Shown here: positions 1 to 64,000 of the stretch, piece after piece
Layout of the letters: every line of letters begins with the position of its first letter
Numbering within the stretch: position 1 is the stretch's first letter
From: an uncultured Candidatus Binatia bacterium
Lineage (GTDB): Bacteria > Desulfobacterota > Binatia > Bin18
NCBI GenBank assembly: GCA_965214755.1
Contig: OZ243979.1
Location: 1,923,251 to 1,987,250, forward strand
Reading direction: 5' to 3'
Length of the DNA stretch: 64,000 nucleotides
Position numbers and translations under genes: made by a program
Notes under the pieces: model-generated
Told to the model about the DNA's origin: nothing
The model's input: the letters and a program-made list of their open reading frames with translations, nothing else
Database searches by the model: none

Positions 1-1623
1 GGCTCACGCTATATGGTCGTCACCAAGGGCGCGCTGACCAACGCCATTACCACCTCGAATTCCGGCGGCTTCTGGGGGCCGGAGATGAAATTCGCCGGCT
101 ATGACATGATTATTCTGGAGGGCAAGGCCGCGCAGCCGTCCTATCTGTGGATTTATGACGACCGGGTGGAACTGCGCGATGCGACCCACCTGTGGGGTAA
201 AACGGTCTGGCAGACAGAAGAAGCCCTGCGCGCCGAGCTCGGCGTGCCGGATACCATCATTGCCAGCATCGGCCCGGCCGGAGAAAACCTGGTGCGCTTT
301 GCCTGCATCATGAACGACCTGCACCGGGCCGCGGGCCGGTCCGGCGTGGGCGCGGTAATGGGCTCCAAGAATCTCAAGGCCATTGCCCTGCGTGGGACCG
401 GCGGCGTGTCTCTGGCGGACCCGCAGGCATATCTGGAAGGCCAGTGGGCTATGAAGGAAAAGCTGCGCCAGTCGCCCGTGACCGCCGAGGGTCTGCCCAT
501 GTACGGCACCGAAGTGCTGGTCAACGTGATTAACGAGCACGGCGCCCTGCCGACGCGTAACCACCAGCAGACCGTCTTCGATGAAGCCGAGAACATCAGC
601 GGCGAAACCCTGACCGAAACCCGTCTGGTCGCCAATAAGGCTTGTTTTTCCTGCACCATTGCCTGCGGGCGGGTCAGTACCCTGCCGGGCGAAGCTTCGT
701 CGAAATACTCGGTCACCACCAATCCGCAGAACTGGAAAATCGCCGGCGAAGGCCCCGAATACGAAGCGGCCTGGGCCATGGGCTCGGAATGCGGTGTGGG
801 CGACCTAGACGCGCTGATCAAAGCCAACTGGTTGTGTAACGACCTGGGTATGGATTCCATCAGTTTTGGGGCCAGCGTGGCTGCGGCCATGGAGTTGTTC
901 GAGAAGGGTGCGGTCAGCCAGGACCAGACCGAGATTCCGCTGGAGTTCGGCAGCGCCGAAGCCCTCATCGCTATGGCCGAGAAAACGGCCTATCGGCAGG
1001 GATTTGGCGATGCCGTGGCCGAAGGTTCCAAACGCATGACCGAAAATTTCGGTCGGCCAGAGTTCTTCATGGGCGTCCGCGGTCAGGAGTTTGCCGCGTA
1101 TGAAGCCCGCGCCATTCAGGGCATGGGCCTGGGCTATGCGACCTCCAATCGCGGGGCGTGTCACTTGAAAGCTTATACGGTTGCGGCCGAAATTCTGGGC
1201 CTGCCGCGGCAGATGGACCCGCGCGCCACAGAAGAGAAGGCCGAAATTACCAAAATCTTTCAGGACGCCACCTCGACCGTCGACGCTACCGGCCTGTGTC
1301 AATTCCTCACCTTCGGGGTTGGTCTGGAAGAGATGCTGCCCCAACTGTCGGCAGCCACGGGCGTGCCGTATACGCTAGAAGAACTGGTCCACATTGGAGA
1401 GCGTATCTGGAACCTGGAGCGACTGTGGAACGAACGGGCGGGCTTTACCGGCAAGGATGACACCCTGCCCAAGCGGATTCTGGAAGAGCCCATCCCGTCC
1501 GGTCCGGCCAAGGGCGAGGTCAACCGACTGGGTGAGATGCTGCCCGAGTATTACGAACTGCGAGGCTGGTATAAGGACGGTAAAATCTCCGAAGCAAAGA
1601 AGAAAGAGCTGGGGCTGGAGTAA
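1..1623 (+). CDS. Aldehyde:ferredoxin oxidoreductase (tungsten AOR family), 5' partial at the window edge
   Basis: 536-aa ORF open to position 1. AOR-family domains 2/3 are recognisable (e.g. GMDSISFG, NRGACHLK, EYYELRGW). A FAD oxidoreductase and a MoaD-like gene follow, as in aorBCD-type operons. Confidence 0.85.
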   Translation, partial: GSRYMVVTKGALTNAITTSNSGGFWGPEMKFAGYDMIILEGKAAQPSYLWIYDDRVELRDATHLWGKTVWQTEEALRAELGVPDTIIASIGPAGENLVRFACIMNDLHRAAGRSGVGAVMGSKNLKAIALRGTGGVSLADPQAYLEGQWAMKEKLRQSPVTAEGLPMYGTEVLVNVINEHGALPTRNHQQTVFDEAENISGETLTETRLVANKACFSCTIACGRVSTLPGEASSKYSVTTNPQNWKIAGEGPEYEAAWAMGSECGVGDLDALIKANWLCNDLGMDSISFGASVAAAMELFEKGAVSQDQTEIPLEFGSAEALIAMAEKTAYRQGFGDAVAEGSKRMTENFGRPEFFMGVRGQEFAAYEARAIQGMGLGYATSNRGACHLKAYTVAAEILGLPRQMDPRATEEKAEITKIFQDATSTVDATGLCQFLTFGVGLEEMLPQLSAATGVPYTLEELVHIGERIWNLERLWNERAGFTGKDDTLPKRILEEPIPSGPAKGEVNRLGEMLPEYYELRGWYKDGKISEAKKKELGLE

Positions 1624-1631
1624 ACCAGGCA

Positions 1632-2771
1632 ATGAAAAGTTTTTCAGCGGTCAGGCGGCGGACAGGGGTATTGGTCGGTATCGGAGTACTGTTGCTCATG
1701 GCCGGGTGTGGGCCGACGACCCGGGGTCATGGGGGTAGCAACAGGGTAGACCTGCTCAAGCCACAGACTCGTCAGTCTACTCTTGGTAAGCTTGCAAGTG
1801 GGATAGGCAATTTTGCATTCAACACCATTATGCCAAGTGAAGTCAAGCGGGCATTTGCCCCCCGCCAAGGTAATAACATGGCACAGATCACTAATCAGTT
1901 ATCTCAGATTGGTGAAGGTCTGACCGAACTTCATGAGTTGGCCGAACAGTTATATGCAGACCAGTCCCTAGACCCATCTGAGCGAGAGGAGAGGCGTAAA
2001 AAAGCAGTATTCCGGCTCGCTACGATGCGGAATCATTTTAATAATCTGCGTGTGCAAGCTGCCATGGCTCAAGGTGTAAATTATTCGGATGGTGCATGGG
2101 AATCAATTGCAGATGTGTTTGAGGATGTTGGTCAGAGATATCGTATCAGTAGTCAGTCGGTTAAAGACCTGGGTAAAGAATTGGAGGGGAGGACGGTAGT
2201 CTATCCTGGCCAGGGTAATCCATATGATGATCCCGAACAACGGCACCATAGGTGGACCTACCGTGATGGTGAATGGATACGTTTCACAAGCCCAGGTGAG
2301 GATACTCAATCTTCATTTGGAATGCTCGATGATAGATTTGTTATGGCGTTAGCATCTGCGAAGGCCCTTTATACGCATACTCTGACTGAGAAGGAAGCAA
2401 AAGACCTTTCTGCTAGAGGGGTCCCTGTGTTGGGTCGAACTGGTCCACGGCATGATGATGGCACGCAGATGTATGTATTCGATATGCGGAATAGTGCTGT
2501 CCGTGCTGAATTTTTTACTGGCCAGGAGGATCGAGGTCCGTCTATATCTATGGAGCCGACCACCGGACAGTCTTCTCCTACACCTAGTATTCAAGGGGAG
2601 CCAGAGTCAGAATATCAAGCTATCAGTAGTCCTGGTGATTTTAATGGTAATGCTATAAATGTGGCTCAACGTGTTGCTGTTACTGACCCGCAAAAGACGA
2701 GAACGGTAACCGATATAACGGCAAAATCACGACTTACCGAGACGGGCGTGTCCGCCACAAGGGGAAGGTGA
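1632..2771 (+). CDS. Hypothetical lipoprotein (signal peptide plus lipobox LLMAGC), lower GC than neighbours
   Basis: 379-aa ORF. N-terminus MKSFSAVRRRTGVLVGIGVLLLMAGCG resembles a lipoprotein signal. No recognisable domain. AT-richer codon usage than flanking AOR genes. Confidence 0.5.
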   Translation: MKSFSAVRRRTGVLVGIGVLLLMAGCGPTTRGHGGSNRVDLLKPQTRQSTLGKLASGIGNFAFNTIMPSEVKRAFAPRQGNNMAQITNQLSQIGEGLTELHELAEQLYADQSLDPSEREERRKKAVFRLATMRNHFNNLRVQAAMAQGVNYSDGAWESIADVFEDVGQRYRISSQSVKDLGKELEGRTVVYPGQGNPYDDPEQRHHRWTYRDGEWIRFTSPGEDTQSSFGMLDDRFVMALASAKALYTHTLTEKEAKDLSARGVPVLGRTGPRHDDGTQMYVFDMRNSAVRAEFFTGQEDRGPSISMEPTTGQSSPTPSIQGEPESEYQAISSPGDFNGNAINVAQRVAVTDPQKTRTVTDITAKSRLTETGVSATRGR

Positions 2772-2825
2772 ACGACAAGAAGTTCAAATACGAAAGTTGG
2801 TAGAGTCCTGGAAGGAACACACGTC

Positions 2826-4256
2826 ATGGCACAACACATCATTATTGGAGGGGGACCGGCCGGGGTGGCCGCGGCGGAAACGATCCGGGCAACCGCAGGC
2901 CCTGAGGCGAAGATTACGCTCATCTCCAATGAGCCAGCCTACTCGCGCATGGTCCTGCCCTACTACTTGGCGAACGACATTCCGGAGCGGCATGTGCTGA
3001 CCGGAGACGCGGCCTATTTTGGACAACACGGCATTACATCCGTGTTGGGCCAGGTCGAGAAAGTCGATACCCAGGCCCGCACCGTCACACTTGGTGACGG
3101 CTCAAGCCACGCCTTTGATACCCTCCTCATCGCGACCGGCTCTTCGGCCCAGCGTCCGCCCATTGCCGGCATCGACCAGGAAGGCGTGTACACCTTCTGG
3201 ACGCTCGAAGACGCAAAACAGGTCATGGCGAAAGCACAGGGAACGCCCAAGGCGGTGCTCATTGGCGCCGGCTTTATCGGTTTTATCGTCTTGAACGCCA
3301 TGGCCAAGCTGGGCTGGAACCTCTCGGTGGTCGAAACCGAAGCCCAGGTCTTACCGCGCATGCTCGACGCCACCGGCGCGCAAGCGGTCGAAGGCTGGCT
3401 GACCAGCCAGACTGTAGCCGTTCATACCGGCGCGCGAGTCCAAAGCATTAGCCATGAAGGCGAGGCTCTCAGCCTGTCGCTGAGCAACGGTGCTAGCCTG
3501 AGTGCGGATATCGTCATTTTGGCCACGGGCATTCAGCCCAACCTGGGCTTTCTCAACGGCTCCGGCATCCACGTTGACGGTGGCATTGTGGTTGACGACC
3601 GCATGCAGACCAATATCCCCGGCATCTATGCGGCCGGTGATGTTGCCGCCGGGCCGGACCTGCTGAACGGCTCGTCCGCAGTGCACGCGATTCAACCAAC
3701 GGCCGTGGATCACGGTCGGATTGCCGGCGCAAATATGGCCGGCCAAGAGACGCACTATCCGGGCAGCCTGCTGCTCAACGTGTTGGACGTCATCAATCTG
3801 CACTGCGCCAGCTTTGGCCAGTGGCGGACGGATGCGAATGAGGCGATCACCACCGTCTGGAACCCGACGCGCCCGCTTTATCGCAAATACGTCTGGGACG
3901 GCGATCGCATGGTCGGGGCGCTGTTTGTTGGACCGATTGACGATGTCACCATGCTAAACGATGTCGGTATGGTCAAAGGGCTCATTCAGACACGGCAAGC
4001 CATGGGAAACTGGGCGGACTACGTCAAAGAGAACCCGACCGATGTACGCCGTGCCTATGTCGCCACCGGAACCGCGCACAAACTGGTCAGTCACACCCTC
4101 TTGGGCGCGCCGGCCACAGCGCGCGCCTATCGGGTGGACGGGAAGACACCCCCGGCCTGGCAGAAAGGTTCGCACGCCCCGCTTATCGGCTCTCGCCCGG
4201 ACGCGCTGGATACGCTTCCACGGACACCGACACCAGGCATTGAAAAGGGTGAATAA
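2826..4256 (+). CDS. FAD-dependent pyridine nucleotide-disulfide oxidoreductase (AorC-like electron-transfer subunit)
   Basis: N-terminal GGGPAG dinucleotide-binding motif and a second Rossmann (GAGFIG). Sits between the AOR and MoaD-like genes. Confidence 0.8.
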   Translation: MAQHIIIGGGPAGVAAAETIRATAGPEAKITLISNEPAYSRMVLPYYLANDIPERHVLTGDAAYFGQHGITSVLGQVEKVDTQARTVTLGDGSSHAFDTLLIATGSSAQRPPIAGIDQEGVYTFWTLEDAKQVMAKAQGTPKAVLIGAGFIGFIVLNAMAKLGWNLSVVETEAQVLPRMLDATGAQAVEGWLTSQTVAVHTGARVQSISHEGEALSLSLSNGASLSADIVILATGIQPNLGFLNGSGIHVDGGIVVDDRMQTNIPGIYAAGDVAAGPDLLNGSSAVHAIQPTAVDHGRIAGANMAGQETHYPGSLLLNVLDVINLHCASFGQWRTDANEAITTVWNPTRPLYRKYVWDGDRMVGALFVGPIDDVTMLNDVGMVKGLIQTRQAMGNWADYVKENPTDVRRAYVATGTAHKLVSHTLLGAPATARAYRVDGKTPPAWQKGSHAPLIGSRPDALDTLPRTPTPGIEKGE

Positions 4257-4259
4257 TCG

Positions 4260-4505
4260 ATGCAGGTTAGCATCAAACTCTTTGCCAATCTTCGGAAAAA
4301 ACTACCCAAAGGCTCTATGGGGAAAGCCACGCTTGATCTCGCGGATCAGGCAACGATTAATGATCTGATTCATCACCTTGACATTCCTCTCGACCTGGCC
4401 CAAATGGTCCTGGTCAACGGTGAGCAAACCCGGGCGTTCGATCAGGCGCTTACGGATGGCGACCAGGTCAGCATCTTTCCGCCGGTGGCCGGTGGGAGCG
4501 AGTGA
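4260..4505 (+). CDS. MoaD/ThiS-family small beta-grasp protein (AorD-like)
   Basis: 81 aa. C-terminal PPVAGGSE, i.e. a GG motif followed by a 2-aa tail. SD sequence upstream. Follows the FAD subunit. Confidence 0.7.
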   Translation: MQVSIKLFANLRKKLPKGSMGKATLDLADQATINDLIHHLDIPLDLAQMVLVNGEQTRAFDQALTDGDQVSIFPPVAGGSE

Positions 4506-4586
4506 AACGTCTGACGTGAAAAGGCGGTCGAACCGTTTCTATAATCTGATTTTTCACTGCCTGCCTTCCCTCAGCCAGTACACCCC

Positions 4587-6326
4587 TCAGCGGGGAATAA
4601 TCGGCAGCACCACATGCGAGGGATGCGCCTCGTCATGAAACACGCGCTGGAGAGCCGGCTCTAAGCGACTGGCCTCACCGCTGGCCTCGCCAGTTTGCGG
4701 ATTGCGATCAAAACGCGGAAAGTTTGCGCTGGCAACTTCAAGCCGAATGCGATGCCCGGCCTTGAAGACATTGCTGGTTGCCCACACGTCTAGCGTAAAC
4801 GCGTAGACCTCACCGGGCTGGAGGAGCGTGGCCTGGGCTTTCGAGGTCCGATAGCGGCCACGAATGATGCCGTCCGTCAGGTTCTGCGCGTATCCTTCGG
4901 GATGCACATCCACCAGCTTGGCCGTAAAATCCGTATCAACCGCGCTGGTCGCCGCATACAGCGTCACCGTGACCGGCCCGGTGACCTCGACATCCTGCTC
5001 AAGGACGGGGGTGGTATACACCAGCACGTCTTCCCGCTCTTCCACGGAACGCTGATCGAACGCCCCGCCAGGAACGGCCGCCGGCCAGCAACATAGCCCG
5101 CCGCCTTTGGTCGGAACGGGGTGACGCGGGTCGGAAACGAAGATGTCCACCGGCTCGCTGCGCGGAGCCTCGGGGCTCAGGCCGCCATCCCCGTGCAGGC
5201 CGTTCGCCTTACCGGCGCTGTGCAAATAGTATGGCGTGTACTGCGTCCGAGCCAGTGGCCATTCGTTCTCATTCCGCCACGCATTCTCGCCCATGACAAA
5301 AATACGCACCCGCGGCTCTTCCAGCAGGCCGTTCTGTTTGCCTTTGAGCCAGTAGTCAAACCAGCGCAAGTGCAGCCCGTCCAGGCCCGCGGCCAGTTGC
5401 GTCGTTGAGAGCCCAAAATTTGCCTCACCCACAACATTGTTCAGCGGGAGCGCATGATGCCACGGACCGATAACGAGCTTTTGACCGTCGCGGGCCTCCG
5501 GCGTAGCACCGCGCTCGCGCATACCCAGATAATTGCGGATCGTGCCCCCCAGGAAGATGTCGTACCAGCCGCCGACATTACAGGCCGGAACGGGAATCGT
5601 GTCATGCCGGTTTTCGATATTGAACTGCGCCCAGTAGTCGTCGTCATCAGGATGTGCCACCCAGTCGTAAAAGTACGGTGCAGACTTCTGAAAGAATGGA
5701 AAATCCGTGAGCGGCAGGTGACGAAAAGCCTCACACATGTCGTCGATCCCGGACAGAAGCTGTCCCACGTCGTCCCGCAGCTCAGGCTGTTCTTTCGCCA
5801 GACGCATGGCCGTATCGGGCGCCAGACCGGTCATGGTCCAGCTTGCGTTAAACCCCAGCGCAAAGGCCCCGCCCTGATACGTCCAGCCTTCGTGATAATC
5901 GGAGGCCGTAATCAGCGGGAAGATCGCTTTCAAATGGGGCGGCTGGCTCAGCGCGGCCAACCATTGGGTGGCCCCGACGTAGGACGCACCATACATACCC
6001 ACATTGCCGTCTGACCACGGCTGCACGCCACACCACTCAACCGTGTCATAGCCGTCGGCTATATCATCGCGAAAGGTGTAAAACTCGCCGTCCGATGCGT
6101 AGCGTCCCCGCGAGTCCTGGATAACAACGGCATAGCCCTCACTAGCGGTTCGGATAACATCAAGCATGAGCATGGCTATCGTCGTCAGCCCCTTGTCGTA
6201 CGGGGTCCGCTGCAAGATAACCGGATGCCTTCCCGTTGCCGGACGATAGACATCGGCGCGCAGCAGCGTGCCGTCCCGCATGGGGACGGCCACATCTCTT
6301 TCAACCGTCAGAGTAGACTCGCTCAT
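4587..6326 (-). CDS. CocE/NonD family hydrolase (S15 X-Pro dipeptidyl-peptidase-like)
   Basis: About 580 aa. CocE/NonD hallmarks (PYDKG; GxSYxG-like MYGASYVG). Start moved to MSESTL, which has an AGGAGG SD. Confidence 0.8.
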   Translation of the reverse strand: MSESTLTVERDVAVPMRDGTLLRADVYRPATGRHPVILQRTPYDKGLTTIAMLMLDVIRTASEGYAVVIQDSRGRYASDGEFYTFRDDIADGYDTVEWCGVQPWSDGNVGMYGASYVGATQWLAALSQPPHLKAIFPLITASDYHEGWTYQGGAFALGFNASWTMTGLAPDTAMRLAKEQPELRDDVGQLLSGIDDMCEAFRHLPLTDFPFFQKSAPYFYDWVAHPDDDDYWAQFNIENRHDTIPVPACNVGGWYDIFLGGTIRNYLGMRERGATPEARDGQKLVIGPWHHALPLNNVVGEANFGLSTTQLAAGLDGLHLRWFDYWLKGKQNGLLEEPRVRIFVMGENAWRNENEWPLARTQYTPYYLHSAGKANGLHGDGGLSPEAPRSEPVDIFVSDPRHPVPTKGGGLCCWPAAVPGGAFDQRSVEEREDVLVYTTPVLEQDVEVTGPVTVTLYAATSAVDTDFTAKLVDVHPEGYAQNLTDGIIRGRYRTSKAQATLLQPGEVYAFTLDVWATSNVFKAGHRIRLEVASANFPRFDRNPQTGEASGEASRLEPALQRVFHDEAHPSHVVLPIIPR

Positions 6327-6336
6327 ACTCACCTCC

Positions 6337-7278
6337 TTAATTTCCCGACACGCTATCGACCTGTCCGAACAGTGCGGCCAGTCGCTCACAGTCCACCAAC
6401 GGCAGCGGTTCTTTGAGCAGCGCGGTTATATTTTCTTTGAGATGCTCGACGCTACCGGTGCCGGTCAGGACGCTATCCATACCGGGCTCATGCCGGCAGT
6501 AGCGGTAGGCGGCCTCGGGGATAGTCTCGGCTTTTCCCGTGTCAGTCAGAAAACCAAGCAGGTCCGGTGTCTCACACAGGGCGGGGTCGACTTGGTTTCT
6601 ATCTCTGAGCTCGGCCAGAATCTTTTTCAGATGAGCCGGTCGGCTGAGCGCGTTCCGCACGGCGAACATGCCCATGGTCCCCATGTTCTTGGCCTGGGTG
6701 TGCGGAAACACCCGCTGACGGGCAGATTGGTTGAGCAGATTGAAGCCGACCATCACTACATCCCAGCAGTCATCTTCCAGAGCCCGTTTGAGCATGGCGT
6801 GCTGCGGGTCGGGAATAAACGCCTCGGTCACGCCAAGAAAGCGGACCTTGCCCTCCTCGCGCAACCGGGCCAGCACGGGAGCGAACGTACCGTGCGCATA
6901 TTGATATTGCTCGGGTCGCACCCCGTGGAGATAGAACACGTCCACATAGTCGGTCTGTAGGCGTTTGAGGCTGTGTTCCACGCCACGCCGCAGCTCTCCG
7001 CTTGGGTCGTCGCCCTCAGGGGCCGGACACAGCTTTTTAGTGGAAATCACCACTTGGTCGCGGCCAACGTCCTGTATCGCCTTGCCGACAATACGCTCCG
7101 TCCCATACGCCTCAGCCGTATCGATGAGGTTGATACCCAAGTCTAAGGCGTGCCTGACAACGCTAATGGATTCCTGCTCGGTTTTGCCCGTTTTCTGTCC
7201 CAGCCGGCTGTGGCCGCCGCACCCAAGGCCGGCCACACTGACTCTGAGGCCGGTCCGTCCGAGGGTCGTGTATTGCAT
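6337..7278 (-). CDS. Aldo/keto reductase
   Basis: MQYTTLGRTGLRVSVAGLGCG, IDTAEAYG and similar AKR motifs. Start taken at MQY rather than the far-upstream M of the listed ORF. Confidence 0.8.
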   Translation of the reverse strand: MQYTTLGRTGLRVSVAGLGCGGHSRLGQKTGKTEQESISVVRHALDLGINLIDTAEAYGTERIVGKAIQDVGRDQVVISTKKLCPAPEGDDPSGELRRGVEHSLKRLQTDYVDVFYLHGVRPEQYQYAHGTFAPVLARLREEGKVRFLGVTEAFIPDPQHAMLKRALEDDCWDVVMVGFNLLNQSARQRVFPHTQAKNMGTMGMFAVRNALSRPAHLKKILAELRDRNQVDPALCETPDLLGFLTDTGKAETIPEAAYRYCRHEPGMDSVLTGTGSVEHLKENITALLKEPLPLVDCERLAALFGQVDSVSGN

Positions 7279-7548
7279 GGCTCTCTTCTCCGGGCAGTGC
7301 CCGCCCGTCCTCCAGATCGCACTCTGTTTCATAGGGGCTAGCGGACCGTATTTCAACACCTTGAGTCCTGCTCCAAGAGCCTGCTCCGCCGCCCATACCG
7401 TATTTGATGCAAGCACCCTCACGGGTAGCCCGTCCGGACTCTCTATGTCTATACCAACCGTCAGCGGCGTCCTCTTGCTTTTCGGTCGGTCCGGCGCTAT
7501 GGCGAGGAGAACGGTTGAGTCATCCACACCAAAGGAAGGGAGTCACAC

Positions 7549-7971
7549 ATGGCGAATAAAGATTTTGAGGTCAAACAAATTCTCAAGGCATATCGGCAAG
7601 GGCTGATCTCAGACGAACTCTTTGCAGAACAGATGCAAGAACTTGGGGGCAACGGCGCGACGGGCGGGCTTGATGTGGCCAATGTTTTTGACCACCGGGG
7701 GAGTGAGGTCGCTAAGCTACAGGAAACTCCGCTGAGTCAAACCGTGGCCTTCACGCTGCCGGCCGGCTATAGCAACGACACCGAGAATACCCACAAGGGC
7801 GACCAGATCATTTATGTCGTCGAGGGCTGTGCAACCGCCAAGGTGTCCGGCAAAGAGCAGGACATCAAAGCCGGTGATGTGCTCATGATTCCGGCCGGCG
7901 CTCCACATACGCTCCGGACCGGGAACGAATCGTTCTTTGGCTTTACGATCCTGGCGCCGCCTGAACTGTAG
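7549..7971 (+). CDS. Cupin domain protein with SHOCT-like N-terminal segment
   Basis: 140 aa. Cupin motifs (G(D)xxxIP...H). N-terminal KAYRQGLISDELFAEQMQEL. Confidence 0.6.
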   Translation: MANKDFEVKQILKAYRQGLISDELFAEQMQELGGNGATGGLDVANVFDHRGSEVAKLQETPLSQTVAFTLPAGYSNDTENTHKGDQIIYVVEGCATAKVSGKEQDIKAGDVLMIPAGAPHTLRTGNESFFGFTILAPPEL

Positions 7972-8025
7972 CCACTCTCGGACGACCTCTTCGGCAATAC
8001 CGGGGGGCGCAGCCTGCTGCGTCCC

Positions 8026-8649
8026 CTACGCCAACGCCTGGATCACCTCATCCGACGTACACACCGTCGTCAGCCCTCCCAGGGCTGCGCCTAGAATCAC
8101 CCCATGGGCTTCTTCGGTCGTAGCCGCACAGCAATCTTCGGGAATGAAGATATGATAGCCACGGTCAGTCCCGTCCCGGGCTGTGCCTTCGACGACGCCA
8201 TCTGTGGCGATGCCGGTCAGCACCAGGTGGGTGCGCCCTTGGGAATTGAGAATGGCTTCCAAAGGACTGGCGTAAAAGGAACTCACCCGCGTTTTGGTAA
8301 TCACCAAGTCTTCCGGCTCGGGGGTAAGGTCGACATGGATATCAGCTCCCCACGTCCCGTCCTGCAAGGCTTCCGTTTGCTTGATCACCTGAAAGACCTT
8401 TACGTGCTCCAGTAAGTCGGAGTAATCCGACCGGTAGGCATGTCGAACATGGATGATCGGCACCTTAGCCGTCCTCCCCGCGGCAGCCAGGGCGCTGATA
8501 TTTCCCAAGATGTTCTTTTCCTTAATAAGCCTAGGCATAGCCCCGCCAGTGAGGTGCCCGCCCAATTTACCGTCTTCATGCACAATATCGTTTTGGCAGT
8601 CCATCACCAGAATAGCGGTTTTCTCTTTTGGCAACGTGAACTCACTCAT
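8026..8649 (-). CDS. Isochorismatase-family cysteine hydrolase
   Basis: 207 aa. The D...K...C catalytic arrangement typical of isochorismatase-like hydrolases (ILVMDCQND, GIATDGCV-like). Confidence 0.8.
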   Translation of the reverse strand: MSEFTLPKEKTAILVMDCQNDIVHEDGKLGGHLTGGAMPRLIKEKNILGNISALAAAGRTAKVPIIHVRHAYRSDYSDLLEHVKVFQVIKQTEALQDGTWGADIHVDLTPEPEDLVITKTRVSSFYASPLEAILNSQGRTHLVLTGIATDGVVEGTARDGTDRGYHIFIPEDCCAATTEEAHGVILGAALGGLTTVCTSDEVIQALA

Positions 8650-8764
8650 ACGACTCTCCTCCTTTTTGCGCCCTATAGTGTATCCGGCGCGTTCACTTTC
8701 ACTTCATATCCATATCACATCGTTTCAGATTGACAGACCAAGACGTCCTCTATCTAATCGCGGC
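8646..8764. repeat. 119-bp direct repeat copy A (promoter/RBS/ATG of the isochorismatase gene)
   Basis: About 90% identical to 11164-11282. Contains GGAGGA and the ATG (minus strand) of the isochorismatase gene. Confidence 0.85.
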
Positions 8765-8936
8765 AGTCGCGCTGGGTCTCGGCGCGGACCTGCTGGAGCG
8801 AGGGCTCGGGCAGGAAGATATTCTGATGGGTTTGCACTTTGACGACATCCGAGCGGCTATCTGAGATAGCTGACTGGTGAGCTGCGCAACTCGCCAGGAG
8901 CAGGGCGAGGAGTATACAGAGCGGCACTTTTTGCAT
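8754..8936 (-). CDS. Small putative lipoprotein
   Basis: 60-aa ORF from internal Met. MQKVPLCILLALLLASCAAHQ carries a lipobox-like LASC. Confidence 0.35.
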   Translation of the reverse strand: MQKVPLCILLALLLASCAAHQSAISDSRSDVVKVQTHQNIFLPEPSLQQVRAETQRDCRD

Positions 8937-8951
8937 AGACAGTTTCCATCC

Positions 8952-9005
8952 TGACGCGGCGGAAGCGGGCAATGTGTTGACGCAGAGCAAAGGAATCGGA
9001 GGAAT
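8952..9005 (+). promoter_or_regulatory. Repeated promoter (TTGACG) plus RBS (GGAGG) plus GTG module, copy 1
   Basis: Near-identical to 9594-9669, apart from a 23-nt insertion in copy 2. A TTGAC box, then GGAGG followed 7 nt later by GTG. Confidence 0.45.
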
Positions 9006-9115
9006 CCTGGTGGGGCCTAGCTCATGGCGACGTGTCGGGGAGTTCAACCGGAAAGGCCGTTGTTCGTCGCTCCCGACGTTGACCCACCATCATTTTATTT
9101 GGAGGATGAGACATC

Positions 9116-9586
9116 ATGAAACAATGGAAGGACTTGGCCCCGCATCAGGTGAGCCGCGTGGGAAGAGCACTTGTGGCGGACGAACTCAACCGCCGGGGTT
9201 GCCCTGGCCACCCTGACAAACACCACGCGCGTGGCTGTTGTGGCCATGCATCCGGATACTAGCCGTACGGTTAACATTCTGGTCAAGACCAAAAGATTCA
9301 AGGTGTGGCAGTGGAATATCGACAAAGCCGAAGCCGAGCAGCAGGCTCCGGAGGACGATTTCCTCATCCTCGTGGACCTTCAGCCGTCGGAGCCAGCCTA
9401 TTATATCGTGCGGCTCCGGGATGCCGCCAAGAGGAAGGTGGAGGTTCATAACGCCTGGCTAAAGAGCATCGGGGGCCGCCGGCCCCAACACTCCAGACTC
9501 CAAGCACACCGCGATCCCGGTGGAAGATGTGGAAGCGGGCAAGGATGCCTGGGGCATACTGGGTGTGATTCCAGACGCGGATTGAC
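9116..9586 (+). pseudogene. Hypothetical protein gene, apparently frameshifted at G/C runs
   Basis: MKQWKDLAPHQVSRVGRALVADELNRRG continues in the -1 frame as ...VAVVAMHPDTSRTVNILVKTKRFKVWQWNIDK.... A plausible C-terminus (...IPVEDVEAGKDAWGILGVIPDAD*) lies in a third frame. Confidence 0.35.
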
Positions 9587-9593
9587 GAAGAGC

Positions 9594-9669
9594 GAAGCGG
9601 GCAATGTGTTGATACAGAAAAGATGGGGATATCATACGATGCAAAGGAATCGGAGGAATCCTAGTGGGG
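9594..9669 (+). promoter_or_regulatory. Repeated promoter/RBS/GTG module, copy 2, driving the 9664 ORF
   Basis: TTGATA...GGAGGAATCCTAGTG. The GTG at 9664 is the start of the secreted ORF. Confidence 0.45.
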
Positions 9670-10614
9670 ATCTCCGTGTTTTGGGGAAGCAGCGTCTGGG
9701 CGCAAACGACCGAACGGGGCGTGATTGAGTCCCCGTCTGCCTTTGTCAGCGGGATCGGCTTTATTTCTGGCTGGAAGTGTAACTCCAACGATATTACGTT
9801 GAAGGTGCTATGTAGCCCCTATATTCACGATCTCGATCCCGCCCAGAATATGTTGCGTTCTGACACCAGAGAAGTGTGCGACGGAGAAATAGACAATGGC
9901 TGGATTATCCAGGTCAACTGGGATGACTGGGTTGGGTGTACCAGAGTTGATGCACTGGACAACGGGCAACAATTTGCTTCTCGGAAATTCGCAGTCGGAG
10001 AAATAGGGGATGGGTTCATACGAGACCAAGAGGGGACGCAGATCAAGGTGCTTGGCTTTCCGTCCCCAGATCAAGTGACACATTTTGCCTGGTCTACCGC
10101 AACGCAACATTTTGAGGGCATGTACACCGCTGACTGTGGTACCGACGAGGCGTGTCCTGGCAGTGAAGGCCAGAATACTCCTGCTCCGGACAATCCCCCC
10201 GTACCCTATCCCGAAATGCAGATCATTGACGGCGCGTATGCCGGCGATCAGGATTTGGTCCAATACAAAGGGATGTTGGCCCTTCCTCCTCCCACATACC
10301 AGGAAGCTCTGGTCAGGGGTGATAGTGTGACCTGGTACAGCTCCTTTTCCTTCTCCATGATCTTTGAGCCAGAGGCATGGATCGCAACACACGAAGTTGG
10401 AGAAGCCGAACGCCTCATATCCAAAAGAGATTTATCTGAAAGGCTTGGGGCAGTAGGGAAAATTTGCACCAGTACGCCTCTGCTGCATGAAACCGGCCAT
10501 GTATGGGTTTTCAACCTGACTGGTGTGGGCGGGGAGATCACCATCTATGACGGAGAAGAGACGGAGAAGACGACGATTTTTATGCGGAGACACGAGTCAA
10601 CAGGCCGGACCTGA
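9664..10614 (+). CDS. Secreted hypothetical protein (GTG start), SGIGFISGWKC motif; possibly continues by frameshift into 10551-11123
   Basis: 316 aa. N-terminal hydrophobic segment. Low GC. Paralogous motif shared with ORF 49045-49440. The frame-0 ORF is open from 10551 and overlaps the 3' end. Confidence 0.45.
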   Translation: MGISVFWGSSVWAQTTERGVIESPSAFVSGIGFISGWKCNSNDITLKVLCSPYIHDLDPAQNMLRSDTREVCDGEIDNGWIIQVNWDDWVGCTRVDALDNGQQFASRKFAVGEIGDGFIRDQEGTQIKVLGFPSPDQVTHFAWSTATQHFEGMYTADCGTDEACPGSEGQNTPAPDNPPVPYPEMQIIDGAYAGDQDLVQYKGMLALPPPTYQEALVRGDSVTWYSSFSFSMIFEPEAWIATHEVGEAERLISKRDLSERLGAVGKICTSTPLLHETGHVWVFNLTGVGGEITIYDGEETEKTTIFMRRHESTGRT

Positions 10615-10718
10615 CCTATGAAGGCGGGGAGAGTATTAAGTATTTTATAAACAAAGACACGGCAGCAATTGGATTTAAGATTGTACCACACAACCTAAAC
10701 CAGGCAGGGGGTGGCTGG

Positions 10719-11123
10719 TTGGATGCAATAAGAGGAAATGCACGCTGCGATGGCACCCAGGGCCGCCAGGGAGACTGGGCGGTTCGAGCTTGTGAAGAAG
10801 TGATAAAAACGAGAGATGCCTGGTTTGCAAAAGTTTTGTTCCCCAACCAAGGGCGCGGGCCGTGGAGACAGGTCTCGGGATTCCACCTCACACTCAGACC
10901 CGGGCATATTTTCCGGGATGCCCAATCCTGTGTAAGCATAGAGGGCCTGAATACTTCCACAGACATCCCCTGGCCGCATTCCTCTTTTATTACCGATCTC
11001 ACCGGCACCGGCAAACTGGAAATCGTTTTAGCTTCCAAGCCACAATACAATGCCTGGCGTGAAAGGGACGACCTCTCTCTTTTCCTCACTCCAAAATTAG
11101 AATTAGGCTCTGTTGTTGATTAA
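10719..11123 (+). CDS. Hypothetical protein, or C-terminal continuation of the 9664 gene
   Basis: 134-aa ORF. Its frame is open upstream to 10551 without an ATG, which suggests a frameshifted single gene. Confidence 0.3.
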   Translation: MDAIRGNARCDGTQGRQGDWAVRACEEVIKTRDAWFAKVLFPNQGRGPWRQVSGFHLTLRPGHIFRDAQSCVSIEGLNTSTDIPWPHSSFITDLTGTGKLEIVLASKPQYNAWRERDDLSLFLTPKLELGSVVD

Positions 11124-11163
11124 GAAGGGAGTGCGCCCAGGCCTGGGCGTCTATCCCCGCGTG

Positions 11164-11282
11164 TCATGCGACCCTCCTCCTTTTTGCGCCCTATAGTTTA
11201 TCCGGCGCATTCACTTTCGCTCCCTATCAATATCATATCGTTTCAGATTGACAGACCAGGACATCCCCTATCTAATCGCGGC
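11164..11282. repeat. 119-bp direct repeat copy B
   Basis: Matches 8646-8764. Retains the GGAGGA and ATG of the isochorismatase 5' end, followed by only a 15-codon ORF. Confidence 0.85.
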
Positions 11283-11284
11283 TG

Positions 11285-12586
11285 ATGAGAGAGCCAGGGT
11301 CCTTGGACGACCTCAAGAGCGAGGACGGGAGTGCAGACCGCGGCGAAGGCATCTTCTATGGCTGGCTGATTGTCGGCGTCCTGTTCTTTATCTCTATCAT
11401 CGACGGAGGGTTCACCTATACCTTCTCGACGTTTCTGAAGCCGCTCACCCAGGAGTTCGGCTGGTCACGGGCCGAGACCGCCACGGCGTTCTCCCTGTAC
11501 TTGCTGGTTGCCGGCCTGGTCCTGCCCGCCTGGGGCTGGCTTATTGACCATATTGGTGCCCGCTGGGTCTTTCTGCTGAGTGCCCTCATTGACGGCGTCG
11601 CCCTGCTTCTGCTCAGCACCGTCCACAGCCTGCCCGGCTTCTATGCCCTATATCTGCTTTTAGGGGTGGGACTGGCCGGCATCGGACCCATGCCCGTGGG
11701 GAAGGTCATTACCCAATGGTTTGTGGCCAAGCGGGGTCTGGCGATGGGCATCGCCCTGGTCGGGGCGAGCGGTGGCGGGCTGGTCCTCGTCCCGCTGTGC
11801 GGTTTTCTGATCGCCGAGTTTAGCTGGCGGGTGGGCTATCAGGTCTTGGCCGGCCTGTCCCTCTTCGGCATGCTGCCCCTGGTCTGGTTCTTTGTCGTTA
11901 ACAGCCCACAGGAAAAGGGCCTCAAACCCTTGGGACAGGATTATTCGACAGTACGTCCCACGCGGCTGGAACCCGAGCCGGAGCAGGACGTGCAGGACTG
12001 GACCCTCAGACAGGCACTGTCCACATCAACATTCTGGCGCCTAGGGGTCGCATTCTGTCTGGGGCTGATGGCCGGGGGAGCAGTGCATGCCCACCAGGTC
12101 GCGTTTTTTCAGGATGCCGGGTATAGCCTCGAGTCTGCTTCAACGATTACCGGCATCTCTCTGGGCATGAGTATGGCCGGGCGGTTTCTGGCAGGTTGGG
12201 TCAGCGAACACATCCGCTACCCCCACGCCATCCTGGCTGGGTGTCTGTGCATGCAGGCGATCGGCATTGGAGCGTTACTCTTTCTGGAGAGTCTCGGGTT
12301 TTGGGCGATCACGCTGTTCGTGTCGCTCTTTGGACTCGGCTATGGCGGCATGATTGTGCTGTGGCCCCTGATCGTCGGGCATAATTTTGGTCGGCGGGCT
12401 TTTGGGGCCATTGCCGGTGTACTGGGGACGTTGGGACTGAGCATTGGCGGCGCACTGGGACCCATTATTGCCGGCGTGTTATACGATAACACCGGCAGCT
12501 ATGACTGGGCGTTTCTGTCTTGCGTCGGCGCATTTTTGGTGGGCGCGGGGGCCGCAGTCGTAGCGCCAGAGCCACAGGCTACGTAG
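11285..12586 (+). CDS. MFS transporter (oxalate/formate antiporter-like OFA family)
   Basis: 433 aa, 12 predicted TM helices. MFS signature arrangement. Confidence 0.8.
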   Translation: MREPGSLDDLKSEDGSADRGEGIFYGWLIVGVLFFISIIDGGFTYTFSTFLKPLTQEFGWSRAETATAFSLYLLVAGLVLPAWGWLIDHIGARWVFLLSALIDGVALLLLSTVHSLPGFYALYLLLGVGLAGIGPMPVGKVITQWFVAKRGLAMGIALVGASGGGLVLVPLCGFLIAEFSWRVGYQVLAGLSLFGMLPLVWFFVVNSPQEKGLKPLGQDYSTVRPTRLEPEPEQDVQDWTLRQALSTSTFWRLGVAFCLGLMAGGAVHAHQVAFFQDAGYSLESASTITGISLGMSMAGRFLAGWVSEHIRYPHAILAGCLCMQAIGIGALLFLESLGFWAITLFVSLFGLGYGGMIVLWPLIVGHNFGRRAFGAIAGVLGTLGLSIGGALGPIIAGVLYDNTGSYDWAFLSCVGAFLVGAGAAVVAPEPQAT

Positions 12587-12698
12587 AGCAATTTGCAGCG
12601 ACGTTTGTGGAGAAGTCCAACCAAGAGAACCCCTCACCCTAGCCCTTGTATGTTGACGTAGTAGGGGGAAGGGCAGGGGCAAAAATCAGGACCGACGG

Positions 12699-13136
12699 TT
12701 AGGTTGTAACACCAAGATACACATACAAGATTGACGCGGCAAAGCTTGAAACGCTACGGACAGCATGAAGTCTGCCCCACTTCTCAAGCAGCACTTGAGT
12801 TTCTTCTGAGGTGCGGTCGCGCTCCGGGTCAAGCAGTTGCTTGTTCGTCGGCATGATGCCTAAGAAAGTGAACGGCACGACGATGAAGATGAGGCACGCT
12901 CCCACGAACCATAGCCCCGCCCCCCCGTTTATCGCTACCGCAACGCCTGCCAGTGTTGCGAGAAGCGCGAGAGAAGCTTGCATAACTGCGGCGCGCTTGT
13001 AGCTCGGCCCAAAAACAGTGGCGGCGAGTTCGGTTCCACATGCGAGGCGGGCCGGATGCTCCGCCACAGTCACGTAAATCGCAGCACCAGCGAAAATCGA
13101 GCACGCAAGGATGGCGATCATTTCTAGAATTTCCAT
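12699..13136 (-). CDS. DUF1772 (anthrone oxygenase-like) membrane protein
   Basis: 145 aa, four hydrophobic helices. Resembles the DUF1772 family. Confidence 0.55.
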   Translation of the reverse strand: MEILEMIAILACSIFAGAAIYVTVAEHPARLACGTELAATVFGPSYKRAAVMQASLALLATLAGVAVAINGGAGLWFVGACLIFIVVPFTFLGIMPTNKQLLDPERDRTSEETQVLLEKWGRLHAVRSVSSFAASILYVYLGVTT

Positions 13137-13174
13137 ACTCGCCTCACAAAACGGCCTCCCAGTCCTGTCAGGTT

Positions 13175-14884
13175 TTAACCAGTGGCCCGGGGCCCCCGCA
13201 GCAACCGACCGGGCAACGCGCCCGTGTATTCGTTGTGACGCAAGACCGTCTCGCCGTTCACGACTGTGGCGAGGAAGCCCTTCGCCTGTTGCTTGAGTCG
13301 CCGCGCGCCAGCCGGCAGATCGTAGACGACTTCCGGTAACTGCGGTGCGACGGTCTGGGGATCAAAGATCACGACATCGGCGTTCCACCCCTCACGCAAC
13401 AATCCGCGCCCTCTTAGACCCCAGTGAGAGGCAGGAACGAAGCTCAACTGGCGCACGGCCTCTTCCAACGTCAACGCCTGCCTCTCCCGAACCCAATGAC
13501 TGAGGACATGGGTTTGGAGCGATGAGTCCATGATCTGTGAGACATGCGCACCGGAGTCTGAAAAAGTGATGACCGAGCGCGGGTGCCGCATCATTGCCAG
13601 CACATGCTCTTGATTGTGGTTGACGAGCGGTTGAAGGAAGAATTGTTTCAAGCCTTTCTCTAAGGCCAGATCAATAAACACTTCGACCGGGTCTTGATTG
13701 CGCTCATCAGCAATCTCGGCGATTGAACGATACGGTGGAGTGGCAGAGTCCATGACAAACAGCCACTTAAAATTCGCCGCACGCGGCTCTGCACCAATTC
13801 CCTTGTTCTGACTGCGCGGCCTTTGGTGGACGGCTTCAACCAGCTGCTGACGGGTTTCCGGATTACGCAACGCCGCTTCTTGGGCGGCTAATGGCCGTTT
13901 TCTGATATCCTCCCATACGGGCAATGTATCGAACGGCGTGGCGGTCTCGAATGACAGCACAACGTTCAGCGGACGACTATGCACCTGGATGAACATCCGC
14001 CCGCCGGCCTCGGCGGTTTCATCGGCCAGGGCAAAGAACGGCTGCCACATGTTTGGCGCCTGGCGGCTGCTGAACATGCCAAACGTGACCGGCACGCCGG
14101 TGTCAACGGCGAGCGCTTTGAGTCGGCCAAGATACTCATCGATCCGTTCAGGGTCGAACCGGGCATCTTCGTTGGCAATTTCAAACACACCGGCATTCAA
14201 CTCGCCCATAACGCCAACTAATTGGCGCACTTCCTCCCAGGTCGCCAGGCGGCTGGCGACCGGTTGACCGTCCGGCGTCTGGTGGTTGTGGGTCCGTGAG
14301 GTGCTCAGTCCAATAGCGCCCGCCTGAATAGCGGCACGCACTTCGCGCTGCATGGCTTCCAGGTCCGCCGGGCTCGCTTCTTGCGCAAAGGCGCGCTCCC
14401 CCATGACATGGGTCCGCAGCGCGGAGTGCCCAATATAGGCGGCATAGTTGATACCCTTCGGAAGCGCATCAACAGCATCCAGGTATTCCGGGTAGGTTGT
14501 CCAACTCCACGGAATACCCGCTTCCATTGCTTCCGGGGCAATATCTTCTGCCCGTTCAAGATTGCGCATCACCAGCAGTTTGTCCTTCTCTGCACACGGG
14601 GCGAGCGAAAAACCGCAATTCCCCATCACCACACTGGTGACGCCATGCCAGCAGGAACACGTCCCCAGAGGGTCCCAGAACACCTGGGCGTCCATATGGG
14701 TATGCGCATCGACAAAGCCCGGGGCGACTACATGACCCTCGGCATCAATCACCTCTTGAGCACTTTCGCGGATTCTGCCGATGGTCACGATTTTTCCGTG
14801 GCTGATACCGACGTCAGCCTGAAAGCGCGGCAGTCCTGAACCATCAATAACCGTACCGTTTTTCAGAATCAGATCGTATTGCAT
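13175..14884 (-). CDS. N-acyl-D-amino-acid deacylase (D-aminoacylase) family amidohydrolase
   Basis: MQYDLILKNGTVIDGSG...PGFVDAHTH. Start taken at MQY. Confidence 0.85.
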   Translation of the reverse strand: MQYDLILKNGTVIDGSGLPRFQADVGISHGKIVTIGRIRESAQEVIDAEGHVVAPGFVDAHTHMDAQVFWDPLGTCSCWHGVTSVVMGNCGFSLAPCAEKDKLLVMRNLERAEDIAPEAMEAGIPWSWTTYPEYLDAVDALPKGINYAAYIGHSALRTHVMGERAFAQEASPADLEAMQREVRAAIQAGAIGLSTSRTHNHQTPDGQPVASRLATWEEVRQLVGVMGELNAGVFEIANEDARFDPERIDEYLGRLKALAVDTGVPVTFGMFSSRQAPNMWQPFFALADETAEAGGRMFIQVHSRPLNVVLSFETATPFDTLPVWEDIRKRPLAAQEAALRNPETRQQLVEAVHQRPRSQNKGIGAEPRAANFKWLFVMDSATPPYRSIAEIADERNQDPVEVFIDLALEKGLKQFFLQPLVNHNQEHVLAMMRHPRSVITFSDSGAHVSQIMDSSLQTHVLSHWVRERQALTLEEAVRQLSFVPASHWGLRGRGLLREGWNADVVIFDPQTVAPQLPEVVYDLPAGARRLKQQAKGFLATVVNGETVLRHNEYTGALPGRLLRGPRATG

Positions 14885-14990
14885 GCACCCTCTATAAACG
14901 ATGCGGAAGAGCGAAAGCAAGGCATAGTAACCTGGTCGAATCTGACGTAAAGTATGAGCAGCAAAAAGCAACCAGAAGGAGGGGAATCCC

Positions 14991-16103
14991 ATGTCAGAGT
15001 ATCAGCTTATTTCAGCAGACTCCCATTTCGTTGAGCCGCCCGATATGTGGGCCGAGCGGATGGATAAAAAGTTTCGCGACCGTGCTCCTCGCACCGTCAA
15101 GGGGCTGAACGGGCGCGCCGGCGAGTGGTTTGTGTGTGAGAACATCACCCCCATGTCCGTCGCCGGTTTCTTTGGTGCTGGTGTGCCGTCGCCGGAGCTG
15201 CCCGAGCACAACAAAAAGGGCTTTGATGAAGCGCCCAAGAGCGTCTGGGACCCCGCCTATCGGATCGCGGACCAGGATCGTGACGGCGTCCGGGCAGAGG
15301 TCATTTATACCTCTATGGGGATGCCGCTGTTCGGCTTGGACGACGCGGAATTGCGCTATTCCTGCTTTCGCGCCTTTAACGACTGGGCCACCGAGTATTG
15401 CAGTTACGACCCGAAACGCCTCGTCCCGTTGGGTCTGATCACCCTGGAAGACATTCCGTTGGCCGTGGACGAACTGCAACGCATTGCCAAACAGGGCATG
15501 CGGGGCGCCATGATTTGGGCTGAACCGCCTGACGACCGGCCCTATAGTCATCCCGACTATGAGCCGTTTTGGGCCGCCGCCCAGGACCTGAATATGCCGC
15601 TGTCACTCCACATTCTCACCGCCCGGAGTGGGACGGGGGCAAACCAGGCGAGCGGTAAGGGTTTCCTGCTTTCTCTGGCGACCCTCCATCACCAGATCGA
15701 GCGCTCGATTTCCGAGATGGTCTATGGCGGCGTGCTTGAGAAGTTTCCCGGCCTGAAAATTGTCTCCGCGGAAAACGATGTCGGCTGGATGGCCTACCTC
15801 ATGTACCGGCTCGACATTGTGCAGCGTCGCTTGGGCGCACTCGGCAATATGGACCTGCCCATGCGCGCCAGCGACTATGTCAAGCGTCAGGTGTACGCGA
15901 CCTTTATCGCCGACCCGGTGTTCGTGGACTCGCTCCATCGCTACGGCCCGGACAACACCATGTGGTCGTCCGACTATCCACATACCGCGGCAACCTTTCC
16001 GCGCTCGCGGGAGATCGTCAACAAGCGTTTGGGCATGCTACCCGACGAGGAGATGCGGAAGATCGTCCATGATACTGCCGCGCGCGTGTACGGTCTGGCG
16101 TAA
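14991..16103 (+). CDS. Amidohydrolase-2 family protein (ACMSD-like metal-dependent hydrolase)
   Basis: 370 aa. SADSHFVEP ... pattern of PF04909 proteins. Confidence 0.75.
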   Translation: MSEYQLISADSHFVEPPDMWAERMDKKFRDRAPRTVKGLNGRAGEWFVCENITPMSVAGFFGAGVPSPELPEHNKKGFDEAPKSVWDPAYRIADQDRDGVRAEVIYTSMGMPLFGLDDAELRYSCFRAFNDWATEYCSYDPKRLVPLGLITLEDIPLAVDELQRIAKQGMRGAMIWAEPPDDRPYSHPDYEPFWAAAQDLNMPLSLHILTARSGTGANQASGKGFLLSLATLHHQIERSISEMVYGGVLEKFPGLKIVSAENDVGWMAYLMYRLDIVQRRLGALGNMDLPMRASDYVKRQVYATFIADPVFVDSLHRYGPDNTMWSSDYPHTAATFPRSREIVNKRLGMLPDEEMRKIVHDTAARVYGLA

Positions 16104-16183
16104 AGCAGAGCCGCTGTTGATACCTGCCATAGATAGACAAGGCCAAGGGCACGCTCTTGGCCTTGCTGTAGAAAGAGGATGCC

Positions 16184-16791
16184 ATGAAACTCTCACAGCC
16201 CCGCATCACCCCACTTGCAGCTGAAGAATGGACGGACGAACAACGCGCTTCACTTGAGGTCCGCTCCCGTGCCGGACACGTCTATAACGTCGTTGGCACG
16301 CTGGCTCGGCATTGGGAGGCCTCGAAAAAATTCCAGGTCTGGGCCTTCCACATCATGGGCGAGACCTCGACTCTGGTTCCCAGAGAACACGAGTTATTGA
16401 TATTGCGTATCGGTTGGCTGTGTCAGGCCGAATACGAGTGGGGCCAGTGTGATTTTCGGTAGAGAAGCCGGGCTGATCGGTTGGCTGTGTCAGGCCGAAT
16501 ACGAGTGGGGCCAGTGTGATTTTCGGTAGAGAAGCCGGGCTGACGGATGAAGAAATCGCACGGATTAAAGAGGGCCCGGACACGGACGGCTGGGACCCGT
16601 TTGACGCCACCCTGCTGCGCGCCGCAGATGAACTGCACGCAGACGCATTTATCAGCGACGAAACCTGGACGGCTCTGAGCGAGCGCTATACGACCCAGCA
16701 ACTCATGGACGTGGTCTTCACCGTCGGCCAGTACAATATGGTGTCCATGGCGCTCAATTCCTTTGGCGTCCAACTCGACATGGCCCAGTAG
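16184..16791 (+). pseudogene. Carboxymuconolactone decarboxylase (CMD/AhpD-like) family gene split by a 67-bp tandem duplication
   Basis: ORFs 16184-16462 and 16516-16791 are the N and C halves of a CMD-family protein (...RIGWLCQAEYEWGQC / VIFGREAGLTDEEIARIKEGPD...). A perfect 67-bp duplicate lies between them. Confidence 0.7.
16409..16542 (+). repeat. Perfect 67-bp tandem duplication (2 copies)
   Basis: 16409-16475 is identical to 16476-16542. 67 mod 3 = 1, so the duplication frameshifts the CMD gene. Confidence 0.95.
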
Positions 16792-16795
16792 AGTA

Positions 16796-19700
16796 ATGAA
16801 CACCCATAGTTTTCTTGCTCTAGACCTCGAAGTCGGACGGCACGACAATCGCATCCATGCCTTTGCTGCGGTACACTCACGTAGCGGTAAATCCCTGAGG
16901 TTTCGTAGCGGCGACTTGGCTGCGGCCCTGGAAAACCTGGACGCATTCGCCAAGGGCGCGGATTACTTGCTGGGCCATAATCTGATTGCGTTCGACCTGC
17001 CTCATCTGAGCGCGGTAAAACCCGACCTTCGGCTCCTGCGCTTGCCTGTAGTGGATACTTTACGGCTCAATCCCCTAGCCTTCCCCCGTCACCCCTATCA
17101 TCATCTAGTCAAGCATTATCAGGACGGACAACTCAAACGCGGACGCGTCAACGACCCGGAACTGGACGCCCGACTCTCCCTGGATGTTTTCAGCGATCAG
17201 CAAAAAGCGCTGAAGGAGACGGACCCCGACTTGCTGACCGCCTGGCATTGGCTCACCAGCGCGGACGACGCTGGGGCCGGCTTTGACGCTTTTTTCGCAG
17301 CCCTGCGAGGGACGGCCCGACCGTCCCACATCGATGCGTATGGGACGATCCGCGCCCGGCTCGCGGACACGACCTGTCTCACCCGGAGCCAGGCGGTGCT
17401 GCAAGAAGTCTTAGCGGATACAGCCGGCAACGGCTGGGGACTGGCCTATGCGCTAGCCTGGTTGTCGGTGGCCGGCGGGACCTCAGTCATGCCGCCCTGG
17501 GTGCGGCATCAGTTCCCCGAAGCCGGGGTGCTGGTGCGCCGGTTGCGCGATACGGCCTGCACCAGTCCCGCCTGCGAGTGGTGTCGGGACCGGCACGACG
17601 CTCGCAAGGAGCTGACACGCTGGTTCGGGTTTGCAGACTTTCGTCCGGAGCCCAGCGACAAGGACGGTCGGCCTCTGCAACAGGCCATTGTCGAGGCGAT
17701 CATGGCCGGACAACACGTACTGGGCATTTTACCGACCGGCACCGGCAAGTCACTGTGCTACCAGATTCCGGCCTTGTCCCGGTACGACAAGACTGGTGCG
17801 CTGACCGTAGTCATTTCGCCGCTGGTGGCGCTCATGGCCGACCAAGTCACCGGCTTGGAATCTCACGGCGTCGTATCCGGCGTGACCATCAACGGCATGT
17901 TGTCCATGCCCGAGCGCTCGGCAGCCCTGGACCGGGTACGCCTGGGCGATGCCAGTATCCTCATTGTCTCACCCGAGCAACTGCGCAGCCGTGCCGTGCG
18001 GCGGGTCTTGGACCAGCGCGAAATCGGCACCTGGGTGCTGGACGAGGCGCATTGTCTGTCTCGCTGGGGCCACGACTTCCGGCCCGACTACCGATACGTG
18101 GCCCGTTTTATCCGTGAGAAGACACCCGCCGGACAAATAGTCTGCCTGACGGCAACGGCCAAACCCGATGTGCGAGAAGACATCCACGCCCACTTCCGTG
18201 ACAAGCTCGGCATTGACATGACCGTCTTTGACGGTGGTGCCCGACGCACCAACCTGGAATTCGTGGTTGTGCCGACGACGGGCGGCGAGAAATTCGCTCA
18301 TATCCACCAAATCCTGAGCGCGGACCTGCCGTTGGACACCCCCGGCGGTGCTATCGTCTACTGTGCGACACGCTCCCAAACCAAGAATATCGCTCAGTAT
18401 TTATGCGCCAAGAATATCAACGCCGCCCACTTCCACGCCGACCTGTCACCGGAGACCAAGAAGAACGTGCAGCAGCGGTTCATCTGTGGCGACCTCCGGG
18501 TGATCGTTGCCACCAATGCCTTCGGCATGGGTATCGACAAACCGGACGTGCGGCTGGTCATTCACGCCGATATCCCCGGTTCGCTGGAGAACTATGTGCA
18601 GGAAGCGGGCCGGGCGGGCCGCGATCAAGAAAAGGCGCGTTGCGTGCTGCTCTATACGGAGGCCGATGTCGAGCGTCAGTTCGGTATGTCGGCTCGCTCA
18701 CGGCTGACCCGGCAAGAAATCCACGCCATCCTCAAGGCGCTGCGCAACCTGGATCGCAAGAAGCGCCTGAACGGTCAAATCGTCGCCACCGCACGGGAAA
18801 TTCTCGGTGAGGACGAGGATGCTGAGTTTGAACACGACTCCGCGACCGACGATACTCGCGTGCGGACCGCCATCTCCTGGCTGGAGGAGGCCGAATTATT
18901 GACCCGTGAGGAGGACCGCGTACAGGTCTTCCCATCCTCTCTTCGAGTCGGCTCAATGGAGGAGGCCCGAGCCAAACTGGCTAAGACTACCGTTACAACC
19001 GACTATCGCAAGCGGTTATTAGCCATTACCGCGAGTGTGATTGATGCCGATCCTGACGAGGGTATCTCTACCGACGAGTTGATGACAGTCTCCGGGCTGC
19101 CCGCAGAACAGGTACGCCACGCCCTGCACGACCTGGAGCGACTGGGGATCGCCAACAACGACACCGCGCTGACCGCCTTTGTCCATTCCGGGGTCCAGCA
19201 TGCGTCAACAAAACGCTTTGACGAAGCCGCGGATCTGGAGCGCGCCCTCATCGCCGCCCTGCAAGAAGCAGACCCGGACATGGGGAAGGACGACACCTCA
19301 ACGCTGCACGTGCGCCTCACCACCCAACGGCTCAAAGACGCCGGCCATACCTCCGCCCTGCCGGAACGTGTGGTACGTATTCTACACAGTCTTGCCCTGG
19401 ACGGACGCGGCGAAGAGGGTGGCAAGGGGAGCCTTGGCTTACGCGAAGTGGGCCGGGAGACCGTGCAGATCACACTTCAGCGGGAGTGGGCCGCGCTGAG
19501 AGAGACTGCGGAGCGGCGCCGGGCCGCGGCGCGGGTCTTGTTGGACCACCTGCTCGACAGCCTGCCGTCAGGAAGTCGGGGCACGGACCTGTTAGTCGAA
19601 ACAACGCTTGGCAAGCTGCTAAACGCGATCCGGTCCGACCCGGAACTGAAGACCACAGTCAGAAATCCCGAACGGCTACTGGACCGTGCCCTGCTGTGGC

Positions 19701-21886
19701 TGCACGAACAGGAAATCATCCGTCTCAATAAGGGATTGGTCATATTCCGTCCCGCCATGTCCATCCGTCTGAGTCAGGAACTGCGTCGCTTCACCAACGC
19801 CGACTTCGCACCGCTCAAGCTCCATTACCAGGATCAGGTGCTCCAGATTCACGTCATGGCTGAGTATGTCCAGCGCGGCTTGCAGGCCATGACCGACGCG
19901 CTGACTCTCGTCATGGACTATTTCAGTCTGGAGCAGCAGGACTTTTTGCGCCGCTGGCTACCCGACCGCGACAAGGAGATTACACGCCAGACCACGCCAG
20001 AGTCGTGGAGAGCTGTTGTGGAAGACCTGAGAAATCCCGTCCAACAGCGCATTGTCGCCGACGACCGAGAGCAGACCAACGTCCTGGTGCTGGCCGGTCC
20101 TGGCTCCGGCAAGACACGAGTCCTGGTGCATCGGATTGCCTATTTATTACGCGTGCGGCGCGAAAACCCGCGCGGCATTCTGGCCCTGGCCTATAATCGC
20201 CATGCTGCTGTCGAGATTCGTCGCCGCCTGGCCGACCTGCTCGGTGACGATGCCCGTGGCATAACCGTACTCACCTGTCACGGCTTTGCTATGCGGTTGG
20301 TGGGCGCCAGCTTTAGCAGACGCGTGGAACGATTGGCCAACGATGTGTTCCAAGTGATACTCCGGCAGGCGGTGGACCTGCTGCGGGGCGCGGGGCTGCC
20401 AGCGGACGACGCCGATGAGCAGCGGGCGCGACTGCTGGCCGGGTTCCGCTGGATACTCGTGGACGAATATCAGGACATCGGGCCAGAGCAGTATGAATTG
20501 ATTTCGGCTCTGGCCGGCCGAACCCTGGCTGATGAGGACGATAAACTCAGCCTGTTTGCTGTGGGCGACGATGACCAGAACATCTACGCTTTCGACGGGG
20601 CGTCGGTCGAGTTTATCAAGCGTTTCGAGGCGGACTATCGGGCCAGACCGGCTTTCCTGACGGACAATTACCGCTCTACGGCTCACATCATTGCTGCGGC
20701 CAATACGGTTATTGAACCGGCCACACGGCGCATGAAATCCGACCATCCCATCCATGTTGATCGGGCACGCGCCAAGCAGCCGCCCGGCGGGGTCTGGGAG
20801 GAGTTGGACCCGATGTCGCGCGGACGGGTACAGATTCTACCCATACGGCGTGACCCGATCTTACAGGCCCAGGCAGCAATAGCGGAGTTGCAGCGTCTGT
20901 CCGCTCTGGCACCGGGCTGGGACTGGTCCGGCTGCGCTGTCATTGCCCGCAAGTGGCAATACCTTGAGCCGGTGCGGGCCTGCTGCGAAGTCCACGGCAT
21001 TCCGGTCCAGATGGGTAACGAGGAAATCCCGGGGTTTTGGCGACTACGAGAGACCCAGGCACTACTTGTCTGGCTACGCCAGCGTGAAACCGACCTCGTG
21101 GACAGCACCAGCCTCAGCGCTTGGCTGAACGCCCAGGTCTCCAATCCCTGGACCGAGCTGCTGCGGGAAGCCGTGGACGAATACGCTCTGGAAACCGGCG
21201 GGACGGAAACGCCGCTGGACCACTTCATCGAGTGGCTGGCTGAGTGGGGGCGCGATGTGCGCCGTCGGCAGCGCGGCCTGTTACTGTTGACCGCGCACCG
21301 CGCCAAAGGACTGGAGTTCGACCACGTGGTCGTCTTGGACGGCGGCTGGAACAGTACCAGCTGGGGCGAAGATGCAGACGCACCGCGCCGCCTCTACTAC
21401 GTGGCCATGACCCGTGCCCGGCAGACCTTGGCGCTGACATGCTTTGACGAGTTCCATCCGTTCCAAGCGACCTTGCGCGCTCATCCCTCGGTCCTGCACC
21501 GCTCTCCGGTCGCATTGCCACCTCACACCCCAGAGATGACCACCCGTTATCAGCGGCTCAGCCTGCGCGATGTTGATCTGAGCTTTGCAGGGCGCTATCG
21601 GGCCAGCAACCCGGTGCATCGTACCATCGCTGCTCTTTCGCCCGGCGATCCACTCCGAGTCCGTACCACCCAACAACCGTGGCAACTGCTGGACCGCGCC
21701 GGCAACGTGGTGGGTCGCCTCGCCAAAGGCTATAAGCCACCGGCCGCTGCGCGGCTCCGGTCGGCAACAGTCCTGGCTGTTGTGACGCGGAGGCGGGCAG
21801 ACTCGAAGCCGCACTACCAGGACGCTCTCAAATGCGAGGAGTGGGAGGTGGGGGTGCCGGAACTGGTGTTTCAACGCGCGGGCTGA
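16796..21886 (+). CDS. Large tri-domain protein: N-terminal DnaQ-like DEDD 3'-5' exonuclease, then RecQ-family SF2 helicase, then C-terminal UvrD/Rep SF1 helicase
   Basis: Exonuclease motif FLALDLEV...GHNLIAFD. RecQ motifs PTGTGKSLCYQIPAL, VLDEAHCLSRWGHDFRPDY, ATNAFGMGIDKPDVRLVIH. UvrD motifs AGPGSGKT, ILVDEYQD, VGDDDQNIYAFDGA, TAHRAKGLEFDHVVV, YVAMTRARQTL. 1696 aa from MNTHSF. Confidence 0.85.
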   Translation: MNTHSFLALDLEVGRHDNRIHAFAAVHSRSGKSLRFRSGDLAAALENLDAFAKGADYLLGHNLIAFDLPHLSAVKPDLRLLRLPVVDTLRLNPLAFPRHPYHHLVKHYQDGQLKRGRVNDPELDARLSLDVFSDQQKALKETDPDLLTAWHWLTSADDAGAGFDAFFAALRGTARPSHIDAYGTIRARLADTTCLTRSQAVLQEVLADTAGNGWGLAYALAWLSVAGGTSVMPPWVRHQFPEAGVLVRRLRDTACTSPACEWCRDRHDARKELTRWFGFADFRPEPSDKDGRPLQQAIVEAIMAGQHVLGILPTGTGKSLCYQIPALSRYDKTGALTVVISPLVALMADQVTGLESHGVVSGVTINGMLSMPERSAALDRVRLGDASILIVSPEQLRSRAVRRVLDQREIGTWVLDEAHCLSRWGHDFRPDYRYVARFIREKTPAGQIVCLTATAKPDVREDIHAHFRDKLGIDMTVFDGGARRTNLEFVVVPTTGGEKFAHIHQILSADLPLDTPGGAIVYCATRSQTKNIAQYLCAKNINAAHFHADLSPETKKNVQQRFICGDLRVIVATNAFGMGIDKPDVRLVIHADIPGSLENYVQEAGRAGRDQEKARCVLLYTEADVERQFGMSARSRLTRQEIHAILKALRNLDRKKRLNGQIVATAREILGEDEDAEFEHDSATDDTRVRTAISWLEEAELLTREEDRVQVFPSSLRVGSMEEARAKLAKTTVTTDYRKRLLAITASVIDADPDEGISTDELMTVSGLPAEQVRHALHDLERLGIANNDTALTAFVHSGVQHASTKRFDEAADLERALIAALQEADPDMGKDDTSTLHVRLTTQRLKDAGHTSALPERVVRILHSLALDGRGEEGGKGSLGLREVGRETVQITLQREWAALRETAERRRAAARVLLDHLLDSLPSGSRGTDLLVETTLGKLLNAIRSDPELKTTVRNPERLLDRALLWLHEQEIIRLNKGLVIFRPAMSIRLSQELRRFTNADFAPLKLHYQDQVLQIHVMAEYVQRGLQAMTDALTLVMDYFSLEQQDFLRRWLPDRDKEITRQTTPESWRAVVEDLRNPVQQRIVADDREQTNVLVLAGPGSGKTRVLVHRIAYLLRVRRENPRGILALAYNRHAAVEIRRRLADLLGDDARGITVLTCHGFAMRLVGASFSRRVERLANDVFQVILRQAVDLLRGAGLPADDADEQRARLLAGFRWILVDEYQDIGPEQYELISALAGRTLADEDDKLSLFAVGDDDQNIYAFDGASVEFIKRFEADYRARPAFLTDNYRSTAHIIAAANTVIEPATRRMKSDHPIHVDRARAKQPPGGVWEELDPMSRGRVQILPIRRDPILQAQAAIAELQRLSALAPGWDWSGCAVIARKWQYLEPVRACCEVHGIPVQMGNEEIPGFWRLRETQALLVWLRQRETDLVDSTSLSAWLNAQVSNPWTELLREAVDEYALETGGTETPLDHFIEWLAEWGRDVRRRQRGLLLLTAHRAKGLEFDHVVVLDGGWNSTSWGEDADAPRRLYYVAMTRARQTLALTCFDEFHPFQATLRAHPSVLHRSPVALPPHTPEMTTRYQRLSLRDVDLSFAGRYRASNPVHRTIAALSPGDPLRVRTTQQPWQLLDRAGNVVGRLAKGYKPPAAARLRSATVLAVVTRRRADSKPHYQDALKCEEWEVGVPELVFQRAG

Positions 21887-22172
21887 TCCGCCCCATTCGT
21901 AAAGACTGTGGGATTTCATGAACTCTGCTATCTGGTATGGCAAGGCATATGATGCAGAATCGTGGATCCGCACGGACCTTACGCCAAAAATCCTGCTCGT
22001 TGATAGTGACGAATGTTGGCTGGGGCTGTTGGCGTAATAAGTCAGGAATGGCGTCGTCTTTGATGACACTATTCGGACGCAAATCCAGGATGTATTGAAC
22101 CGCTCCTTGATACCATTTTGCGATATCTCGCTCAATGTCTCGTCCCAACAACTGTTCGTCCAGAACAATCAT
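21828..22172 (-). CDS. DUF5615 (PIN-like) putative toxin
   Basis: MIVLDEQL... 114 aa. Start overlaps the stop of the DUF433 gene (ATGA). 3' end overlaps the convergent helicase gene by about 59 bp. Confidence 0.6.
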   Translation of the reverse strand: MIVLDEQLLGRDIERDIAKWYQGAVQYILDLRPNSVIKDDAIPDLLRQQPQPTFVTINEQDFWRKVRADPRFCIICLAIPDSRVHEIPQSLRMGRISPRVETPVPAPPPPTPRI

Positions 22173-22453
22173 CAGGCAGATTCTAAGTGTGGGAGGGTCT
22201 TGATGAATTGATCCGTTACCAAGCGGACCGCCTCCATTAGTGCAGCCTGGGAGACACGACCGCGATAACCTTCGACAATCTCATCGATATTTTCTCCAGC
22301 CGCTAGTCGCTCAAGCGTACCGGTGATCTCAACGCGGGTGTATTTGAAAGTGGGACGACCTCCGCATACGCCCACCGCTCGTACGACATAGTCCCCAAGC
22401 GGGTAATAGTGGTAGGGTTCTCCAGCAACTATTTCGGTCGAGAGAGCTAACAT
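22172..22453 (-). CDS. DUF433 domain putative antitoxin
   Basis: 93 aa. A conserved DUF433-like core. Canonical partner of DUF5615. Confidence 0.6.
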   Translation of the reverse strand: MLALSTEIVAGEPYHYYPLGDYVVRAVGVCGGRPTFKYTRVEITGTLERLAAGENIDEIVEGYRGRVSQAALMEAVRLVTDQFIKTLPHLESA

Positions 22454-22819
22454 GAAAGGGGCTCCTTACCGGCCTGTTCCCCCGCTATTATGTACCAGGA
22501 AAATTGCTGAAAACAAGGCAAGACATTCCAGCGCTTACCATACAAACCCGTGGAGGCTATGCGCCCTCTACACTACGTGTGATGCAAATGACATTACGCG
22601 GTGGCCGACCGGCTATTTTTTCCTCACCCCGCCCCCTCCCTCTGAGCTCAGGGCACCACAGTTTTGGGGAGGCGAGGGAAGTAGAAGAGGCCAGCGAAAT
22701 CATAGACGACCCGACGGCCGAGCGCGCGCCAGCGGGGAAAGGCGCTGGGGCTAACATTCGTGAGGCGAGGGTCTTCCTGTACGGCATCTACTCAATGCAA
22801 TGTCGTGCGTCAAGTTTTC

Positions 22820-23836
22820 TCAGCCTTCATCAACATACGCGCGTAGCGCTGGCAGCACCCATTCTCCCAATAAGCTCAGACCCTGCACGGGTGTAAGACC
22901 GTGGGGGGTACCGAACTCGATCCGTCGGGCACCTGCCTCAAACAGCGCCGCGGCTTGGTTGGCCACCTGGTCCGGAGTTCCGGCAAAAGCCAGCCGCTGG
23001 AGTAAATCGTCAGAGATATAGCTCCCGGCCCGCTCAAAATCGTAGGCGTCGGCCGCTTCCTTGAGGCGGGCCAATAACTCGGGCTCGATGGCAAGGCTGT
23101 GGTCCAGCGCAGCGATGATCGGCAGATAGAGCGCAGCTTCTCGTCGCGCCAGGTCGCGGGCGGCTTTGCCGTCGGTATCAACCACAGTGACCGCGCCGAC
23201 CACGAGGCCAATCTCGTCAGCCTGCCGTCGGGCCTGCGCGGCGCTCTCGGCTATAGCAGCCCGCATCTGTGATACTGCGGTCGGATTCGTTGTTCCGCCG
23301 AGTTTGACCTCAGCGATCTCTTCAATACACGCGGCCAGCGTCTTCTGCCCCCACGTCCCCAGCAAAAAAGGCAGTCCTGGCCGGGGAATCTTCCAGCGCA
23401 GGGCTTCACCGCCGGCTAAGGAAAACACCTCTCCCCGATAGGGTTGGGTCGATTGGCTGAGCAGATGTCGAATGCAACCAAACGCCTCCCGGAGTGCAGC
23501 GATGGGTCGCTGAGGGTACAGGCCGACAAAATCCAACCATCCTCCACGCGCCAAGCCCAAGTACGCCCGCCCGTGCGAGGCTTCATCAAGAAGCGCGACA
23601 TTGCCGGCGATATTGATGGGATGACAGGTAAACGGATTGACCGCCGCGGGACCGATCCGGATGCGGGTTGTGTGTCGCGCGATTTCCAGCAACGGCAGCC
23701 AAGCGGGCTGATAGAGCATGTCATTATAGACGCTCACGCCGGCAAAGCCGAAGTCTTCAACGATTTGAGCCAGCGGCCCGTAGGCTGAAACGGGTTTATC
23801 TGTCTGAAAGGCAACACTGACTGAACGGGTCATCAC
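22820..23836 (-). CDS. LLM-class flavin/F420-dependent oxidoreductase
   Basis: 338 aa, luciferase-like monooxygenase fold motifs. Confidence 0.8.
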   Translation of the reverse strand: MMTRSVSVAFQTDKPVSAYGPLAQIVEDFGFAGVSVYNDMLYQPAWLPLLEIARHTTRIRIGPAAVNPFTCHPINIAGNVALLDEASHGRAYLGLARGGWLDFVGLYPQRPIAALREAFGCIRHLLSQSTQPYRGEVFSLAGGEALRWKIPRPGLPFLLGTWGQKTLAACIEEIAEVKLGGTTNPTAVSQMRAAIAESAAQARRQADEIGLVVGAVTVVDTDGKAARDLARREAALYLPIIAALDHSLAIEPELLARLKEAADAYDFERAGSYISDDLLQRLAFAGTPDQVANQAAALFEAGARRIEFGTPHGLTPVQGLSLLGEWVLPALRAYVDEG

Positions 23837-23894
23837 GAGTTTATGACGCAGCGGCCACGTCCCTGGCCGCTGCCGGAGACAACATTACCGTCCC

Positions 23895-24773
23895 CTACAC
23901 ACCGGGCGCAAAGGCTTCGACCGCGCGCATATCGGGTAGGGATTCGTCGTCTGCCTTGACCGGCAAAAAGCAGACATGCGTGGCACCAGCTTTAAGATGG
24001 GCGTCGATCCGGTCCTGAATCTGCTCTTCGCTGCCCCAGGCAACAATGGCATCCACCAGGGCATCGCTGCACCCGTCTTCAAAGTCCGCGTCCTTCCAGC
24101 CCAGGTTTTTCAGGTTGTTGGTGTAATTGGGCAGTCGGGGAACATAGGTCTTCATATACTGCCGCGCGGCGGCACGGGCCTTGGTCACATCCTTTTCAAG
24201 GATGACCGCCTGGGCAGCACAAATCCAAGCGTCAGGGCCGATCTGCTCACGCACCTTGGCCGTATGTTCCGGCGGTACAAAATAAGTATGCGTGCCTTGG
24301 GCCTGTTCGGCGGACAGGGCCAGCATTTTGGGATGCAGGGCGGCAATCACGATGGGAGCCGGCTCTTTGGGTTTCGGTGCTTGGTAAAAGACGTCTTTCA
24401 GCTTCGGCAGATATTCCTTCATATAGCTGTACGGCTTGTTGTAGTCGTGCCCGCGCAGATTGGATACAATCGGCTTGTGACTGACCCCGATGCCGAGCAC
24501 GAACCGACCGCCTGACAGCTCGGCCACCGTGTTGGTTGCCGTAGCCATGGTATAGGCGTCCCGCGCCCAGATATTGGCAATTCCGGTCGCAATGGACAAC
24601 TGCTCGGTATGACTCAGCAGATAGGCCGCATGGGCAAACGGCTCACGCCCCACAGCCTCCGGAATCCACAGGGTCTTATAGCCAGATTTCTCAACGGTCT
24701 GGGCGAACTGGGCACTCTCAGGAGCCGTCATGCCATCCAAAAAAAACCAGACACCCACTTTACCGATATTCAT
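23895..24773 (-). CDS. LLM-class F420-dependent oxidoreductase
   Basis: 292 aa. MNIGKVGVWF... is typical of the TIGR03620-like F420-dependent family. Confidence 0.8.
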   Translation of the reverse strand: MNIGKVGVWFFLDGMTAPESAQFAQTVEKSGYKTLWIPEAVGREPFAHAAYLLSHTEQLSIATGIANIWARDAYTMATATNTVAELSGGRFVLGIGVSHKPIVSNLRGHDYNKPYSYMKEYLPKLKDVFYQAPKPKEPAPIVIAALHPKMLALSAEQAQGTHTYFVPPEHTAKVREQIGPDAWICAAQAVILEKDVTKARAAARQYMKTYVPRLPNYTNNLKNLGWKDADFEDGCSDALVDAIVAWGSEEQIQDRIDAHLKAGATHVCFLPVKADDESLPDMRAVEAFAPGV

Positions 24774-24933
24774 AGAAAACCTCCTCAGTCAGCAATCTCA
24801 TCATTGGTGACGAACCGCACCATATGCTGCCTATTATTGGGCTGTCAATCTTGAGCGAGGGTTGAGGGCCGCGCTCCCTCGCCAAGACAGGCAGGGATGT
24901 GGTATAGCAGCTTTCGAGAAAGGACCGATTCCC

Positions 24934-25827
24934 ATGTCCCTTATATTTCACAAACTCCACCCCCAGTTCGCAGCCGAGGTCGGCCCGATTGATCTCCGCC
25001 AGGTGGCTGACCCTGAGACGCTGCTGGAGATTCGCGCCGGCATGGACGAGTACGCCCTGCTCGTCTTCCGCAATCAACACCTCACGGACGAGGAACACCT
25101 AGCCTTTGCGCAGCGTCTGGACGGCCAGTTGCACACCAAGACCGGCATCAGCGCCCTCCAGAAAAGCCGGCTGGGCAACGAGGCATTGGCCGATGTCTCC
25201 AACCTCAACGCGAACGGGGAGGTCTATCAAGCCGATGATCGCAAGCGCATGTACGGCCTGGGCAATCGGCTGTGGCACACGGACGCGTCCTTCCAGGACC
25301 CGCCCGGACGCTACTCCATGCTTTTTGCCCGAGTCGTCCCGCCCGTCAGCGCGGACACGGAATATGCCGACATGCGAGCGGCCTATGACCGCTTATCAGA
25401 CGGGATGAAAGCCCAGCTTGAGGGGCTGCGCGTACATCACTCGATCGCCCACTCACGCCACATTCTGGGTTTCGAGTTCTCCCAGACAGAGCAGGAGATT
25501 CTCAAGGGCGCGATTCATCCCCTGATCCGCACCCTGCCGCGCACGGGCCGCAAGTCGCTCTACATCGCGGCGCACGCCTCCAGAATCATCGACTGGTCGA
25601 TCCCCGAAGGGCGCCTGCTGCTGCTCGAATTGATTGAGCACGCCACCCGCCCGGAGTGTGTCTACCGGCACTCCTGGCAAGTCGGAGACTTGGTGGTCTA
25701 CGACAACCGGGCGACCATGCACCGTGCCCGGCCGTATGCAGACACGACATACCGGCGTGAACTGCGGCGGGTGACCTCGCTGGATGTCGAATACGATATC
25801 GAGCAGGCTGGGGCCACCCCTCACTAA
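24934..25827 (+). CDS. TauD/TfdA-family alpha-ketoglutarate-dependent dioxygenase
   Basis: WHTDASFQ (HxD) motif plus a distal His. Start at MSLIFHKL. Confidence 0.8.
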   Translation: MSLIFHKLHPQFAAEVGPIDLRQVADPETLLEIRAGMDEYALLVFRNQHLTDEEHLAFAQRLDGQLHTKTGISALQKSRLGNEALADVSNLNANGEVYQADDRKRMYGLGNRLWHTDASFQDPPGRYSMLFARVVPPVSADTEYADMRAAYDRLSDGMKAQLEGLRVHHSIAHSRHILGFEFSQTEQEILKGAIHPLIRTLPRTGRKSLYIAAHASRIIDWSIPEGRLLLLELIEHATRPECVYRHSWQVGDLVVYDNRATMHRARPYADTTYRRELRRVTSLDVEYDIEQAGATPH

Positions 25828-25862
25828 GCAACACGTGAGGAGAGAGGAAAGGAGACTCACCC

Positions 25863-26834
25863 ATGGCAAATGTCCAGACCGTACTCGGCGACCGTTCCAC
25901 CGACGACTTGGGATTCACCCTGATCCACGAGCATTTAACCGTTGGTTTCCCTGGCTATGAATGGGATAACACCAGTTTTGACCGCAAAAAAGAAATCGCC
26001 GGAGCCGTTGAGAAGCTCAAAGAGATTAAAGAGCTGGGTGTCACCTCGTTTGTTGATCCCTGTCCGATGGAATTGGGGCGCGACCCGGAATTTGCCGCGG
26101 AATGCGCGGACAAATCCAGCCTGAATGTCGTGGTCGCCACCGGCTTGTACAACGAGGCGCTCGGCATTCCGCCCCACTTCCGGAGCCTGCCCGCAGACGA
26201 TATCGCCGAGATTTATGTGCGGGAGATTACGGACGGCATTGATAAAACGGGCATCAAAGCCGGCCTCATCAAGACCGCGACCAGTGGGATTCCGGGCATG
26301 ACCGAGACCGCAAAAACGATCGGCACGCACGAAGAAACCTGTCTGCGAGCGGCGGCCCGCGCCCACAAGGCGACGGGTGTTCCCATCCTCTGTCACAATG
26401 ACGAGTTGGGCCCGTTTGGCCGCGAGACCCTGGACGTGTTTGAAGATGAAGGCGTGGATTTCAATCGCGTGCTCATCGGTCACGCCTGTGGTGTGGGCGA
26501 TATGCGCTATTATTTTGACGTTTTAGACCGAGGCGCGTGGATCGGGTTTGACCGCTTCGGCATTGACATCATTGCGCCGGATAAAATGCGCCTGGCCTCA
26601 CTGATTGGCCTGCTGGCCGTCGGCTATGATCGGATTATGCTCTCGCACGACGCCGTCCATTGTCTGATGGGCCGCCCCAGCAAGGCCTGGGAGCAGTTTG
26701 TCGAAGCCTGTCCGAACAGTAATTACTCCCATATTCTGAAAAACATCATTCCTACCCTGGCCAAGGCCGGTGTGAGTGAAGGAACCATTCACACCCTGAT
26801 GGTCGAAAATCCCAAGAGCTATTTTGGCGGATAG
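25863..26834 (+). CDS. Phosphotriesterase-family protein (PTE-like lactonase/aryldialkylphosphatase homolog)
   Basis: GFTLIHEHL start motif and binuclear metal ligands typical of PTE. Confidence 0.8.
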   Translation: MANVQTVLGDRSTDDLGFTLIHEHLTVGFPGYEWDNTSFDRKKEIAGAVEKLKEIKELGVTSFVDPCPMELGRDPEFAAECADKSSLNVVVATGLYNEALGIPPHFRSLPADDIAEIYVREITDGIDKTGIKAGLIKTATSGIPGMTETAKTIGTHEETCLRAAARAHKATGVPILCHNDELGPFGRETLDVFEDEGVDFNRVLIGHACGVGDMRYYFDVLDRGAWIGFDRFGIDIIAPDKMRLASLIGLLAVGYDRIMLSHDAVHCLMGRPSKAWEQFVEACPNSNYSHILKNIIPTLAKAGVSEGTIHTLMVENPKSYFGG

Positions 26835-26917
26835 ACCTTGCTCTGAGCGGTTGCGCTGTCCATCTTGGCAACCGCTCAGCCCGCCGTTCGATACGGCCCG
26901 GAGAGCATCCCCCAGAC

Positions 26918-28003
26918 ATGTCCTCCCAGCCACACAGCGATCTCGATCAGGTCCGTACCTACTTCCAGAACTTCGGCCTGAAACAGGCGCCGGAAAACGG
27001 CTCGCCCTTATACCACGCCTTATCGTTAGGCGTGCTGAACGACCCCGGTATGCTGCGCTTGGCCGCAAGCTGTCCGCCCTCGCAACCGTCGGCAAACCTG
27101 CTGTTCGGTGCGGTGCATTATCTCCTCTTGGGTGGAGTCCGGCATCCCGTGCGCGACTTCTACCCGGATGTGGTTGCCTCAGAAAAAGCACCGCGCCTAC
27201 CCGCTCAGGAGACCTACCCGCTGTTTCAAGACTTTGTGTGGCATCACACCGAGACAATCAGACAGCTCATCACTACCCGCTTGGTCCAAACCAATGTCGT
27301 CCGCCGCACGACCTGCCTCCTGCCGGTCTTTGCTCAGCTTGCACAAGAGGCTGGGAGTCAGGCTCTCTCGATTATCGAGGTCGGAAGCAGCGCCGGCCTG
27401 AACCTACATTGGGACCGTTATCACCACCGCTATGAGTATCCGTCCGGGGCAAACAGAACGTGGGGCGACAAGAACGCGGCCGTCCGGCTTTCAACCCAGG
27501 TCAGAGGGACCGTCCCTCTCCCGCCTCTGCCCAAAGAGTTCCGTATCGCCTGGCGCGCGGGGATCGACATCAACCCGATCGATGTGACTGACGCGGATGC
27601 CATGCGCTGGCTGCGCGCGCTCATCTTTCCCGAACATCTGGAGCGTCACCAGGAAACTGAGGCCGCCGCCCGCATCACCCGCGATAACCCGGTTCCTATT
27701 GTAACAGGAGACGCGCTTACCCATTTGCCCAACCTGTTAGCCCAAGCCCCGCAGGACTCACACCTGTGTCTCTACGCCTCCATGGTCCTCTACCAACTCT
27801 CGCCTGAAGCCCGCAGAAAGTTATGGAGGATGTTAGCCGCATTCTCGGCAACCCGGCCAGTCTCCGCCGTCATTCTGGATGGCGTCCCGGAAGGCTGGGC
27901 ACAGCTCCTCATCAGAGACTTCAAAAACGGCGCCTGTGCAAAACGCCATGTGGCCGCCACCCATGCCCACGGGCGTTGGTTGGAGTGGCGTGAAACGGTA
28001 TGA
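26918..28003 (+). CDS. DUF2332 family protein
   Basis: PLYHALSLGV...ANLLFGAVHYLLLGG resembles the DUF2332 signature. Confidence 0.6.
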   Translation: MSSQPHSDLDQVRTYFQNFGLKQAPENGSPLYHALSLGVLNDPGMLRLAASCPPSQPSANLLFGAVHYLLLGGVRHPVRDFYPDVVASEKAPRLPAQETYPLFQDFVWHHTETIRQLITTRLVQTNVVRRTTCLLPVFAQLAQEAGSQALSIIEVGSSAGLNLHWDRYHHRYEYPSGANRTWGDKNAAVRLSTQVRGTVPLPPLPKEFRIAWRAGIDINPIDVTDADAMRWLRALIFPEHLERHQETEAAARITRDNPVPIVTGDALTHLPNLLAQAPQDSHLCLYASMVLYQLSPEARRKLWRMLAAFSATRPVSAVILDGVPEGWAQLLIRDFKNGACAKRHVAATHAHGRWLEWRETV

Positions 28004-28223
28004 CAAGCGGGAAAGGACGCCAGAGGACACCTAAAAATGCATCTCCTTCCTCTCTAAAATACGTTATATCCACAATAGTCTTGCCGATTTACATGAAATC
28101 CAGCATCGTGACTGTATATTTTCACGTATATTAAGGTCGGTGTGACCAGTCAAAACTTTTCTCCGCCGCCTCTGGGATGGGGAGATCATCGCGTAAGCGG
28201 GTTGACACTCTACGCCTGCGCCA

Positions 28224-30906
28224 TCACCACGTCCTGAATCCTTGCCGGCTCGAACGCCACCTCAAAAAATCCCACTGTCCAAAACCGCCCTGCTCATTCA
28301 CCGCCCGAATCCAGATGTCCATAGCCGCGCGTTTCGCTCGGTTCTGTTCGCTGTCTTGGCCTTTCACTTCTAATACTAGCATCTCACCGTTGCGGAAACG
28401 AATCACATAATCCGGCACAAAGTTTCGGGATGAACCCCGATCCAGATGGTTGTTCTTGACCCAGGCTGAGATAGGCGGCTCAATTTCACATATATCCGCA
28501 ACCGCCTTCTCCCACACACTGTCGTACACGGCGTGACTGATGTGCGATTTCACCGTGGCTTGGCACGGCTTTGTGGTGTACTAGGTCCGCATAGAGGCGG
28601 TTGAGCCAATCGCCTGATCTGGATCAAAGCAGACCTGCAATTGCTCGGCATTCTGCTTGCGCACGAAGCAGCTGACATGGCCGACCACTGTGTCCATATT
28701 CAGCGCAATCAGGATGCGACGACGCACCGGGTCTTGATGCCACAGACCGGGGATGTCGAGTTTGTCGCTGGCCAAAAACGCTTCTGCCAGCCGAATCAAT
28801 TGCACCGCTAGATAGGATATATCGCCCGAGAAGGCATCGGCGTTCAGAAGATACAACTTCCGGGCCGCTCGGAAGATGAGATTTTGGAGCCGAAATTCTT
28901 CAACCGCCTGCTCCAGGTCGATAGTACTCAGCTTGGACAAGTCAGTATGCCCGGTCAGGGCCGGAGCGACTTCCGCAGAGATGGGCGTCTGTGCAGGGTC
29001 CAAGGTCAAGGGTTCTACGGTATCCCAATCTATGACCAGTGTAGGACGGAGAAGCGTTTCTATGCGGGCCACATTCGGCCAGCGGATTTCATACTGGTTG
29101 CGTCCGGGGACGACTTCAACTTGCACGCTGGGTTTTGGCGGGGGCGGTACTGCTCCGCCTTCTCCAATATCCTGAAAGATGGACAAAGGAACGCTAAAGA
29201 CATTGACGTATTCCGGCAAGAATAATCCGTCCTCATCGCGCTCATACGACACCCGCCACAGCCCCCGACCAATCACCTGCTCGCACAGCAATTGACTCGT
29301 AAAGGCTCGTAGTCCCATGATGTGGGTCACATTCGCGGCATCCCAGCCTTCCGACAGCATGGCGACAGAGATGATATTTTGGAGCTTCTGTTCAGGTTTT
29401 CCCCGTTTGCCAACAGTATCGACGCTGGCGCGCAACTGTTCTTCCTGCTTGGCGCGTAACAACTCTTCGAGTTTATCATCAGGCAACCCTGAAACATTCA
29501 GGATCGCCTCCAGCCGTTCAGCATAGTCCTTATTTTTTGTGATCGATTCACCACGTTCGGCTTTTTCCAGCACCCGCGAATCAACCCGCAGCGTCTTTTC
29601 GAGATGTTGCAGACAGTCAGCAGGACCGTCGGTATCTCGTGCCCCTCGGCCTTCCAGTCTTCGGCTATTTCGCGCCAATCGTAGGCCAAAAGCGCATAGG
29701 CTTTCTGCACCAAATCGGGCAAGGGTTCGTGCGGCTCTGCCTTCCGGTTGAGGTCCTCCTTCACTTCCGCTTCGTTATAGAGGTGATAGAGCTTGCTCCT
29801 ATAGGTTTGGGCATTGGCGAGGGCATCGTCACGGACAACCACACGCGGAGTCTTGACTAAGCCGGCTTCAATAGCGTCATTCAGGCCAAAATCAGAAACG
29901 CTCCAATCGAACAGCCCCTTTTCGGTGGACTTCTTTCCGGTTGGGGCAAAGGGTGTCGCCGAGAGGTCAAAACAGCGACGAATCCGCCGGGTCTTGTGGA
30001 TACGGTCGAGCCCTTCTATCCAACGGGTGGCTCTTCCAGATCAATACCAAATTCCTGTGCCTCTCTTTTACTGACTTTGACCTCGGCACGCTGGCGGTAG
30101 GCATGGTGCGCTTCGGCATTGATAACCACGAGATTCTTGTAGCCGGCCAGCTTGCCTAATACGCGCCGCGTAAAAGCCTCATCGCTTCCCGCTCCCTTTT
30201 TGACAGCAGAGCGATCAGGCTCCTTGAGCGGCATGAGGCTATGCCAGTTCTCCACCAGGAGGACGGCCTGATTGACCTTCTAACGCAAAGCCTCATTCGG
30301 ACACAGACGAAACTCGTCGTAGACATTCTTTTCATGGCCCGGATAGAGCACCGGCAAGCGCTCCTTCACGGTCAGGCCCGGTGCAATAACAAAAATGGCT
30401 TGGGAAAATTCTTTGCGTTTGGGATAGGTCAGGGCATTCAACACCTGCCAGGTAATGATAAGGCCCATGAGCGTGGTCTTCCCGGCACCGGTTGCCATCT
30501 TATTGCAAATGCGTTCCCAGGGACCACTATCGCCGGGCAGGTGGATACCTTGCTTATATTCCGGCGGCCCTTCTACCCACCAGATCAATGTCTCGATAGC
30601 TTCGAGTTGGCAGAAGTAGAACGGCAACTAGCGTGCCTCGCGGTCGTGCCAATGTTCGAGCAAACGACGAGACACACTGGTCACGCCGGGATAGCCGGCC
30701 TCCCGCCACGCATCCACACGCGGACGAATACGGTTGACTCGCTCAAGCTCTTTAACCCGGCGGGTGTTGTTGCGCGTGTCAATAATCTCATACCCAGCCT
30801 CACGCCGGCCGGGTCTGACATCTAATACCTGTCCCCGTTCGTCCTGAGCCCAATGCTGCTGTGGATTGTCGTAGGGGGAGTTAATGATGAGGGAGGTTTG
30901 GGTCAT
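28224..30906 (-). pseudogene. res: Type III restriction endonuclease Res subunit, inactivated (4 in-frame TAG codons plus 2 or more frameshifts)
   Basis: Fragments carry the Res N-terminus, helicase motif I (ATGAGKT), motif VI (MLSEGWDAANVTHIMGLRAFTSQLLCEQVIGRGLWRV) and a C-terminal PD..(E)VK nuclease. In-frame TAG at 30628-30630, 30280-30282, 30016-30018 and 28581-28583. Frame changes near 30016 and 29678-29842. Confidence 0.8.
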
Positions 30907-31472
30907 TACACTGTCTCGGGTGGTAACATATCGCTAATAGAGAGAAATGGCGTTTCCGCGAAGGTCGTAATATGTATCGATCTGTATATCTCTTGCTTTC
31001 CTTCCGGGGAAACCAGAACTCCTTGTCTATCAAGCATTCTGCTCAATTGCTCTGCTATAAGGACATATCTGGGCGTCAGATTGGATCTCCAGTCGCTAAA
31101 CTCGCGTTCAGCTTCAACTTCACACACGGAAAGCAGATATTTCAAAATTGGCAGGGAGCGCCGTAGCTGCTCCTTGGCCTCTTCCTCTTCGCGCAGCTTG
31201 TTCTTCAATTCGACAAAGATAACGTAATCGTTGCCGTCCGATTGACCAGTCAGCACATAGTCGCAGCTTTTTTTCACATTAGGGTGGTCTCGCAACCCTC
31301 GCATATGCATGCGTGGGCTTATACGTATGGCGAGAAAAGGTGCGGAAACACCGGTAAGCTCAACCTCCATTTTCGATTGATGATCCCGAAGAGTGACGAC
31401 GCCATTAGGTGCCTTGGGACGCTGAAGAAATTGCGATCCTAGAACGGTCTCCAATTGGGAAATCAACTCCAC
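30906..31472 (-). CDS. Hypothetical protein with a putative PD-(D/E)xK nuclease motif (D...DYVIFVELK); GTG start; stop overlaps the res start (TAATG)
   Basis: 188 aa, intact. Translationally coupled to res. Downstream of the ATPase gene. Confidence 0.5.
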   Translation of the reverse strand: MELISQLETVLGSQFLQRPKAPNGVVTLRDHQSKMEVELTGVSAPFLAIRISPRMHMRGLRDHPNVKKSCDYVLTGQSDGNDYVIFVELKNKLREEEEAKEQLRRSLPILKYLLSVCEVEAEREFSDWRSNLTPRYVLIAEQLSRMLDRQGVLVSPEGKQEIYRSIHITTFAETPFLSISDMLPPETV

Positions 31473-31553
31473 CTCACTCTTCCTCTTCGACCGTCATACC
31501 ACTTACTTTTCTCTCATCACTAATTGTTAAATATACTACTTGTGACAAAAGAA

Positions 31554-32975
31554 TCAATCTCCCTCGTGCTTTAGCCGGAATCCGAGTTCATTGGAAATCT
31601 TGTTGATATCGTGAATCGTTGTGTCAAAGACCGGCATGTCAATGCCGTATTTTTCAATCGTACACTGCGTCAGGCTGTTGTTTTCCGCCGCGTAGGCTCG
31701 GACCGAATCGGGCTTCAGGTAGTCGTGCTCTGAGTACTTGAGTTTTTTCAGCACCTTGGGCTTGTCCTTGAAATCCTTGCTCAGCATGAGCAGATTGTTG
31801 ATTTCCTTAACGATATAGTCGCTGTGGGTCGTAATCAGGACTTTCAGACCAGCGTGGACGGCCCGCGCCAACAGACGCGCCAGGGCAATCTGATTGGCTG
31901 TGTCAAGATGACTTTCCGGTTCGTCAATGATGGGAAGCTGATTTTTTTTGGCGATGTGGCGCAGAAAGAAATACAGGTCCGATAATCCACGGACCGAAGA
32001 AGAGGCGATATGGAGAGGAATATCGAAGCTATCCGCTTTCCGCGCATTTGATTTGAATCGGATGTCGTCACCGGAACTTTTGTAATAACCTCCCATCATG
32101 TCTCTGATATTCTTAAACAATTCAGAGGCGTATATTTCGCTTCGTTGCCTTTGGAGATCGGGAAGACCTCTGGTGTAGTCGATGTTGTCTCTGATGGGAA
32201 GCGCGTACCGACCGGCCAGCTTGTCGATTATCAGGAATGGCTGGAAACGTTCTCTTTCCCTGTCCTGTCCGATTTCTTGAAGCGCCTCCACTAAACGATT
32301 CTTTGTAAAGTCGAGTTCCTTGTAGAAGAGCGATATACCAAAACGCTCGGCGGAGAGAATGAACGGTTCGGGAGATTCAGGAAAAAGAAACGAAAGATAA
32401 AGGTCTGAGAGAACACTTGAAAGAGCATCAGCGGGAGGAGATTTTCTGCTGCCCCCCTTGCTTCTGGACAGACACATTTCATCATCTGTATAGGCAAGTG
32501 TAAATTTGTCTCCGGTGGAGAGATTAAGCGTTTTGCTCGGCGCGTGCTCAGGAAACTTATCTCCAATTACGACTTCGATAGACGCGCCTTCGAAGTCTTT
32601 GTCTGAAGAGCTAAACACATTCGCCAGGGCTTCTTCTGAGAAGTCTTGAGCCACTTCTCCCATAATGAAGTGGCGATCTAAATTAAGCGTCTCTCGATCC
32701 ACGGACCACTTCACCTGACCCTGTTCTACGACTGTTCTGGCAAGCGTTTTCATGGCTGGGGGACGTGATTTAGTGCCGGAAAAGGGAGGGAGCTGGACCA
32801 ACTCATCAAGAAACTCTGGGAGCGGGGGCCAGTTTGGCCACATTTTGAGAAACCCATACAACGTATACGCCACATATGTCTTGCCGGTATTATTCCGACC
32901 GGCAATGATCGTCAGATCGCCTAGTTCCAGTTCGGCTTCGTTTATGGGACCGAGGTTCTTAAATACGAATTTCAT
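31554..32975 (-). CDS. AAA-family (AAA_15/AAA_21, ABC-like) ATPase
   Basis: Walker A IIAGRNNTGKTY, Walker B/D-loop IIDEPESHLD...TTHSDYIV. About 473 aa from MKFVFKNLGPI. Intact. Confidence 0.8.
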   Translation of the reverse strand: MKFVFKNLGPINEAELELGDLTIIAGRNNTGKTYVAYTLYGFLKMWPNWPPLPEFLDELVQLPPFSGTKSRPPAMKTLARTVVEQGQVKWSVDRETLNLDRHFIMGEVAQDFSEEALANVFSSSDKDFEGASIEVVIGDKFPEHAPSKTLNLSTGDKFTLAYTDDEMCLSRSKGGSRKSPPADALSSVLSDLYLSFLFPESPEPFILSAERFGISLFYKELDFTKNRLVEALQEIGQDRERERFQPFLIIDKLAGRYALPIRDNIDYTRGLPDLQRQRSEIYASELFKNIRDMMGGYYKSSGDDIRFKSNARKADSFDIPLHIASSSVRGLSDLYFFLRHIAKKNQLPIIDEPESHLDTANQIALARLLARAVHAGLKVLITTHSDYIVKEINNLLMLSKDFKDKPKVLKKLKYSEHDYLKPDSVRAYAAENNSLTQCTIEKYGIDMPVFDTTIHDINKISNELGFRLKHEGD

Positions 32976-33053
32976 GGCTCTGTCTCCGCAGTGCAGGTTG
33001 CGTGTTTCCCTCACCCTAACCCTCTTCCAGAGGGAGAGGGAATAGGAGGCCGG

Positions 33054-33951
33054 TCAGTCGGTGATATCCATCACCTTGAGGCTTTCAATGCCGCGGTCAT
33101 CAACGATTTTTACGGCGATACGTCGATTGTCGCCCGGCTCGAAGGGCAGGGATTTTGTGCCCTGAAACCGGGCCAGCAACAAACGGTCGCGCAAATAGCT
33201 GAGATAGGAGTGAATCCCCAACTCCCACGTGTCCCGAAACGCCTTAATCATCTCCGGCTCTTGGGTCAGGTCATTATCATTCCGATCTTTCACATCCCGC
33301 TTATTGGTGAACGGCTGAAAGTTCGAGCCGTATTTGATGCCATACGGCGGGTCGATGTAGATCATCTGCACCTGCCCGGCCATGCTCTCCTTGTGTAACA
33401 GTGAGTTCATGACCAGCAGCGAATCGCCGGCAATCAGCCGGCTGGCCCAGTCGCGCTCGTGCTTGTAGAAGTCGATGGCTTCGCGCAACGGCAGGTTCTC
33501 GAACGGAGCGGCAAACAGGTCAGGCTGGAACTCTGACTTGCCTCTTGCCTTTTCCTCCCTTCATACGTTTCTGTACCGCAGCCAGAAGCGTGGCCGGGTC
33601 AATCCGCTCATGAACGTGCAGCGCCACCGTATCGACCTCAAAGCTGGTCCGTTCGGCCTTGCCGGTCCAGTTGAGATATGGCGCGTGCAGACGTTTGAGC
33701 TCTTCCAGGGCTTGGCGCATGACCGCCTCATCTCCCGAGGCGAGAGCGTCGTCAATCAGCCTTTCAATGTCGGCGCGGGCGGTGTCAAAGTTGAGAGTCG
33801 GGTCGATATGCGGGTCGCAGGCCCAGCTTGTCTGTCCCTCCACCTCGTCGCTGCTGGTATCGACCATGCCGACATGCGGATTGTTCTTGCGCTTGTCGCT
33901 GTGGCGGTAGCTGAGGGTCTGCTTGGCTGTCTTTTGCTTAGAGGTTGCCAT
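33054..33951 (-). pseudogene. mod: Type III R-M Mod (N6-adenine methyltransferase) remnant: N-terminal region and DPPY motif only; frameshifted and lacking the TRD and motif I
   Basis: ORF 33520-33951 carries a Mod N-terminus (LNWTGKAE...LHVHERIDP). ORF 33054-33488 carries [25 protein letters not shown]...IYIDPPYG and then ends after about 80 aa. The two are in different frames. Confidence 0.7.
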
Positions 33952-34157
33952 TCCATGTTCTCAAAATATCTGTTCTCAATTCTCTGTGTCCAGCCTGGAA
34001 ATTTCCTCAACGCTCCAGCGGCCCGGACGCTTTCTCCATGATGACATATCCAGCAACAAATGTCGTTTATACAGCGTTTCGTTCGTTGCCGGGTCGGCCA
34101 ATCCCTTGGCCCCGGCGGCCCAAGATGCTATGGCCCAAGAAAAAGGAGGATACTATT

Positions 34158-34538
34158 ATGAGCGCATCTGACGCGCGGGCGGCAACGAGTTCCTACGCCG
34201 AAGCCGACCCGCAACTGTACGCCTTTCTCGATTGGATGGAGCAGCAAGACCCCGACTATGCCAAGGCATTCCGAGCCTACGGCGAGAAGGGCACCGGGGA
34301 AGGTCAGGCCCTTGCGGTCAAATACCGTGAAATGGTCATGACCGCTATTCTGGTGTTCACGGGCCGGAAGGAAGGAGCCGTGGCCCACCTCAAACGGGCA
34401 ATCGAATATGGAGCCACAAAGCGCGAGCTGTTCGAGGCCGGCCAATCCGCGGCTATTCCTGGCGGCGGGGTCACCTTGGGCTTATGGATGCAAATCCTCA
34501 CCCAACTCGATAGCGAAGGCGCTTTTATCAACGGCTAG
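34158..34538 (+). CDS. Carboxymuconolactone decarboxylase family protein (AhpD-like)
   Basis: 126 aa from MSASD with AAAGGAGGA SD. CMD-family helices. Confidence 0.7.
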   Translation: MSASDARAATSSYAEADPQLYAFLDWMEQQDPDYAKAFRAYGEKGTGEGQALAVKYREMVMTAILVFTGRKEGAVAHLKRAIEYGATKRELFEAGQSAAIPGGGVTLGLWMQILTQLDSEGAFING

Positions 34539-34555
34539 GGAAGGAGGGCGTCCCT

Positions 34556-35071
34556 ATGGCACAAGCAGCGACAGCACAGTCCGAGCCGATTCACCCTCAA
34601 ACCCGAATCGGCCACATTCACTTGACGGTGACCGACCTGGAGCGATCATTAGCCTTTTACCGTGATCTGCTCGGCTTTGAGGAGACCATGCGCTACAAGG
34701 ATTCGGCCGTATTTCTGTCCGCCGGCGGCTACCATCACCACCTGGCGCTGAATACCTGGGCCGGACTGGAGGCCAGCCCGCCCCCGCCCGGACATACCGG
34801 GCTGTATCACTTTGCCATTCTCTACCCTAGTCGTCGGGAACTGGCCCGGGCGGTGCAGGCACTGCGGCAGGCCGACTATCCGTTGCAGGGCACCTCCGAC
34901 CACGGCGTGTCCGAGTCCGTCTACCTGGCTGACCCGGACGGCAACGGAGTGGAGCTGTCGGTGGACCGTCCGCCCGAGACCTGGTCCCACGACGCGCAGG
35001 GCAATATTCAGGCCGGTCGCGGGAAGGTGGACCTGGACGCGTTGCTGGCCGAGTTGGAGGAAAGGGCTTAG
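34556..35071 (+). CDS. VOC (glyoxalase/extradiol dioxygenase-like) family protein
   Basis: IGHIHLTVTDLERSLAFYRDLLGF, a betaalphabetabetabeta module pair. Confidence 0.8.
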   Translation: MAQAATAQSEPIHPQTRIGHIHLTVTDLERSLAFYRDLLGFEETMRYKDSAVFLSAGGYHHHLALNTWAGLEASPPPPGHTGLYHFAILYPSRRELARAVQALRQADYPLQGTSDHGVSESVYLADPDGNGVELSVDRPPETWSHDAQGNIQAGRGKVDLDALLAELEERA

Positions 35072-35073
35072 GA

Positions 35074-36258
35074 ATGGATTTCAAATTCAGCCCGGAAGAC
35101 GAAGCCTTTCAGCAGGAATTCAGAAGCTGGCTGGAACACAACATTCCCCGCGACTGGCGGGGCGACGAGTTACACGACCCCGACACCCTAGAAGAGTTCG
35201 AGCGGCGGCGCGCCTGGCATCGCCGGTTGTATAACGGGGGCTGGATGTGCATCCACTGGCCCCAGGAGTATGGCGGCCGCGGCGCGAGCCTGATCCAGCA
35301 GGTCATCTACCAGCAGGAACTCGACCGGGCCAAGGTACCACCGACGGTCAATTTTCAGGGTATCGCGCGGGTGGGACCGACGTTGATGCAATGGGGCACC
35401 CCGGAGCAGAAGCAGCGCTATATCCCCAAGATTCCGCCGGCTGAAGAAATCTGGTGCCAGGGCCTGTCAGAACCCGACCACGGCTCCGACCTAGCTGCAG
35501 TGGAGACGCGGGCCGTTGACCGGGGCGACCACTTCCTGGTCAACGGTTCCAAGGTCTGGACCTCCAACGCCCACCGCGCCGACTTCACCACCCTGCTGTG
35601 TCGAACCGATCCCGACGCGCCCAAGCATAAGGGACTCAGTTATCTGCTGGTCAATATGAAAAGCCCCGGTATCACCGTGCGGCCGCTGGTCCAGATAACC
35701 GGAGAGAGTGGTTTCAACCAAGTATTTTTTGATGATGTCCAGGTCCCCCTGGCCAACCTTGTCGGAGAGAAGAACCGGGGCTGGATGGTTGCCATGACCA
35801 ATATGATGTTCGAGCGCACGATTCACGGTGGACGCACCGACATGATGGTCGAGGTCAGACAGCTCACCGAATTGGCAAAAAAAGTGGACCGGGGCGGGCG
35901 TCCGGCCTGGGAGGATAGCTACGTCCGGCAAAGTCTGGCCCGTTTCGCGTGCGAGGCCGCAGCCCTCAAATACACCAGCTTCCGGCAGCTCACCAGCCAA
36001 CTCAAGGGGCTCCCGCCCGGGCCGGAAGGCTCGATTATGAAGCTGGGCACGAGTGGCTTGAACCTGCGCATGCAGGAATTTGCCATGGAGCTGTTGGGCC
36101 CCTATAGCCAGTTCGAATATCAGGCCAGCAGGGCGATTGACCGTGGCAAATGGTCGCATCGCATGCTGGCGGCGCGGCGCGGCACCATCGCGGCTGGAAC
36201 CAACGAGATTCAGCACAACATCATCGGCGAGCGGGTGCTCAAGCTGCCCAAGGGCTGA
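35074..36258 (+). CDS. Acyl-CoA dehydrogenase family protein
   Basis: ACAD N/M/C domains (WMCIHWPQEYGG, GSDLAAVETRA). Confidence 0.85.
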   Translation: MDFKFSPEDEAFQQEFRSWLEHNIPRDWRGDELHDPDTLEEFERRRAWHRRLYNGGWMCIHWPQEYGGRGASLIQQVIYQQELDRAKVPPTVNFQGIARVGPTLMQWGTPEQKQRYIPKIPPAEEIWCQGLSEPDHGSDLAAVETRAVDRGDHFLVNGSKVWTSNAHRADFTTLLCRTDPDAPKHKGLSYLLVNMKSPGITVRPLVQITGESGFNQVFFDDVQVPLANLVGEKNRGWMVAMTNMMFERTIHGGRTDMMVEVRQLTELAKKVDRGGRPAWEDSYVRQSLARFACEAAALKYTSFRQLTSQLKGLPPGPEGSIMKLGTSGLNLRMQEFAMELLGPYSQFEYQASRAIDRGKWSHRMLAARRGTIAAGTNEIQHNIIGERVLKLPKG

Positions 36259-36348
36259 CCGGCCCCCTACTCTCGTGACGACAGGGGTGATACCAAACAA
36301 CGGCCTGAGCAGCTATGAAAAAACAGCACGAAGCGGAGGGAACTGACC

Positions 36349-37467
36349 ATGCGTGACGGATTCAAAATTGTCGATACCGATTCTCATATGATGGAGCCGG
36401 ATTGGCTGTGGGAACGGCATATGGAAGACGCCTATAAGGCCGAAGCGCCCCGAATGGGCGAGGCACCGGGGTCGGGCCGCCGCACCTTTCTGGTCGAGGG
36501 CGAGTCGTTTACGCGCGAAAAGGGCAAATATCCGATGGCGGCCAAGGCGTTTCTCAAGGCCGCGTATAAGGCCATGGATCGCTTTGAGCGGGCCAAAGAA
36601 ACCGGCTTCAGTGCCAAAAGCCGGCTCATGGACATGGACGAGCAGGGCGTGGATGTCCAGATTCTCTACCCGACCTATACCGGCCAGATGCTCGGTCGCG
36701 AGTTCCGCGATACCAAACTGCTGGCAGCCTGCTGCCGGGCCTATAATAACTGGGCCGCTGACTACACCTCCGAAGCGCCAGAGCGCCTGCGCTGGGCCGC
36801 AGCCCTGCCCATGCAGGAACCGGCGGAGGCGCTCAAAGAGGCCGAACGCGCCGCGACAAACGGCTGCGTCAGCTATTATATGCGGCCCAACCCGGTCGGC
36901 GGCCGGACGCTGTGGCATGAGGACTATCACCCGCTGTGGGCGACCATTGAGAGGCTGGGCCGACCCATCTCAACCCATGACTCGGCTTCGGCCTCGGTGC
37001 CCTCGTTTGGCGACCGCATGGACACGCATACCAGCGGCCATATTTTATCCCATCCGTTTGAGGCCATGGCGGCCATGGCCGGTCTGATCTGGTTCGGCAT
37101 CTTTGAAAAATTCTCCCAGCTTAAGGTCATCCACGTCGAGGGCGACGGCGGCTGGACCCCGTACTGGCTGCAACGCATGGAACAGCACTGGAATTTCAGC
37201 GGGAACGCCGAACACGAATATCTCACCCGGCCGCCAACGGAGTATTTTCGCAGCAATGTGTGTGTGGGCTTCCGGGGTGACGAGCCCACTATGAAAGCCG
37301 CAGTCGAGCTGGTGGGCGACGATAATTTTACCTGGGACTCCGACTATCCGCACCCGGACGGCACCTATCCGTGGGGCGTGCAAGCCATGCTCGATCAGCC
37401 CATTCCCGAAGAGTCAAAACGCAAGCTGTTCTGGGATAATGGGGCGCGTATTTTTAATCTGGAGTAG
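36349..37467 (+). CDS. Amidohydrolase-2 family protein
   Basis: IVDTDSHMMEP start and metal-ligand pattern of PF04909. Confidence 0.75.
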   Translation: MRDGFKIVDTDSHMMEPDWLWERHMEDAYKAEAPRMGEAPGSGRRTFLVEGESFTREKGKYPMAAKAFLKAAYKAMDRFERAKETGFSAKSRLMDMDEQGVDVQILYPTYTGQMLGREFRDTKLLAACCRAYNNWAADYTSEAPERLRWAAALPMQEPAEALKEAERAATNGCVSYYMRPNPVGGRTLWHEDYHPLWATIERLGRPISTHDSASASVPSFGDRMDTHTSGHILSHPFEAMAAMAGLIWFGIFEKFSQLKVIHVEGDGGWTPYWLQRMEQHWNFSGNAEHEYLTRPPTEYFRSNVCVGFRGDEPTMKAAVELVGDDNFTWDSDYPHPDGTYPWGVQAMLDQPIPEESKRKLFWDNGARIFNLE

Positions 37468-37494
37468 CCACTGGTTGCTGAGGAGACACAGACT

Positions 37495-38295
37495 ATGGAT
37501 TTTAGCGGTAAAGTCGGCCTGGTGACGGGTGCGGCCTCGGGCATTGGCCGCGCGACCGCAATGGGATTTACCCAGCGCGGCGGGGCGGTTGCGGTCGCGG
37601 ATATTAACGCAGAGAACGCCAACGCGGTGGTCGCCGAGATCACGGAGGCGGGCGGAAAGGCCATGGCGGTCATCGCCGATGTGACCCAACAGGCCGACCT
37701 CGACCGGATGATTGCGACCACGACGGATGCCTTTGGCCGGCTCGATTTTCTGCACAATAATGCCTTTGGGCTGCCTGCGGCCCGGCCTGACAGTACGGTC
37801 ATGGCCCGCACCGCTGACCTGGACGACAGCGTCTGGGACAAGACGATCGACCTGGGTTTGTCGTCCGTTTTTCACGCCATGAAAAAGGCGATTCCGGTCA
37901 TGCGCCAGAACGACGGCGGAGCCATCGTCAACACCGCCTCCATTTCGGGTCTGCGGGCCGATTACGGCATTGCCGCGTATAACGCCGCCAAGGCCGGCGT
38001 GATCAATCTCACCCGAGTGGTGGCCGTTGAGTATGCCCGCGCCGGCATCCGGGCCAACTGTATCTGTCCGGGTGCCATCGACACGCCGCTGATCGCACCG
38101 GCCCTGGAGCTACCGGGGTTTGCCGAGAAGTTCGATGAGGTCATCCCCATGGGGCGGCTGGGCAGACCGGAAGAAATGGCCAATGTGATCCTGTTTCTGG
38201 CCTCTGATCTGGCCTCGTTTGTGACTGGCGCGGCGTTTGTCGCCGACGGCGGCCAAACCGCCAAAACGGGCAGCCCATCGTTTCTGCCGGAGTGA
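37495..38295 (+). CDS. SDR-family oxidoreductase
   Basis: TGAASGIG Rossmann, NNAG, YxxxK. Confidence 0.85.
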   Translation: MDFSGKVGLVTGAASGIGRATAMGFTQRGGAVAVADINAENANAVVAEITEAGGKAMAVIADVTQQADLDRMIATTTDAFGRLDFLHNNAFGLPAARPDSTVMARTADLDDSVWDKTIDLGLSSVFHAMKKAIPVMRQNDGGAIVNTASISGLRADYGIAAYNAAKAGVINLTRVVAVEYARAGIRANCICPGAIDTPLIAPALELPGFAEKFDEVIPMGRLGRPEEMANVILFLASDLASFVTGAAFVADGGQTAKTGSPSFLPE

Positions 38296-38386
38296 TGACA
38301 ACACCCTGGTTCTCTCCCGGACGGAGGGGGAATAAACGCGACAACATCCTCTCTCGGAGGGAGAGAGAATAAAAAAGGAGGAGAAC

Positions 38387-38824
38387 ATGGCAGACAAAAG
38401 TCTTGAGGCGCAGATGCAAGAAATGGTTGACCGCGAAGCGATTCGCAACCTGCCTTTGCAGTATTGTCACTGTGTGTGGCAACAGGATTTGGACGGATAC
38501 GTCAACCTCTTTACCGAAGACGGCTCGTTCTCGACCGACGACCCCAGCCTGCCGGGCGCGCAGGGGCATGACGGCTTGCGCACCATGATTAAGGGTGGCT
38601 TGGCGATGCAGCCCCGGCCCTTCATCCATAACCACGTCATTGAACTGAGCGGGCCGGATCAGGCCACGGGGACGTGTTATGTGGAAGTCCACATGAACCG
38701 CGAGGGCAAAAAGTGGGAAATGAAGGGTTGGTATAACGACGAGTACGCCAAAGTTGACGGCGAGTGGAAGTTCAAATCGCGCCGGATCACGACCGATTCC
38801 TTTGGCCCCAAGGACGAAGCCTAG
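38387..38824 (+). CDS. NTF2-like (SnoaL/DUF4440-like) protein
   Basis: 145 aa, typical length and composition of a SnoaL-like fold. Confidence 0.55.
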   Translation: MADKSLEAQMQEMVDREAIRNLPLQYCHCVWQQDLDGYVNLFTEDGSFSTDDPSLPGAQGHDGLRTMIKGGLAMQPRPFIHNHVIELSGPDQATGTCYVEVHMNREGKKWEMKGWYNDEYAKVDGEWKFKSRRITTDSFGPKDEA

Positions 38825-38935
38825 AGACTGGAATTAGGCCGAAGCGCACTGCCAAGAGCGGCCTCCCCCCATCCTAGCTTTCCCCCTCAAGGGGGAAGGG
38901 ACTGACCACTAGCCGCTGACCGCCCTCCCCACCGC

Positions 38936-39769
38936 TCAGTCTCTGGGCACCTCAGCATACACGCGCTGCATGGTGTCCAGATGACCCTGCGCATCCAGAC
39001 CGCCCCCGAGCGTGCGTAAACATACATGACTGAGGCCGGCCCGCCGCCACCCGGACACCCGGTCGCGCCATTCCGCTTCGCGGGGACCGACCACAGCTAT
39101 ACCGGCTTCGGTGTCGATATCCTGCGGACTCCGACCGGCCGTTTCGACCGCGCGCAGAATATCGGCCTGTATGGCTGGAAACTCTTCCGGTGTACACAGC
39201 ACAAACCAGCCATCGGCCAGACGTCCGATCCGGCGTCGGATACGCGAGATGGGAACACTCTGCGCGCCAACCCATAGGGGGATCGGCCTTTGGATCGGCA
39301 GCGGATTCAGGCCGGCCCCAGACACCGTGTCCCAGCGTCCGTCAAATTCGACCGTGGGTTGCGTCCAGAGTTGCTTGAGGAGGGTCATCTGTTCTTCGCA
39401 GCGATCCCCCCGCGTCTGAAAGTCCATACCCAGGGCGTGGTATTCCTCCGCGCTGGGACCAACGCCGATGCCGAGACGCAGGCGACCACCGGACAGCACA
39501 TCCAGTTCCGCGGCCTGCTTGGCCACCAGCACGGTTTGACGTGAGGGTAGAACAATGACCGAGGGCACCAGTTCTATCCTCTGCGTGATTGCTGCAACAT
39601 AGGCCAGCAACGTCAGCGGCTCGTGCACATAGCCACTCTCGGGCCGGAGGACCTGATCCGGGACGCGCAAATGCGTATAGCCCAACTCGTCAGCCGTTTG
39701 GGCAAATGCCCGGATCGCTCCCAAATCGCCCTGAAGCTCTCTCACTGGCAGTGAAATCCCAATCTTCAT
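38936..39769 (-). CDS. LLM-class F420-dependent oxidoreductase
   Basis: MKIGISLPVRE... is typical of the TIGR03619-like family. Start moved to MKIG. Confidence 0.8.
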   Translation of the reverse strand: MKIGISLPVRELQGDLGAIRAFAQTADELGYTHLRVPDQVLRPESGYVHEPLTLLAYVAAITQRIELVPSVIVLPSRQTVLVAKQAAELDVLSGGRLRLGIGVGPSAEEYHALGMDFQTRGDRCEEQMTLLKQLWTQPTVEFDGRWDTVSGAGLNPLPIQRPIPLWVGAQSVPISRIRRRIGRLADGWFVLCTPEEFPAIQADILRAVETAGRSPQDIDTEAGIAVVGPREAEWRDRVSGWRRAGLSHVCLRTLGGGLDAQGHLDTMQRVYAEVPRD

Positions 39770-39837
39770 GAACTTTCTCCTCCTCATTCAGCCCTTTTTC
39801 GTAGGTGGAAGAGGGTGACAATGCGGTAGTGTCGCCC

Positions 39838-40470
39838 TTAGAATTTCAACACCGCCTTCGCCGCCACACGTTGGCGGTACGCAGCGTCCCAGCGTATGAT
39901 ATGTGGATAGTCTGCGATGAGATCAAACTTGGCAAAGCGCATGAACTGCAAGGCGGCCTGAAGGGTGCAGTCGGCAACCGATACACGATCGCCTAAGAGC
40001 AGGGCGCGACCGTCAGCTAAAACATTCTCAAAGTACTGAAAGGCAACCGGTAGTGCCTGCTTGGCCTGCGCCGCAGCCGCAGGATTAGGGGGAAGGCCGA
40101 TAGGCGATTTCGTGGCATGGACATAACGTCCGACTTGAAGCAGCACACGGAGATCGGCGATACGTTCCAGCTCACGCGCGCCTATACGTTCACGCGTTTC
40201 AGTACCCCACATCACCGGTTGGGGAAAGCACTCTTCCAAATACTCAATAATCGCCAGAGATTCGACAATGTAGTCATTGTCCGCAACCTCCAGCACGGGC
40301 AGACTCCCAAACGGATTGCGCGCCAGATGAGCCTCGCTCTTTTGCTCATTTTTGAGCGTATTGACAAGGACCTGTTTGACATCCATCTCAGTCCCGGCGG
40401 CCGTTTTCTCGGCAATATACAGCATCACTTTCGTGGGGTTCGGTGCAGCGGGAACCACATAGAGTTTCAT
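39838..40470 (-). CDS. Glutathione S-transferase family protein
   Basis: N-terminal thioredoxin-like GST domain and C-terminal helical domain. Confidence 0.8.
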   Translation of the reverse strand: MKLYVVPAAPNPTKVMLYIAEKTAAGTEMDVKQVLVNTLKNEQKSEAHLARNPFGSLPVLEVADNDYIVESLAIIEYLEECFPQPVMWGTETRERIGARELERIADLRVLLQVGRYVHATKSPIGLPPNPAAAAQAKQALPVAFQYFENVLADGRALLLGDRVSVADCTLQAALQFMRFAKFDLIADYPHIIRWDAAYRQRVAAKAVLKF

Positions 40471-40522
40471 GATGTCAGCTTTCTACCAGTGTGATTTTCG
40501 TTCAATTTCACAATGCGGCGTG

Positions 40523-41560
40523 CTACAGACACAACTCCGCCAGGACACGCAGGGCTTCGACCTGATTCGTGCCGATAATCATGGTCGTGACGGGTGACGC
40601 TTTCCAGCGCGTGAGCTGCTCGGCGATACGCCCCTTGGGACCGACCAGGGCGGCGGCATCAACAAGCTCGTCAGGTACGGCCGCTTGCGCTTCTGCCTTC
40701 CGGCCCGAGAGGTATAAATCCTGCAATGTTGTGGCCAGCCCCTCATACCCGAAGTTTCGGACATAGCTGTTATAGAAATTCTTGGTGCGGGCTCCCATGC
40801 CGCCGATATACAAGGCCAGACTGGCTTTGACCGGGGCGCGACATTGGTCCAGATCGTCCCCCAGCACACACGTCACATACGGGGCGAGATCAAAATCCTG
40901 GCGGCTTTTGCCGTTCCCGGCTTTGGCAAATCCGGCTTCGAGGTGCGGGAGATAATACGATTCGCCCCAATCCGGGCTCATCCACACCGGGAGCAGGCCA
41001 TCGGCAATTTCCGCCGCAAGCGTAATCCCCTTGGGACCGATTGAGGCGGTATAGATTTTCATATCGTGCCGGCCATGGAGAATACTCTTCAGCGGCTTGC
41101 CCAACCTGCTGGCATCCGGCCCGGCGTACGGAATCTGATATTCCTGGCCGTCAAATTCAAGCCGTTCCTCACGAACCAGGATTTTGCGCAAAATTTCGAC
41201 ATACTCCCGATAGCGTTGGAGCGGCTTGCCATAGGGCACGCCGTGCCAGCCTTCAATGACCTGCGGATTCGACGGCCCTAATCCAATCAGGAAGCGTCCG
41301 TTGGTCAAACCATCAAGCGTCATGGCGGTCATGGCCGTCATGGACGGAGTCCGCGCCTGCATCTGTAAGATTCCCGCTCCCAGCTTGATTTTTGACGTGC
41401 GCGCGCCAACAAAGGCCAGAAAAGAAACGACATCCGATCCCCAGGCCTCACCGGTCCAGACCGAGTCAAACCCCAGCCGTTCGGCTTCAAGGATCACCTC
41501 CATGGTGTGCTGCATTTTTGGGCCTGAGTATCCGGTGACTAATCCAAGTCGCATCGCCAT
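40523..41560 (-). CDS. LLM-class F420-dependent oxidoreductase
   Basis: 345 aa, luciferase-like TIM barrel motifs. Confidence 0.8.
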
Positions 41561-41727
41561 ACCTCCTATGGGTTCGGACTATAGCGTTCACACACCAAAG
41601 AGACAAAGGGAGGCTGGGGAGCAGCGAAAAAACGCATTGATTCTTCATGCCTCAGCGTTTACGATTCGGACACGTTCCCGCGGTAGTCCGGTCTGTGTGT
41701 AAAACCGTTTCGTAAAGGAGTACACCT

Positions 41728-43653
41728 ATGGCAACGGCCAGTAAGATTGATGCCATCCCCCTGCCGCCCACGGAGGCAGCGTTCGACCCTATCACTTTTA
41801 GTGTGATCCGAAACCGCTTTGAAGCCATTGGTCAGGAGATGACCCTGGCGATGGAGCAGACGGCCTGGACCTCGGTCATCGCCCTGGCCCGCGACTACTC
41901 GTGCATGATCTACGACGCCCATGCCAGCGGCCCGCGTCAGGTCACCATGGCCGATTGCCTGCCCATCCACTGCAACAGCATTCGGACCCTGCTGATGGAA
42001 ATCGTCTCCGTGTTCAAAGACGATATCCACGACGGCGACGTGTATATGTCGAACGACCCCTATCGAGGCAACACCCATATCCCGGACCTGGTGACGGCTC
42101 AGCCGGTTTTCGTGGACGGCAAGCATGTGTTCTGGACCGTGGCGCGCGGCCATCAGCTCGATACCGGCGCCATTGAGGCGTCGAGCATTGTGCCCGCGGC
42201 CAAGACCATCTTCCAGGAAGGCATTGTCATTCCGCCGACCAAGCTGGTCGATCGCGGGGTCGAACGCCACGATATTGTCGAGTTGTATCTCGCCAACGTG
42301 CGCTATCGGGACGCCCTGCACGGCGACCTGCGCGCCCAGCTTGGGGCCTGTGGCGTGGCCCGCAAGGGTCTGATCGAGCTGTGCGAGCAGTACGACCGCG
42401 ACGAGGTGGTGCGCTATAGCGACGGGCTCATGGACTACGCCGACCAGCGCGCGTCTGAGGAGTTCCGCTCGATTCCCGACGGCGTCTACCACGGTGAGAC
42501 CTGGACCGACACCGACGGCAATGGGGCGACCGATATTCCGATTCGGGCCACCATCACCAAGAAGGGCGCGGATATCCACGTGCATTACAGCGGTGGGCCG
42601 CCGTCCACCGGCTCGTTCAACGCCACCTATGCGGTCATGATGGCGACCTCAACGATCCCCTTCCTGTACTATATTGATTCGGACATTCCGCATAACCACG
42701 GCGTGCTGCAACACATCAGTGCCGACGCCGACGACAACACCATCTGTTTGGCCAAGTGGCCGGCCGCGGTTGCAGGGGCAACCCAGAATCCGGCCGACCC
42801 CATGCACGAGGTCATCAATATCGCCATGGCCGAGGCCATTCCCGAGCGCGTGCCCGCGGGCGGGGCGCATACCGCCCACGTCCCGAACTTCAACGGGGTT
42901 GATTCGAGAACCGGGAAGGAGTGGGGCTGCATGCTGTTCAACAGCGGCGGAGGCCAGGGTGCGGCAAAAGACGCCGATGGATGGCCGGTCCTGTGTACCA
43001 TTGCCGGCATGGGCGGGCTTACCTCGGCCTCGATCGAGCAGTTGGAGCTGCTGTATCCGATCCGCGTCGAGCAGAACGAGATTGAGACCGACGCCCTGGG
43101 CATGGGCCAATGGATCGGCGGCCCCGGGCTGCGTACACGCTATCGGCCGATTGCCGGCGACATGGAGTGCGTCGGCTTTGGCGAGGGCCTGAAGAATCCG
43201 CCGCACGGGGTGAACGGTGGCACCATGAGCCCGGGCGGCGGCATCTATATCGAGCACGCGGATGGCCGCCGGACGTTCACCTCCTCCGCGGGGCAACTGC
43301 TGATTCGCGAAGGCGAGACCTGGAATGGGGTGTCCGCGGGCGGCGGTGGCTGGGGCAACCCGCTCGACCGCGACCCGGAACAGGTGCGCCGCGACCTGCG
43401 GGACGAGTGGATCAGCGAAGACACGGCCCGCAACGTGTTTGGTGTGGTCGTCAAGGACGACCTGGAGCGCAGCCTCGACGTTGCCGCAACCGAGCAACTC
43501 CGAGCCGAAATGCGAAAGAACGAGCGCCCGATGATCGAGCCCACCGCTCCGGCGGCCGGCACCTGGACGCAGCAGAGCATGCGTCCCAGCGATCGCTATC
43601 TCGAAGCCCCAACTATTGCCCGGAACTTCAGCGCTACGCCGCAGGAGACGTAA
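41728..43653 (+). CDS. hyuB: Hydantoinase B / oxoprolinase family protein
   Basis: 641 aa, HyuB family. Directly upstream of the HyuA-like gene. Confidence 0.85.
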   Translation: MATASKIDAIPLPPTEAAFDPITFSVIRNRFEAIGQEMTLAMEQTAWTSVIALARDYSCMIYDAHASGPRQVTMADCLPIHCNSIRTLLMEIVSVFKDDIHDGDVYMSNDPYRGNTHIPDLVTAQPVFVDGKHVFWTVARGHQLDTGAIEASSIVPAAKTIFQEGIVIPPTKLVDRGVERHDIVELYLANVRYRDALHGDLRAQLGACGVARKGLIELCEQYDRDEVVRYSDGLMDYADQRASEEFRSIPDGVYHGETWTDTDGNGATDIPIRATITKKGADIHVHYSGGPPSTGSFNATYAVMMATSTIPFLYYIDSDIPHNHGVLQHISADADDNTICLAKWPAAVAGATQNPADPMHEVINIAMAEAIPERVPAGGAHTAHVPNFNGVDSRTGKEWGCMLFNSGGGQGAAKDADGWPVLCTIAGMGGLTSASIEQLELLYPIRVEQNEIETDALGMGQWIGGPGLRTRYRPIAGDMECVGFGEGLKNPPHGVNGGTMSPGGGIYIEHADGRRTFTSSAGQLLIREGETWNGVSAGGGGWGNPLDRDPEQVRRDLRDEWISEDTARNVFGVVVKDDLERSLDVAATEQLRAEMRKNERPMIEPTAPAAGTWTQQSMRPSDRYLEAPTIARNFSATPQET

Positions 43654-43655
43654 AT

Positions 43656-45722
43656 ATGGGGCATCGAGTCGGCATCGATATCGGCGGCACCTTCACCGAT
43701 GTGGTCCTGCTGCGCGACGACGGCAGGTTCCACGTCTATAAAGAAGACTCGACTCCTGACCAACCGCTGCTAGCGATTACGCGGGGTCTCGCCGGCATGG
43801 CCGAAGAAGCAGGAACCACGGTTGAAGAGCTTTTGCATGAGACCGAGTTTCTGGTTCATGGCCAGACCATGGCGACCAACGCCCTGATACAGCGCAACGG
43901 TCCGGTCATCGGCCTGCTGTGTACCCAAGGGCTCCGGGACATCCTGTATCTGGGCCGGGGCGGGAAGCCCGAGCGATTCAACATCCACCTCCAGAAACCC
44001 GAGGACTTTATTCCGCGCTATTTACGCCTGGGCATTCCCGAGCGTACTGGCGCGGACGGCTCCGAGGTCCTGCCGCTCGATGAAGAGGCCGTTCGCGTAG
44101 CGGCTCAGCGACTCGGCGCCCACGGTGTCAAAGCGGTGGCGGTTGCCTATCTGTGGTCCATCGTCGATCCGAGCCACGAAAAACGAACCGCCGAAATCGT
44201 GCGCGAGGAGTTGCCCGGCGTCGACGTGCTGTGTTCTTGTGATGTCTTACCGGAGATTCGGGAGTGGGAGCGCACCTCGTCAACCGTGCTGTCCGCCTAT
44301 ATCGCGCCCATCATCGGCGATTATCTGCGCGCCTTTGAAAAGGAGATGGCAGCCGGCGGCCTGCCCCATCCGCCGCAGATCATGCAGGTCAACGGCGGCT
44401 GTGCATCGGTTGAGGACCTTTTGGCGCGGCCTGTCAACGCGGTGGCCTCGGGTCCCGCGGCCGGCCCGGCCGCGGGTGCGCACTACGCTTCGGATACCAA
44501 GGCCCCCGACCGGCTGATCATTATCGACATGGGCGGGACCAGCTTCGATGTCTGTATGCTGCGCGACAGCGAACCGGTCATGTCAACCGATATCCGGGTC
44601 GCGCATCAGCCCATCGGAGTGAATGGGGTTGAGGTGCTATCGATCGGCGCCGGCGGCGGCTCCATTGCCTGGCTCGACAGCGGCAAGGCGCTACGGGTCG
44701 GGCCGCAGAGTGCAGGTTCCCAACCGGGTCCGGCCTGTTACGGCCGGGGTGGCCGTGCGCCCGCAGTCACCGACGCCAACCTGGCCGTTGGGCGGATGTC
44801 GTCCGGTGCGTTTCTGGGCGGGCGGCGCTCCCTCAGTGAGCACCTGGCGCAGCGGGCTATTGCCGAGCATATTGCCACGCCGTTGGGTCTATCGGTTCGT
44901 GAGGCCGCGGCCGGCATCCTGACCATCGTGAACTCGAATATGGCCTCGGCCATCCGAGCGGTCTCAATCGAACGCGGCATCGATCCTCGCGACTATGTCA
45001 TGGTTGCGGGCGGCGGCGCGGGTGGCCTGCACGCGGCCGAGTTGGCCCGCATGCTTGAGATCGGCGAGGTGCTGATTCCGCGCTCCGCGGGTGGGCTGTG
45101 CGCCTTCGGTATGGCGGTCACGCCGGTACGGCACGACTATGTGCGCCTCCACCACTGCTATACGAATCAGCCGGGCGCGGCCACGGGCATAGCCCAGGTG
45201 TTTGACGAGTTGATCGCCAAGGGCGGCTCCCATCTTGAGGAGGAAGGCTTTCAGCCCGAAGAGATTCGGTTCGCCCGACACCTGGAGGGACGCTATCCGG
45301 GCCAGGTCCACAACCTGACAGTACCGCTGCCCGAAGGGCCGATTGACGCAGATCTCTTGCGTCGGCTCGAAGCCGACTTTCATGATGAGCACGAGCGACG
45401 ATTTACCTATTCGATGCGCGACCAGCCCGTTGAGTGCCTGCACTGGCGCATTGCCGCCACGGGCAACCGACCCGCCCCTGAGGGACGGCTGGCTACACAG
45501 TCCGCGGGCCGGCCACAACCGACCAGCCGACGCATGGCCTATATGGCAGGGGTCAATGCCGAGGTGGAAACCGAGATTTATCAGGGCAACGCGCTGGCGG
45601 CGGGGGATCAGCTCACCGGCCCGGCCATTGTTGAGTTCGCCACGACCACGGTGGTCGTCAACCCAGATGACCGGCTGACCGTCCAGGCCGATGGCAGTTC
45701 TCTGCTAACAATTTCCCTCTGA
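43656..45722 (+). CDS. hyuA: Hydantoinase A / oxoprolinase family protein
   Basis: MGHRVGIDIGGTFTDVVLL start. The long upstream extension of the listed ORF (43110) overlaps hyuB and is rejected. Confidence 0.85.
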   Translation: MGHRVGIDIGGTFTDVVLLRDDGRFHVYKEDSTPDQPLLAITRGLAGMAEEAGTTVEELLHETEFLVHGQTMATNALIQRNGPVIGLLCTQGLRDILYLGRGGKPERFNIHLQKPEDFIPRYLRLGIPERTGADGSEVLPLDEEAVRVAAQRLGAHGVKAVAVAYLWSIVDPSHEKRTAEIVREELPGVDVLCSCDVLPEIREWERTSSTVLSAYIAPIIGDYLRAFEKEMAAGGLPHPPQIMQVNGGCASVEDLLARPVNAVASGPAAGPAAGAHYASDTKAPDRLIIIDMGGTSFDVCMLRDSEPVMSTDIRVAHQPIGVNGVEVLSIGAGGGSIAWLDSGKALRVGPQSAGSQPGPACYGRGGRAPAVTDANLAVGRMSSGAFLGGRRSLSEHLAQRAIAEHIATPLGLSVREAAAGILTIVNSNMASAIRAVSIERGIDPRDYVMVAGGGAGGLHAAELARMLEIGEVLIPRSAGGLCAFGMAVTPVRHDYVRLHHCYTNQPGAATGIAQVFDELIAKGGSHLEEEGFQPEEIRFARHLEGRYPGQVHNLTVPLPEGPIDADLLRRLEADFHDEHERRFTYSMRDQPVECLHWRIAATGNRPAPEGRLATQSAGRPQPTSRRMAYMAGVNAEVETEIYQGNALAAGDQLTGPAIVEFATTTVVVNPDDRLTVQADGSSLLTISL

Positions 45723-45739
45723 CATAAAGGAGACTGTTC

Positions 45740-46486
45740 ATGTCGGGTGTCATAATCGTGACGGGCGGAAGTCGCGGTATTGGAGCCGCTATTTCACGGC
45801 GAGCGGCACGGGCCGGGTTTGACGTATGCGTCAATTATGCCCGCGCCAAAGACCGGGCCGAAGAGGTGGTCCACGACGCGATGCAGGCCGGGCAACGGGC
45901 GATTGCCGTGCAGGCCGATGTGGGAACGGAAGAAGGCGTTATTGAGCTGTTTCGCCGGACCGATGCCGAACTCGGCCCGGTCACCGCCCTGGTGAATAAT
46001 GCCGCAATCGACTATGAGACCGCGGTCGTCGACGCCAAACTGGAGCGTATCCAGGGGGTTTTTGGTCTCAATATCTTTGGCGTGTTCGTGAGCGCCCGCG
46101 AGGCCATTAAACGCATGTCCACCAAACGTGGTGGCGCCGGAGGCGTGATCGTCAATGTCGGCTCCATTTCCTCGCGTTACGGCGGGCTGCCCGGTGATGT
46201 GGTCTACGCCTCCAGCAAAGGCGCACTTGATTCCTTTACCATGGGTCTGTCCAGGGAAGTCGGGCCTGAGGGGATTCGGGTCTGTTGCGTGCGGCCCGGA
46301 ATTACCCGGACGGAGATTTTTGACGCGAGTATCGGCATTGAACGGGCCGAAGCCATAGCCAAGGCGCAGACGGTCCTGGGGCGTATCTGCGAACCCGAAG
46401 AGGTCGCCAATCTGGTGGTGTGGATCTGTACGGATGAGGCCTCGTATGTCACCACGACGATCTACGATATTTCGGGCGGACGCTGA
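45740..46486 (+). CDS. SDR-family oxidoreductase
   Basis: VTGGSRGIG, NAA, YxxSK motifs. Confidence 0.85.
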   Translation: MSGVIIVTGGSRGIGAAISRRAARAGFDVCVNYARAKDRAEEVVHDAMQAGQRAIAVQADVGTEEGVIELFRRTDAELGPVTALVNNAAIDYETAVVDAKLERIQGVFGLNIFGVFVSAREAIKRMSTKRGGAGGVIVNVGSISSRYGGLPGDVVYASSKGALDSFTMGLSREVGPEGIRVCCVRPGITRTEIFDASIGIERAEAIAKAQTVLGRICEPEEVANLVVWICTDEASYVTTTIYDISGGR

Positions 46487-46543
46487 ACGGGTCGCCCTGA
46501 TGGCACATCAATAATATGTCACGTTGACAAAGGAGAAACCCGC

Positions 46544-48493
46544 ATGACCAGCGCCATACAGGATATACGGCAAGACGAGGTACAGACTGTCCCGACGCAT
46601 CCCCTGGACCCGCTGAGCCGGAGCGAGATTGAGCGCGGCGTGGCCATCCTCACAGGCTCGGGCGAGCTGAGGGGCCGGATCGCCTTCTCCAGCGTCAATC
46701 TGGTGGAGCCGCCCAAAGAGGCCGTCAAGACCTTTACCCCAGGCGCACCGTTTACTCGGGTGCTGCGCTTTCTGGGGGTGGACGAGTACACCAACAGCAG
46801 GCAGGCAGGCAGTTTTGCAGCGCGGGTCAATATCACGACGGGAGAGCTGCTTGAAGTGCAGCGCCTCAGCAGCGGACAGGTACCGTTTGGGGGACGAGAC
46901 CTGATACAATCGATCAAGATCACCAAGGCCGACCCGGCCTGGCAGGCCGCGGTGAAACGGCGCGGCGTTGAGGACGTGAGCCGGGTGCAAATCGATATGT
47001 GGCCGGGCAGTGGCCCTCTCCCTGATGGCGTGGACTCGACCCATCGTCTGGCCCGGACGATTGCTTTCGTGCGCGAAGACAAGACCGACAACGGCTATGC
47101 CCGCCCGCTCCAGGGTCTGATTGCTCATGTGGACCTGACCGCGGGCCGGGTGGTCCATCTGGAAGACCACGGCCTGACCGCCCTGCCACCGGAGAGCGGG
47201 CGGTACGAGGCCAGCCATCAGCCTTCGCTACGGACCGATTTGAAACCCATTGCCATTACCCAGCCCGAAGGGCCGAGTTTCCGCGTCGATGGGTACGCGG
47301 TGGAATGGCAGAAGTGGTCGTTCCGGGTCGCCATGCACCCCCAGCACGGCCTGGTTTTACACACCCTGAGTTATGACGACGCCGGGGAGCGACGGTCGAT
47401 CCTGTATCGGGCGTCGCTGGCGGACATGGTGGTGCCCTATGGCGACCACGACCCCATGCACACCTGGAAGCATGTGCTGGATGCCAGCGAAGCGAGCGTG
47501 GGCAATCTGGCCAATTCGCTCAGCCTGGGCTGCGACTGTCTGGGTGAAATCTATTATTTTGATATGCCCATGCTGCTGGCCGACGGGTCCGTCTATACGG
47601 TCGAAAACGCGATCTGCATGCATGAGGAAGATTACGGCGTGCTGTGGAAGCATCGGGACCTGTTGTCCGCGACCACGGAAGTCCGACGCTCGCGGCGTTT
47701 AGTAATCAGCTCATTCTTTACGGTCGGGAATTATGAGTACGGCTTCTTCTGGTATTTATACCTGGACGGCACGATTCAGATGGAGGTCAAGCTGACCGGC
47801 ATCGTCGGCGTCAGCGCGGTTGAAACCGGGGCCGAGCAGCCCGAGTTCGCCCCGCTCATTGCGCCCAACCTAGCCTCTCCGATTCACCAGCATCTGTTCT
47901 GTTTCCGGCTCGATTTTGATGTGGACGGTGAGCACAACTCGGTCTACGAGGTCGATGTCGAACCCGGTCTGCGCGGGCCGGATAATCCGCACGGGACCCA
48001 GTTCCGCGCCAAGACGACCCTCTTGGCATCCGAAGATGGTGCACGGCGGGATATTGCCCCGCAGGCCAGCCGGAGTTGGAAGATTGTCAACCCGCAGCGG
48101 ACAAACCGGCTGGGGGTCCCAGTCGGCTATAAGCTGGTTGCCGGCGCAACACCTACCCTGTTTGCCCAGGCAGACTCCTACGTGGGGCAACGGGCCGGGT
48201 TTGCCCAGCATAATCTGTGGGTCACCGCGTTTGCGCCTGACGAACTCAGCGCGGCTGGCGACATGACGCTCCAGAGCCCCGGTGGTGAGGGCCTGCTGAG
48301 CTGTTCACGTGGACGCAATATCGAGAACACCGACATCGTCGTCTGGCATACCTTTGGCCTCACGCATATTCCGCGGCCCGAGGATTGGCCGGTGATGCCC
48401 GTCGAGTATGCCGGCTTCAGTCTGATGCCGGTTGGCTTTTTTGAACGCAACCCTGCCCTGGACGTGCCGCCGAGTAAGCATGAATGTAAGTAG
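46544..48493 (+). CDS. Copper-containing primary amine oxidase
   Basis: TPQ precursor motif TVGNYEYGFFWYLYLDGTI and the CAO domain arrangement. Confidence 0.9.
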   Translation: MTSAIQDIRQDEVQTVPTHPLDPLSRSEIERGVAILTGSGELRGRIAFSSVNLVEPPKEAVKTFTPGAPFTRVLRFLGVDEYTNSRQAGSFAARVNITTGELLEVQRLSSGQVPFGGRDLIQSIKITKADPAWQAAVKRRGVEDVSRVQIDMWPGSGPLPDGVDSTHRLARTIAFVREDKTDNGYARPLQGLIAHVDLTAGRVVHLEDHGLTALPPESGRYEASHQPSLRTDLKPIAITQPEGPSFRVDGYAVEWQKWSFRVAMHPQHGLVLHTLSYDDAGERRSILYRASLADMVVPYGDHDPMHTWKHVLDASEASVGNLANSLSLGCDCLGEIYYFDMPMLLADGSVYTVENAICMHEEDYGVLWKHRDLLSATTEVRRSRRLVISSFFTVGNYEYGFFWYLYLDGTIQMEVKLTGIVGVSAVETGAEQPEFAPLIAPNLASPIHQHLFCFRLDFDVDGEHNSVYEVDVEPGLRGPDNPHGTQFRAKTTLLASEDGARRDIAPQASRSWKIVNPQRTNRLGVPVGYKLVAGATPTLFAQADSYVGQRAGFAQHNLWVTAFAPDELSAAGDMTLQSPGGEGLLSCSRGRNIENTDIVVWHTFGLTHIPRPEDWPVMPVEYAGFSLMPVGFFERNPALDVPPSKHECK

Positions 48494-48524
48494 GTTGGCC
48501 ATCATCGGAGGAGTGAAACAGTGA

Positions 48525-48848
48525 CTACTCAGCAGGTGTACCATTCACAATCTTCGTGAGTGCTTGTCGTACAGATTCAAAAGCTCGTGAATTCAATTCA
48601 CCAATGCTGTCCGACACAATCGACGTATTCGCAGTGAATATCTTACCCGGACGAATATAGCTGGTTCGATTAAGTGAGCCAGACTCGAAGTCCTTACCAC
48701 TGAATCTCTATAGCCAGCGGATCTGAATACGCTTTACTCGTAATTTGACAAAGAATCAGATCGTCACGATCCAAGATTGCGATAACAAGAGCGGGCCGGA
48801 GTTTCGAGGCAGAGAGGTCAGAAAACGGGAATCTGACAATGACTACTG
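48525..48848 (-). pseudogene. mazF: MazF/PemK-family toxin gene, frameshifted; no canonical start
   Basis: ...SKLRPALVIAILDRDDLILCQITSKAYSDPLAIEIQW* then continues in another frame as ...SYIRPGKIFTANTSIVSDSIGELNSRAFESVRQALTKIV. Confidence 0.55.
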
Positions 48849-49061
48849 AGCTTGGTCTAAGTGGCTCCACGCTTCATCTTCTTCTGGACGGTTCCAGTCT
48901 TTGGCAAGTGATTCTTCGCTGAGTAGCGCCGCTGATGGGATTGTACGCGGCTCTTCTTCAAGAATAGTAACTATCGCACGCCGAGCTTTAGGAAGCTGTA
49001 CCGGCGCCAACAAATGGACACTCCCGTCTTTGTCGATTGTGGCTTCAATAGTACGAATCAT
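48843..49061 (-). CDS. Type II antitoxin (VapB/MazE-like)
   Basis: 72 aa. MIRTIEATIDKDGSVHL...SEESLAKDWNRPEEDEAW, a typical antitoxin C-terminus. Overlaps the toxin remnant. Confidence 0.6.
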   Translation of the reverse strand: MIRTIEATIDKDGSVHLLAPVQLPKARRAIVTILEEEPRTIPSAALLSEESLAKDWNRPEEDEAWSHLDQAQ

Positions 49062-49440
49062 TGTGAATCTCGTTCATCTGATTTGAGGCTTCGTTGCGCT
49101 GGCAGTCTATGCCTACCTCTGTGGACCTTGTGCCCCCTATCATCCCCTTAACCTCCCGAGTCTGCCGATCGCAACGACGTCGGGTTTGCGTGTAGTGAAT
49201 TCTTCGGTCTCCTGCGTCGCATCCGCAACGATGCTCGCTGCTATACAACAACGGAATAGGGTCGTCGCCGTCAAAGCGGACCGTGAGCAGTCCGTTGGCC
49301 TCACACTTCCAGCCGGAAATCACTCCAATGCCCGATAGGGTGATACCATGCCCAGGAATATCAAGCACGGCAGCTTGGGTCAACGAAGCCACCAAGACAG
49401 CGGCAACGGTTATTGCCAGAATACTTCTACGCATATTCAC
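49045..49440 (-). CDS. Secreted hypothetical protein, paralog of the 9664 ORF (SGIGVISGWKC motif); C-terminal part probably frameshifted
   Basis: Signal peptide MNMRRSILAITVAAVLVASLTQA. Shares the motif with ORF 9664. The tail is composition-poor and overlaps the antitoxin gene. Confidence 0.4.
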   Translation of the reverse strand: MNMRRSILAITVAAVLVASLTQAAVLDIPGHGITLSGIGVISGWKCEANGLLTVRFDGDDPIPLLYSSEHRCGCDAGDRRIHYTQTRRRCDRQTREVKGMIGGTRSTEVGIDCQRNEASNQMNEIHNDSYY

Positions 49441-49617
49441 GCCTCTTTATAGTGAAGTCGTGCACCCGGTGAGTTGCCGGGCCGTGAACCTACCACACAG
49501 AGATGTTGTGAGAGTCCTGCTTACTTGCCGTTGGTATCGGGAGCTACCCGACACCAGTCGCACGGCTGTTCCATGTCACAGGCGACCCGACGTAAGGCCT
49601 CCATGGAGGGAGAGCGT

Positions 49618-49940
49618 CTATAGTCTCCCAAGCTCACTGAGCCGGTGCGGAAGCAGAGAGCGCTCGGGCACAGCTTCCGGTTCTCGATCGATAACGACCA
49701 GAAAGGCTCGCGACGGGCCGGACGGGCTTCGTCTGTGCTGCTCCCAGCCCTGCGCCGTGCGCTTGCTCACCCCAAAATGTCGCGCAAATTCCTCCTGCGA
49801 CACGCAGACCTTCCCCCGGATGTTTTCACATCAAGTCTCTCTGGAATATGGACACCGTACTGGTGCGTTTCGGCTGTCCCCTTTGCATAGGCTAAAGCCT
49901 GCCGGGCACTCTTCAGCATCCTGCTTCCTGGCTTACTCAT
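49618..49940 (-). pseudogene. XRE/HigA-like HTH antitoxin-type regulator, frameshifted at an A4 run
   Basis: N-terminal part MSKPGSRMLKSARQALAYAKG...LDVK, then a frame change into ...SQEEFARHFGVSKRTAQGWEQHRRSPSGPSRAFLVVIDREPEAV. Confidence 0.5.
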
Positions 49941-50071
49941 GGCGTTTTGCCCCTTAATTTAGACGGCTTGTTCTTCTTCATCCTCATCTGTCACACTTCT
50001 ACGCTTGACAGACGATTTGTGGTCTTTCAAGCTATGCGGTAAAGCGTACTGATGAGGAAAAAGGAGGCTGC

Positions 50072-50545
50072 ATGATTGCCCTGACCGTGAACGGAACGGA
50101 ACACAGCGTTGATGTCAGCTCAGACATGCGGCTGCTGTGGGTGTTGCGCGATATCCTGGGGTTGACCGGAACGAAATTCGGCTGTGGCATGTCCCTGTGT
50201 GGAGCCTGCACCGTCTATCTGGATGGCGAACCGGTGCGCTCCTGCGTCATGCCGGTCTCTATTGCCGCAGGCAAAAAAATTACGACCATAGAAGGGCTCT
50301 CCACAGATGGCAGCCACCCCTTGCAGCAGGCATGGATTGAACATCAGGTGCCGCAGTGCGGGTATTGTCAGACCGGCATGATTATGTCAGCCGCCGCGCT
50401 GCTGAAGAAAAAACCTCAGCCAACCGATGCCGACATCAACGAAGCCGTGACGAATATCTGCCGTTGCGGGACGTATGCGCGTATTCGGGCCGCCATTCAT
50501 ACTGCCGCCAAAAAATCCAACCCGGACAACGGGATGAAGGGATAA
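50072..50545 (+). CDS. (2Fe-2S)-binding small subunit of an xanthine dehydrogenase-family molybdoenzyme (IorA/CoxS-like)
   Basis: Two [2Fe-2S] Cys clusters (CGxSLCGACT; CGYCQ...CRCG). Confidence 0.85.
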
Positions 50546-50555
50546 GGACGCGCCC

Positions 50556-52730
50556 ATGAACCAGATATCGAATATGTCCCGTCGTTCGTTTTTGTTACGC
50601 TCGGCTGCAGTCGGGGGCGGACTGCTGCTGGAAGTGACGCTTCCCAAGTCTTCTGTCGCCGAGGCCGAGCAGGCGGCTGAGACCAGTCCCGAAGTGACGG
50701 CCTGGGTCCTGATTCGGTCGAATGATACCATCGTCATTCGCGTCGCACGGGTGGAAATGGGCCAGGGTAGCTTTACCGGTCTGCCCATGCTGGTTGCCGA
50801 AGAGTTAGCCTGTGACTGGAGCAAGGTCCAGGCCGAGTATGCGTCAACGAGCGAACATCTGCGGCGTAATCGTATTTTTCGGACCATGCTGACTGGTGGT
50901 AGCCGGTCGATCCGTGACAGCCAGGAGTATCTGCGCACCGCCGGGGCCGCGGCCCGCCTGATGCTGACCACCGCGGCCGCGCGGCGCTGGGGTGTGCCGG
51001 CCGCGGAATGCGTCGCCGAGAACAGCCTCATCACCCATACCCCAACCCAGCGGCAGGTCAGCTTTGGAGCGGTAGCGGCTGAGGCGGCCATGCTCGATAT
51101 TCCCGAAAATCCACCGCTCAAAGACCCCGCAGACTGGACCCTTTTGGGCCAACCGGCCGCACGGTTTGACATCCCGGGTAAGGTGACGGGCAAGACCGCC
51201 TTTGCGATCGATACGCGGCTGACCGGCATGGTCTATGCCGCGATTGCCCAGTGCCCGGTGTTCGGCGGCAGCCTGAAAAGCGCGGATGCCAAAAAAATTG
51301 CCGACATGCGCGGGGTGGTCAAGATCGTTCCCCTGGAAGACGCGGTCGTCGTCGTTGCCAAAGAAAGCTGGTGGAACGCGCAGCAGGCGCTCCGCGCGCT
51401 TCCGATTGAGTGGGATTTTGGTGAGCATTCACAGGTCAGCAGCGACAGCATCCTGGAGTTTCTGCGCGAGGGTATAGAACTCGAAAAAGCGCCGGTCTCA
51501 CGTCAGCAAGGCGATATCGAAAGCGCATTTTCCAGCGCGGCCACAACCATCGAAGCCGACTATTATGCCCCTTATCTTGAGCACGCCACCATGGAACCCC
51601 AGAACTGTACGGCGCTGTATACGGATCAGCGGGTTGACGTCTGGGCACCGGCCCAGAACAGTGAGGCTACCGCGGCCGTGACGGCTGAAACCGCAGACGT
51701 TCCGGTGAGTCGGGTCGAGGTCCACAAGGTTCATCTTGGAGGGGGCTTTGGGCGGCGCGGAATGCACATCGAGTTTGTTCGTCAGGCCGTCAGGGTTGCC
51801 AAGACCATGCCCGGCACCCCGGTACAATTGATCTGGTCCAGAGAAGAGGACATCCAGCACGGTCGCTATCGACCGGTAGCCCTGGTTCGCATGAGAGCCG
51901 CGCTCAACGCGGTCGGGGAACCAACCGCCTGGACCGTGCGGCAGGCCGAGCAGTCAATTTTCAGTGAAGTCCGCCCCCATCTGATTCGGGACGGGGTTGA
52001 TATCGTCGGTGTTCGGACTTTTGCCGACGCGCCGTATACCTTTCCGAACATGCATATGGAATACGCCATGCGCAATACCCACGTGCCGCCAGGACCGTGG
52101 CGAGCTGTGGCGCATACCCATAATCCGTTCTTTCGGGAGAGTTTTATTGATGAGTTAGCCCATGCGGCCGAGCAGGACCCCTACCAATTTCGACGTACAC
52201 TCCTCCAGACTCCCCAGGCGTCGAAGGACCTGACCATTCTGGACGCGGTCGCTGAGGCAGCCGGATGGGACAGCCCTCTACCGGAAGGCGTCCACCGCGG
52301 GATTGCCGTACAGGATTCCTACGGGAGCTATACCGCGGCAGTGATTGAAGCCTCGGTTAATGGTGAAGGTGAGTTGACTATCCATCGCGTGGTTATTGGT
52401 ATTGACTGCGGCTATGTGGCCAATCCCGATTCGGTCCGGGCCCAGCTCGAAGGCAGTGTCGTCTACGGCCTGACAGCCGCGCTGTACGGAGAGATCACCA
52501 TTAAGGAGGGCCGGGTTGAACAGTCAAATTTTCATGACTACCGGATGATGCGGATAGCCGAGATGCCCACGGTTGAGGTAGTCCTCAAGCCGACCGGCGG
52601 TTTTTGGGGCGGCGCGGGCGAGCCCGGCATGGCCCCGCTTGCGCCGGCGCTGTGCAATGCCATCTTTGCGGCAACTGGCAAGCGCATTCGTTCGTTGCCG
52701 TTAAAGAATCATGATTTACGCCCGGCCTAG
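50556..52730 (+). CDS. Molybdopterin-binding large subunit (isoquinoline 1-oxidoreductase beta / aldehyde dehydrogenase family), Tat signal
   Basis: RRSFLLRSAAVGGG Tat motif. 724 aa, XDH-family MoCo domains. Confidence 0.8.
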   Translation: MNQISNMSRRSFLLRSAAVGGGLLLEVTLPKSSVAEAEQAAETSPEVTAWVLIRSNDTIVIRVARVEMGQGSFTGLPMLVAEELACDWSKVQAEYASTSEHLRRNRIFRTMLTGGSRSIRDSQEYLRTAGAAARLMLTTAAARRWGVPAAECVAENSLITHTPTQRQVSFGAVAAEAAMLDIPENPPLKDPADWTLLGQPAARFDIPGKVTGKTAFAIDTRLTGMVYAAIAQCPVFGGSLKSADAKKIADMRGVVKIVPLEDAVVVVAKESWWNAQQALRALPIEWDFGEHSQVSSDSILEFLREGIELEKAPVSRQQGDIESAFSSAATTIEADYYAPYLEHATMEPQNCTALYTDQRVDVWAPAQNSEATAAVTAETADVPVSRVEVHKVHLGGGFGRRGMHIEFVRQAVRVAKTMPGTPVQLIWSREEDIQHGRYRPVALVRMRAALNAVGEPTAWTVRQAEQSIFSEVRPHLIRDGVDIVGVRTFADAPYTFPNMHMEYAMRNTHVPPGPWRAVAHTHNPFFRESFIDELAHAAEQDPYQFRRTLLQTPQASKDLTILDAVAEAAGWDSPLPEGVHRGIAVQDSYGSYTAAVIEASVNGEGELTIHRVVIGIDCGYVANPDSVRAQLEGSVVYGLTAALYGEITIKEGRVEQSNFHDYRMMRIAEMPTVEVVLKPTGGFWGGAGEPGMAPLAPALCNAIFAATGKRIRSLPLKNHDLRPA

Positions 52731-53193
52731 TCGCCTGTCACGACGGCGCGTACTCGTCAGGCTGCTTTGCTCTCTGGGCTGCCTACTCGTACCGCTCAGG
52801 AAGGCGCGTTCGGCAGACGCGCTTCCCGAGAAGCTCGTGCCGCTCATTCGCGAAGCAACTGGAGGGGTGACGCCCCAGGTCGGCCGTGTCACACTCACTC
52901 TGCCCACCCTGGCCGAAAGTGGCCATTCCGTGCGGCTGCGGGTCCGGGTCGAGAGTCCGATGACGCCACAGGCCTATGTGAAGCGAATTCATATTTTTTC
53001 GGAAAAGAACCCCAGACCGGTTATTGCCCGCTTCTCGCTGGGGCCGCGGGCCGGACGGGCCGAAGTGCACACCCGGATTCGACTGGCCGGCACCCAGCAG
53101 GTTGTGGCGGTTGCCGTCCTGAATGACGGCACGGCCTGGATGGCAAGCGCGGAAGTCGTTGTTACGGCCGCGGCCTGTGTTGAAGGAAGCTAA
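52711..53193 (+). CDS. soxY: SoxY-like sulfur carrier protein with non-canonical C-terminus (…AAACVEGS instead of GGCGG)
   Basis: Strong match to the SoxY core (...VRVESPMTPQAYVKRIHIFSEKNPRPVIARF...EVHTRIRLAGTQQVVAVAVLNDGTAWMASAEV...). Tat-like signal. Confidence 0.75.
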   Translation: MIYARPSRLSRRRVLVRLLCSLGCLLVPLRKARSADALPEKLVPLIREATGGVTPQVGRVTLTLPTLAESGHSVRLRVRVESPMTPQAYVKRIHIFSEKNPRPVIARFSLGPRAGRAEVHTRIRLAGTQQVVAVAVLNDGTAWMASAEVVVTAAACVEGS

Positions 53194-53209
53194 GCGGACG
53201 GCATTCGGC

Positions 53210-53533
53210 ATGGCCAAGGCGAGAATCAAAGTCCCTCAGGTTGTCAAGCGCGGAACGGTCTTTGAGGTGCGTTTGCTCATCCGCCATCCCATGGAAACGG
53301 GTTTCCGGTATAACAACGTGGGCCAAAAGATTCCCAAAAACATCGTACATACCGTCCGGTGTGTGTACAACGGCGCGGAGGTTTTCCATGCGGAGTTATT
53401 CCCCGGCATTGCCGCCAATCCGTATTTCTCATTTTTTACCACAGCTGAAGTGTCGGGCGAGTTGGATTGTGTGTGGACAGACGACACCGGAGTCACGACA
53501 TCCGAGCGCGTAGGGCTCACGGTCAGCGAATGA
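53210..53533 (+). CDS. soxZ: SoxZ sulfur compound chelating protein
   Basis: RIKVPQVVKRGTVFEVRLLIRHPMETG...ANPYFSFF... matches the SoxZ family. Start at MAKARIK. Confidence 0.8.
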   Translation: MAKARIKVPQVVKRGTVFEVRLLIRHPMETGFRYNNVGQKIPKNIVHTVRCVYNGAEVFHAELFPGIAANPYFSFFTTAEVSGELDCVWTDDTGVTTSERVGLTVSE

Positions 53534-53871
53534 AACGGCCGCTTGTCCTGCGCCATACGTGCCAGCTCTTCGCCCTGCTGGCAGGTCTGCTGACGGTCCC
53601 TGCCTTAGCGAGTGCGGCCCCCATTCAGACACGCGGCGCGGCCTGGGCTCAGGCGTGTGCGGCCTGTCATGGTCCTGACGGGCAGAGTCAGGGAGCGATT
53701 CCTGCTCTTGACACGCTGTCACCCGAGGACTTCAGGACGGCCATGCAGGCGTTTCGGACCGAAGAGCGTCAGGGAACCGTGATGAATCAGATTGCCAAGG
53801 GGCTGAGTGAGGCGGACATTGAGGCAGTAACAACCCATTTCGCGGCCATGTGGCCACGCAGACAGCAGTAG
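53530..53871 (+). CDS. Monoheme c-type cytochrome (FccA-like), overlapping soxZ stop (ATGA)
   Basis: Signal peptide. Single CAACH haem-binding motif. Confidence 0.7.
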   Translation: MKRPLVLRHTCQLFALLAGLLTVPALASAAPIQTRGAAWAQACAACHGPDGQSQGAIPALDTLSPEDFRTAMQAFRTEERQGTVMNQIAKGLSEADIEAVTTHFAAMWPRRQQ

Positions 53872-55146
53872 ATGTCTTTTTTCACCCGCCGTCAATTCTT
53901 CGGCATAGCCGGGAGCCTTCCCTTTGCTCGTCTGCTGACCGGCAGAGCGCGGGCGAACACCCATGCCAGGGTCGTCGTTGTTGGCGGAGGTTTTGGCGGG
54001 ACGACCTGTGCAAAATATTTACGCTTAGCTGACCCAAGCCTGGAGGTCACGCTGGTGACCCCACAGCGTCAGTTTATCACCTGTCCGTTCAGCAATGCGG
54101 CCCTAGTTGGTCTGCGTTCACTTACCTCGTTGACCTATACCTACCGGCGGCTCCGGGAACGCTATGGCGTACAGATTGTCCACGCCCGGGCACAGGAGCT
54201 TGATCCGATCGCGCAGCGCCTCATACTCAGTGATGGTAGTACAGTGGCCTATGACAGGCTTGTCTTGTCCCCTGGTGTTGAACTGCGTTGGGACGCAATA
54301 GAAGGTTACAACGCTGAAGCCAGTACGGTGTTCCCGCACGCTTGGCAGGCCGGTTCGCAAACGCTGCTGCTGCGCCGCCAACTGGAGGCCATGGAGGATG
54401 ATGGGCTGGTGGTGATCAGCGCGCCGGAGACGCCCTACCGCTGTCCACCAGGGCCGTACGAGCGGGCCAGTTTGATTGCCCACTATCTCAAAACCCACAA
54501 GCCAAAATCAAAAGTCTTATTACTTGACGCTAAGGACGGTTTTACTAAGGACAGGCTGTTTCTGGCCGCGTGGAAACGGCTGTATCCGAGTCTGCTCGAA
54601 TGGGTACCCGGCGCGCAGGGTGGGCGGGTCACCCACGTTGATACTCGGGCCGGCATCGTCCGCACAGAGTTTGACGAGTATAAACCCGCGGTAGCTAACC
54701 TCGTTGCCCCGCAGCGCGCGGCGGCCATTGCACGGGCAGGCAGCCTCGACGCCGGCACAGGCTGGTGCCCCGTACACGGCAGTACATTTGAATCCCGGGT
54801 ACATGCCAATGTTCATATTATTGGCGACGCGGCTATCGCCAACCCCATGCCCAAATCCGCCTTTAGCGCCAATAATCAGGCCAAGGTCTGCGCCGCGGCC
54901 ATTGTGGCCCTGCTTCGGGGCGAGCCGATTGCATCGCCGGCATTGATGAATACCTGCTACAGCCTTGTCGCGCCTGACTACGGCATCTCTATCAGTGCGG
55001 TGTATTCCGTCGAAAACGACGCGATTCAGATTGTCCCAGGGTCGAGCGGAACCAGTCCGCCTGACGCGCCGGAGACAACCCGCGCGCTCGAAGCGGCCTA
55101 CGCCCACTCATGGTACGCCAATATTACAGCCGATACGTTTGGGTAG
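53872..55146 (+). CDS. fccB: Flavocytochrome c sulfide dehydrogenase flavoprotein subunit (FccB/SoxF-like), Tat signal
   Basis: RRQFF Tat motif. VVVVGGGFGGTTCAKY FAD-binding. FCSD family length. Confidence 0.8.
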   Translation: MSFFTRRQFFGIAGSLPFARLLTGRARANTHARVVVVGGGFGGTTCAKYLRLADPSLEVTLVTPQRQFITCPFSNAALVGLRSLTSLTYTYRRLRERYGVQIVHARAQELDPIAQRLILSDGSTVAYDRLVLSPGVELRWDAIEGYNAEASTVFPHAWQAGSQTLLLRRQLEAMEDDGLVVISAPETPYRCPPGPYERASLIAHYLKTHKPKSKVLLLDAKDGFTKDRLFLAAWKRLYPSLLEWVPGAQGGRVTHVDTRAGIVRTEFDEYKPAVANLVAPQRAAAIARAGSLDAGTGWCPVHGSTFESRVHANVHIIGDAAIANPMPKSAFSANNQAKVCAAAIVALLRGEPIASPALMNTCYSLVAPDYGISISAVYSVENDAIQIVPGSSGTSPPDAPETTRALEAAYAHSWYANITADTFG

Positions 55147-55159
55147 AGGCGACGCTCCG

Positions 55160-56452
55160 ATGCACGGAAGCTATTGGAAAACTTTTGTCATTCAGGTCTG
55201 GATCGGACTTCTGGTGCTGGACGATCTCTACGCCCAGGGGAATTGGCAGGTCGACGGGCCGCAGGCCCGGCATGAAGGGATTCCCGTCTCATTGACCGAC
55301 CAGCCCGGCGATGCGGAGCGGGGATGGCGCATTGTGCTCGACCGGGAGCGCGGTGATTGTGTGGTGTGTCATGCCCTGCCGCAAAGAGGAAACATGTCTT
55401 CCAATAGGCAGGCAGATGTTGACACGTTTCCTCTTTTGCCCGAACGCCGCTTTCACGGTACGGTAGGACCGTCCCTAGACACTATTGGGAATCACTATAC
55501 CGCTGCTGAGTTACGTCTGCGCCTGCTAGACTCCAAAGCGCTGAACCCTCAATCCATCATGCCGGCGTATCATACGGCGGCGGGCTTGCATGCCGTACTC
55601 GAAGCCTACCGGGGCAAGCCGATCCTCAGTGCGCAGGAAATCGAAGATGTTGTGGCCTATCTCTTGACCCTTCGTCAGAACGCTTCACAGGCTGCAGAAG
55701 CTCCCCAAAATCCGAGCGGTCCGCACCGCGAGACTTCTCCATACAGTGTGGCAGGCCGTCGCTCCGGTTATACCTATCTGTCGGAGGAGCACAGACAGTT
55801 ACAGGATGACGCGTTTGGCAATCCGGGGATGTTATGGGTCGAACGTGGCCGGGCGTTATGGGGCCAGACTCAAGGCGACAGCCAGCAGGCGTGCGCTGGT
55901 TGTCATGGAGACGCGGCAACAAGCATGCGCGGGGTGCGGACCCGCTATCCACAATTCGACCCTCGCACAGAGAAACTCATCAATCTGGGGCAGCGGATTA
56001 ACCGCTGTCGCACGGAGCAGCTCCAGGCCAAAGCCTATCCGTATGAATCCGAAGCCTTGTTGGCGCTCAGCGCATTTGTGAGTTTTCAGTCACGCAGGAT
56101 GCCGCTTGATGTGGACATCGAGGGACCGGCCGCACCGTTCTTCGAGACGGGTAAAGCATTCTTCATGCGCCGCCGCGGCCAGCTCGACATGGCGTGCAGC
56201 CAGTGCCACGATGCGTATGCCGGGCAACGCCTGCGGGGTGAGGTCGTCAGCCAGGGACAGACCAGCGGCTTCCCCGTCTATCGGCTGAGCTGGCAAACAC
56301 TGGGGTCGACGCACCGCATGTTTGCCTGGTGCAACACCGCAATTCGTGCCCAACCCCTGGCCCACGGGGCTGACGACTATGTGAATCTGGAATTATATCT
56401 GGCCTGGCGCGGCCGCGGCTTGCCGGTAGAGACGCCGGGCGTGCGGCGGTGA
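55160..56452 (+). CDS. soxXA: Fused SoxX-SoxA c-type cytochrome (three CxxCH motifs)
   Basis: N-terminal SoxX-like part (CVVCHAL...MPAY...VVAYLLTL). C-terminal SoxA-like part (CAGCHG; CSQCHDAYAGQRLRGE...FPVYRLSWQTLGSTHRMFAWCN...VETPGVRR). Confidence 0.75.
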   Translation: MHGSYWKTFVIQVWIGLLVLDDLYAQGNWQVDGPQARHEGIPVSLTDQPGDAERGWRIVLDRERGDCVVCHALPQRGNMSSNRQADVDTFPLLPERRFHGTVGPSLDTIGNHYTAAELRLRLLDSKALNPQSIMPAYHTAAGLHAVLEAYRGKPILSAQEIEDVVAYLLTLRQNASQAAEAPQNPSGPHRETSPYSVAGRRSGYTYLSEEHRQLQDDAFGNPGMLWVERGRALWGQTQGDSQQACAGCHGDAATSMRGVRTRYPQFDPRTEKLINLGQRINRCRTEQLQAKAYPYESEALLALSAFVSFQSRRMPLDVDIEGPAAPFFETGKAFFMRRRGQLDMACSQCHDAYAGQRLRGEVVSQGQTSGFPVYRLSWQTLGSTHRMFAWCNTAIRAQPLAHGADDYVNLELYLAWRGRGLPVETPGVRR

Positions 56453-56517
56453 AGGCAGGTAATAGATTTATGTTGCAAAGGTGAAGGCCTAACCCCTTGT
56501 TTATTTTTGACGATGTA

Positions 56518-57066
56518 TTACGTGAGAGTTCCCTCGAAGGGAAAATTGTCAAAAACTAATTTGGCAAGAACGTATATGCCCTGGTAGTCGTACTTCCGCC
56601 CTAATTTCGGTTCCCAATATCTCCCATGTGCCAACCAGTGTCTATATTTGAACGCGCCTCTCAAGTCAGAGAGGATACTGGACGCCACAGACGAGTTATC
56701 CTTCCATGCCGAAAAGATGTCGTCCTCTAAGGACACGCGTATTCCCTTTTGTTTGTGAATATCTCGGAGAGCTCTTGATAGGTGATCTTTTCTTCTCTTG
56801 TAGCAACGTTGCAAAAAATCAACACGAAACGCAGCTTCTAGGGCAGCAAGGACATTCATGGCTGAATTGTGATCGTGCTCTTCAAGAGTAACGCGCATTT
56901 CATTATAGATCTCGTCCAGAGTGTAACCGAAGAAGCGAACCTCATAGCGTGGGTTAATAGTGGAAAAATAATTTCTGATCGATGCCGCGATATCTTCATA
57001 ATATTGATTGATCTCAGAGATCTCGAGGTTCTCACCAGAGAAACTCACCCGCACCAGTCTACCCAT
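56518..57066 (-). CDS. Hypothetical protein with an Rx4H (RHWLAH) motif, possible HEPN-like; low-GC island
   Basis: 182 aa. Overlaps the upstream gene by 8 nt. No confident family assignment. Confidence 0.4.
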   Translation of the reverse strand: MGRLVRVSFSGENLEISEINQYYEDIAASIRNYFSTINPRYEVRFFGYTLDEIYNEMRVTLEEHDHNSAMNVLAALEAAFRVDFLQRCYKRRKDHLSRALRDIHKQKGIRVSLEDDIFSAWKDNSSVASSILSDLRGAFKYRHWLAHGRYWEPKLGRKYDYQGIYVLAKLVFDNFPFEGTLT

Positions 57067-57598
57067 TTACAACTTCCATCATTGCCGAGTAAAAAGACTC
57101 TTCTTCCAGTTCTATATATTTAATGTTGGGGGGGGGGGTCGCTATCTTCCACGCCCATTCGGTAATAGACGGTTTTGCCTCTTGAGTAGGTAGCTCTTCG
57201 CCCGGACCCCTTACGCGAATGCTTATTTTCGGTCCTGACGAACTCTGAGGCACGAGGACAAACCTTACTGTTCCCCGCGGACCGTTCATGTCCACTCTTC
57301 CCTTAGCACCGATGAGGTTGGTTCCAATTGGTTCAAAGTGAATCTTGCTGCTTCCGATCGTTACAACGAGAAACTGAGCATCATAGATTCCGATGGACCC
57401 CTCATGCAATTGTCTTTTCCCGGAGTCTATCTGGACTTTTCCTTCGACAACATACTTCTGCAAAAAGCGTTTAACTCGGTTATAAAATTCATCTAGATAC
57501 TCCATCCACTCCTCAAGCTGTTTGCTCCAATCAATTTCCTGTTGGGAGGTCCATTCTGCTTGCTGGTTGACAAATTCATCAAAGAATTTACTGCTCAT
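57059..57598 (-). CDS. Hypothetical protein containing a C11 homopolymer tract (encodes TPPPN)
   Basis: 179 aa, low GC. The G11 run at 57128-57138 on the plus strand lies inside the coding sequence. Confidence 0.4.
   Translation of the reverse strand: MSSKFFDEFVNQQAEWTSQQEIDWSKQLEEWMEYLDEFYNRVKRFLQKYVVEGKVQIDSGKRQLHEGSIGIYDAQFLVVTIGSSKIHFEPIGTNLIGAKGRVDMNGPRGTVRFVLVPQSSSGPKISIRVRGPGEELPTQEAKPSITEWAWKIATPPPNIKYIELEEESFYSAMMEVVNG
57128..57138. repeat. G11/C11 homopolymeric tract inside a CDS
   Basis: 11 consecutive G (plus strand), in frame in the current sequence. Confidence 0.9.
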
Positions 57599-57784
57599 GG
57601 GAATTCCCTCTTCCTGTGGTGCACGTGGCAGACGGCATTCAGACCGGGCCGTATATTTACCCTACTAATTTCAGATATTCAGCCTATCTGTATGTTCATC
57701 AGATGGGCTCTCATACTCCTCAGTTAGCTTTACACTATCTCAGGACTTTCGAGAATAGAAAAGAGTCTTAAAGGAGCTTGGACT

Positions 57785-58354
57785 ATGAACCGACTGCTGA
57801 CACATTATTGCGTTGACGTACAACATCCCGAGGTCAGCGGCGCGGAGCATCTGGAAATGTTAAAGATTCGGGATCAATTGTCGGATGTTGAGGCAACGCT
57901 GAGCGAAGCAGAACGGCAACAGTTAGCCGAGGCCGACCGGCTGCTGGTCATGCAAGCGGAGGTCGTCTCTCGGGGTTTGCTGAAATTTCTTAACCTTTCC
58001 CAGCATCGTCAGACTACCCACATCCCACCGGAGCGGTGGTGGTATCTGGACGTTGTCCGCCATGTTCCCTATCTAGGGCAAGTCAAAAAAGCCATCACCT
58101 CTATTAAGAAAGATGTTTTCCTCACAGGTGACGTTTTACGAGTACTTAAGGGCCACTATTACAGCGACACAAAAACACCAGCGGGTGCTTCTCGTAATGC
58201 TCAGTTTGGGAAGTTCCTGAAAAGAAACGCCCTGGATTTGGGCATCATTGAAGTGGAGAGCCTTGTTCGAACTAAAGATGACGCCGGTAACAGAACGACC
58301 AACTCTAGGTGGCGAAAAAGCGACTCACGAGGAGATCGAATAGCGCCTTGGTGA
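57785..58354 (+). CDS. Hypothetical protein
   Basis: 189-aa ORF in the low-GC island. No recognised domain. Confidence 0.35.
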   Translation: MNRLLTHYCVDVQHPEVSGAEHLEMLKIRDQLSDVEATLSEAERQQLAEADRLLVMQAEVVSRGLLKFLNLSQHRQTTHIPPERWWYLDVVRHVPYLGQVKKAITSIKKDVFLTGDVLRVLKGHYYSDTKTPAGASRNAQFGKFLKRNALDLGIIEVESLVRTKDDAGNRTTNSRWRKSDSRGDRIAPW

Positions 58355-58435
58355 GCTCGATTCTGGCCATATGGAGCTTGTAGCATGGGAAGTAAGCCGT
58401 AGGGTGGCTTGCGCTCCGCTAATCCAACCTACTTC

Positions 58436-58977
58436 ATTCTTTCTTGAATTCGTCCCAAATATCGGAAAGCCAAATTACCTTATCCGCGTAGCTTTGAAGA
58501 TCTGGAGATAGACTATTTTCGTATCCAGTAATCCATATCTCTTTGTGTAATTCCTCTTTATGCGAAGGCAATTGCGTCTTCAAAATCGCCATCCCCTGCT
58601 GAGAGTATAAGACGCGCGTACTGGTCCTGCGCGGTCAGTTTTACGATGAGGGTAGCTATGCCAACATCTACCCCTTTCTGTACAGTTTTTTTGAACTGAT
58701 TATTACACTCATGACATTCCATATGGATATTTTTCAGCTTATAGAGCATAACTCTCATCTTTGGACCTCGCGGGGGAGCAGATTTAAGCTAGGTATGAAA
58801 ACTATCCTGAGCATCCGTAGGTGGGTTTGGAGTCGAATCTAGATAGAAGCTCTCGGCGAACGGAGTCTAGATCTCTTTTTCAAGTACCTTTTTTAACCGT
58901 AGGTAGTCGAACTTGCCCTTGTCTTGGTATGCACTGAACAGGTAGCCCGCGTCAGCGATCCAAATGTTTCGTTCCTT
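58436..58977 (-). pseudogene. NYN/LabA-like (PIN-fold) protein gene with two in-frame TAG codons and a terminal T-insertion frameshift
   Basis: MEKERNIWIADAGYLF...EKEI TAG ...TAG...MECHECNNQFKKTVQKGVDVGIATL...SAGDGDFEDAIAFA, then frame +1 ...EELHKEIWITGYENSLSPDLQSYADKVIWL. Confidence 0.6.
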
Positions 58978-59189
58978 TTCCATTGTATTAATCTCCCTTG
59001 CGCCTGTTAAAAATATGGAGGTATCGGATTACGCGCCGCCCATCCGCCCACCGCTTACACCTCTCCCCGTGGCCCCGGGATGCCCGGAATCTTCACCCAC
59101 ATCCTGCCCATCTCACCAAACGTAGGGATAAACAAGGTCTTCCAGTCATCGCCCCGCCCAGCGGTGGGGGGCGTAATAGCTCAGCCCTA

Positions 59190-59978
59190 TTACCGGCCGT
59201 TCGCAGCATGAAGCGCACTGCGGATTATCACTCCCTCACGGGTCAGGGCCTCTCGAAGCGCCCGCAGTATCTCCGGAGCCCGCATCAACTCGCCCGATAT
59301 GGCAATGCTTTCTGCATCAAGCGCGAGCTCTTTGCCCCCCGTGGTCGTGACCTTACCCTCGGTGACAACTCTCATAACGAGCCGTACCGCTTCTTCCACA
59401 CTGTCCTCGCCGTGCCCGTACGTCAGGTCTCCGTCATCCTTGTATCCTAACCCTGGGTAGAACTCTTTGACGACCCGCATCCCCAGTTGCTCGGCGACTT
59501 CCAAGACAGGATAGCACGGAAGCGCTGGCAGGTAGGCCACGATGTCCGGGTTCACCGCTTGAAATCCCTCAAGCATAGCTCGGGTATTCTCCTCGCTGAG
59601 CTGTGCCCACACATAAAACGCACTATGCGGCTTGGCCGCCTCAAGCCGCAATCCTGCTGCTTCGGCAAAGGCTTTCAGCGCCCCGAGTTGATACACAACA
59701 TACTCCTTGCCCTCTTGGGGAGTGATGTGCATAAGTCTCCGGCCGAAACCCCGCATGTCGGGAAAGCCCGGATGGCCCCCGACTGTCACACCGTATTTCT
59801 TGGCACTCTCGACAGAGCGACGGACCCAGCTTGGATCACCTGCGTGAAAGCCACACGCGATATTGGCGTGACTGATCCCCTGCATCACCTCCTCGGGTCG
59901 TCCCAGCACATAGTTACCAAAGGATTCCCCCACATCGCTGTTGAGATCAATCCAAGTTCTCGTGCTTCTCATGCTCAA
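59190..59978 (-). CDS. pxpA: 5-oxoprolinase subunit A / LamB-YcsF family protein
   Basis: WIDLNSDVGESFG N-terminal motif, 262 aa. Confidence 0.8.
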   Translation of the reverse strand: MSMRSTRTWIDLNSDVGESFGNYVLGRPEEVMQGISHANIACGFHAGDPSWVRRSVESAKKYGVTVGGHPGFPDMRGFGRRLMHITPQEGKEYVVYQLGALKAFAEAAGLRLEAAKPHSAFYVWAQLSEENTRAMLEGFQAVNPDIVAYLPALPCYPVLEVAEQLGMRVVKEFYPGLGYKDDGDLTYGHGEDSVEEAVRLVMRVVTEGKVTTTGGKELALDAESIAISGELMRAPEILRALREALTREGVIIRSALHAANGR

Positions 59979-60058
59979 ACCTCCTCGCCTGTCTTAGAAA
60001 AATCGGACGTTCCGTTTTGTCACGTCTGCCCGCACTCTCTACGCCGCCCGGCCAGAAG

Positions 60059-60460
60059 TTACTCGAACTCCGATGCACCGGTTGCGGGGGGATATTCGTT
60101 CCACCATTCCCGGAATACACGACACCGGCCACTCTCGGTCAGTGTGATCAGAAAGATTCCTTCCATTCTGACGGATTGGCCCACCTGCACGGATTCCATC
60201 GCGGCCCACCAGCGCGCGATGTACCGCCCGTCTTCGGTCAGCGCCAGAGGTTCGTAACCGAACGTAATCCCGGCCTGGTTCCTCTGGGTAGCAGTCTCCC
60301 AGGCACGTCGGATCGCCGGCTGACCTGCGATCGGCTCGGCGAACGGACCCCAGACGTAGGTCCCGTCCTCGGTGAAGAGTGCTGCCGCAGCATCCGGGTC
60401 CTGGTTCTCCCAGGCATTGCCGTAGGCGTCGAGCCAAGCGTTGAGTGCCTCGAAACCCAT
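60059..60460 (-). CDS. NTF2-like (SnoaL-like) protein
   Basis: 134 aa from MGFEAL with GGAGG SD. Confidence 0.55.
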   Translation of the reverse strand: MGFEALNAWLDAYGNAWENQDPDAAAALFTEDGTYVWGPFAEPIAGQPAIRRAWETATQRNQAGITFGYEPLALTEDGRYIARWWAAMESVQVGQSVRMEGIFLITLTESGRCRVFREWWNEYPPATGASEFE

Positions 60461-60643
60461 AGGAGCCTCCTTTCCTCTTTTTACACGGTTGAAGCCCATA
60501 CATAGCGCCCGACGGGGGATTGTCCACAGGCAGCATCTACCCGTTCGTCTGCGTGGCTTGACAGCAGCATGAGAAGCATTCCACAGTTGGAGCTACGCAC
60601 CGCGGGGCACGTATTCGGAGCTAGAGAGTGGAGAGGGCTGACC

Positions 60644-61447
60644 ATGCGAGATTTTTCGACCCTTGGCAAACGCAAAGCCGTGTTGGGCATGATTCATCTG
60701 CAACCGCTGCCCGGCACCTTGTTTTACCAGGACGGCAGCTTCAACCAGACACTCGATACTGCGGTTGAATCGGCTCGGGCGCTCTACCACGGCGGAGCGG
60801 ACGGGTGTTTGGTACAGACCGTCGATCGTATTTACAGCGTGAAAGACGAATCCGACCCGGCACGCACGACTGCCATGGGCTTGATTGTGCACGCCATTGT
60901 CCAGGCCACGGGTGCAGACTTCCAGGTCGGAGTGCAGTTGATGCGGAATGCGCTCAAAGCCTCGTTGGCGGTGGCAAAGGTGGCGGGGGGAAGTTTTATT
61001 CGGGCCGGCGCGCTGGTGGGCACGACGCTGACCGCGCACGGCATGGTCGAAGCCAATCCGCTCGACGTGATGGAGTATCGCCAAAAGATCAACGCCTGGG
61101 ATGTCAAGGTCATTGCCGAAGTCGACTCCATGCACTTCAAATGGTTGGGCGAGCCAAAGCCGACCGCGGAGATCGCCCGGAGCGCGAAATATGTGGGGGC
61201 GGATGCGGTGTCGTTGGGCGCTCCCGACGAAAACAGAACGCTGGAAATGATCGCCTCGGTGCGGAAGGCCGGGCCGGGCCTGCCGATTATTTTGGCGGGG
61301 TACACCAACCACGAGAACGCAGCACGGTTACTGGCCGCAGCGGACGGGGCATTTGTCGGCACCTGTCTGGAACGCGGCGGGTGGGGTGGACAGATTGATG
61401 TCGAGCGGGTCAAGACCTATGTAGACATCGTGCGAGGACTGGAATGA
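60644..61447 (+). CDS. BtpA/SgcQ family TIM-barrel protein
   Basis: LGMIHLQPLPG...GADGCLVQTV. The BtpA family resembles TIGR00259. Confidence 0.7.
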   Translation: MRDFSTLGKRKAVLGMIHLQPLPGTLFYQDGSFNQTLDTAVESARALYHGGADGCLVQTVDRIYSVKDESDPARTTAMGLIVHAIVQATGADFQVGVQLMRNALKASLAVAKVAGGSFIRAGALVGTTLTAHGMVEANPLDVMEYRQKINAWDVKVIAEVDSMHFKWLGEPKPTAEIARSAKYVGADAVSLGAPDENRTLEMIASVRKAGPGLPIILAGYTNHENAARLLAAADGAFVGTCLERGGWGGQIDVERVKTYVDIVRGLE

Positions 61448-61457
61448 AAAGGACGGA

Positions 61458-62594
61458 ATGATGGAGCCACTCAAGCCAGAGGTGATGTTCAGGCAGGTCG
61501 CTGGCTTAGCCAGCGACTTACGACGGTTGACCCACCCGTTTGAGCAGCAGGTGCGGGCGGCCCTCACGCCGTCGGAATGGCAGGCAGTGAAAAAGGTTTA
61601 CCTCACCGGGGACGGGGACTCCTACCATGCCTCGTGCGCCGCTGAAATAGCTTTTGAGGCTATGGCCGGCGTGGACTGTGAGCCGCTGAGCGCACAACGT
61701 TTTCTGGACTACGGCGCAGCCTGGATGCGTCCCGCTGCGCAGCATCAGACCCTGGTGATTGCCACCTCGGCCTCGGGTAGTACCGAGCGCGTCGTGCAAG
61801 CGATTAAACGGGCCAAAGAGCACGGCGCGTTGACCCTGGCGCTCACCGGTACGCCCAACAGTGCGGTCACACAGGTGGCGGACCGTGCCATTACGGTCGA
61901 ACTGCCGCAAAGAGAACGCTCTCCAGGGATTCGTACCTACCAAGCCAGTCTGGCAGGAATGCTGTTGGCGGCGATTCAGTTAGGTGAGTGGCAAGGCAGG
62001 TATGCCCAAGAAGAAGCAGAGCGTCTGCGCCGGGAACTGGTTGATCTCGCCGATGTTGTGGTCGCCACCACGAACGCTATTCAGGTAGGCTGTCGGGAGG
62101 TGGCAGACACGATTGCCGCAAGCCCCGTTGCGGTCGTGCTGGGCAGTGGGCCGAGTTATGGCACCGCCCTCTACAGTGCGGCAAAGCTGATCGAGGCCGC
62201 GGGGATTTTTGCCATAGGGCAGGACTTGGAAGAGTGGTGGCATGTTGAACGTTTTGCCTATCCGATGGACATGCCGGTTTTTATTATTGCCCCGCCGGGC
62301 CGCTCGCATTGGCGGGCAGAGAGCGTAGCAGCAACTGCGCGCGGCTTGGGCCGACGAGTTATTGTCGTGACGCACAAAGACGATACCCAGGTCGCCCGCC
62401 ATGCTCACATGGTGTTACCCGTCCCCGGCGAGGTGCGCGAGGAGTTTTCACCCTTGCTCTACCATCTGTTTGCCAGCTATGTAGCGGCCCATGTCGCCGA
62501 GCGTTTAGGTCGCTGTCCCTTCCAAAGCGACCGGCCTGAATTGCTCCGCTCGGTGAACGACTACTTCGCCCGCCAGCGACAGGATGCCGATTAA
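61458..62594 (+). CDS. SIS-domain sugar phosphate isomerase/deglycase-like protein (two SIS domains)
   Basis: SASGSTERV and a second SIS region. Sits downstream of the BtpA-like gene, as in frl/sgc-type clusters. Confidence 0.7.
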   Translation: MMEPLKPEVMFRQVAGLASDLRRLTHPFEQQVRAALTPSEWQAVKKVYLTGDGDSYHASCAAEIAFEAMAGVDCEPLSAQRFLDYGAAWMRPAAQHQTLVIATSASGSTERVVQAIKRAKEHGALTLALTGTPNSAVTQVADRAITVELPQRERSPGIRTYQASLAGMLLAAIQLGEWQGRYAQEEAERLRRELVDLADVVVATTNAIQVGCREVADTIAASPVAVVLGSGPSYGTALYSAAKLIEAAGIFAIGQDLEEWWHVERFAYPMDMPVFIIAPPGRSHWRAESVAATARGLGRRVIVVTHKDDTQVARHAHMVLPVPGEVREEFSPLLYHLFASYVAAHVAERLGRCPFQSDRPELLRSVNDYFARQRQDAD

Positions 62595-63750
62595 AGACAT
62601 AAGAATCCATCAGCTTCCATTTCATCTCACTCTGCTCTTCGGAAGATTTTCCCTCAGCATCTCCCTTGAAGCAGAGCTTTTCTTTTGGGTCGCCAGATTC
62701 GTTCCACCAGGAGACCTCCAATTGAAGGTAGAGGGGACATTCTGCGTTCATACTCAGCGGTTTCCACCAAAAGCCTATAAAACCGCCGGAACGATTAGAA
62801 ACGTCCTCCCAGCCCATCCATTCCTCGTCGGTTCCCTTACACAGCTCACACTCGAACCTCCGATACAACCCTTCCCAGGCGAGTTTATCGTCTCTGTTTT
62901 CTTCTTCTCGCGTCCATTTACAGTAGCTCTCGGTGCGTTCCTCAATTCCCCGCAGGTATTCTCGGAAGTCTACGAGAATCGGGTGAGAGCCACTGTATTT
63001 CTTCAAGACCTGCAGGAAATCTTTTCGGCGAAAGAGTTTATAGCCGCATTTCTCAATTTTTTTGTCCTCAGCAAGAGACTGGTTCCCTGTCTTGAGTTAA
63101 ATAGGATGGACATTATTCTCGTTAACTTCTCCAAAGCCCGTCTCTCCAGTGATTACGGCCTTGTAGTACCGTGCTAACTTATCCTCGCGATCTTTCGCCA
63201 TCGTCTTATCCTCAATCAGAAGAACGTATCTTTCGTTGATCCGAGCGAAGATGTCGATTTTCTTATCCTGCTTACGAATCTCAGCCTTGATGTTCCTGTC
63301 AAACCGTACCCAGTCATCCCTTTTGTGATTGAGGAGCGCTTGTACGAATTCACGACCACAGGCGCGCAGTACCGCCTGATCCTCATCAACGCAAGTATTC
63401 TCATTCTGGCCCGCCCAGGCGATCAGCCAGCAGATCATCGCATCCTGGGACACTTCCTTCGTGGCGTAGCGAAATATATTCGGGCGACAACCTTTGTTGT
63501 CACTTGCCATAACATCCGCTTCTCTCTCTGTCCGCCATATCCCCCAATTGGACGCGCTTGGTCTCTTGCCCGATCTCATACAGGAATTCTGGAGCAAAGT
63601 CCGCTCCGTTCGGCCACTCAATCGTGTTCGTCTCACTATTGACCCTGGCCTGTTTGAAAAAACCCACGTCTTTGAGCGGTTCAAACACCTCACCGTGAAG
63701 TTCTCCTCGCAGGTCCACTTCTTTGACCACCCCATCATTGAACTCGACAC
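62590..63750 (-). pseudogene. PD-(D/E)xK nuclease-like gene interrupted by an in-frame TAA; low-GC island
   Basis: ORFs 63097-63750 and 62359-63006 are in the same frame, separated by TAA (63097-63099) and 30 sense codons. ...IDIFARINERYVLLIEDK... is a nuclease-like core. The 3' tail overlapping the SIS gene is probably not coding. Confidence 0.45.
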
Positions 63751-63799
63751 GAATTCTATACGCTTCGAGATAGCTAACGGCTGAGACGTGTAAAAACAT
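63500..63799 (-). CDS. DUF2442 domain protein
   Basis: MFLHVSAVSYLEAYRIRVEFNDG... is typical of DUF2442. Downstream of a DUF4160 gene. Confidence 0.65.
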   Translation of the reverse strand: MFLHVSAVSYLEAYRIRVEFNDGVVKEVDLRGELHGEVFEPLKDVGFFKQARVNSETNTIEWPNGADFAPEFLYEIGQETKRVQLGDMADRERSGCYGK

Positions 63800-63854
63800 A
63801 GCTCCTCTTCAGGCTAAAGGAGGAATCGGTACAAGAGGTCTTCTTTCTCTTGCC

Positions 63855-64000
63855 TACTCCCAGTTTCTGAGCAACTCCTGGTGGTATTTCTCCGACCACT
63901 CGAATATCAGCCTCAATGCCTGTCGTGACATCTTTCCTTGGACAATTCCCGTCTCAATTTCTACAAGGACTTCTTGTTCCTGATAGCGTGCGTGGAAGTG
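63855..64000 (-). CDS. DUF4160 domain protein, 5' partial (runs off the window)
   Basis: ...HFHARYQEQEVLVEIETGIVQGKMSRQALRLIFEWSEKYHQELLRNWE*, the DUF4160 family core. Confidence 0.6.

Follow-up and report, generated by a model that had tools for sequence, protein, structure and literature searches.

Target-site duplications in bacteria typically span 2–15 bp, and direct repeats of ~100 nt flank some integrase-mediated insertions, such as SLP1 of Streptomyces. Illegitimate insertion by template switching (FoSTeS/MMBIR type) or into filled-in staggered breaks is known chiefly from eukaryotes and from experimental work with bacteria. Neither the literature on sponge Binatia nor that on long target-site duplications yielded anything specific to the structure described here, in which two direct repeats of 119 nt enclose a small island without a recombinase. 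It lies in a stretch of 64,000 nt (contig OZ243979.1) from an uncultured Candidatus Binatia bacterium, hereafter referred to as the window, between the genes of an isochorismatase-family hydrolase and a transporter of the MFS type (Table 1). The locus is a clear example of ordinary genome rearrangement and not a new system. It is best explained, with reasonable though not high confidence, by an illegitimate insertion into the spacer shared by the two flanking genes, accompanied by duplication of the full spacer.

Table 1. Features of the isochorismatase–MFS locus (coordinates refer to the window; iso, isochorismatase gene)
Feature	Position	Strand	Remarks
Isochorismatase-family hydrolase (207 aa)	8026..8649	-	Left flank; PF00857, E = 4.2e-41
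Repeat copy A	8646..8764	.	Full iso–MFS spacer plus iso ATG(A); iso-facing part (RBS GGAGGAG, start codon) in use
Orphan MFS-type promoter in copy A	8730..8758	+	TTGACA (8730-8735), 17-nt spacer, TCTAAT (8753-8758)
Lipoprotein gene, 5' fragment	8754..8936	-	60 codons, lipobox LLASC; broken off at left junction
U2'	8953..9016	+	Stray copy of the p155-3'end/p500-5'start junction (promoter-like TTGACG, GGAGGA, GTG GGG); repeats D2/D3
p155 gene	9116..9585	+	Window copy broken by single-base insertions at 9199 and 9483; copy of L001 intact (155 aa)
U2	9574..9669	+	Native p155–p500 intergenic region with p500 RBS and GTG start; homologous to L018 7717-7793
p500 pseudogene	9664..11123	+	~487 codons, secreted protein; frameshifted
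Orphan 15-codon ORF	11122..11169	-	MTRGDRRPGLGALPS, then stop; started by duplicated iso RBS and ATG
Hairpin	11131..11163	+	GCGCCCAGG/CCTGGGCG, then TCTATCCCCGCGTG; terminator-like module end, right end of island
Repeat copy B	11164..11282	.	Full spacer copy; MFS-facing promoter in use (predicted); iso-facing half drifted
MFS promoter	11248..11276	+	TTGACA (11248-11253), TCTAAT (11271-11276); read from sequence
MFS transporter (433 aa)	11285..12586	+	Right flank; PF07690, E = 1.7e-46; orthologs adjoin iso in 11 genomes

Duplication of a bidirectional spacer

A repeat search of the locus returned a single family of direct repeats, whose two copies are 2518 nt apart and identical at 107 of 119 positions (90%), the longest perfect stretches measuring 24 and 22 nt. 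Two 22-mers derived from the repeat match copies A and B alone in the 64-kb window at up to three mismatches (chance expectation, 0.00). The same repeat–island–repeat structure, 98.6% identical, is present in an independent metagenome contig from another sample record (L001). Among the genomes compared, only the window and this near-identical strain carry the duplication.

Eleven related Candidatus Binatia genomes have the two flanking genes back to back, with a single spacer of 117–162 nt between isochorismatase and MFS. The isochorismatase of the window shares 94–96% amino acid identity with the orthologs of these genomes, whose empty sites comprise two spacer types (117 and ~159 nt). The 117-nt single-copy spacer aligns over its full length with each repeat, so that the repeat is the entire divergent spacer, from start codon to start codon, and hence the whole bidirectional control region serving both genes. 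In three more distant relatives (L002–L004), the isochorismatase gene is preceded by a glyoxalase gene, and its upstream sequence is unrelated. They had suggested that copy A is derived and copy B native, which was rejected because L005–L017 show the full spacer to be native to both genes. The sequence upstream of the MFS gene varies across the wider clade (L002, L003, L010, L011, and L026).

A scan of the whole collection with the MFS-proximal pattern of the repeat matched 13 genomes, in each of them a single contig with a single stretch that holds one match, and the repeat is therefore not dispersed. Several of these genomes are chromosomes of multiple Mb. The iso-proximal 22-mer had no match in the JGI metagenome collection. 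A hairpin motif shared across loci at fixed spacing was not found; a looser search picked it up, but in no sequences other than the ~159-nt spacers and L026. At a permissive threshold, the only Rfam match of the repeat was to an S4 leader (20.9 bits vs. a gathering threshold of 34.7; E = 0.4), and an RNA element was rejected, as this sub-threshold match is due to chance.

The block that contains the MFS promoter is conserved in L002, L003, and L005–L017, and its two hexamers are invariant in all aligned relatives. The promoter call is based on this conservation and not on a consensus scanner. A scan of the repeat for consensus promoters and terminators found nothing, and the scanner is blind to the TCTAAT promoter because it requires an A at position 2 of the −10 box, where this promoter has a C. 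The MFS start codon lies 8 nt past the −10 box and lacks a Shine–Dalgarno sequence, which suggests that the mRNA is probably leaderless. The MFS-type promoter in copy A faces the island, in sense orientation to p155 and p500 and antisense to the lipoprotein fragment, and this spare promoter may have driven the inserted genes.

A sequence-only reading of the window had already recognized the 119-bp direct repeats, the position of copy A next to the isochorismatase gene with its ribosome-binding site and start codon, and the short minus-strand ORF that follows copy B; all three hold. It had also proposed a comparison with related genomes for an empty site, which is found with a single repeat copy in the 11 relatives, and had considered a widespread element, at variance with the single match in each of the 13 genomes. 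Its description of the repeat as the promoter region of the isochorismatase gene alone has to be widened to the full spacer for both genes. Copy B is not the orphan remnant it was taken for, because it ends 2 nt before the MFS start codon and carries the conserved MFS promoter. The notion of an orphan promoter in copy B applies to its iso-facing half but not to its MFS-facing half, which is probably functional, and an orphan is also present in copy A.

Island contents and the p155–p500 module

Both ends of the island cut through genetic units. On the left, a lipoprotein gene retains 60 of ~90–110 codons; its homologs (89–110 aa) align only over residues 1–60, and the final codons of the fragment (C-R-D) and its stop codon fall within copy A. 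On the right, the island ends in a donor-type hairpin, which is homologous to L018 9898–9928 up to ...CCCCGCGTG(T) and present in a single copy in the window. Neither the ORF list nor scans of every island product against Pfam and PHROG nor Rfam revealed a recombinase, integrase, or transposase in the island. Terminal inverted repeats are absent; the only pair returned for positions 7000–13000 is weak, 28 nt long, and unconnected with the ends of the island.

The frameshift in p500, whose homologs have 480–510 aa, is caused by an 11-nt tandem duplication of GACGGAGAAGA (10549–10559 and 10560–10570); a tblastn search with the p500 of a circular element (see below) as query covers positions 9664–10566 and 10578–11120. 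The p500 of L001 is also out of frame and has a single lesion at the same site as in the window. As these frameshifts and those of p155 in the window show, the inserted genes are in decay. U2' matches L022 2043–2134, L018 7768–7793, and L020 7493–7522 and is a patch that a rearrangement within the module left behind. A nested insertion of like nature had been considered for the 54-nt repeat inside the island (U2) and was rejected on the basis of the home-locus sequences, which identify the repeat as a stray copy of the p155/p500 junction.

The AlphaFold2 model of p155 (pLDDT 90.3) predicts a PD-(D/E)XK nuclease-like fold with an alpha-beta-beta-beta-alpha-beta core. Like the PD-(D/E)XK nucleases that it matches in Foldseek (SPARDA nuclease domains, Hjc, PvuII, and I-Ssp6803I; E = 3e-5 to 2e-3), the model has their fold, but the TM-scores are only ~0.5 and p155 has no detectable membership in a sequence family; searches of Pfam, PHROG, and PDB with its sequence gave no match. 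Within the p155 family, E23, D47, and K57/K59 are invariant and the V-K-x-K segment and D81/D87 are conserved, whereas the residue preceding V-K varies (L/H/Q).

The p155–p500 module is present in at least five genomic contexts, two of which are the iso–MFS spacer. Positions 9093–11143 of the window are 88–94% identical to the module at the DUF924 locus (L018, L019, and L022), 89% identical to L025, and 91% identical to a circular MobC element of 5,783 bp (L023/L024). At its usual locus, the module lies within a housekeeping operon, and in L020 the start of p155 overlaps the stop of the DUF924 gene. The other occurrence in the iso–MFS spacer is in L026, which belongs to another lineage and carries a different module variant without duplication; its junctions differ, its p500 is of another type, and there is no repeat of ≥22 nt. 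The boundaries of the module copies in L018–L026 differ from those of the island, and flanking target duplications were not seen at the other contexts. The circular element has no similarity to the iso–MFS spacer, and the island had no match in collections of plasmids, phages, and viruses.

The absence of a recombinase between the repeats had been noted in the sequence-only reading, and the core of the island, which it had suggested looking for elsewhere, is present at the DUF924 locus, in L025, and on the circular MobC element. The low GC content on which it had remarked is a weak signal: the island has a GC fraction of 0.545 vs. a window mean of 0.581 (sd 0.034), a deviation of ~1 SD, and 13.6% of equal-sized windows have a GC fraction at or below that of the island. 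The small secreted or hypothetical proteins it had listed are pieces of two frameshifted genes (p155 and p500; its ORFs of 316 and 134 aa both belong to p500) and one truncated gene. As for its proposal that foreign DNA had been inserted with a long target duplication, insertion and duplication are supported by the empty sites, but with a core that is 88–94% identical to a module of the same bacterial group, the inserted segment is not obviously foreign.

Origin of the duplication

In the preferred reading, a segment of ~2.4 kb built around a copy of p155–p500 would have entered the 117-bp iso–MFS spacer in the lineage of the window and L001. The insertion would have duplicated the whole spacer, from the ATG of the isochorismatase gene to 2 nt before that of the MFS gene, by illegitimate recombination of the microhomology type without a dedicated recombinase. 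The likeliest routes would be either a template switch during replication, with a return to the original template 119 nt behind the point of exit, or end joining, by which a fragment was taken up in a break whose long staggered ends were subsequently filled in. The right junction has 1 nt of shared sequence. At the left junction, the homolog P0192 reads C-R-E and the island reads C-R-D-stop, running into copy A, which would correspond to a microhomology of ~7–8 nt (TCGCGGC), as deduced from the protein alignment only. The duplication amounts to 119 nt, or to ~111 nt without the junction microhomology.

With a full control region on both sides, each gene keeps its own signals: copy A would retain the ribosome-binding site and promoter of the isochorismatase gene, and copy B the near-consensus, probably leaderless promoter of the MFS gene. 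The two redundant spacer halves would be free to drift, and RecA-mediated loss between the repeats would restore the empty site. Copy A, with six differences from the single-copy spacer of L014, has private changes at unit positions 95 and 99, both in the MFS-facing part; those of copy B (positions 55, 60, and 72, plus 9 and 34) are mostly in the iso-facing part. Realignment of L001 showed that the private changes in its two copies are independent.

Some observations sit less easily with this reading. Both boundaries of the duplication lie within 1–4 nt of a start codon, which would not be expected of random breakpoints; selection accounts for no more than the minimum extent of the duplication. 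The copies differ by 10%, as do spacers between species, the two flanks have different nearest relatives, and both states are seen among relatives at half of the differing sites, so that one copy may have come from another lineage.

The latter point would fit a Campbell-type integration, in which a circle carrying the island and its own spacer copy would have recombined with the chromosomal spacer to form hybrid copies; the circle may have been a plasmid that had captured the spacer or one excised from another strain that already possessed the repeat–island–repeat structure. We consider this scenario unlikely, if the most serious of the alternatives. The differences between the copies, with divergence on the right of A and on the left of B, fit a crossover between unit positions ~72 and ~95, but relaxed constraint on the redundant halves predicts the same pattern. 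Of the 12 sites that differ, 6 show both states among relatives; in a homoplasy simulation, such sharing is significant under uniform mutation (P = 0.004) but not with rate heterogeneity (P = 0.05–0.5). In favor of integration, the nearest relatives of the iso-side flank are not those of the MFS-side flank. The module does exist on a circular element, yet the sole circle found lacks the spacer. Integration would also require extra steps (capture, integration, and loss of the backbone), and it cannot first create two novel junctions unless the replicon had captured the spacer, which is itself an illegitimate event.

Considerably less probable is an old duplication, with the single-copy genomes having lost the island by recombination between the repeats, so that the empty sites would be derived. 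The copies differ by 12 changes, as much as spacers differ between species (6–15), their perfect stretches could support a RecA-dependent deletion, and the wider clade varies in the sequence that precedes the MFS gene. However, separate losses would be required for 11 species-level genomes with two spacer types, the only carriers are the window and its 98.6% identical twin, p155 is still intact in the latter, and p500 has one lesion, at a site shared by both strains. Since an old duplication would still need an event of origin, it changes the date but not the mechanism.

A further difficulty for the preferred reading is the second insertion of the module into the same spacer (L026), a hint of targeting that would not be expected if the event were purely random. 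It is conceivable, though we give the idea little credence, that p155–p500 is a self-propagating cassette, whose predicted nuclease would favor certain intergenic sites, the iso–MFS spacer among them; its widely staggered cuts would be repaired with the cassette copied in and ~100 nt of target duplicated. If true, this would explain two independent arrivals in the same spacer of 117–160 nt and the presence of the module on a small mobilizable circle and in several chromosomal contexts. Marginally fainter still is the prospect of a site-specific mobile element, with the repeats as attL and attR and an integrase that was lost or acts in trans, or with p155 making the target break. The variety of contexts, the nuclease fold shared with the homing endonuclease I-Ssp6803I, and the precedent of long repeats at integrase-mediated insertions are in its favor, but the island has no integrase, it stops in a truncated gene on one side and in a cut hairpin on the other instead of at conserved termini, the L026 insertion has other junctions and no repeats, the usual locus sits inside a housekeeping operon, and the other contexts lack target duplications. 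A dispersed repeat of the REP or MITE kind or an artifact of assembly, for which nothing speaks beyond the existence of two copies, can practically be dismissed in view of the single match per genome, the lack of metagenomic matches to the iso-proximal 22-mer, the chance-level Rfam result, and the independent assembly of L001.

Comparison with known systems

The locus provides a natural case in which an insertion into a compact bidirectional promoter was tolerated because the whole control region was duplicated, and in which the copies then lost complementary halves. It may serve as a worked example for promoter duplication and subfunctionalization, for long target duplications without a transposase or integrase, and for flexible 'islet' sites in the genomes of uncultured Binatia. 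It also draws attention to an uncharacterized gene pair, which encodes a nuclease-fold protein and a secreted protein of variable type and which moves between sites on the chromosome and a small mobilizable circle. The understanding of mobile DNA remains unchanged unless the p155 nuclease proves responsible for the insertions.

Dispersed repeats of the REP/MITE kind occur in many copies at unrelated sites, whereas the window has two copies and each of the 13 matching genomes one match. With transposon insertions, the locus shares a direct duplication of the target around inserted DNA, but it has no transposase, no terminal inverted repeats, and no short target duplication of fixed length. It resembles integrase islands with long att repeats in its small size, its flanking direct repeats, and the restoration of the interrupted target by the duplicate, but differs in the absence of an integrase gene and of recurring, conserved element ends and in the insertion of L026 without repeats. 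As in Campbell integration, the insert lies between two direct copies, which in the Campbell case are hybrids of host and incoming alleles; by contrast, no plasmid backbone is left in the island, and the known circle is devoid of the spacer.

The closest resemblance is to illegitimate insertion by template switching (FoSTeS/MMBIR type) or into a filled-in staggered break. Here, too, there is no recombinase, the target is duplicated on both sides, and the insert is a patchwork of short templated pieces (U2'). The junctions have short or no homology, within the 0–10 nt of shared sequence that characterize microhomology insertions (the left value being derived from protein only), and they cut functional units, lying inside genes and a hairpin. 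What sets the locus apart is the length of its duplication (119 nt), which spans the spacer almost exactly from start codon to start codon.

Repeat unit and its single-copy counterpart in related genomes

The pair of 119-nt direct repeats that the sequence-only reading had described (copies A and B; see table) was recovered by a repeat search and by alignment. The copies are 90% identical (107 identities, with perfect runs of at most 24 and 22 nt), lie 2518 nt apart, and represent the only long direct-repeat family around the finding; two 22-mers derived from the repeat have no further site in the 64 kb with three mismatches allowed (chance expectation 0.00). Both copies and the intervening island are present also in L001, an ENA metagenome contig (12.8 kb) of a near-identical strain (98.6% identity over 12.4 kb), and because this contig is independent, the structure is not an assembly artifact.

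The only addition from a repeat search of the whole window is an unrelated, perfect tandem duplication of two identical 67-nt units (16409–16542), which splits an ORF of about 180 aa into two plus-strand pieces (16184–16462 and 16516–16791) and is either a recent duplication that shifted the frame or an error in the assembly.

Copy A adjoins the isochorismatase gene and includes its GGAGGAG motif and ATG, the RBS and start codon already recognized from the sequence. Copy B stops 2 nt short of the ATG of the divergent MFS transporter gene, and the RBS and ATG duplicated on its minus strand open just a 15-codon ORF, again as first read.

A scan of GTDB (one genome per species) for the conserved part of the repeat next to the MFS gene yielded 13 stretches on 13 separate contigs, with one match per stretch; nearly all records are titled Candidatus Binatia. 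The gene order in 11 of the 13 (L005–L009 and L012–L017) is peptidase S15, aldo/keto reductase, cupin, and isochorismatase, followed by MFS transporter, anthrone oxygenase-like, and amidohydrolase; in all 11, the isochorismatase gene (product 94–96% identical in aa to that of the window) and the MFS gene are divergent, immediate neighbors. The empty site predicted by the sequence-only reading therefore exists and is the common state. The distance between the two start codons is 117 nt in six genomes, 120 nt in one, and 150–162 nt in four; a hairpin segment of about 42 nt (CTCTGTCGYGCC...GRCAGAG) distinguishes the spacers of about 159 nt (L006, L007, L015, L016) from the 117-nt ones. In the more distant L002–L004, the position upstream of the MFS gene is occupied by a glyoxalase gene or by 6.3 kb of small genes.

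Since the 117-nt spacers align end to end with both A and B, the repeat unit is the complete bidirectional control region plus the ATG(A) of the isochorismatase gene. It thus includes the promoter, RBS, and start codon of this gene, as originally proposed, but comprises the whole control region of both genes, and the proposed distinction between a native copy A and a remnant copy B has to be abandoned because both copies are native. The plus-strand end of the unit carries TTGACA, a 17-nt spacer, and TCTAAT, with the MFS ATG 8 nt further; this block is invariant across the aligned relatives, including the more distant L002 and L003, and we infer a near-consensus promoter of the MFS gene. The MFS start has no Shine-Dalgarno sequence (11271–11287), which is the same in all aligned relatives, and the mRNA is probably leaderless or nearly so. 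The promoter of the isochorismatase gene should also lie within the 117 nt, because the single-copy genomes leave it no other upstream space.

Features of the locus and matches of the island
Feature	Position	Strand	Remarks
Isochorismatase gene	8026–8649	minus	PF00857
Copy A	8646–8764
Lipoprotein-signal ORF	8754–8936	minus	60 codons
Island	8765–11163
Stray p155/p500 junction copy	8953–9016		64 nt; from repeat search and homologous loci
p155	9116–9585		broken by single-base insertions at 9199 and 9483
p500	9664–11123		secreted-protein gene, ~487 codons; homologs 480–510 aa
Copy B	11164–11282
MFS transporter gene	11285–12586	plus	PF07690
Match to L018	9093–9580		94% identity
Match to L018	9596–10165		88% identity
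Match to L025	9093–11143		89% identity
Match to circular element	9095–11125		91% identity

Contents and provenance of the island

The island had been read as low-GC DNA encoding small secreted or hypothetical proteins and no recombinase. Neither the ORF list nor a Pfam scan revealed an integrase or transposase, and a repeat search detected no terminal inverted repeats at the island, but the gene content has to be corrected to a lipoprotein fragment and two broken genes, p155 and p500. The lipoprotein ORF is a 5' fragment, because homologs of 89–110 aa align only to its 60 residues; its final codons and stop fall within copy A. The frameshift in p500 is an 11-nt tandem duplication (10549–10570), and the gene is out of frame in L001 as well; p155 is intact in L001. 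The MFS gene of L001 (2538–3839) is called as two pieces (323 and 78 aa), the reverse of the situation in the window, where the MFS gene is intact and p155 is frameshifted. The label “low-GC” is weak, since the island (0.545) differs little from the window (0.581; standard deviation 0.034 among equal-sized windows), and 13.6% of the windows of island size have an equal or lower GC content. The GC minimum of the window (about 0.46 vs. 0.58) lies at about 56500–58400; this stretch, with three small ORFs (182, 179, and 189 aa) of no obvious identity, makes a more plausible candidate for foreign DNA than the island.

Comparison of the island products with Pfam and PHROGs gave no meaningful match. 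A confident structure model of the p155 product (pLDDT 90.3) has a PD-(D/E)XK nuclease fold and matches Hjc, PvuII, I-Ssp6803I, and the nuclease domains of SPARDA (E 3e-5 to 2e-3, TM about 0.5).

The p155–p500 pair is a module that recurs in this group of bacteria. Its position in L018, L019, L020, and L022 is behind transaldolase/PGI, RpiA, and DUF924 genes, in the same orientation, and the start of p155 overlaps the stop of DUF924 or lies shortly after it. The whole module is tandemly duplicated at this locus in L020 (6925–6978 and 9062–9115), with 54 nt from the 3' end of DUF924 included, and the two p500 paralogs have diverged. An insert of about 245 nt between p155 and p500 of L018 (7470–7716) resembles a MITE: its terminal inverted repeats are 12 nt long (GGTAGTGTCTCA / TGAGACACTACC), and 8 nt of target sequence (AGCGGGCA) are duplicated. 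The module occurs at two further loci in L021 and L025. Moreover, two contigs from different samples (L023, 1–5902; L024, 1–5838) are 100% identical and circularly permuted, each with overlapping ends (119 and 55 nt, respectively), and together stand for one circular element of 5,783 bp with p155–p500. It encodes a MobC-family protein (PF05713; 26.1 bits vs. a cutoff of 23.2) and also has a weak HTH ORF that may be Rep-like.

The identities between the island and these loci equal the divergence of the flanking genes (isochorismatase orthologs, 91–95% nt identity), and the donor was therefore the same lineage or one closely related to it, not a distant one. The final 31 nt of the island (a hairpin and TCTATCCCCGCGTG) match the DNA downstream of the module in L018 up to the junction. 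No match to island DNA was found in plasmid, phage, or viral collections.

Junctions and divergence of the two copies

At the left junction (...TCTAATCGCGGC / AGTCGCGCTGG), the lipoprotein frame runs on across the junction as C-R-D-stop, where the homolog P0192 reads C-R-E. The chance of the spacer encoding this in frame is about 2e-4 by our estimate, and donor and target therefore probably had TCGCGGC in common, as judged from the protein alignment; the duplication proper may measure about 111 nt. At the right junction (...CCCCGCGTG / TCATGCGAC), L018-type sequence continues as TGCGGGGGA, with 1 nt shared, which places the break in the hairpin loop. Units cut off at either end, little or no homology, a templated internal patch, and the lack of a recombinase together form the signature of illegitimate recombination.

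We consider it reasonably probable that an illegitimate, microhomology-level event inserted a copy of the module and duplicated the spacer, and we hold with greater confidence that the structure is a derived insertion with target duplication. The initial interpretation as an insertion with a long target duplication was largely right, given the empty sites in 11 genomes. The most likely route would be a replication template switch that re-entered 119 nt behind its exit; alternatively, a fragment may have been ligated into a break whose long staggered ends were then filled in. The insertion would be tolerated because the duplication leaves both flanking genes a complete control region, and it would place the inserted genes downstream of a strong predicted promoter. 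How small the duplication could be is explained by selection, whereas the location of both ends within a few nt of the start codons is not.

Ten differences between A and B are older than the split between the window and L001; the three younger changes correspond to 0.6% per copy, similar to the genome-wide 0.7% per lineage. The private changes of A (unit positions 95 and 99) fall into the spacer of its unused MFS-type promoter, which in L001 has an extra change directly 5' of the -10 box. Those of B are in its unused isochorismatase-facing part (55, 60, and 72, plus 9 and 34), except for one in the spacer of its promoter (103). Copy A differs from the spacer of L014 at 6 sites, and copy B from every relative at 10–14 sites. 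In-place duplication with subsequently relaxed constraint on the halves that became redundant predicts this pattern, but so does a Campbell-type integration of a circle with a diverged spacer and a crossover between positions ~72 and ~95. Although a circular carrier of the module exists, the known one is without the spacer, and this route, which requires more steps, seems rather unlikely. Of the 12 differing sites, 6 show both states in relatives; for this, simulation gave P = 0.004 if mutation is uniform and 0.05–0.5 if variable columns mutate faster. The nearest relatives are L007, L015, and L005 on the isochorismatase side (7549–8649; 6.4–6.7%) and L012, L009, and L008 on the MFS side (11285–12480; 7.6–8.4%), and the locus is therefore a mosaic with frequent recombination between lineages, which further limits tree-based inference. 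An ancient duplication with repeated loss of the island is improbable and would alter the date of the event, leaving the mechanism unchanged.

A second insertion and relation to known systems

A different variant of the module occupies the same spacer (690–4360) in L026, a 12.9-kb ENA contig whose flanks are about 90% identical to the window. Its left part comprises the cupin gene, a frameshifted isochorismatase gene, the left 69 nt of the spacer, and a hairpin segment of the ~159-nt spacer type (1340–1395). The insertion starts directly after this segment with a BrnA-like gene, followed by p155, p500, and a gene encoding 151 aa, and then by the right 42–51 nt of the spacer and the MFS gene. 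Repeats of 22 nt or longer are absent, the target has apparently lost about 15 nt, and both junctions are unlike those of the window. The p500 of L026 is of the L018/L019 type (78–80% aa identity) and only about 35% identical to the circular-element/L025 type, to which the p500 of the window belongs, and L026 is not sister to the window in either flank. L003 and L010 also have the BrnA-like gene, in their variable regions upstream of MFS. Together with the variable contents of L002–L004 and L010, the insertion in L026 identifies the MFS-upstream region as a site of recurrent gene gain and loss, where the module has arrived at least twice but with a long duplication only once. A site-specific or nuclease-driven mobile element is very unlikely in view of the ends of the island, the junctions of L026, and the fact that the module lies in an operon context at its usual locus. 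A dispersed repeat or an artifact is refuted by the occurrence of just two copies in 64 kb, the single match per GTDB stretch, and the same structure in L001.

For specialists, the start-to-start duplication of 119 nt, the complementary drift of A and B, and the two hits on one spacer are noteworthy, but a new mechanism would be indicated only if p155 turned out to be the agent. Although it behaves like a target duplication, the structure does not pass the tests that define transposons, integrase-borne islands, and dispersed repeats; it fits illegitimate duplication–insertion events, a kind already known, of which this particular case is undescribed.

Follow-up and report, generated by a model that had tools for sequence, protein, structure and literature searches.

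The locus considered here raises the question of why an ATPase gene and a small nuclease-like gene, both with open reading frames, lie between the mod and res genes of a restriction-modification (R-M) system that is itself dead, and whether the pair belonged to that system or was carried within it. The window is a stretch of DNA of 64,000 nucleotides, and the closest match of its chromosome flanks is a Candidatus Binatia assembly. The answer proposed with good confidence is that an anti-phage pair of the PD-T4-4 / PDC-M47 kind was carried as self-contained cargo in an R-M system of the BPTD_3080 family, that the R-M shell was lost first and that the cargo outlasted it.

Layout of the locus and loss of the R-M genes

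Four features on the minus strand, a mod remnant, an ATPase gene, a small gene and res, were named in the original prediction and all were found where it had placed them. The mod remnant consists of two open reading frames in different frames (33951-33520 and 33488-33054). It is followed by a spacer (33053-32976), by gene A (32975-31554), which encodes an ABC-type ATPase of 473 residues (AAA_15/AAA_21), by gene B (31472-30906), which encodes a predicted PD-(D/E)xK nuclease of 188 residues, and by a res pseudogene (30906-28210) for a Type III-like helicase-nuclease of the BPTD_3080 family, identified by the NCBIfam model NF046055 and by codon-level alignment. The stop codon of B shares one base with the start codon of res (TAATG, 30908-30904), as had been noticed earlier. 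The spacer between mod and A contains a G/C-rich imperfect palindrome (33034-33008), and the palindrome-bearing sequence also lies between mod and A in the relatives L002 and L003; the stability of its fold is not above that of shuffled sequences (z = -0.18). The island of four genes is bordered by a CMD-family gene and a DUF2332 gene. Its G+C content is 47-48% in A and B and 53-55% in the R-M genes, compared with about 60% in the flanks. The four genes would have arrived together between these neighbours as one island of lower G+C content.

The N-terminal fragment of mod (33951-33520) is a reading frame of 143 residues that matches residues 1-139 of the intact Mod of L002 with 85% identity in tblastn. 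It is cut off by a frameshift of one nucleotide relative to intact relatives, an extra G at 33542. This frameshift is specific to the window; the sister strain L050 does not have it, and there the remnant is one reading frame of 298 residues. The second fragment (33488-33054) still has motif IV (IDPPYG), followed by the final 41 residues of Mod, and tblastn shows residues 238-370 of the 1056-residue Mod of L001 joined to residues 1016-1056 in one frame. The in-frame internal deletion is about 1.94 kb long and has removed approximately residues 371-1015. In blastn, positions 4484-6423 of L001 are absent from the window, and the junction is found at about 33178-33172, at CTGCT(G/A)GC microhomology. 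By the usual layout of beta-class Mod enzymes, motif I and the TRD would lie in the region that was deleted, in agreement with the predicted loss of both. The N6_N4_Mtase domain of Pfam is no longer detected in the remnant. The second fragment matches the PADLOC model MTase_III (PDLC03632) with an E value of 3.5e-42, and an intact Mod is lacking, since only model positions 152-258 of 983 and the final 41 residues are left, in addition to the frameshift.

The damage to res was mapped by codon-level alignment to the intact 928-residue Res of L002 and to L003 and L001. Three nonsense substitutions relative to the L002 protein were found, every one to TAG. Those at codon 93 (CAG to TAG, 30630-30628) and codon 799 (TGG to TAG, 28583-28581) are common to the window and L050, while that at codon 209 (CAG/CAC to TAG, 30282-30280) is specific to the window. 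The three frameshifting indels are a window-specific deletion of 1 nt near 30033, a deletion of 70 nt near 29606 that is shared with L050, and an insertion of 2 nt near 28271; a further deletion of 21 nt near 28442 is in frame. Four in-frame TAG codons had been reported originally. Three of them stand, but the fourth (30018-30016) is out of frame because of the 1-nt deletion upstream. The end of res, earlier put at 28224, has to be moved to the native stop, a TAG at 28212-28210. The NF046055 model is matched by four res fragments (7.8e-25 to 3.1e-102) covering positions 2-957, and the single reading frame of about 930 residues, with helicase and C-terminal nuclease, is lost through the three nonsense codons and three frameshifts. 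As viability requires, res would apparently have been hit first, and mod would then have been gutted by its 1.94-kb deletion.

Identity of the ATPase and its partner

By far the best matches of A are to defence families, PD-T4-4_A and PDC-M47A, then AriA, NsnB and others. The PD-T4-4_A model PDLC04033 is matched at 6.2e-110 (residues 101-467 with model positions 80-457 of 460) and PDC-M47A at 1.6e-90. The match to PDLC04032 (2e-69; residues 1-470 with positions 1-471 of 474) extends over essentially the whole length of the protein. In BLASTP, A also aligns end to end with the plasmid PD-T4-4_A protein of L040 (27% identity, E 1e-44).

The assignment of the small protein to the PD-(D/E)xK nucleases, and not to the HNH or Toprim proteins, is in accord with its predicted restriction-endonuclease fold. 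The predicted catalytic positions are Asp71 (31262-31260), Glu88 (31211-31209) and Lys90 (31205-31203). In the family of B, Asp71 is conserved and Glu88-x-Lys90 is invariant. No HNH or Toprim match in B was found with Pfam, NCBIfam or PADLOC. Gene B itself matches PDC-M47B at 6.8e-6 over 63 residues, about a third of the model, and PD-T4-4_B at 8.7e-5 over 55 residues only. Among the 78 members of the B family, 75 match PDC-M47B (best 2.4e-11) and 22 match PD-T4-4_B. Comparison of the B family profile with PD-T4-4_B by hhalign gave a probability of 89% (E 2e-6) over 145 columns, in which the catalytic Asp residues are aligned with each other. As judged by these profiles, B is a divergent subfamily of the PD-T4-4 / PDC-M47 partner proteins. 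Because its HMM matches are short (about 60 residues, E 1e-5 to 1e-4), coverage rules of the PADLOC style would probably not call the system.

The HMM matches thus agree with the proposal of a module composed of a defence-type ABC ATPase and a small nuclease. However, the pair had been thought to be unrecognised, and this view has to be abandoned, as a named family is matched (PD-T4-4_A at 6e-110, together with PDC-M47A and PDC-M47B), an outcome that the original prediction had itself listed as a refutation. By sequence, the pair probably belongs to the PD-T4-4 / PDC-M47 family, which has been described before as anti-phage. The ATPase, presumed to dimerise, would act as sensor and switch, and the small nuclease would be the effector. 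By analogy with the relatives PD-T4-4 and WonAB, which have been studied by experiment, A would license B in response to an infection cue, resulting in an abortive stop of infection.

The ABC fold is common to SMC, Rad50 and RecF, and the stand-alone copies of the pair are found mostly amid housekeeping genes with little defence-island signal. This would be compatible with an ATPase-nuclease of DNA repair or maintenance, or with a selfish addiction module, associated with R-M only incidentally. Such a role outside defence is nevertheless unlikely in view of the ranking of the matches of A. In addition, the pair lies inside an R-M system alongside IetS in L032, a TIR gene adjoins it in L048, and its patchy distribution, low G+C content, high allelic diversity and frequent loss are typical of accessory defence genes.

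Independence and condition of the pair

The original prediction also suggested a system of four genes. In that case Mod, A, B and Res would form one machine, in which A and B could, for example, assist the restriction complex as accessory subunits, and the pair would have no independent role. The predicted order of mod, A, B and res does recur in at least eight loci, including one from a second phylum (L032). L002 and L049 have the whole arrangement intact, in L001 only an amber mutation at codon 21 of res disturbs it, and L005 and L006 show the order too. The stop of B overlaps the start of res in L001 and L002 as in the window, but B and res are separated by 36 nt in L005 and L006. Furthermore, an R-M system of the BPTD_3080 kind is absent from about three quarters of the A-B loci that were fetched, and the majority of homologous pairs stand alone among ordinary genes; mod and res of the same family were found next to A-B only in Binatia loci and in one Caldilineaceae locus. 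In canonical R-M systems of this family mod adjoins res with nothing between, and the same slot accepts different cargo, as IetS plus the pair in L032, a DUF3800 gene in L043, and an NsnB/HEC-03-like ABC ATPase with a partner of 232 residues in L042. The Mod and Res fragments of the window are 82-90% identical to those of all relatives, compared with 68-80% for A and 50-88% for B, and the similarity rankings of the relatives by A and B are discordant with those by Mod and Res. Each part also occurs without the other: in L003 mod and res are intact but A is fragmented, while L004 and L045 hold A-B without R-M. A single machine of four proteins is therefore highly improbable. From these comparisons of loci, A-B is independent cargo and not half of a four-gene system.

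The pair itself is constant. Of the 37 loci fetched, 36 have A directly upstream of B, and they represent at least 10 phylum- or class-level labels. The two genes form a tight operon with 1-nt spacing or overlap in the relatives; in this spacing the window is the exception. Enterobacterial plasmids of 4-5 kb carry a PD-T4-4 pair as their main cargo. In R-M systems of the BPTD_3080 family, the mod-res junction appears to be a hotspot at which defence cargo is embedded, and no published survey of this junction was found in the literature. If it is a hotspot, new systems could be sought there, with the DUF3800 gene of L043 and the 232-residue partner of L042 as examples.

This explanation of the embedding is likelier than one in which Mod and Res keep the pair silent and it fires when a phage anti-restriction protein disables them. 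An ABC-ATPase effector inside an R-M locus resembles prrC in EcoPrrI (review PMC12707154). A pair controlled in this way would be useless or harmful after the death of the R-M genes and would now be in the course of inactivation. Both strains with dead R-M indeed have independent damage in the pair, Leu348Pro in A of the window and two nonsense codons in B of L050, but two hits in two strains are equally expected from neutral decay. An R-M partner is absent for most homologous pairs, the A-B frames are still open in L004 and L045 after total loss of R-M, and the effector is a PD-(D/E)xK protein with a gene of its own instead of a HEPN anticodon nuclease fused to the ATPase. A guard function of this type is thus very unlikely; if true, it would make the locus a Type III-like analogue of PrrC/EcoPrrI, in which the pair is a liability once R-M dies.

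The description of both genes of this cargo as full-length holds for their reading frames, but two features qualify it. The motifs GRNNTGKT, IIDEPESHLD and TTHSD, examined for Walker A, Walker B, the D-loop and the H-loop, are present in A, but codon 348 (31934-31932, CCC) places a proline in the Walker B strand, which reads LPIIDEPE in the window and L[LIV]IIDEPE elsewhere. All 86 other homologs compared have Leu, Ile or Val at this position, as do all 36 homologs derived from the loci, proline being found solely in the window; in L050 the codon is CTC (Leu). Residue 348 is located within a strand (E347-351) of the predicted structure model. The window branch has further derived changes, two in A (D283A and D289N) and one in B (I75T). 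The second feature is an AT-rich insertion of 68 nt at the 3' end of A (31557-31490), defined by alignment of the junction with six relatives and by blastn breakpoints. An imperfect duplication of 9 nt borders it on both sides (31558-31566 and 31481-31489). The insertion includes a sigma-70-like match (TTGATT-16-TATATT) and is also present in L050; no second copy was found elsewhere in the window or among the loci fetched. Due to this insertion the A-B spacer is 81 nt in the window, compared with 1 nt or overlap in relatives, and B would have been uncoupled from A.

Retention of the pair had been taken as an argument for selection, and this is only partly sustained. Relatives at the same site range from the fully intact cassette of L049, through L001 with its amber codon in res only and L004 with A-B and a res stub of 23 codons, to L045 with A-B alone, which suggests that the shell erodes first. 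In the window, about 2 kb of A and B contain no disruptions, whereas the R-M remnant of about 3.6 kb contains about 8, an improbable outcome if both decayed at one shared rate (Poisson P of about 0.01, by our estimate). However, B carries its two nonsense codons in L050, which is 98.8% identical to the window in nucleotide sequence, and A carries Leu348Pro. Between these two strains A and B show 18 non-synonymous and 8 synonymous changes. This ratio differs from the 9:19 of the housekeeping flanks (Fisher p=0.013), and no difference from the 20:5 of the pseudogenes was detected (p=0.52). The pair of the window is still open-reading but probably relaxed. Its function is doubtful because of Leu348Pro, the insertion between A and B and the loss of B in L050; the chance that it still works is put at somewhat below even, and it may possibly be non-functional already. 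The locus is instructive yet not new, as the family is already described, the shell is dead and the pair shows early decay.

Comparison with known systems

The partners of Septu (PtuAB) and PARIS (AriAB) are an HNH protein (PtuB) and a Toprim protein (AriB), respectively. B is neither, and the matches of A to the PtuA and AriA HMMs, at 1e-22 or worse, are far below its match to PD-T4-4_A (6e-110). PrrC and RloC are similar to the window pair in that an ABC-ATPase-based effector is nested between R-M genes. However, each of them is one polypeptide that includes a HEPN tRNA nuclease and is encoded in Type I R-M loci, and PrrC depends functionally on EcoPrrI (PMC12707154). In the window the HEPN domain is absent, the nuclease is a separate PD-(D/E)xK protein and the host R-M is Type III-like, and the comparative evidence favours independence of the pair. 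An identity of the PrrC/RloC type was rejected on these grounds.

The pair resembles PD-T4-4 (Vassallo et al. 2022, PMC9519451; PADLOC PD-T4-4_A/B) in having two genes in the same order, of about 470 and about 190-210 residues. PD-T4-4 came out of a functional selection in E. coli that was aimed at anti-phage systems, and it confers phage resistance there (PMC9519451). It assembles into higher-order complexes, and the purified system had no activity on any DNA substrate tried (bioRxiv 10.1101/2025.07.10.664194). The relation on the B side is distant, and the active site is D...DQK in the plasmid B protein and D...ELK in the window. The contexts also differ, PD-T4-4 being found in an ICE-like element in E. 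coli (PMC9519451) and in small plasmids, and the window pair inside a Type III-like R-M system.

The best match on the B side is PDC-M47 (Payne et al. 2024, bioRxiv 10.1101/2024.01.29.577857; PADLOC-DB v2), a predicted candidate obtained by "guilt-by-embedding" and defined by the nesting of the pair inside other defence systems. That survey took in Hma, BREX, DISARM and Type I R-M, whereas the host in the window is Type III-like.

In architecture and presumed logic the window pair is also similar, by the published description, to WonAB from the WASA-1 prophage of Vibrio cholerae (PMC12137116), which combines an OLD-type ABC ATPase with a small variant PD-(D/E)xK nuclease. WonAB confers phage resistance by abortive infection without lysis. 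This requires both genes, together with the motifs of the ATPase and the lysine of the nuclease, and the authors group PD-T4-4 with WonAB more widely (PMC12137116). According to them, the ATPase differs in its inserts and C-terminal extensions (PMC12137116). WonAB is borne by a prophage, while the window pair is embedded in an R-M system.

Organization of the locus and its degraded restriction-modification genes

The locus lies on the minus strand of the window between positions 28210 and 33951, where the gene order of the original prediction is found both in the ORF map and in the sequence itself. The remnant of the methyltransferase gene mod is divided into two pieces (33951-33520 and 33488-33054). 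It is followed by two open genes, A (32975-31554), which encodes an ATPase of 473 residues, and B (31472-30906), which encodes a protein of 188 residues, and then by a series of res fragments reaching down to 28210, all on the minus strand. The stop codon of B and the start codon of res share one base (TAATG), as had been described. The same overlap is present in the related loci L001 and L002, and a gap of 36 nt is found in L005 and L006. The G+C content drops stepwise: the flanks have about 60%, the restriction-modification (R-M) genes 53-55% and A-B 47-48%. By its composition the island is therefore foreign, and the pair is more foreign than the R-M shell around it.

In the relatives, A and B are 1 nt apart or overlap, while in the window they are parted by an AT-rich insertion of 68 nt at the 3' end of A (31490-31557, minus strand), with the two copies of an imperfect 9-nt duplication, CGAGGGAGA and CGAAGAGGA, on either side of it. 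The insertion holds the sigma-70-like, promoter-like hexamers TTGATT-16-TATATT and is common to the window and its sister strain (locus L050); no second copy was found in the window or the fetched loci. No convincing direct or inverted repeats mark mobile-element boundaries at the flanks, and no tRNA gene or Rfam family was found. A palindrome between mod and A, kept also in L002 and L003, was rejected as a terminator or REP element: it occurs as a single copy in the window and its stability does not exceed that of shuffled sequences. The HNH gene located 3' of res in L001 and L049 is missing from the window.

The R-M fragments match NF046055, the model of the BPTD_3080-family restriction endonuclease, along model positions 2-957, and also a Type III methyltransferase model. 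Full-length proteins in the relatives have 1026-1056 residues (Mod) and 928 residues (Res), in the syntenic locus L001 and, at other sites, in L002 and L003. Codon-level alignment of the window res to that of L002 revealed three real nonsense substitutions, each to TAG, at codons 93 (from CAG), 209 (from CAG/CAC) and 799 (from TGG), together with three deletions, of 1 nt (near 30033), 70 nt and 21 nt (the last in frame), and an insertion of 2 nt. Four in-frame TAG codons and frameshifts had been predicted; the frameshifts and three of the codons stand, while the fourth is out of frame and results from the 1-nt deletion. The mod gene has a 1-nt frameshift. It has also lost, in frame and at a short microhomology, about 1.94 kb, namely all the sequence that separated motif IV from the last 41 residues.

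Recoding of TAG, or amber suppression, might be proposed for nonsense codons that are all TAG. This was ruled out because the ancestral codons are common ones changed by single transitions, because the native stop codon of res is itself TAG in the window and in L001, and because the window has no tRNA genes; simple substitutions suffice. A rough estimate from the raised dN/dS gives about two expected nonsense events on the window branch of res.

Assignment of the A-B pair

Protein A has an ABC ATPase fold with every catalytic motif present. Its best PADLOC scores are with PD-T4-4_A (6.2e-110) and PDC-M47A (1.6e-90), and those with AriA, NsnB, GajA and PtuA are far weaker. A plasmid-borne pair (L040) was taken as bona fide PD-T4-4 because of its scores on these models (A 1.3e-262, B 3.1e-108), and its ATPase aligns end to end with window A at 27% identity (E 1e-44). 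Protein B has a PD-(D/E)xK fold, and its active site is conserved; the fold agrees with the original statement that the small partner is unlike HNH and TOPRIM partners. It has no match in Pfam or NCBIfam and 154 homologs. In an alignment of 78 of these, Glu88 and Lys90 are invariant, Asp71 is conserved in at least 90% and an EQLRRSLP helix is also conserved. The matches of B to PDC-M47B (6.8e-6) and PD-T4-4_B (8.7e-5) span only about 60 residues; within the family, 75 of the 78 members match PDC-M47B and 22 match PD-T4-4_B. In hhalign, the family profile aligns with the PD-T4-4_B protein of L040 at 89% probability, with the catalytic Asp in register.

The scores of A, the matches of the B family and the profile alignment together indicate that the pair is a divergent member of the PD-T4-4/PDC-M47 group. 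The placement follows from the model scores on the A side and from fold, motif and synteny on the B side, and B is best called a divergent subfamily since its HMM match is short. The original prediction had placed the pair in no named family; these matches place it in a named group. In the literature, the group is a defence pair of an ABC ATPase and a PD-(D/E)xK nuclease (PMC9519451; PMC12137116; bioRxiv 10.1101/2024.01.29.577857 and 10.1101/2025.07.10.664194). A 2026 preprint (10.64898/2026.07.10.737580) gives the PD-T4-4 effector as an HNH nuclease, while three sources give it as PD-(D/E)xK (PMC10952713; PMC12137116; 10.1101/2025.07.10.664194). In our hhalign alignment, the B-family catalytic Asp has its counterpart in the L040 protein, which scores 3e-108 on PD-T4-4_B.

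Short forms of A, of 370-395 residues, are recurrent, and are found at L006:8232-9350, L007:8881-9993 and L009:8812-9993 and as the proteins P0196, P0198, P0203 and P0217. About 80-100 residues are missing from the variable insert that they have after Walker A and before the Q-loop region, and they could be either functional variants or decay products; in the cassette that holds the L006 form, mod and res are intact. Small ColE1-type plasmids of 4.2-4.8 kb from Klebsiella and E. coli carry the PD-T4-4 pair as their main non-replication cargo, for example the E. coli plasmid NZ_CP051743.1 (L038, 4802 bp; PADLOC A 3e-123, B 1e-43).

Exchange and erosion of the embedded pair

For comparison, 34 genome loci were fetched by the B-family motif and more by exact-protein look-ups. 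The linkage of the two genes is strict, A being directly upstream of B in 36 of the 37 loci examined. The loci in which same-family mod and res surround the pair are all from Candidatus Binatia, with a single exception from Caldilineaceae (OY282381.1, L032:913-13884). In this exception, mod and res enclose a serine protease, IetS (PADLOC 6e-253), as well as a PD-T4-4-like pair. In loci without these R-M genes, the pair mostly has ordinary genes of metabolism and replication as neighbours. In canonical R-M loci of the family, as in Sphingobium and M. avium, mod directly adjoins res. The slot between them is occupied in Thermus by a DUF3800 gene (plasmid NZ_AP025594.1, L043:6128-6973) and in Planktothrix by an NsnB/PDC-M55A/HEC-03B-like ABC ATPase with a 232-residue protein (plasmid AP017994.1, L042:4867-6962). 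The DUF3800 protein and the 232-residue protein have no PADLOC match and are candidate defence genes by embedding.

The Mod and Res fragments of the window are 82-90% identical to those of each R-M-embedded relative, and the identities range from 68 to 80% for A and from 50 to 88% for B, with rankings that disagree. The closest A belongs to L049, whose B is distant; the closest B belongs to L001; and the closest Res belongs to L005, whose A and B are the most distant. The pair is therefore an exchangeable embedded module, with recombination even inside it. A four-gene system had been suggested; the normal adjacency of mod and res, the other cargo in the slot, the occurrence of the pair mostly without R-M genes and the discordant rankings argue against it.

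The relatives form a series at one site, from the intact cassette through a first strike on res and a gutted shell to cargo alone and cargo in decay. At the site that the window occupies, with a CMD-family gene on one side and DUF2332 on the other, locus L049 has all four genes of the cassette intact. In L001 (8567-8650), mod, A and B are intact and the only lesion is in res, where codon 21 is an in-frame TAG instead of the CAG of the other loci; for this reason, the gene caller placed the Res start 26 codons too far down. Such a locus fits a decay of the R-M system in which res is struck first. Locus L004, on the Candidatus Binatia chromosome OY761159.2, shares 88-91% identity with the window in its housekeeping flanks. 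There, mod is gone entirely and only the first 23 codons of res remain, but A-B has been kept; L045 has A-B alone. Decay in the reverse direction is seen at L003:6583-7999, where mod (1030 residues) and res (928 residues) are intact and the ATPase gene has fallen apart into four ORFs (57, 69, 77 and 221 residues). A second ABC ATPase system (AAA_21 and RloB; L045:15662-16573) is located about 7 kb from the A-B-only locus. Locus L009 (NZ_CBDCEO010000013.1, a 2.65-Mb contig) is labelled Candidatus Poriferisodalis (Actinomycetota), a label or binning that looks inconsistent because its flanks are about 91% identical to the Binatia window over 3.9 kb; L004 matches the same stretch at about 91.5%.

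In the window, A and B together span about 2 kb and hold no disruptions, against about eight in the roughly 3.6 kb that survive of the R-M genes (our Poisson P of about 0.01 under a single shared rate). Long-range pairwise dN/dS does not discriminate recent relaxation from constraint and was replaced by comparison with L050, which is 98.83% identical over 13.4 kb. Common to the two strains are the A-B insertion, the deletion in mod and, in res, the 70-nt deletion and two of the TAG codons. Since their split, the window has gained the mod frameshift, the TAG at codon 209 and the 1-nt deletion, and L050 has gained more indels and two nonsense codons in B (Ser33 to TAG and Arg58 to TGA; L050:5058-5624, contig ERZ21849000 NODE_2169). 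Both lineages thus kept decaying. Non-synonymous and synonymous differences number 10:6 in A, 8:2 in B, 9:19 in five flanking housekeeping genes and 20:5 in the mod and res remnants. By Fisher's test, A+B differs from the housekeeping genes (p = 0.013), with p = 0.52 against the pseudogenes.

When polarised with outgroups, the substitutions on the window branch include three in A (D283A, D289N and L348P) and one in B (I75T). Position 348 is Leu, Ile or Val in 86 of 86 other homologs, and a structure model places it in the Walker B β-strand (LPIIDEPE). The L050 A is intact and has Leu there; different halves of the pair are damaged in the two strains. The retention of A-B had been read as selection: the pair does survive loss of the shell in L004 and L045, but the comparison with the sister strain, which tells the most for this lineage, speaks against it, as the substitutions resemble those of pseudogenes. 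In our reading, the cargo outlived its shell and is now under relaxed constraint. The window pair may be hypomorphic or dead, and we consider it somewhat doubtful that it still works. The series is a clean natural example of how nested defence islands erode, and it cautions that an open reading frame beside pseudogenes is not proof of selection.

Comparison with known defence systems

WonAB, the relative from V. cholerae, depends on both of its proteins, on the ATPase motifs and on the lysine of the nuclease; its ATPase stabilises the nuclease, and it protects by abortive infection (PMC12137116). PD-T4-4 assembles into higher-order complexes yet is inactive on naked DNA in vitro (bioRxiv 10.1101/2025.07.10.664194), so that it likely needs a phage cue or has a non-DNA target. 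At the present locus, a dimer of A would sense an infection cue and would then license B to cut nucleic acid.

Septu and PARIS are excluded, as B is neither an HNH nor a Toprim protein. PrrC and RloC are excluded as well, since they carry a HEPN fusion and the window pair has a separate PD-(D/E)xK protein without HEPN. The novel reading that fares best, a guard of the Type III-like enzyme resembling PrrC, seems very improbable. By itself the locus matters little, adding to PD-T4-4/PDC-M47 a divergent B subfamily from Binatia and other uncultured lineages. The nesting of defence genes in other defence systems is an established idea, an earlier embedding survey having covered Hma, BREX, DISARM and Type I R-M (bioRxiv 10.1101/2024.01.29.577857). 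The Type III-like R-M family is a small extension of this 'guilt-by-embedding', and its mod-res slot, with four kinds of cargo, offers a cheap way to nominate new candidates.

What the first reader, a model, noticed from the sequence alone, without database searches (positions are those of the whole stretch)
56518..57598. Overlapping two-gene module with a C11 coding homopolymer: possible phase-variable Abi/TA-like locus
Two co-directional low-GC ORFs overlap by 8 nt (57059-57066). The upstream ORF contains an 11-nt G/C run (57128-57138), currently in frame and encoding TPPPN. Slipped-strand mispairing would switch it off and on. The downstream ORF has an RHWLAHGRY segment that fits the HEPN Rx4-6H motif. 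The pair is surrounded by other decayed foreign genes (a NYN pseudogene). This could be a contingency-regulated toxin or abortive-infection module.
Basis: partly seen in the sequence, partly recalled or inferred. Interest (0 to 1): 0.6.

Follow-up and report, generated by a model that had tools for sequence, protein, structure and literature searches.

The report
Unannotated HEPN-like toxin–partner gene cassette
The two overlapping genes are an intact copy of a widespread, unnamed, mobile two-gene cassette that most likely pairs an RNA-cutting toxin with its obligate partner protein, and the run of 11 C's is a lineage-specific codon accident with no sign of being an on/off switch.

Summary

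The TA/Abi-like reading is supported by comparative evidence.
- Both proteins belong to large families with no Pfam, NCBIfam, PADLOC or PHROGs match.
- They are adjacent in about 150 loci from more than 15 phyla, on temperate-phage contigs, and on 3.7-4.7 kb Klebsiella ColE1-type plasmids.
- The 8-nt overlap is the family norm.
- B was never found with no trace of A, while A often persists beside a truncated or missing B.
- B carries invariant HEPN-type motifs (R142-x4-H147 with H/N at 143, and E77-x3-R81) at the helix positions that define HEPN RNases.
- Fold and profile searches did not prove HEPN homology.

The phase-variation reading is not supported.
- TPPP is a conserved amino-acid motif. 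The C11 run exists only in the window's own clade; the C-run is 7 or less in 150 other loci.
- Six contigs from at least four samples all read C11.
- The one apparent truncated allele is an assembly break.
- A slip would destroy the probable antitoxin.

Verdict: a new family of a known kind, of moderate interest.

The parts
57059..57598 (-). Gene A (179 aa): obligate upstream partner and presumed antitoxin or controller. The predicted structure has two N-terminal helices, a seven-strand beta domain and a C-terminal helix. No known family matches.
   Evidence: ORF. No Pfam, PADLOC, NCBIfam or PHROGs hit. Family of 2084 representatives at 50% identity with E<=1e-3. AF2 model pLDDT 84. Invariant E66, P90, G92, G100 and W150.
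56518..57066 (-). Gene B (182 aa): all-helical protein with HEPN-type catalytic motifs. Presumed RNase toxin or effector.
   Evidence: ORF. 825 or more homologous clusters, none annotated. AF2 model pLDDT 87, all-alpha. E77, R142 and H147 invariant in 144/144 sequences.
57059..57066 (-). 8-nt overlap (ATGGGTAG) between the A stop codon and the B start codon: a translational-coupling junction.
   Evidence: The same 8-nt overlap is found at 106 of 157 family junctions and a 14-nt overlap at 35 more. It is also present on the Klebsiella plasmids.
57128..57138 (-). C11 homopolymer (G11 on the + strand) formed by codons T154(ACC)-P155-P156-P157 (3 x CCC).
   Evidence: It is clade-specific: C11 in L001, L002, L003, L175 and L176, and 7 or less in 150 other loci.
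56614..56643 (-). RHWLAHGRYW segment of B (R142-x4-H147 is the HEPN Rx4-6H motif, with polar H143 after the R).
   Evidence: Reverse complement read directly. Conservation. Lies at the end of helix 129-146 and runs into the loop before the last helix, as the HEPN definition requires.
56824..56838 (-). E77-A-A-F-R81 of B: the Ex3[KR] acidic motif in the long second helix.
   Evidence: E77 in 144/144, R81 as R/K in 138/144. Helix 50-90. Motif definition from PMC3710099.
57603..57614 (-). Purine-rich Shine-Dalgarno-like stretch (AGGAAGAGGGAA) 4-15 nt upstream of the A start codon. This is an inference.
   Evidence: Read from the sequence. No consensus sigma-70 promoter was found upstream of A.
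56359..57758 (-). Extent of nucleotide homology (87%) with the more distant relative L003: the cassette plus about 160 nt on each side.
   Evidence: blastn.

Best explanation
A and B form an intact copy of a widespread, horizontally mobile, self-contained two-gene cassette that works like a toxin-antitoxin or abortive-infection module.

B is the effector. It is an all-helical protein whose invariant R142-[H/N]-x3-H147 and E77-x3-R81 motifs match the active site of HEPN metal-independent RNases, so it most likely cleaves RNA and arrests growth when unrestrained.

A is its obligate partner. It is translated first and coupled to B through the 8-nt overlap, and it most likely neutralises or gates B by direct protein-protein contact. 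It has a fold that no library recognises.

The C11 run is a by-product of three synonymous CCC codons laid over a conserved structural T-P-P-P turn in one lineage. It is not a designed switch.

Shown here: pairing, junction conservation, asymmetric decay, mobility, motif invariance, secondary-structure placement, and the clade-restricted, fixed-length tract.

Inferred: RNase activity, toxicity, neutralisation by A, and direct binding.
For: Pairing.
- B lies immediately downstream of A in 74 of 83 loci found through A.
- A lies immediately upstream of B in 86 of 86 loci found through B that have room for it.
- The junction overlaps by 8 nt in 106 of 157 cases and by 14 nt in 35 more.

Asymmetry typical of a toxin that depends on its antitoxin.
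- B is absent or truncated in 17 of 78 A-anchored loci, with no replacement gene.
- A is flagged in only 3 of 73 B-anchored loci, and an A remnant or full-length alignment was present in all three (Fisher p = 0.0014).

Mobility.
- The cassette occurs in more than 15 phyla.
- Immediate neighbours are heterogeneous and there is no conserved third gene.
- It forms a low-GC island in the window.
- It is on temperate-phage contigs alongside terminase, portal, CI/CII and integrase genes.
- It sits next to the replication genes on 3.7-4.7 kb Klebsiella ColRNAI plasmids, again with an 8-nt overlap.
- One in-frame A-B fusion exists (P0310).

HEPN features, using criteria quoted from PMC3710099.
- Rx4H lies at the end of the penultimate core helix and runs into the loop.
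- H or N follows the R in 141 of 144 sequences.
- Ex3[RK] is in the long second helix.
- There is a two-helix insert between them.
- HepT-type HEPN toxins (6m6w, 7ae2, 7ae6, 7ae8, 7ae9) make up 8 of the top 37 Foldseek PDB hits.
- hhalign chooses the active-site segment as the best local match to a verified DUF86 profile.

The window copy keeps every residue that is at least 93% conserved in the family.

The tract is incidental.
Against: - No statistically significant structural or profile match ties B to any HEPN family. Foldseek PDB E-values are 1.3 or worse. The BFVD search gave nothing informative. hhalign against DUF86 gave probability 0.17%. No Pfam HEPN model hits any of 33 members even at E<=10.
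- A is unusually large and well conserved for an antitoxin, and it has no recognisable DNA-binding domain.
- Defence genes are only sporadic among immediate neighbours (PtuA 3 of 136).
- No toxicity, neutralisation or RNase data exist.
Confidence: 0.6

Rival explanations
1. Phase-variable contingency locus. Slipped-strand mispairing at C11 reversibly switches A, and with it the module, OFF and ON, giving population heterogeneity in an Abi/TA function.
For: A C11 run is long enough to be slip-prone in principle (general knowledge of G/C tracts in contingency loci). It is the only homopolymer of 9 nt or more in the window. The three CCC codons are atypical for gene A, where none of the other 7 Pro codons is CCC. 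A +/-1 change truncates A and uncouples B. The tract survived the divergence to L003.
Against: - The tract is absent from 150 loci outside the clade, which keep the amino-acid motif but have C-runs of 7 or less, mostly 2-3.
- All six clade contigs from at least four samples read exactly C11.
- The only truncated allele in the 15-billion-protein collection is an assembly break with G-rich junk.
- Retention in L003 fits neutrality: third-position divergence is 18%, so four sites stay unchanged with probability about 0.45.
- About 0.1 triple-CCC cases are expected among 84 TPPP loci, so one clade with it is unremarkable.
- The tract sits in the gene that behaves as the antitoxin, so OFF would release the toxin.
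- The alternative frames end after 2-5 codons, so there is no alternative product.
Confidence: 0.07
2. Sensor-effector defence pair rather than a toxin-antitoxin. A is a positive sensor or activator, for example of a phage protein or a nucleotide signal, and it switches on the B nuclease. It does not act as an inhibitor.
For: - A is as conserved as B (mean column identity 55% against 62%).
- Its invariant polar and glycine residues (E66, Y72, G100-R101-x-D103, W150-K151) look more like a ligand-binding or catalytic site than a simple inhibitor.
- A has no DNA-binding domain.
- The pair occurs in prophage accessory regions and next to Septu PtuA in 3 loci.
Against: If A only activated B, B alone would be harmless and should persist alone about as often as A does. 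Instead B was never seen with no trace of A, while A often outlives B. Carriage on tiny multicopy plasmids fits addiction at least as well as defence.
Confidence: 0.2
3. A non-conflict function. A and B are two subunits of a housekeeping or accessory enzyme, for example in RNA processing or modification, that happens to be horizontally mobile. The R/H motif serves a non-toxic catalytic or binding role.
For: No test of toxicity exists. Homology to HEPN toxins is not statistically established. Many immediate neighbours are ordinary metabolic genes.
Against: - The phyletic distribution is patchy, genomic locations vary, and no metabolic partner is conserved.
- The pair is present on 3.7-kb ColE1-type plasmids and in prophages.
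- One gene decays asymmetrically.
- The pair forms a low-GC island next to a pseudogene in the window.
Confidence: 0.1

Closest known systems
HEPN-MNT (HepT-MntA) type II/VII toxin-antitoxin modules (DUF86/PF01934 toxin with a minimal nucleotidyltransferase antitoxin)
   Same: A two-gene, co-directional cassette with the partner gene first and overlapping the toxin gene. The toxin is a small helical protein with an R-[N/H]-x3-H motif followed by an aromatic Y-W (B: RHWLAH-GRYW; HepT profile: RNYVVH-xYW). It is mobile and abundant. HepT structures are the recurrent, though weak, fold hits.
   Different: The partner is not an MNT nucleotidyltransferase: it has no NTP_transf_2 hit and a predicted helix plus beta-sandwich fold. 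B is about 60 residues longer than HepT, with a helical insert. It shows no profile-level similarity to DUF86 beyond the motif. The Tyr is one residue further from the His than in RX4HXY.
Other HEPN Abi/defence effectors catalogued by Anantharaman et al. 2013 (AbiD/F, AbiJ, AbiU2, AbiV, RnlA/LsoA, ApeA, MAE_28990, pEK499_p136 and others)
   Same: Stand-alone HEPN-type proteins with a conserved Rx4-6H, encoded on mobile islands, prophages and plasmids, and predicted to be RNases used in conflict systems.
   Different: None of the Pfam models derived from those families matches B or 32 relatives, even at E<=10. None of the families in Table 1 is listed with a ~180-aa partner like A.
Phase-variable defence genes (homopolymer or SSR tracts in R-M mod/hsdS genes and BREX/Pgl methyltransferases)
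   Same: A long G/C homopolymer inside the coding sequence of a conflict-system gene, where a +/-1 change truncates the product.
   Different: There is no length polymorphism and no OFF alleles. The tract is restricted to one clade, and it lies in the presumed protective component rather than in a dispensable specificity or activity subunit.
PH-like / bacterial PH-domain folds (as a structural analogy for A only)
   Same: Seven beta-strands followed by a C-terminal helix. Btk and Trio PH domains are among the best Foldseek hits.
   Different: The hits are not significant (E 0.2-2, probability 0.15 or less, TM below 0.2). A also has a long N-terminal helical hairpin. No bPH Pfam model matches.

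Membership tests
HEPN superfamily (as defined in PMC3710099) | Conserved Rx4-6H motif | tested here: met
   R142 and H147 are present in 144/144 family sequences, with 4 residues between them.
HEPN superfamily (as defined in PMC3710099) | Polar residue (N, D or H) immediately after the conserved R | tested here: met
   Position 143 is H in 137, N in 4, Q in 1 and Y in 1 of 144 sequences. Criterion quoted.
HEPN superfamily (as defined in PMC3710099) | Second conserved acidic residue in helix-2, typically within Ex3[KR] | tested here: met
   E77 is present in 144/144. R81 is R in 136 and K in 2 of 144. Both lie in predicted helix 50-90.
HEPN superfamily (as defined in PMC3710099) | [quoted passage not shown] | tested here: met
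   In the AF2 model (pLDDT 87), R142-A146 close helix 129-146. H147 opens the loop 147-160 before the last helix 161-174. Helices 95-110 and 113-124 lie between the long helix and the motif helix. This rests on secondary structure only; the 3D packing was not inspected.
HEPN superfamily (as defined in PMC3710099) | Significant structural or profile-profile similarity to an established HEPN family | tested here: inconclusive
HEPN superfamily (as defined in PMC3710099) | Metal-independent RNase activity dependent on R and H | not testable with these tools
   Needs biochemistry.
HEPN-MNT (HepT/MntA) TA system | Toxin belongs to DUF86/PF01934 and the partner is an MNT nucleotidyltransferase | tested here: not met
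   Neither gene has a PF01934 or NTP_transf_2 hit. hhalign against PF01934 was not significant. A has a different predicted fold.
Type II toxin-antitoxin module (generic) | Two small adjacent co-directional genes, tightly coupled, mobile, with a patchy distribution | tested here: met
Type II toxin-antitoxin module (generic) | Toxin never found without its antitoxin, while orphan antitoxins and decayed toxins occur | tested here: met
   A hit upstream of B in 86 of 86 B-anchored loci with room. A flagged as damaged in 3 of 73, against B absent or truncated in 17 of 78 A-anchored loci, p = 0.0014.
Type II toxin-antitoxin module (generic) | Antitoxin carries a DNA-binding domain for autoregulation | tested here: not met
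   No HTH, RHH or AbrB domain in A by Pfam or NCBIfam. The predicted fold has no obvious DNA-binding module.
Type II toxin-antitoxin module (generic) | Toxin inhibits growth and the antitoxin neutralises it | not testable with these tools
   Needs expression experiments.
Phase-variable contingency locus | Slip-prone simple repeat in the coding region or promoter whose length change alters expression | tested here: met
   C11 in codons 154-157 of A. A +/-1 change gives a product of 159-161 aa and +/-2 gives 158-162 aa.
Phase-variable contingency locus | Tract-length polymorphism, with ON and OFF alleles among strains or reads | tested here: not met
   Six contigs from at least four samples all read C11. 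The only short allele is an assembly artefact.
Phase-variable contingency locus | Repeat maintained across homologs or beyond codon-usage expectation | tested here: not met
   C-run of 7 or less in 150 loci outside the clade. A single triple-CCC clade fits chance, with about 0.1 expected per 84 TPPP loci.
Known anti-phage defence systems (PADLOC-DB v2.0.0) | Match to a catalogued defence-protein model | tested here: not met
   No PADLOC hit for A or B at E<=1. Later catalogues were not available.

The most novel reading that the evidence does not exclude
A and B define a previously undescribed, very widely distributed toxin-immunity or abortive-infection family. In it, a protein of novel helix-plus-beta-sandwich fold controls a HEPN-type RNase by a mechanism unlike the known HEPN antidotes (MntA AMPylation, or RnlB/Dmd binding). 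A could, for example, be a ligand-sensing or enzymatic controller, given its invariant E66, Y72, G-R-x-D and W-K residues.

In the window's lineage, the slip-prone C11 run in the controller gene would additionally produce cells that lose the controller at a mutational-hotspot rate, stochastically unleashing the RNase. That would amount to built-in bet-hedging or suicide.
Probability: 0.12. Interest if true: 0.7.

Novelty: new variant of a known kind. Interest (0 to 1): 0.42.

Why it matters
HEPN RNases are the effector of choice in many conflict systems, including HepT, RnlA, Abi proteins, Cas13 and Csm6. This cassette would add a large, completely unannotated family with a partner protein of unrecognised fold. 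The A superfamily has about 2000 representatives at 50% identity, and B has more than 800 clusters at 90% identity.

It is experimentally tractable, because a homologous pair sits next to the replication genes on 3.7-4.7 kb ColE1-type plasmids of clinical Klebsiella and in P2-like prophages. If confirmed, it would explain how those cryptic plasmids are maintained, or what they protect against. It would also give annotators a name for two very common 'hypothetical proteins'.

The negative result matters too. A long coding homopolymer over a conserved poly-proline motif is not evidence of phase variation on its own, and such tracts break short-read assemblies and seed bogus truncated proteins in public databases.

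Tried and rejected
- Family libraries. Pfam, NCBIfam, PADLOC and PHROGs gave no hit for A or B. Scanning 33 B members at E<=10 gave only scattered noise and no HEPN model.
- PDB sequence-profile searches with both family alignments returned only noise from de novo designed helical proteins and troponin.
- JGI 'YutE/DUF86' label on member P0119. It could not be reproduced against PDB sequences. The recurring weak hit there is a local resemblance of WLAHGRYWxPKLGxxYDYF to the RNase T2 CAS-II segment of 1jy5 (E 0.19-1.6). I rejected it because it is not significant and RNase T2 is alpha+beta.
- Profile-profile test against a verified DUF86/HepT alignment built here. I repeated it with a more diverse B alignment and with relaxed and global modes. 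None was significant.
- Search for OFF-phase alleles. The 158-aa cluster member P0387 looked like a C9 slip product but is a contig that dissolves into G-rich junk at the tract.
- Programmed frameshift or alternative product. The alternative frames stop after 2-5 codons.
- Conserved third gene or defence-island signal. Immediate neighbours are heterogeneous.
- Replacement effector where B is missing. None was found.
- Rfam, tRNA and repeat scans of the region found nothing. No convincing promoter or terminator was found.
- Literature. No description of this pair turned up. The HEC-08 HEPN defence protein (DUF3644) is a different family.
- Cultured-phage GenBank set and E. coli complete genomes: no copy.
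Full report
**1. The observation**

All the stated sequence facts are correct.
- On the minus strand, ORF A (57059-57598, 179 aa) precedes ORF B (56518-57066, 182 aa). They overlap by 8 nt, ATGGGTAG.
- The + strand carries G11 at 57128-57138. On the coding strand this reads ACC CCC CCC CCC AAC, giving T154-P-P-P-N.
- It is the only homopolymer of 9 nt or more in the 64-kb window. As a bare pattern it is not significant against dinucleotide shuffles.
- B contains R142-HWLA-H147-GRYW (56614-56643).
- The pair lies in a low-GC stretch (about 0.45 against 0.60 in the flanks).
- An NYN-domain fragment lies nearby at 58561-58758 (PF01936, partial).
- A length change of +/-1 or +/-2 truncates A at 158-162 aa. 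The new stop falls 46-54 nt before the B start codon.

**2. What the genes are**

Neither protein matches any model in Pfam, NCBIfam, PADLOC-DB v2 or PHROGs. Both nevertheless belong to large, well-conserved families of stand-alone proteins of about 180 aa.
- B has 825 homologous clusters with E<=0.01, none of them annotated.
- A has 147 clusters by the word-indexed search. The exhaustive profile search finds 2084 representatives at 50% identity with E<=1e-3.
- The window copy retains every residue that is at least 93% conserved in the expanded family alignments, so it is intact, unlike its pseudogenised neighbour.

**3. A fixed two-gene cassette**

- In 83 loci retrieved through A (80 genomes of different species plus three close relatives), B lies immediately downstream in 74.
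- In 86 loci retrieved through B that have room upstream (76 metagenomic, 10 IMG/VR viral), A lies immediately upstream in all 86.
- The junction is stereotyped: an 8-nt overlap at 106 junctions and a 14-nt overlap at 35 of 157.
- No third gene is conserved. Immediate neighbours span 128 Pfam families, mostly ordinary metabolism, with occasional defence or TA genes (PtuA in 3 of 136, Fic in 2).
- The hosts span many phyla, from Pseudomonadota, Desulfobacterota and Acidobacteriota to Latescibacterota, Aquificota, Bacillota, Campylobacterota and Patescibacteria.
- The viral loci are genuine temperate-phage regions with terminase, portal, GPO scaffold, CI, CII, integrase and lysozyme. The pair sits among accessory genes such as SRAP, S24 peptidase, ImuB and Dam.
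- A 30-32% identical pair sits next to the replication genes (Rop, RNA I replicon) on 3.7-4.7 kb ColE1-type plasmids of Klebsiella and Raoultella, again overlapping by 8 nt. It has also been captured in 135-177 kb plasmids, for 18-19 records in all.
- One database protein, P0310, is an in-frame A-B fusion.

**4. Asymmetric decay**

Where B is missing from A-anchored loci, nothing replaces it. A stands alone or beside a truncated B in 17 of 78 loci with room. Several of these are in Latescibacterota, where the locus appears vertically inherited.

In B-anchored loci, A is flagged as damaged in only 3 of 73 and is never wholly absent (Fisher p = 0.0014). A gene that cannot persist without its partner, while the partner outlives it, is the expected signature of a toxin and its antidote. 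It argues against A being merely an activator.

**5. Is B a HEPN protein?**

The defining features were taken from Anantharaman et al. 2013 (PMC3710099):
- a four-helix core;
- Rx4-6H at the end of helix-3, running into the loop to helix-4;
- a polar N, D or H right after the R;
- an acidic residue in helix-2, typically within Ex3[KR];
- an insert between helices 2 and 3.

B meets each sequence and secondary-structure criterion.
- R142 and H147 are present in 144 of 144 sequences.
- Position 143 is H or N in 141 of 144.
- E77 is present in 144 of 144, and R81 is R or K in 138 of 144.
- In the AF2 model (pLDDT 87, pTM 0.82), E77-R81 lie in the long helix 50-90. Helices 95-110 and 113-124 form the insert. 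R142-A146 close helix 129-146, and H147 opens the loop before the last helix 161-174.

Statistical proof of homology is lacking.
- Foldseek against the PDB gives no hit better than E = 1.3, although HepT-type HEPN toxins (6m6w, 7ae2, 7ae6, 7ae8, 7ae9) account for 8 of the top 37 hits.
- BFVD gives nothing informative.
- I built a verified DUF86/HepT (PF01934) alignment from an ORF found in a fetched locus. hhalign aligned only RHWLAH-GRYW to RNYVVH-YW, at probability 0.17%.
- A more diverse B alignment did no better.

I therefore call B 'HEPN-like by motif and topology, homology unproven', and put the probability that it is a true HEPN RNase at about 0.7.

**6. What is A?**

The AF2 model (pLDDT 84) shows an N-terminal helical hairpin (3-19, 24-51), seven beta-strands, a disordered variable loop (126-144) and a C-terminal helix (166-178).
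- Foldseek finds nothing significant. PH domains are the recurrent weak hits, and the strand-plus-terminal-helix topology is PH-like, but this is only an analogy.
- Invariant residues (E66, Y72, P90, G92, G100-R101-x-D103, W150-K151) cluster in the beta domain.
- The T-P-P-P segment links strand 6 to strand 7, just before the conserved C-terminal helix. A slip would therefore delete strand 7 and that helix.

**7. The C11 tract**

- T154 and P156-P157 are conserved family-wide, while position 155 is P, S or R. The amino-acid motif is therefore under selection.
- The homopolymer is not. Among 150 loci outside the window's clade, the C-run at this site is 2-3 in 112 and never exceeds 7. Among 84 loci with exactly TPPP, CCC makes up 10.7% of the codons, so about 0.1 triple-CCC cases are expected.
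- C11 is found only in the window and its close relatives: L001 and L002 (94% aa identity), L003 (79% aa identity, 89% nt identity across the two genes), L175 and L176. All of them share the soxA-adjacent insertion site, so they represent a single ancestral event. Every one reads exactly C11.
- Retention in L003 is compatible with neutrality.
- The only shorter allele in the public protein collection, P0387 (158 aa), comes from a 5x-coverage short-read contig that degenerates into G-rich junk right after 'GCGACCC'. That is an assembly break at the homopolymer and does not represent a slip variant.
- The alternative reading frames terminate after 2-5 codons, so there is no hidden product.
- The tract lies in the presumed antidote. 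OFF variants would still carry B with its own weak GGAAG ribosome-binding site, and would be expected to harm themselves. That would also explain why only in-frame alleles are seen.

Phase variation is therefore unsupported, though it is not formally excluded without read-level data.

**8. Mechanism proposed**

- Transcription starts from the roughly 160-nt conserved upstream region. A is translated from a strong purine-rich RBS, and B is translated by coupling at the 8-nt overlap.
- A binds and holds B inactive.
- Loss or displacement of A frees B to cleave RNA through the R142/H147/E77 site and arrest growth. Triggers could be plasmid or prophage loss, a phage-induced shut-off of host synthesis, or a specific trigger.
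- Steps shown here: gene architecture, co-inheritance, asymmetry, mobility, motif invariance and placement.
- Steps inferred: RNase chemistry, toxicity, neutralisation, and the trigger.

**9. Comparison with known systems**

- The cassette works most like HEPN-MNT (HepT/MntA) and other HEPN toxin modules.
- It is not a member of DUF86/HepT-MntA. That was tested and not met: there is no PF01934 signal and no MNT partner.
- It matches none of the HEPN families with Pfam models.
- The 2013 HEPN census lists no family with such a partner.
- Recent HEPN defence reports that I found concern other families.

I rate it a new variant of a known kind: a new HEPN-like effector family with a novel partner.

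**10. Verdict**

Interest is moderate. New HEPN families are not surprising to specialists. This one is, however, unusually widespread, wholly unannotated, has a partner of unknown fold, and is readily testable on small Klebsiella plasmids.

Noticed in passing
window 58080-59016: A segment of about 0.94 kb is present in the window but absent from the syntenic relatives L001 and L002. They carry an SGL (PF08450) gene at the corresponding place. The segment holds the NYN-domain fragments (58561-58758, PF01936 partial, and probably 58434-58592). This looks like an indel or replacement event next to the cassette.
   Followed up: partly
window 57785-58354 (+): A 189-aa ORF divergent from gene A, with no family hit. 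Only its first ~98 codons are conserved with a 108-aa ORF in L001/L002. The rest runs into the window-specific segment, so the ORF may be chimeric. It is not part of the conserved cassette: L003 has an IS1595 transposase at that position.
   Followed up: partly
L174 3720-3788; L175 1-50; protein P0387: Low-coverage short-read assemblies break exactly at the C11 tract. One contig ends in G-rich junk, which has put a bogus 158-aa truncated protein into the public protein collection. This is a caution for anyone mining 'frameshift alleles' at homopolymers.
   Followed up: yes
L177 (NZ_CP044041.1) 1472-2582; L178 (NZ_CP092518.1) 1746-2856: ColRNAI/Rop plasmids of 3.7-4.7 kb from clinical Klebsiella and Raoultella carry a 30-32% identical A/B pair with the same 8-nt overlap. 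The two genes are WP_064279389.1 and WP_040173808.1, both annotated 'hypothetical'. The same pair is also embedded in 135-177 kb Klebsiella plasmids.
   Followed up: partly
protein P0310 (297 aa): An in-frame fusion of a full A-like protein to the N-terminal two-thirds of a B-like protein (it contains LEARFHIDYL). It ends before the Rx4H motif. It could be a natural fusion, a pseudogene, or a product cut off at a contig end.
   Followed up: no
B residues 113-164 (window 56575-56730): The segment WLAHGRYWxPKLGxxYDYF repeatedly gives a weak local match to the RNase T2-type CAS-II region (W-x-K-H-G-T...P-x-L-G-x-x-Y-x-Y-F) of PDB 1jy5, with E = 0.19 for P0119 and 1.6 for the family profile. It is not significant and the folds differ, but the resemblance around a catalytic His is curious.
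   Followed up: partly
window 53872-56452; L175 723-4464: The cassette is inserted directly downstream of a sulfur-oxidation cluster. This comprises the flavocytochrome c sulfide dehydrogenase flavoprotein (53872-55146) and a SoxA/TsdA-type dihaem cytochrome (about 55000-56452), with SoxY and SoxZ further along in the relative L175. The 495-aa TTG-initiated SoxA ORF in the window is longer than the 430-462 aa called in relatives, so its start is probably over-extended.
   Followed up: no
window 62400-64000: A second drop in GC (to 0.46-0.52) with strongly negative GC skew at the end of the window. It may be another foreign island.
   Followed up: no
L041 5534-6741: In one alphaproteobacterial locus, A and B are separated by about 1.2 kb. 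The inserted DNA carries an ORF on the opposite strand (6067-6705) with a helix-turn-helix-like N-terminus. It may be an IS insertion splitting the cassette.
   Followed up: no
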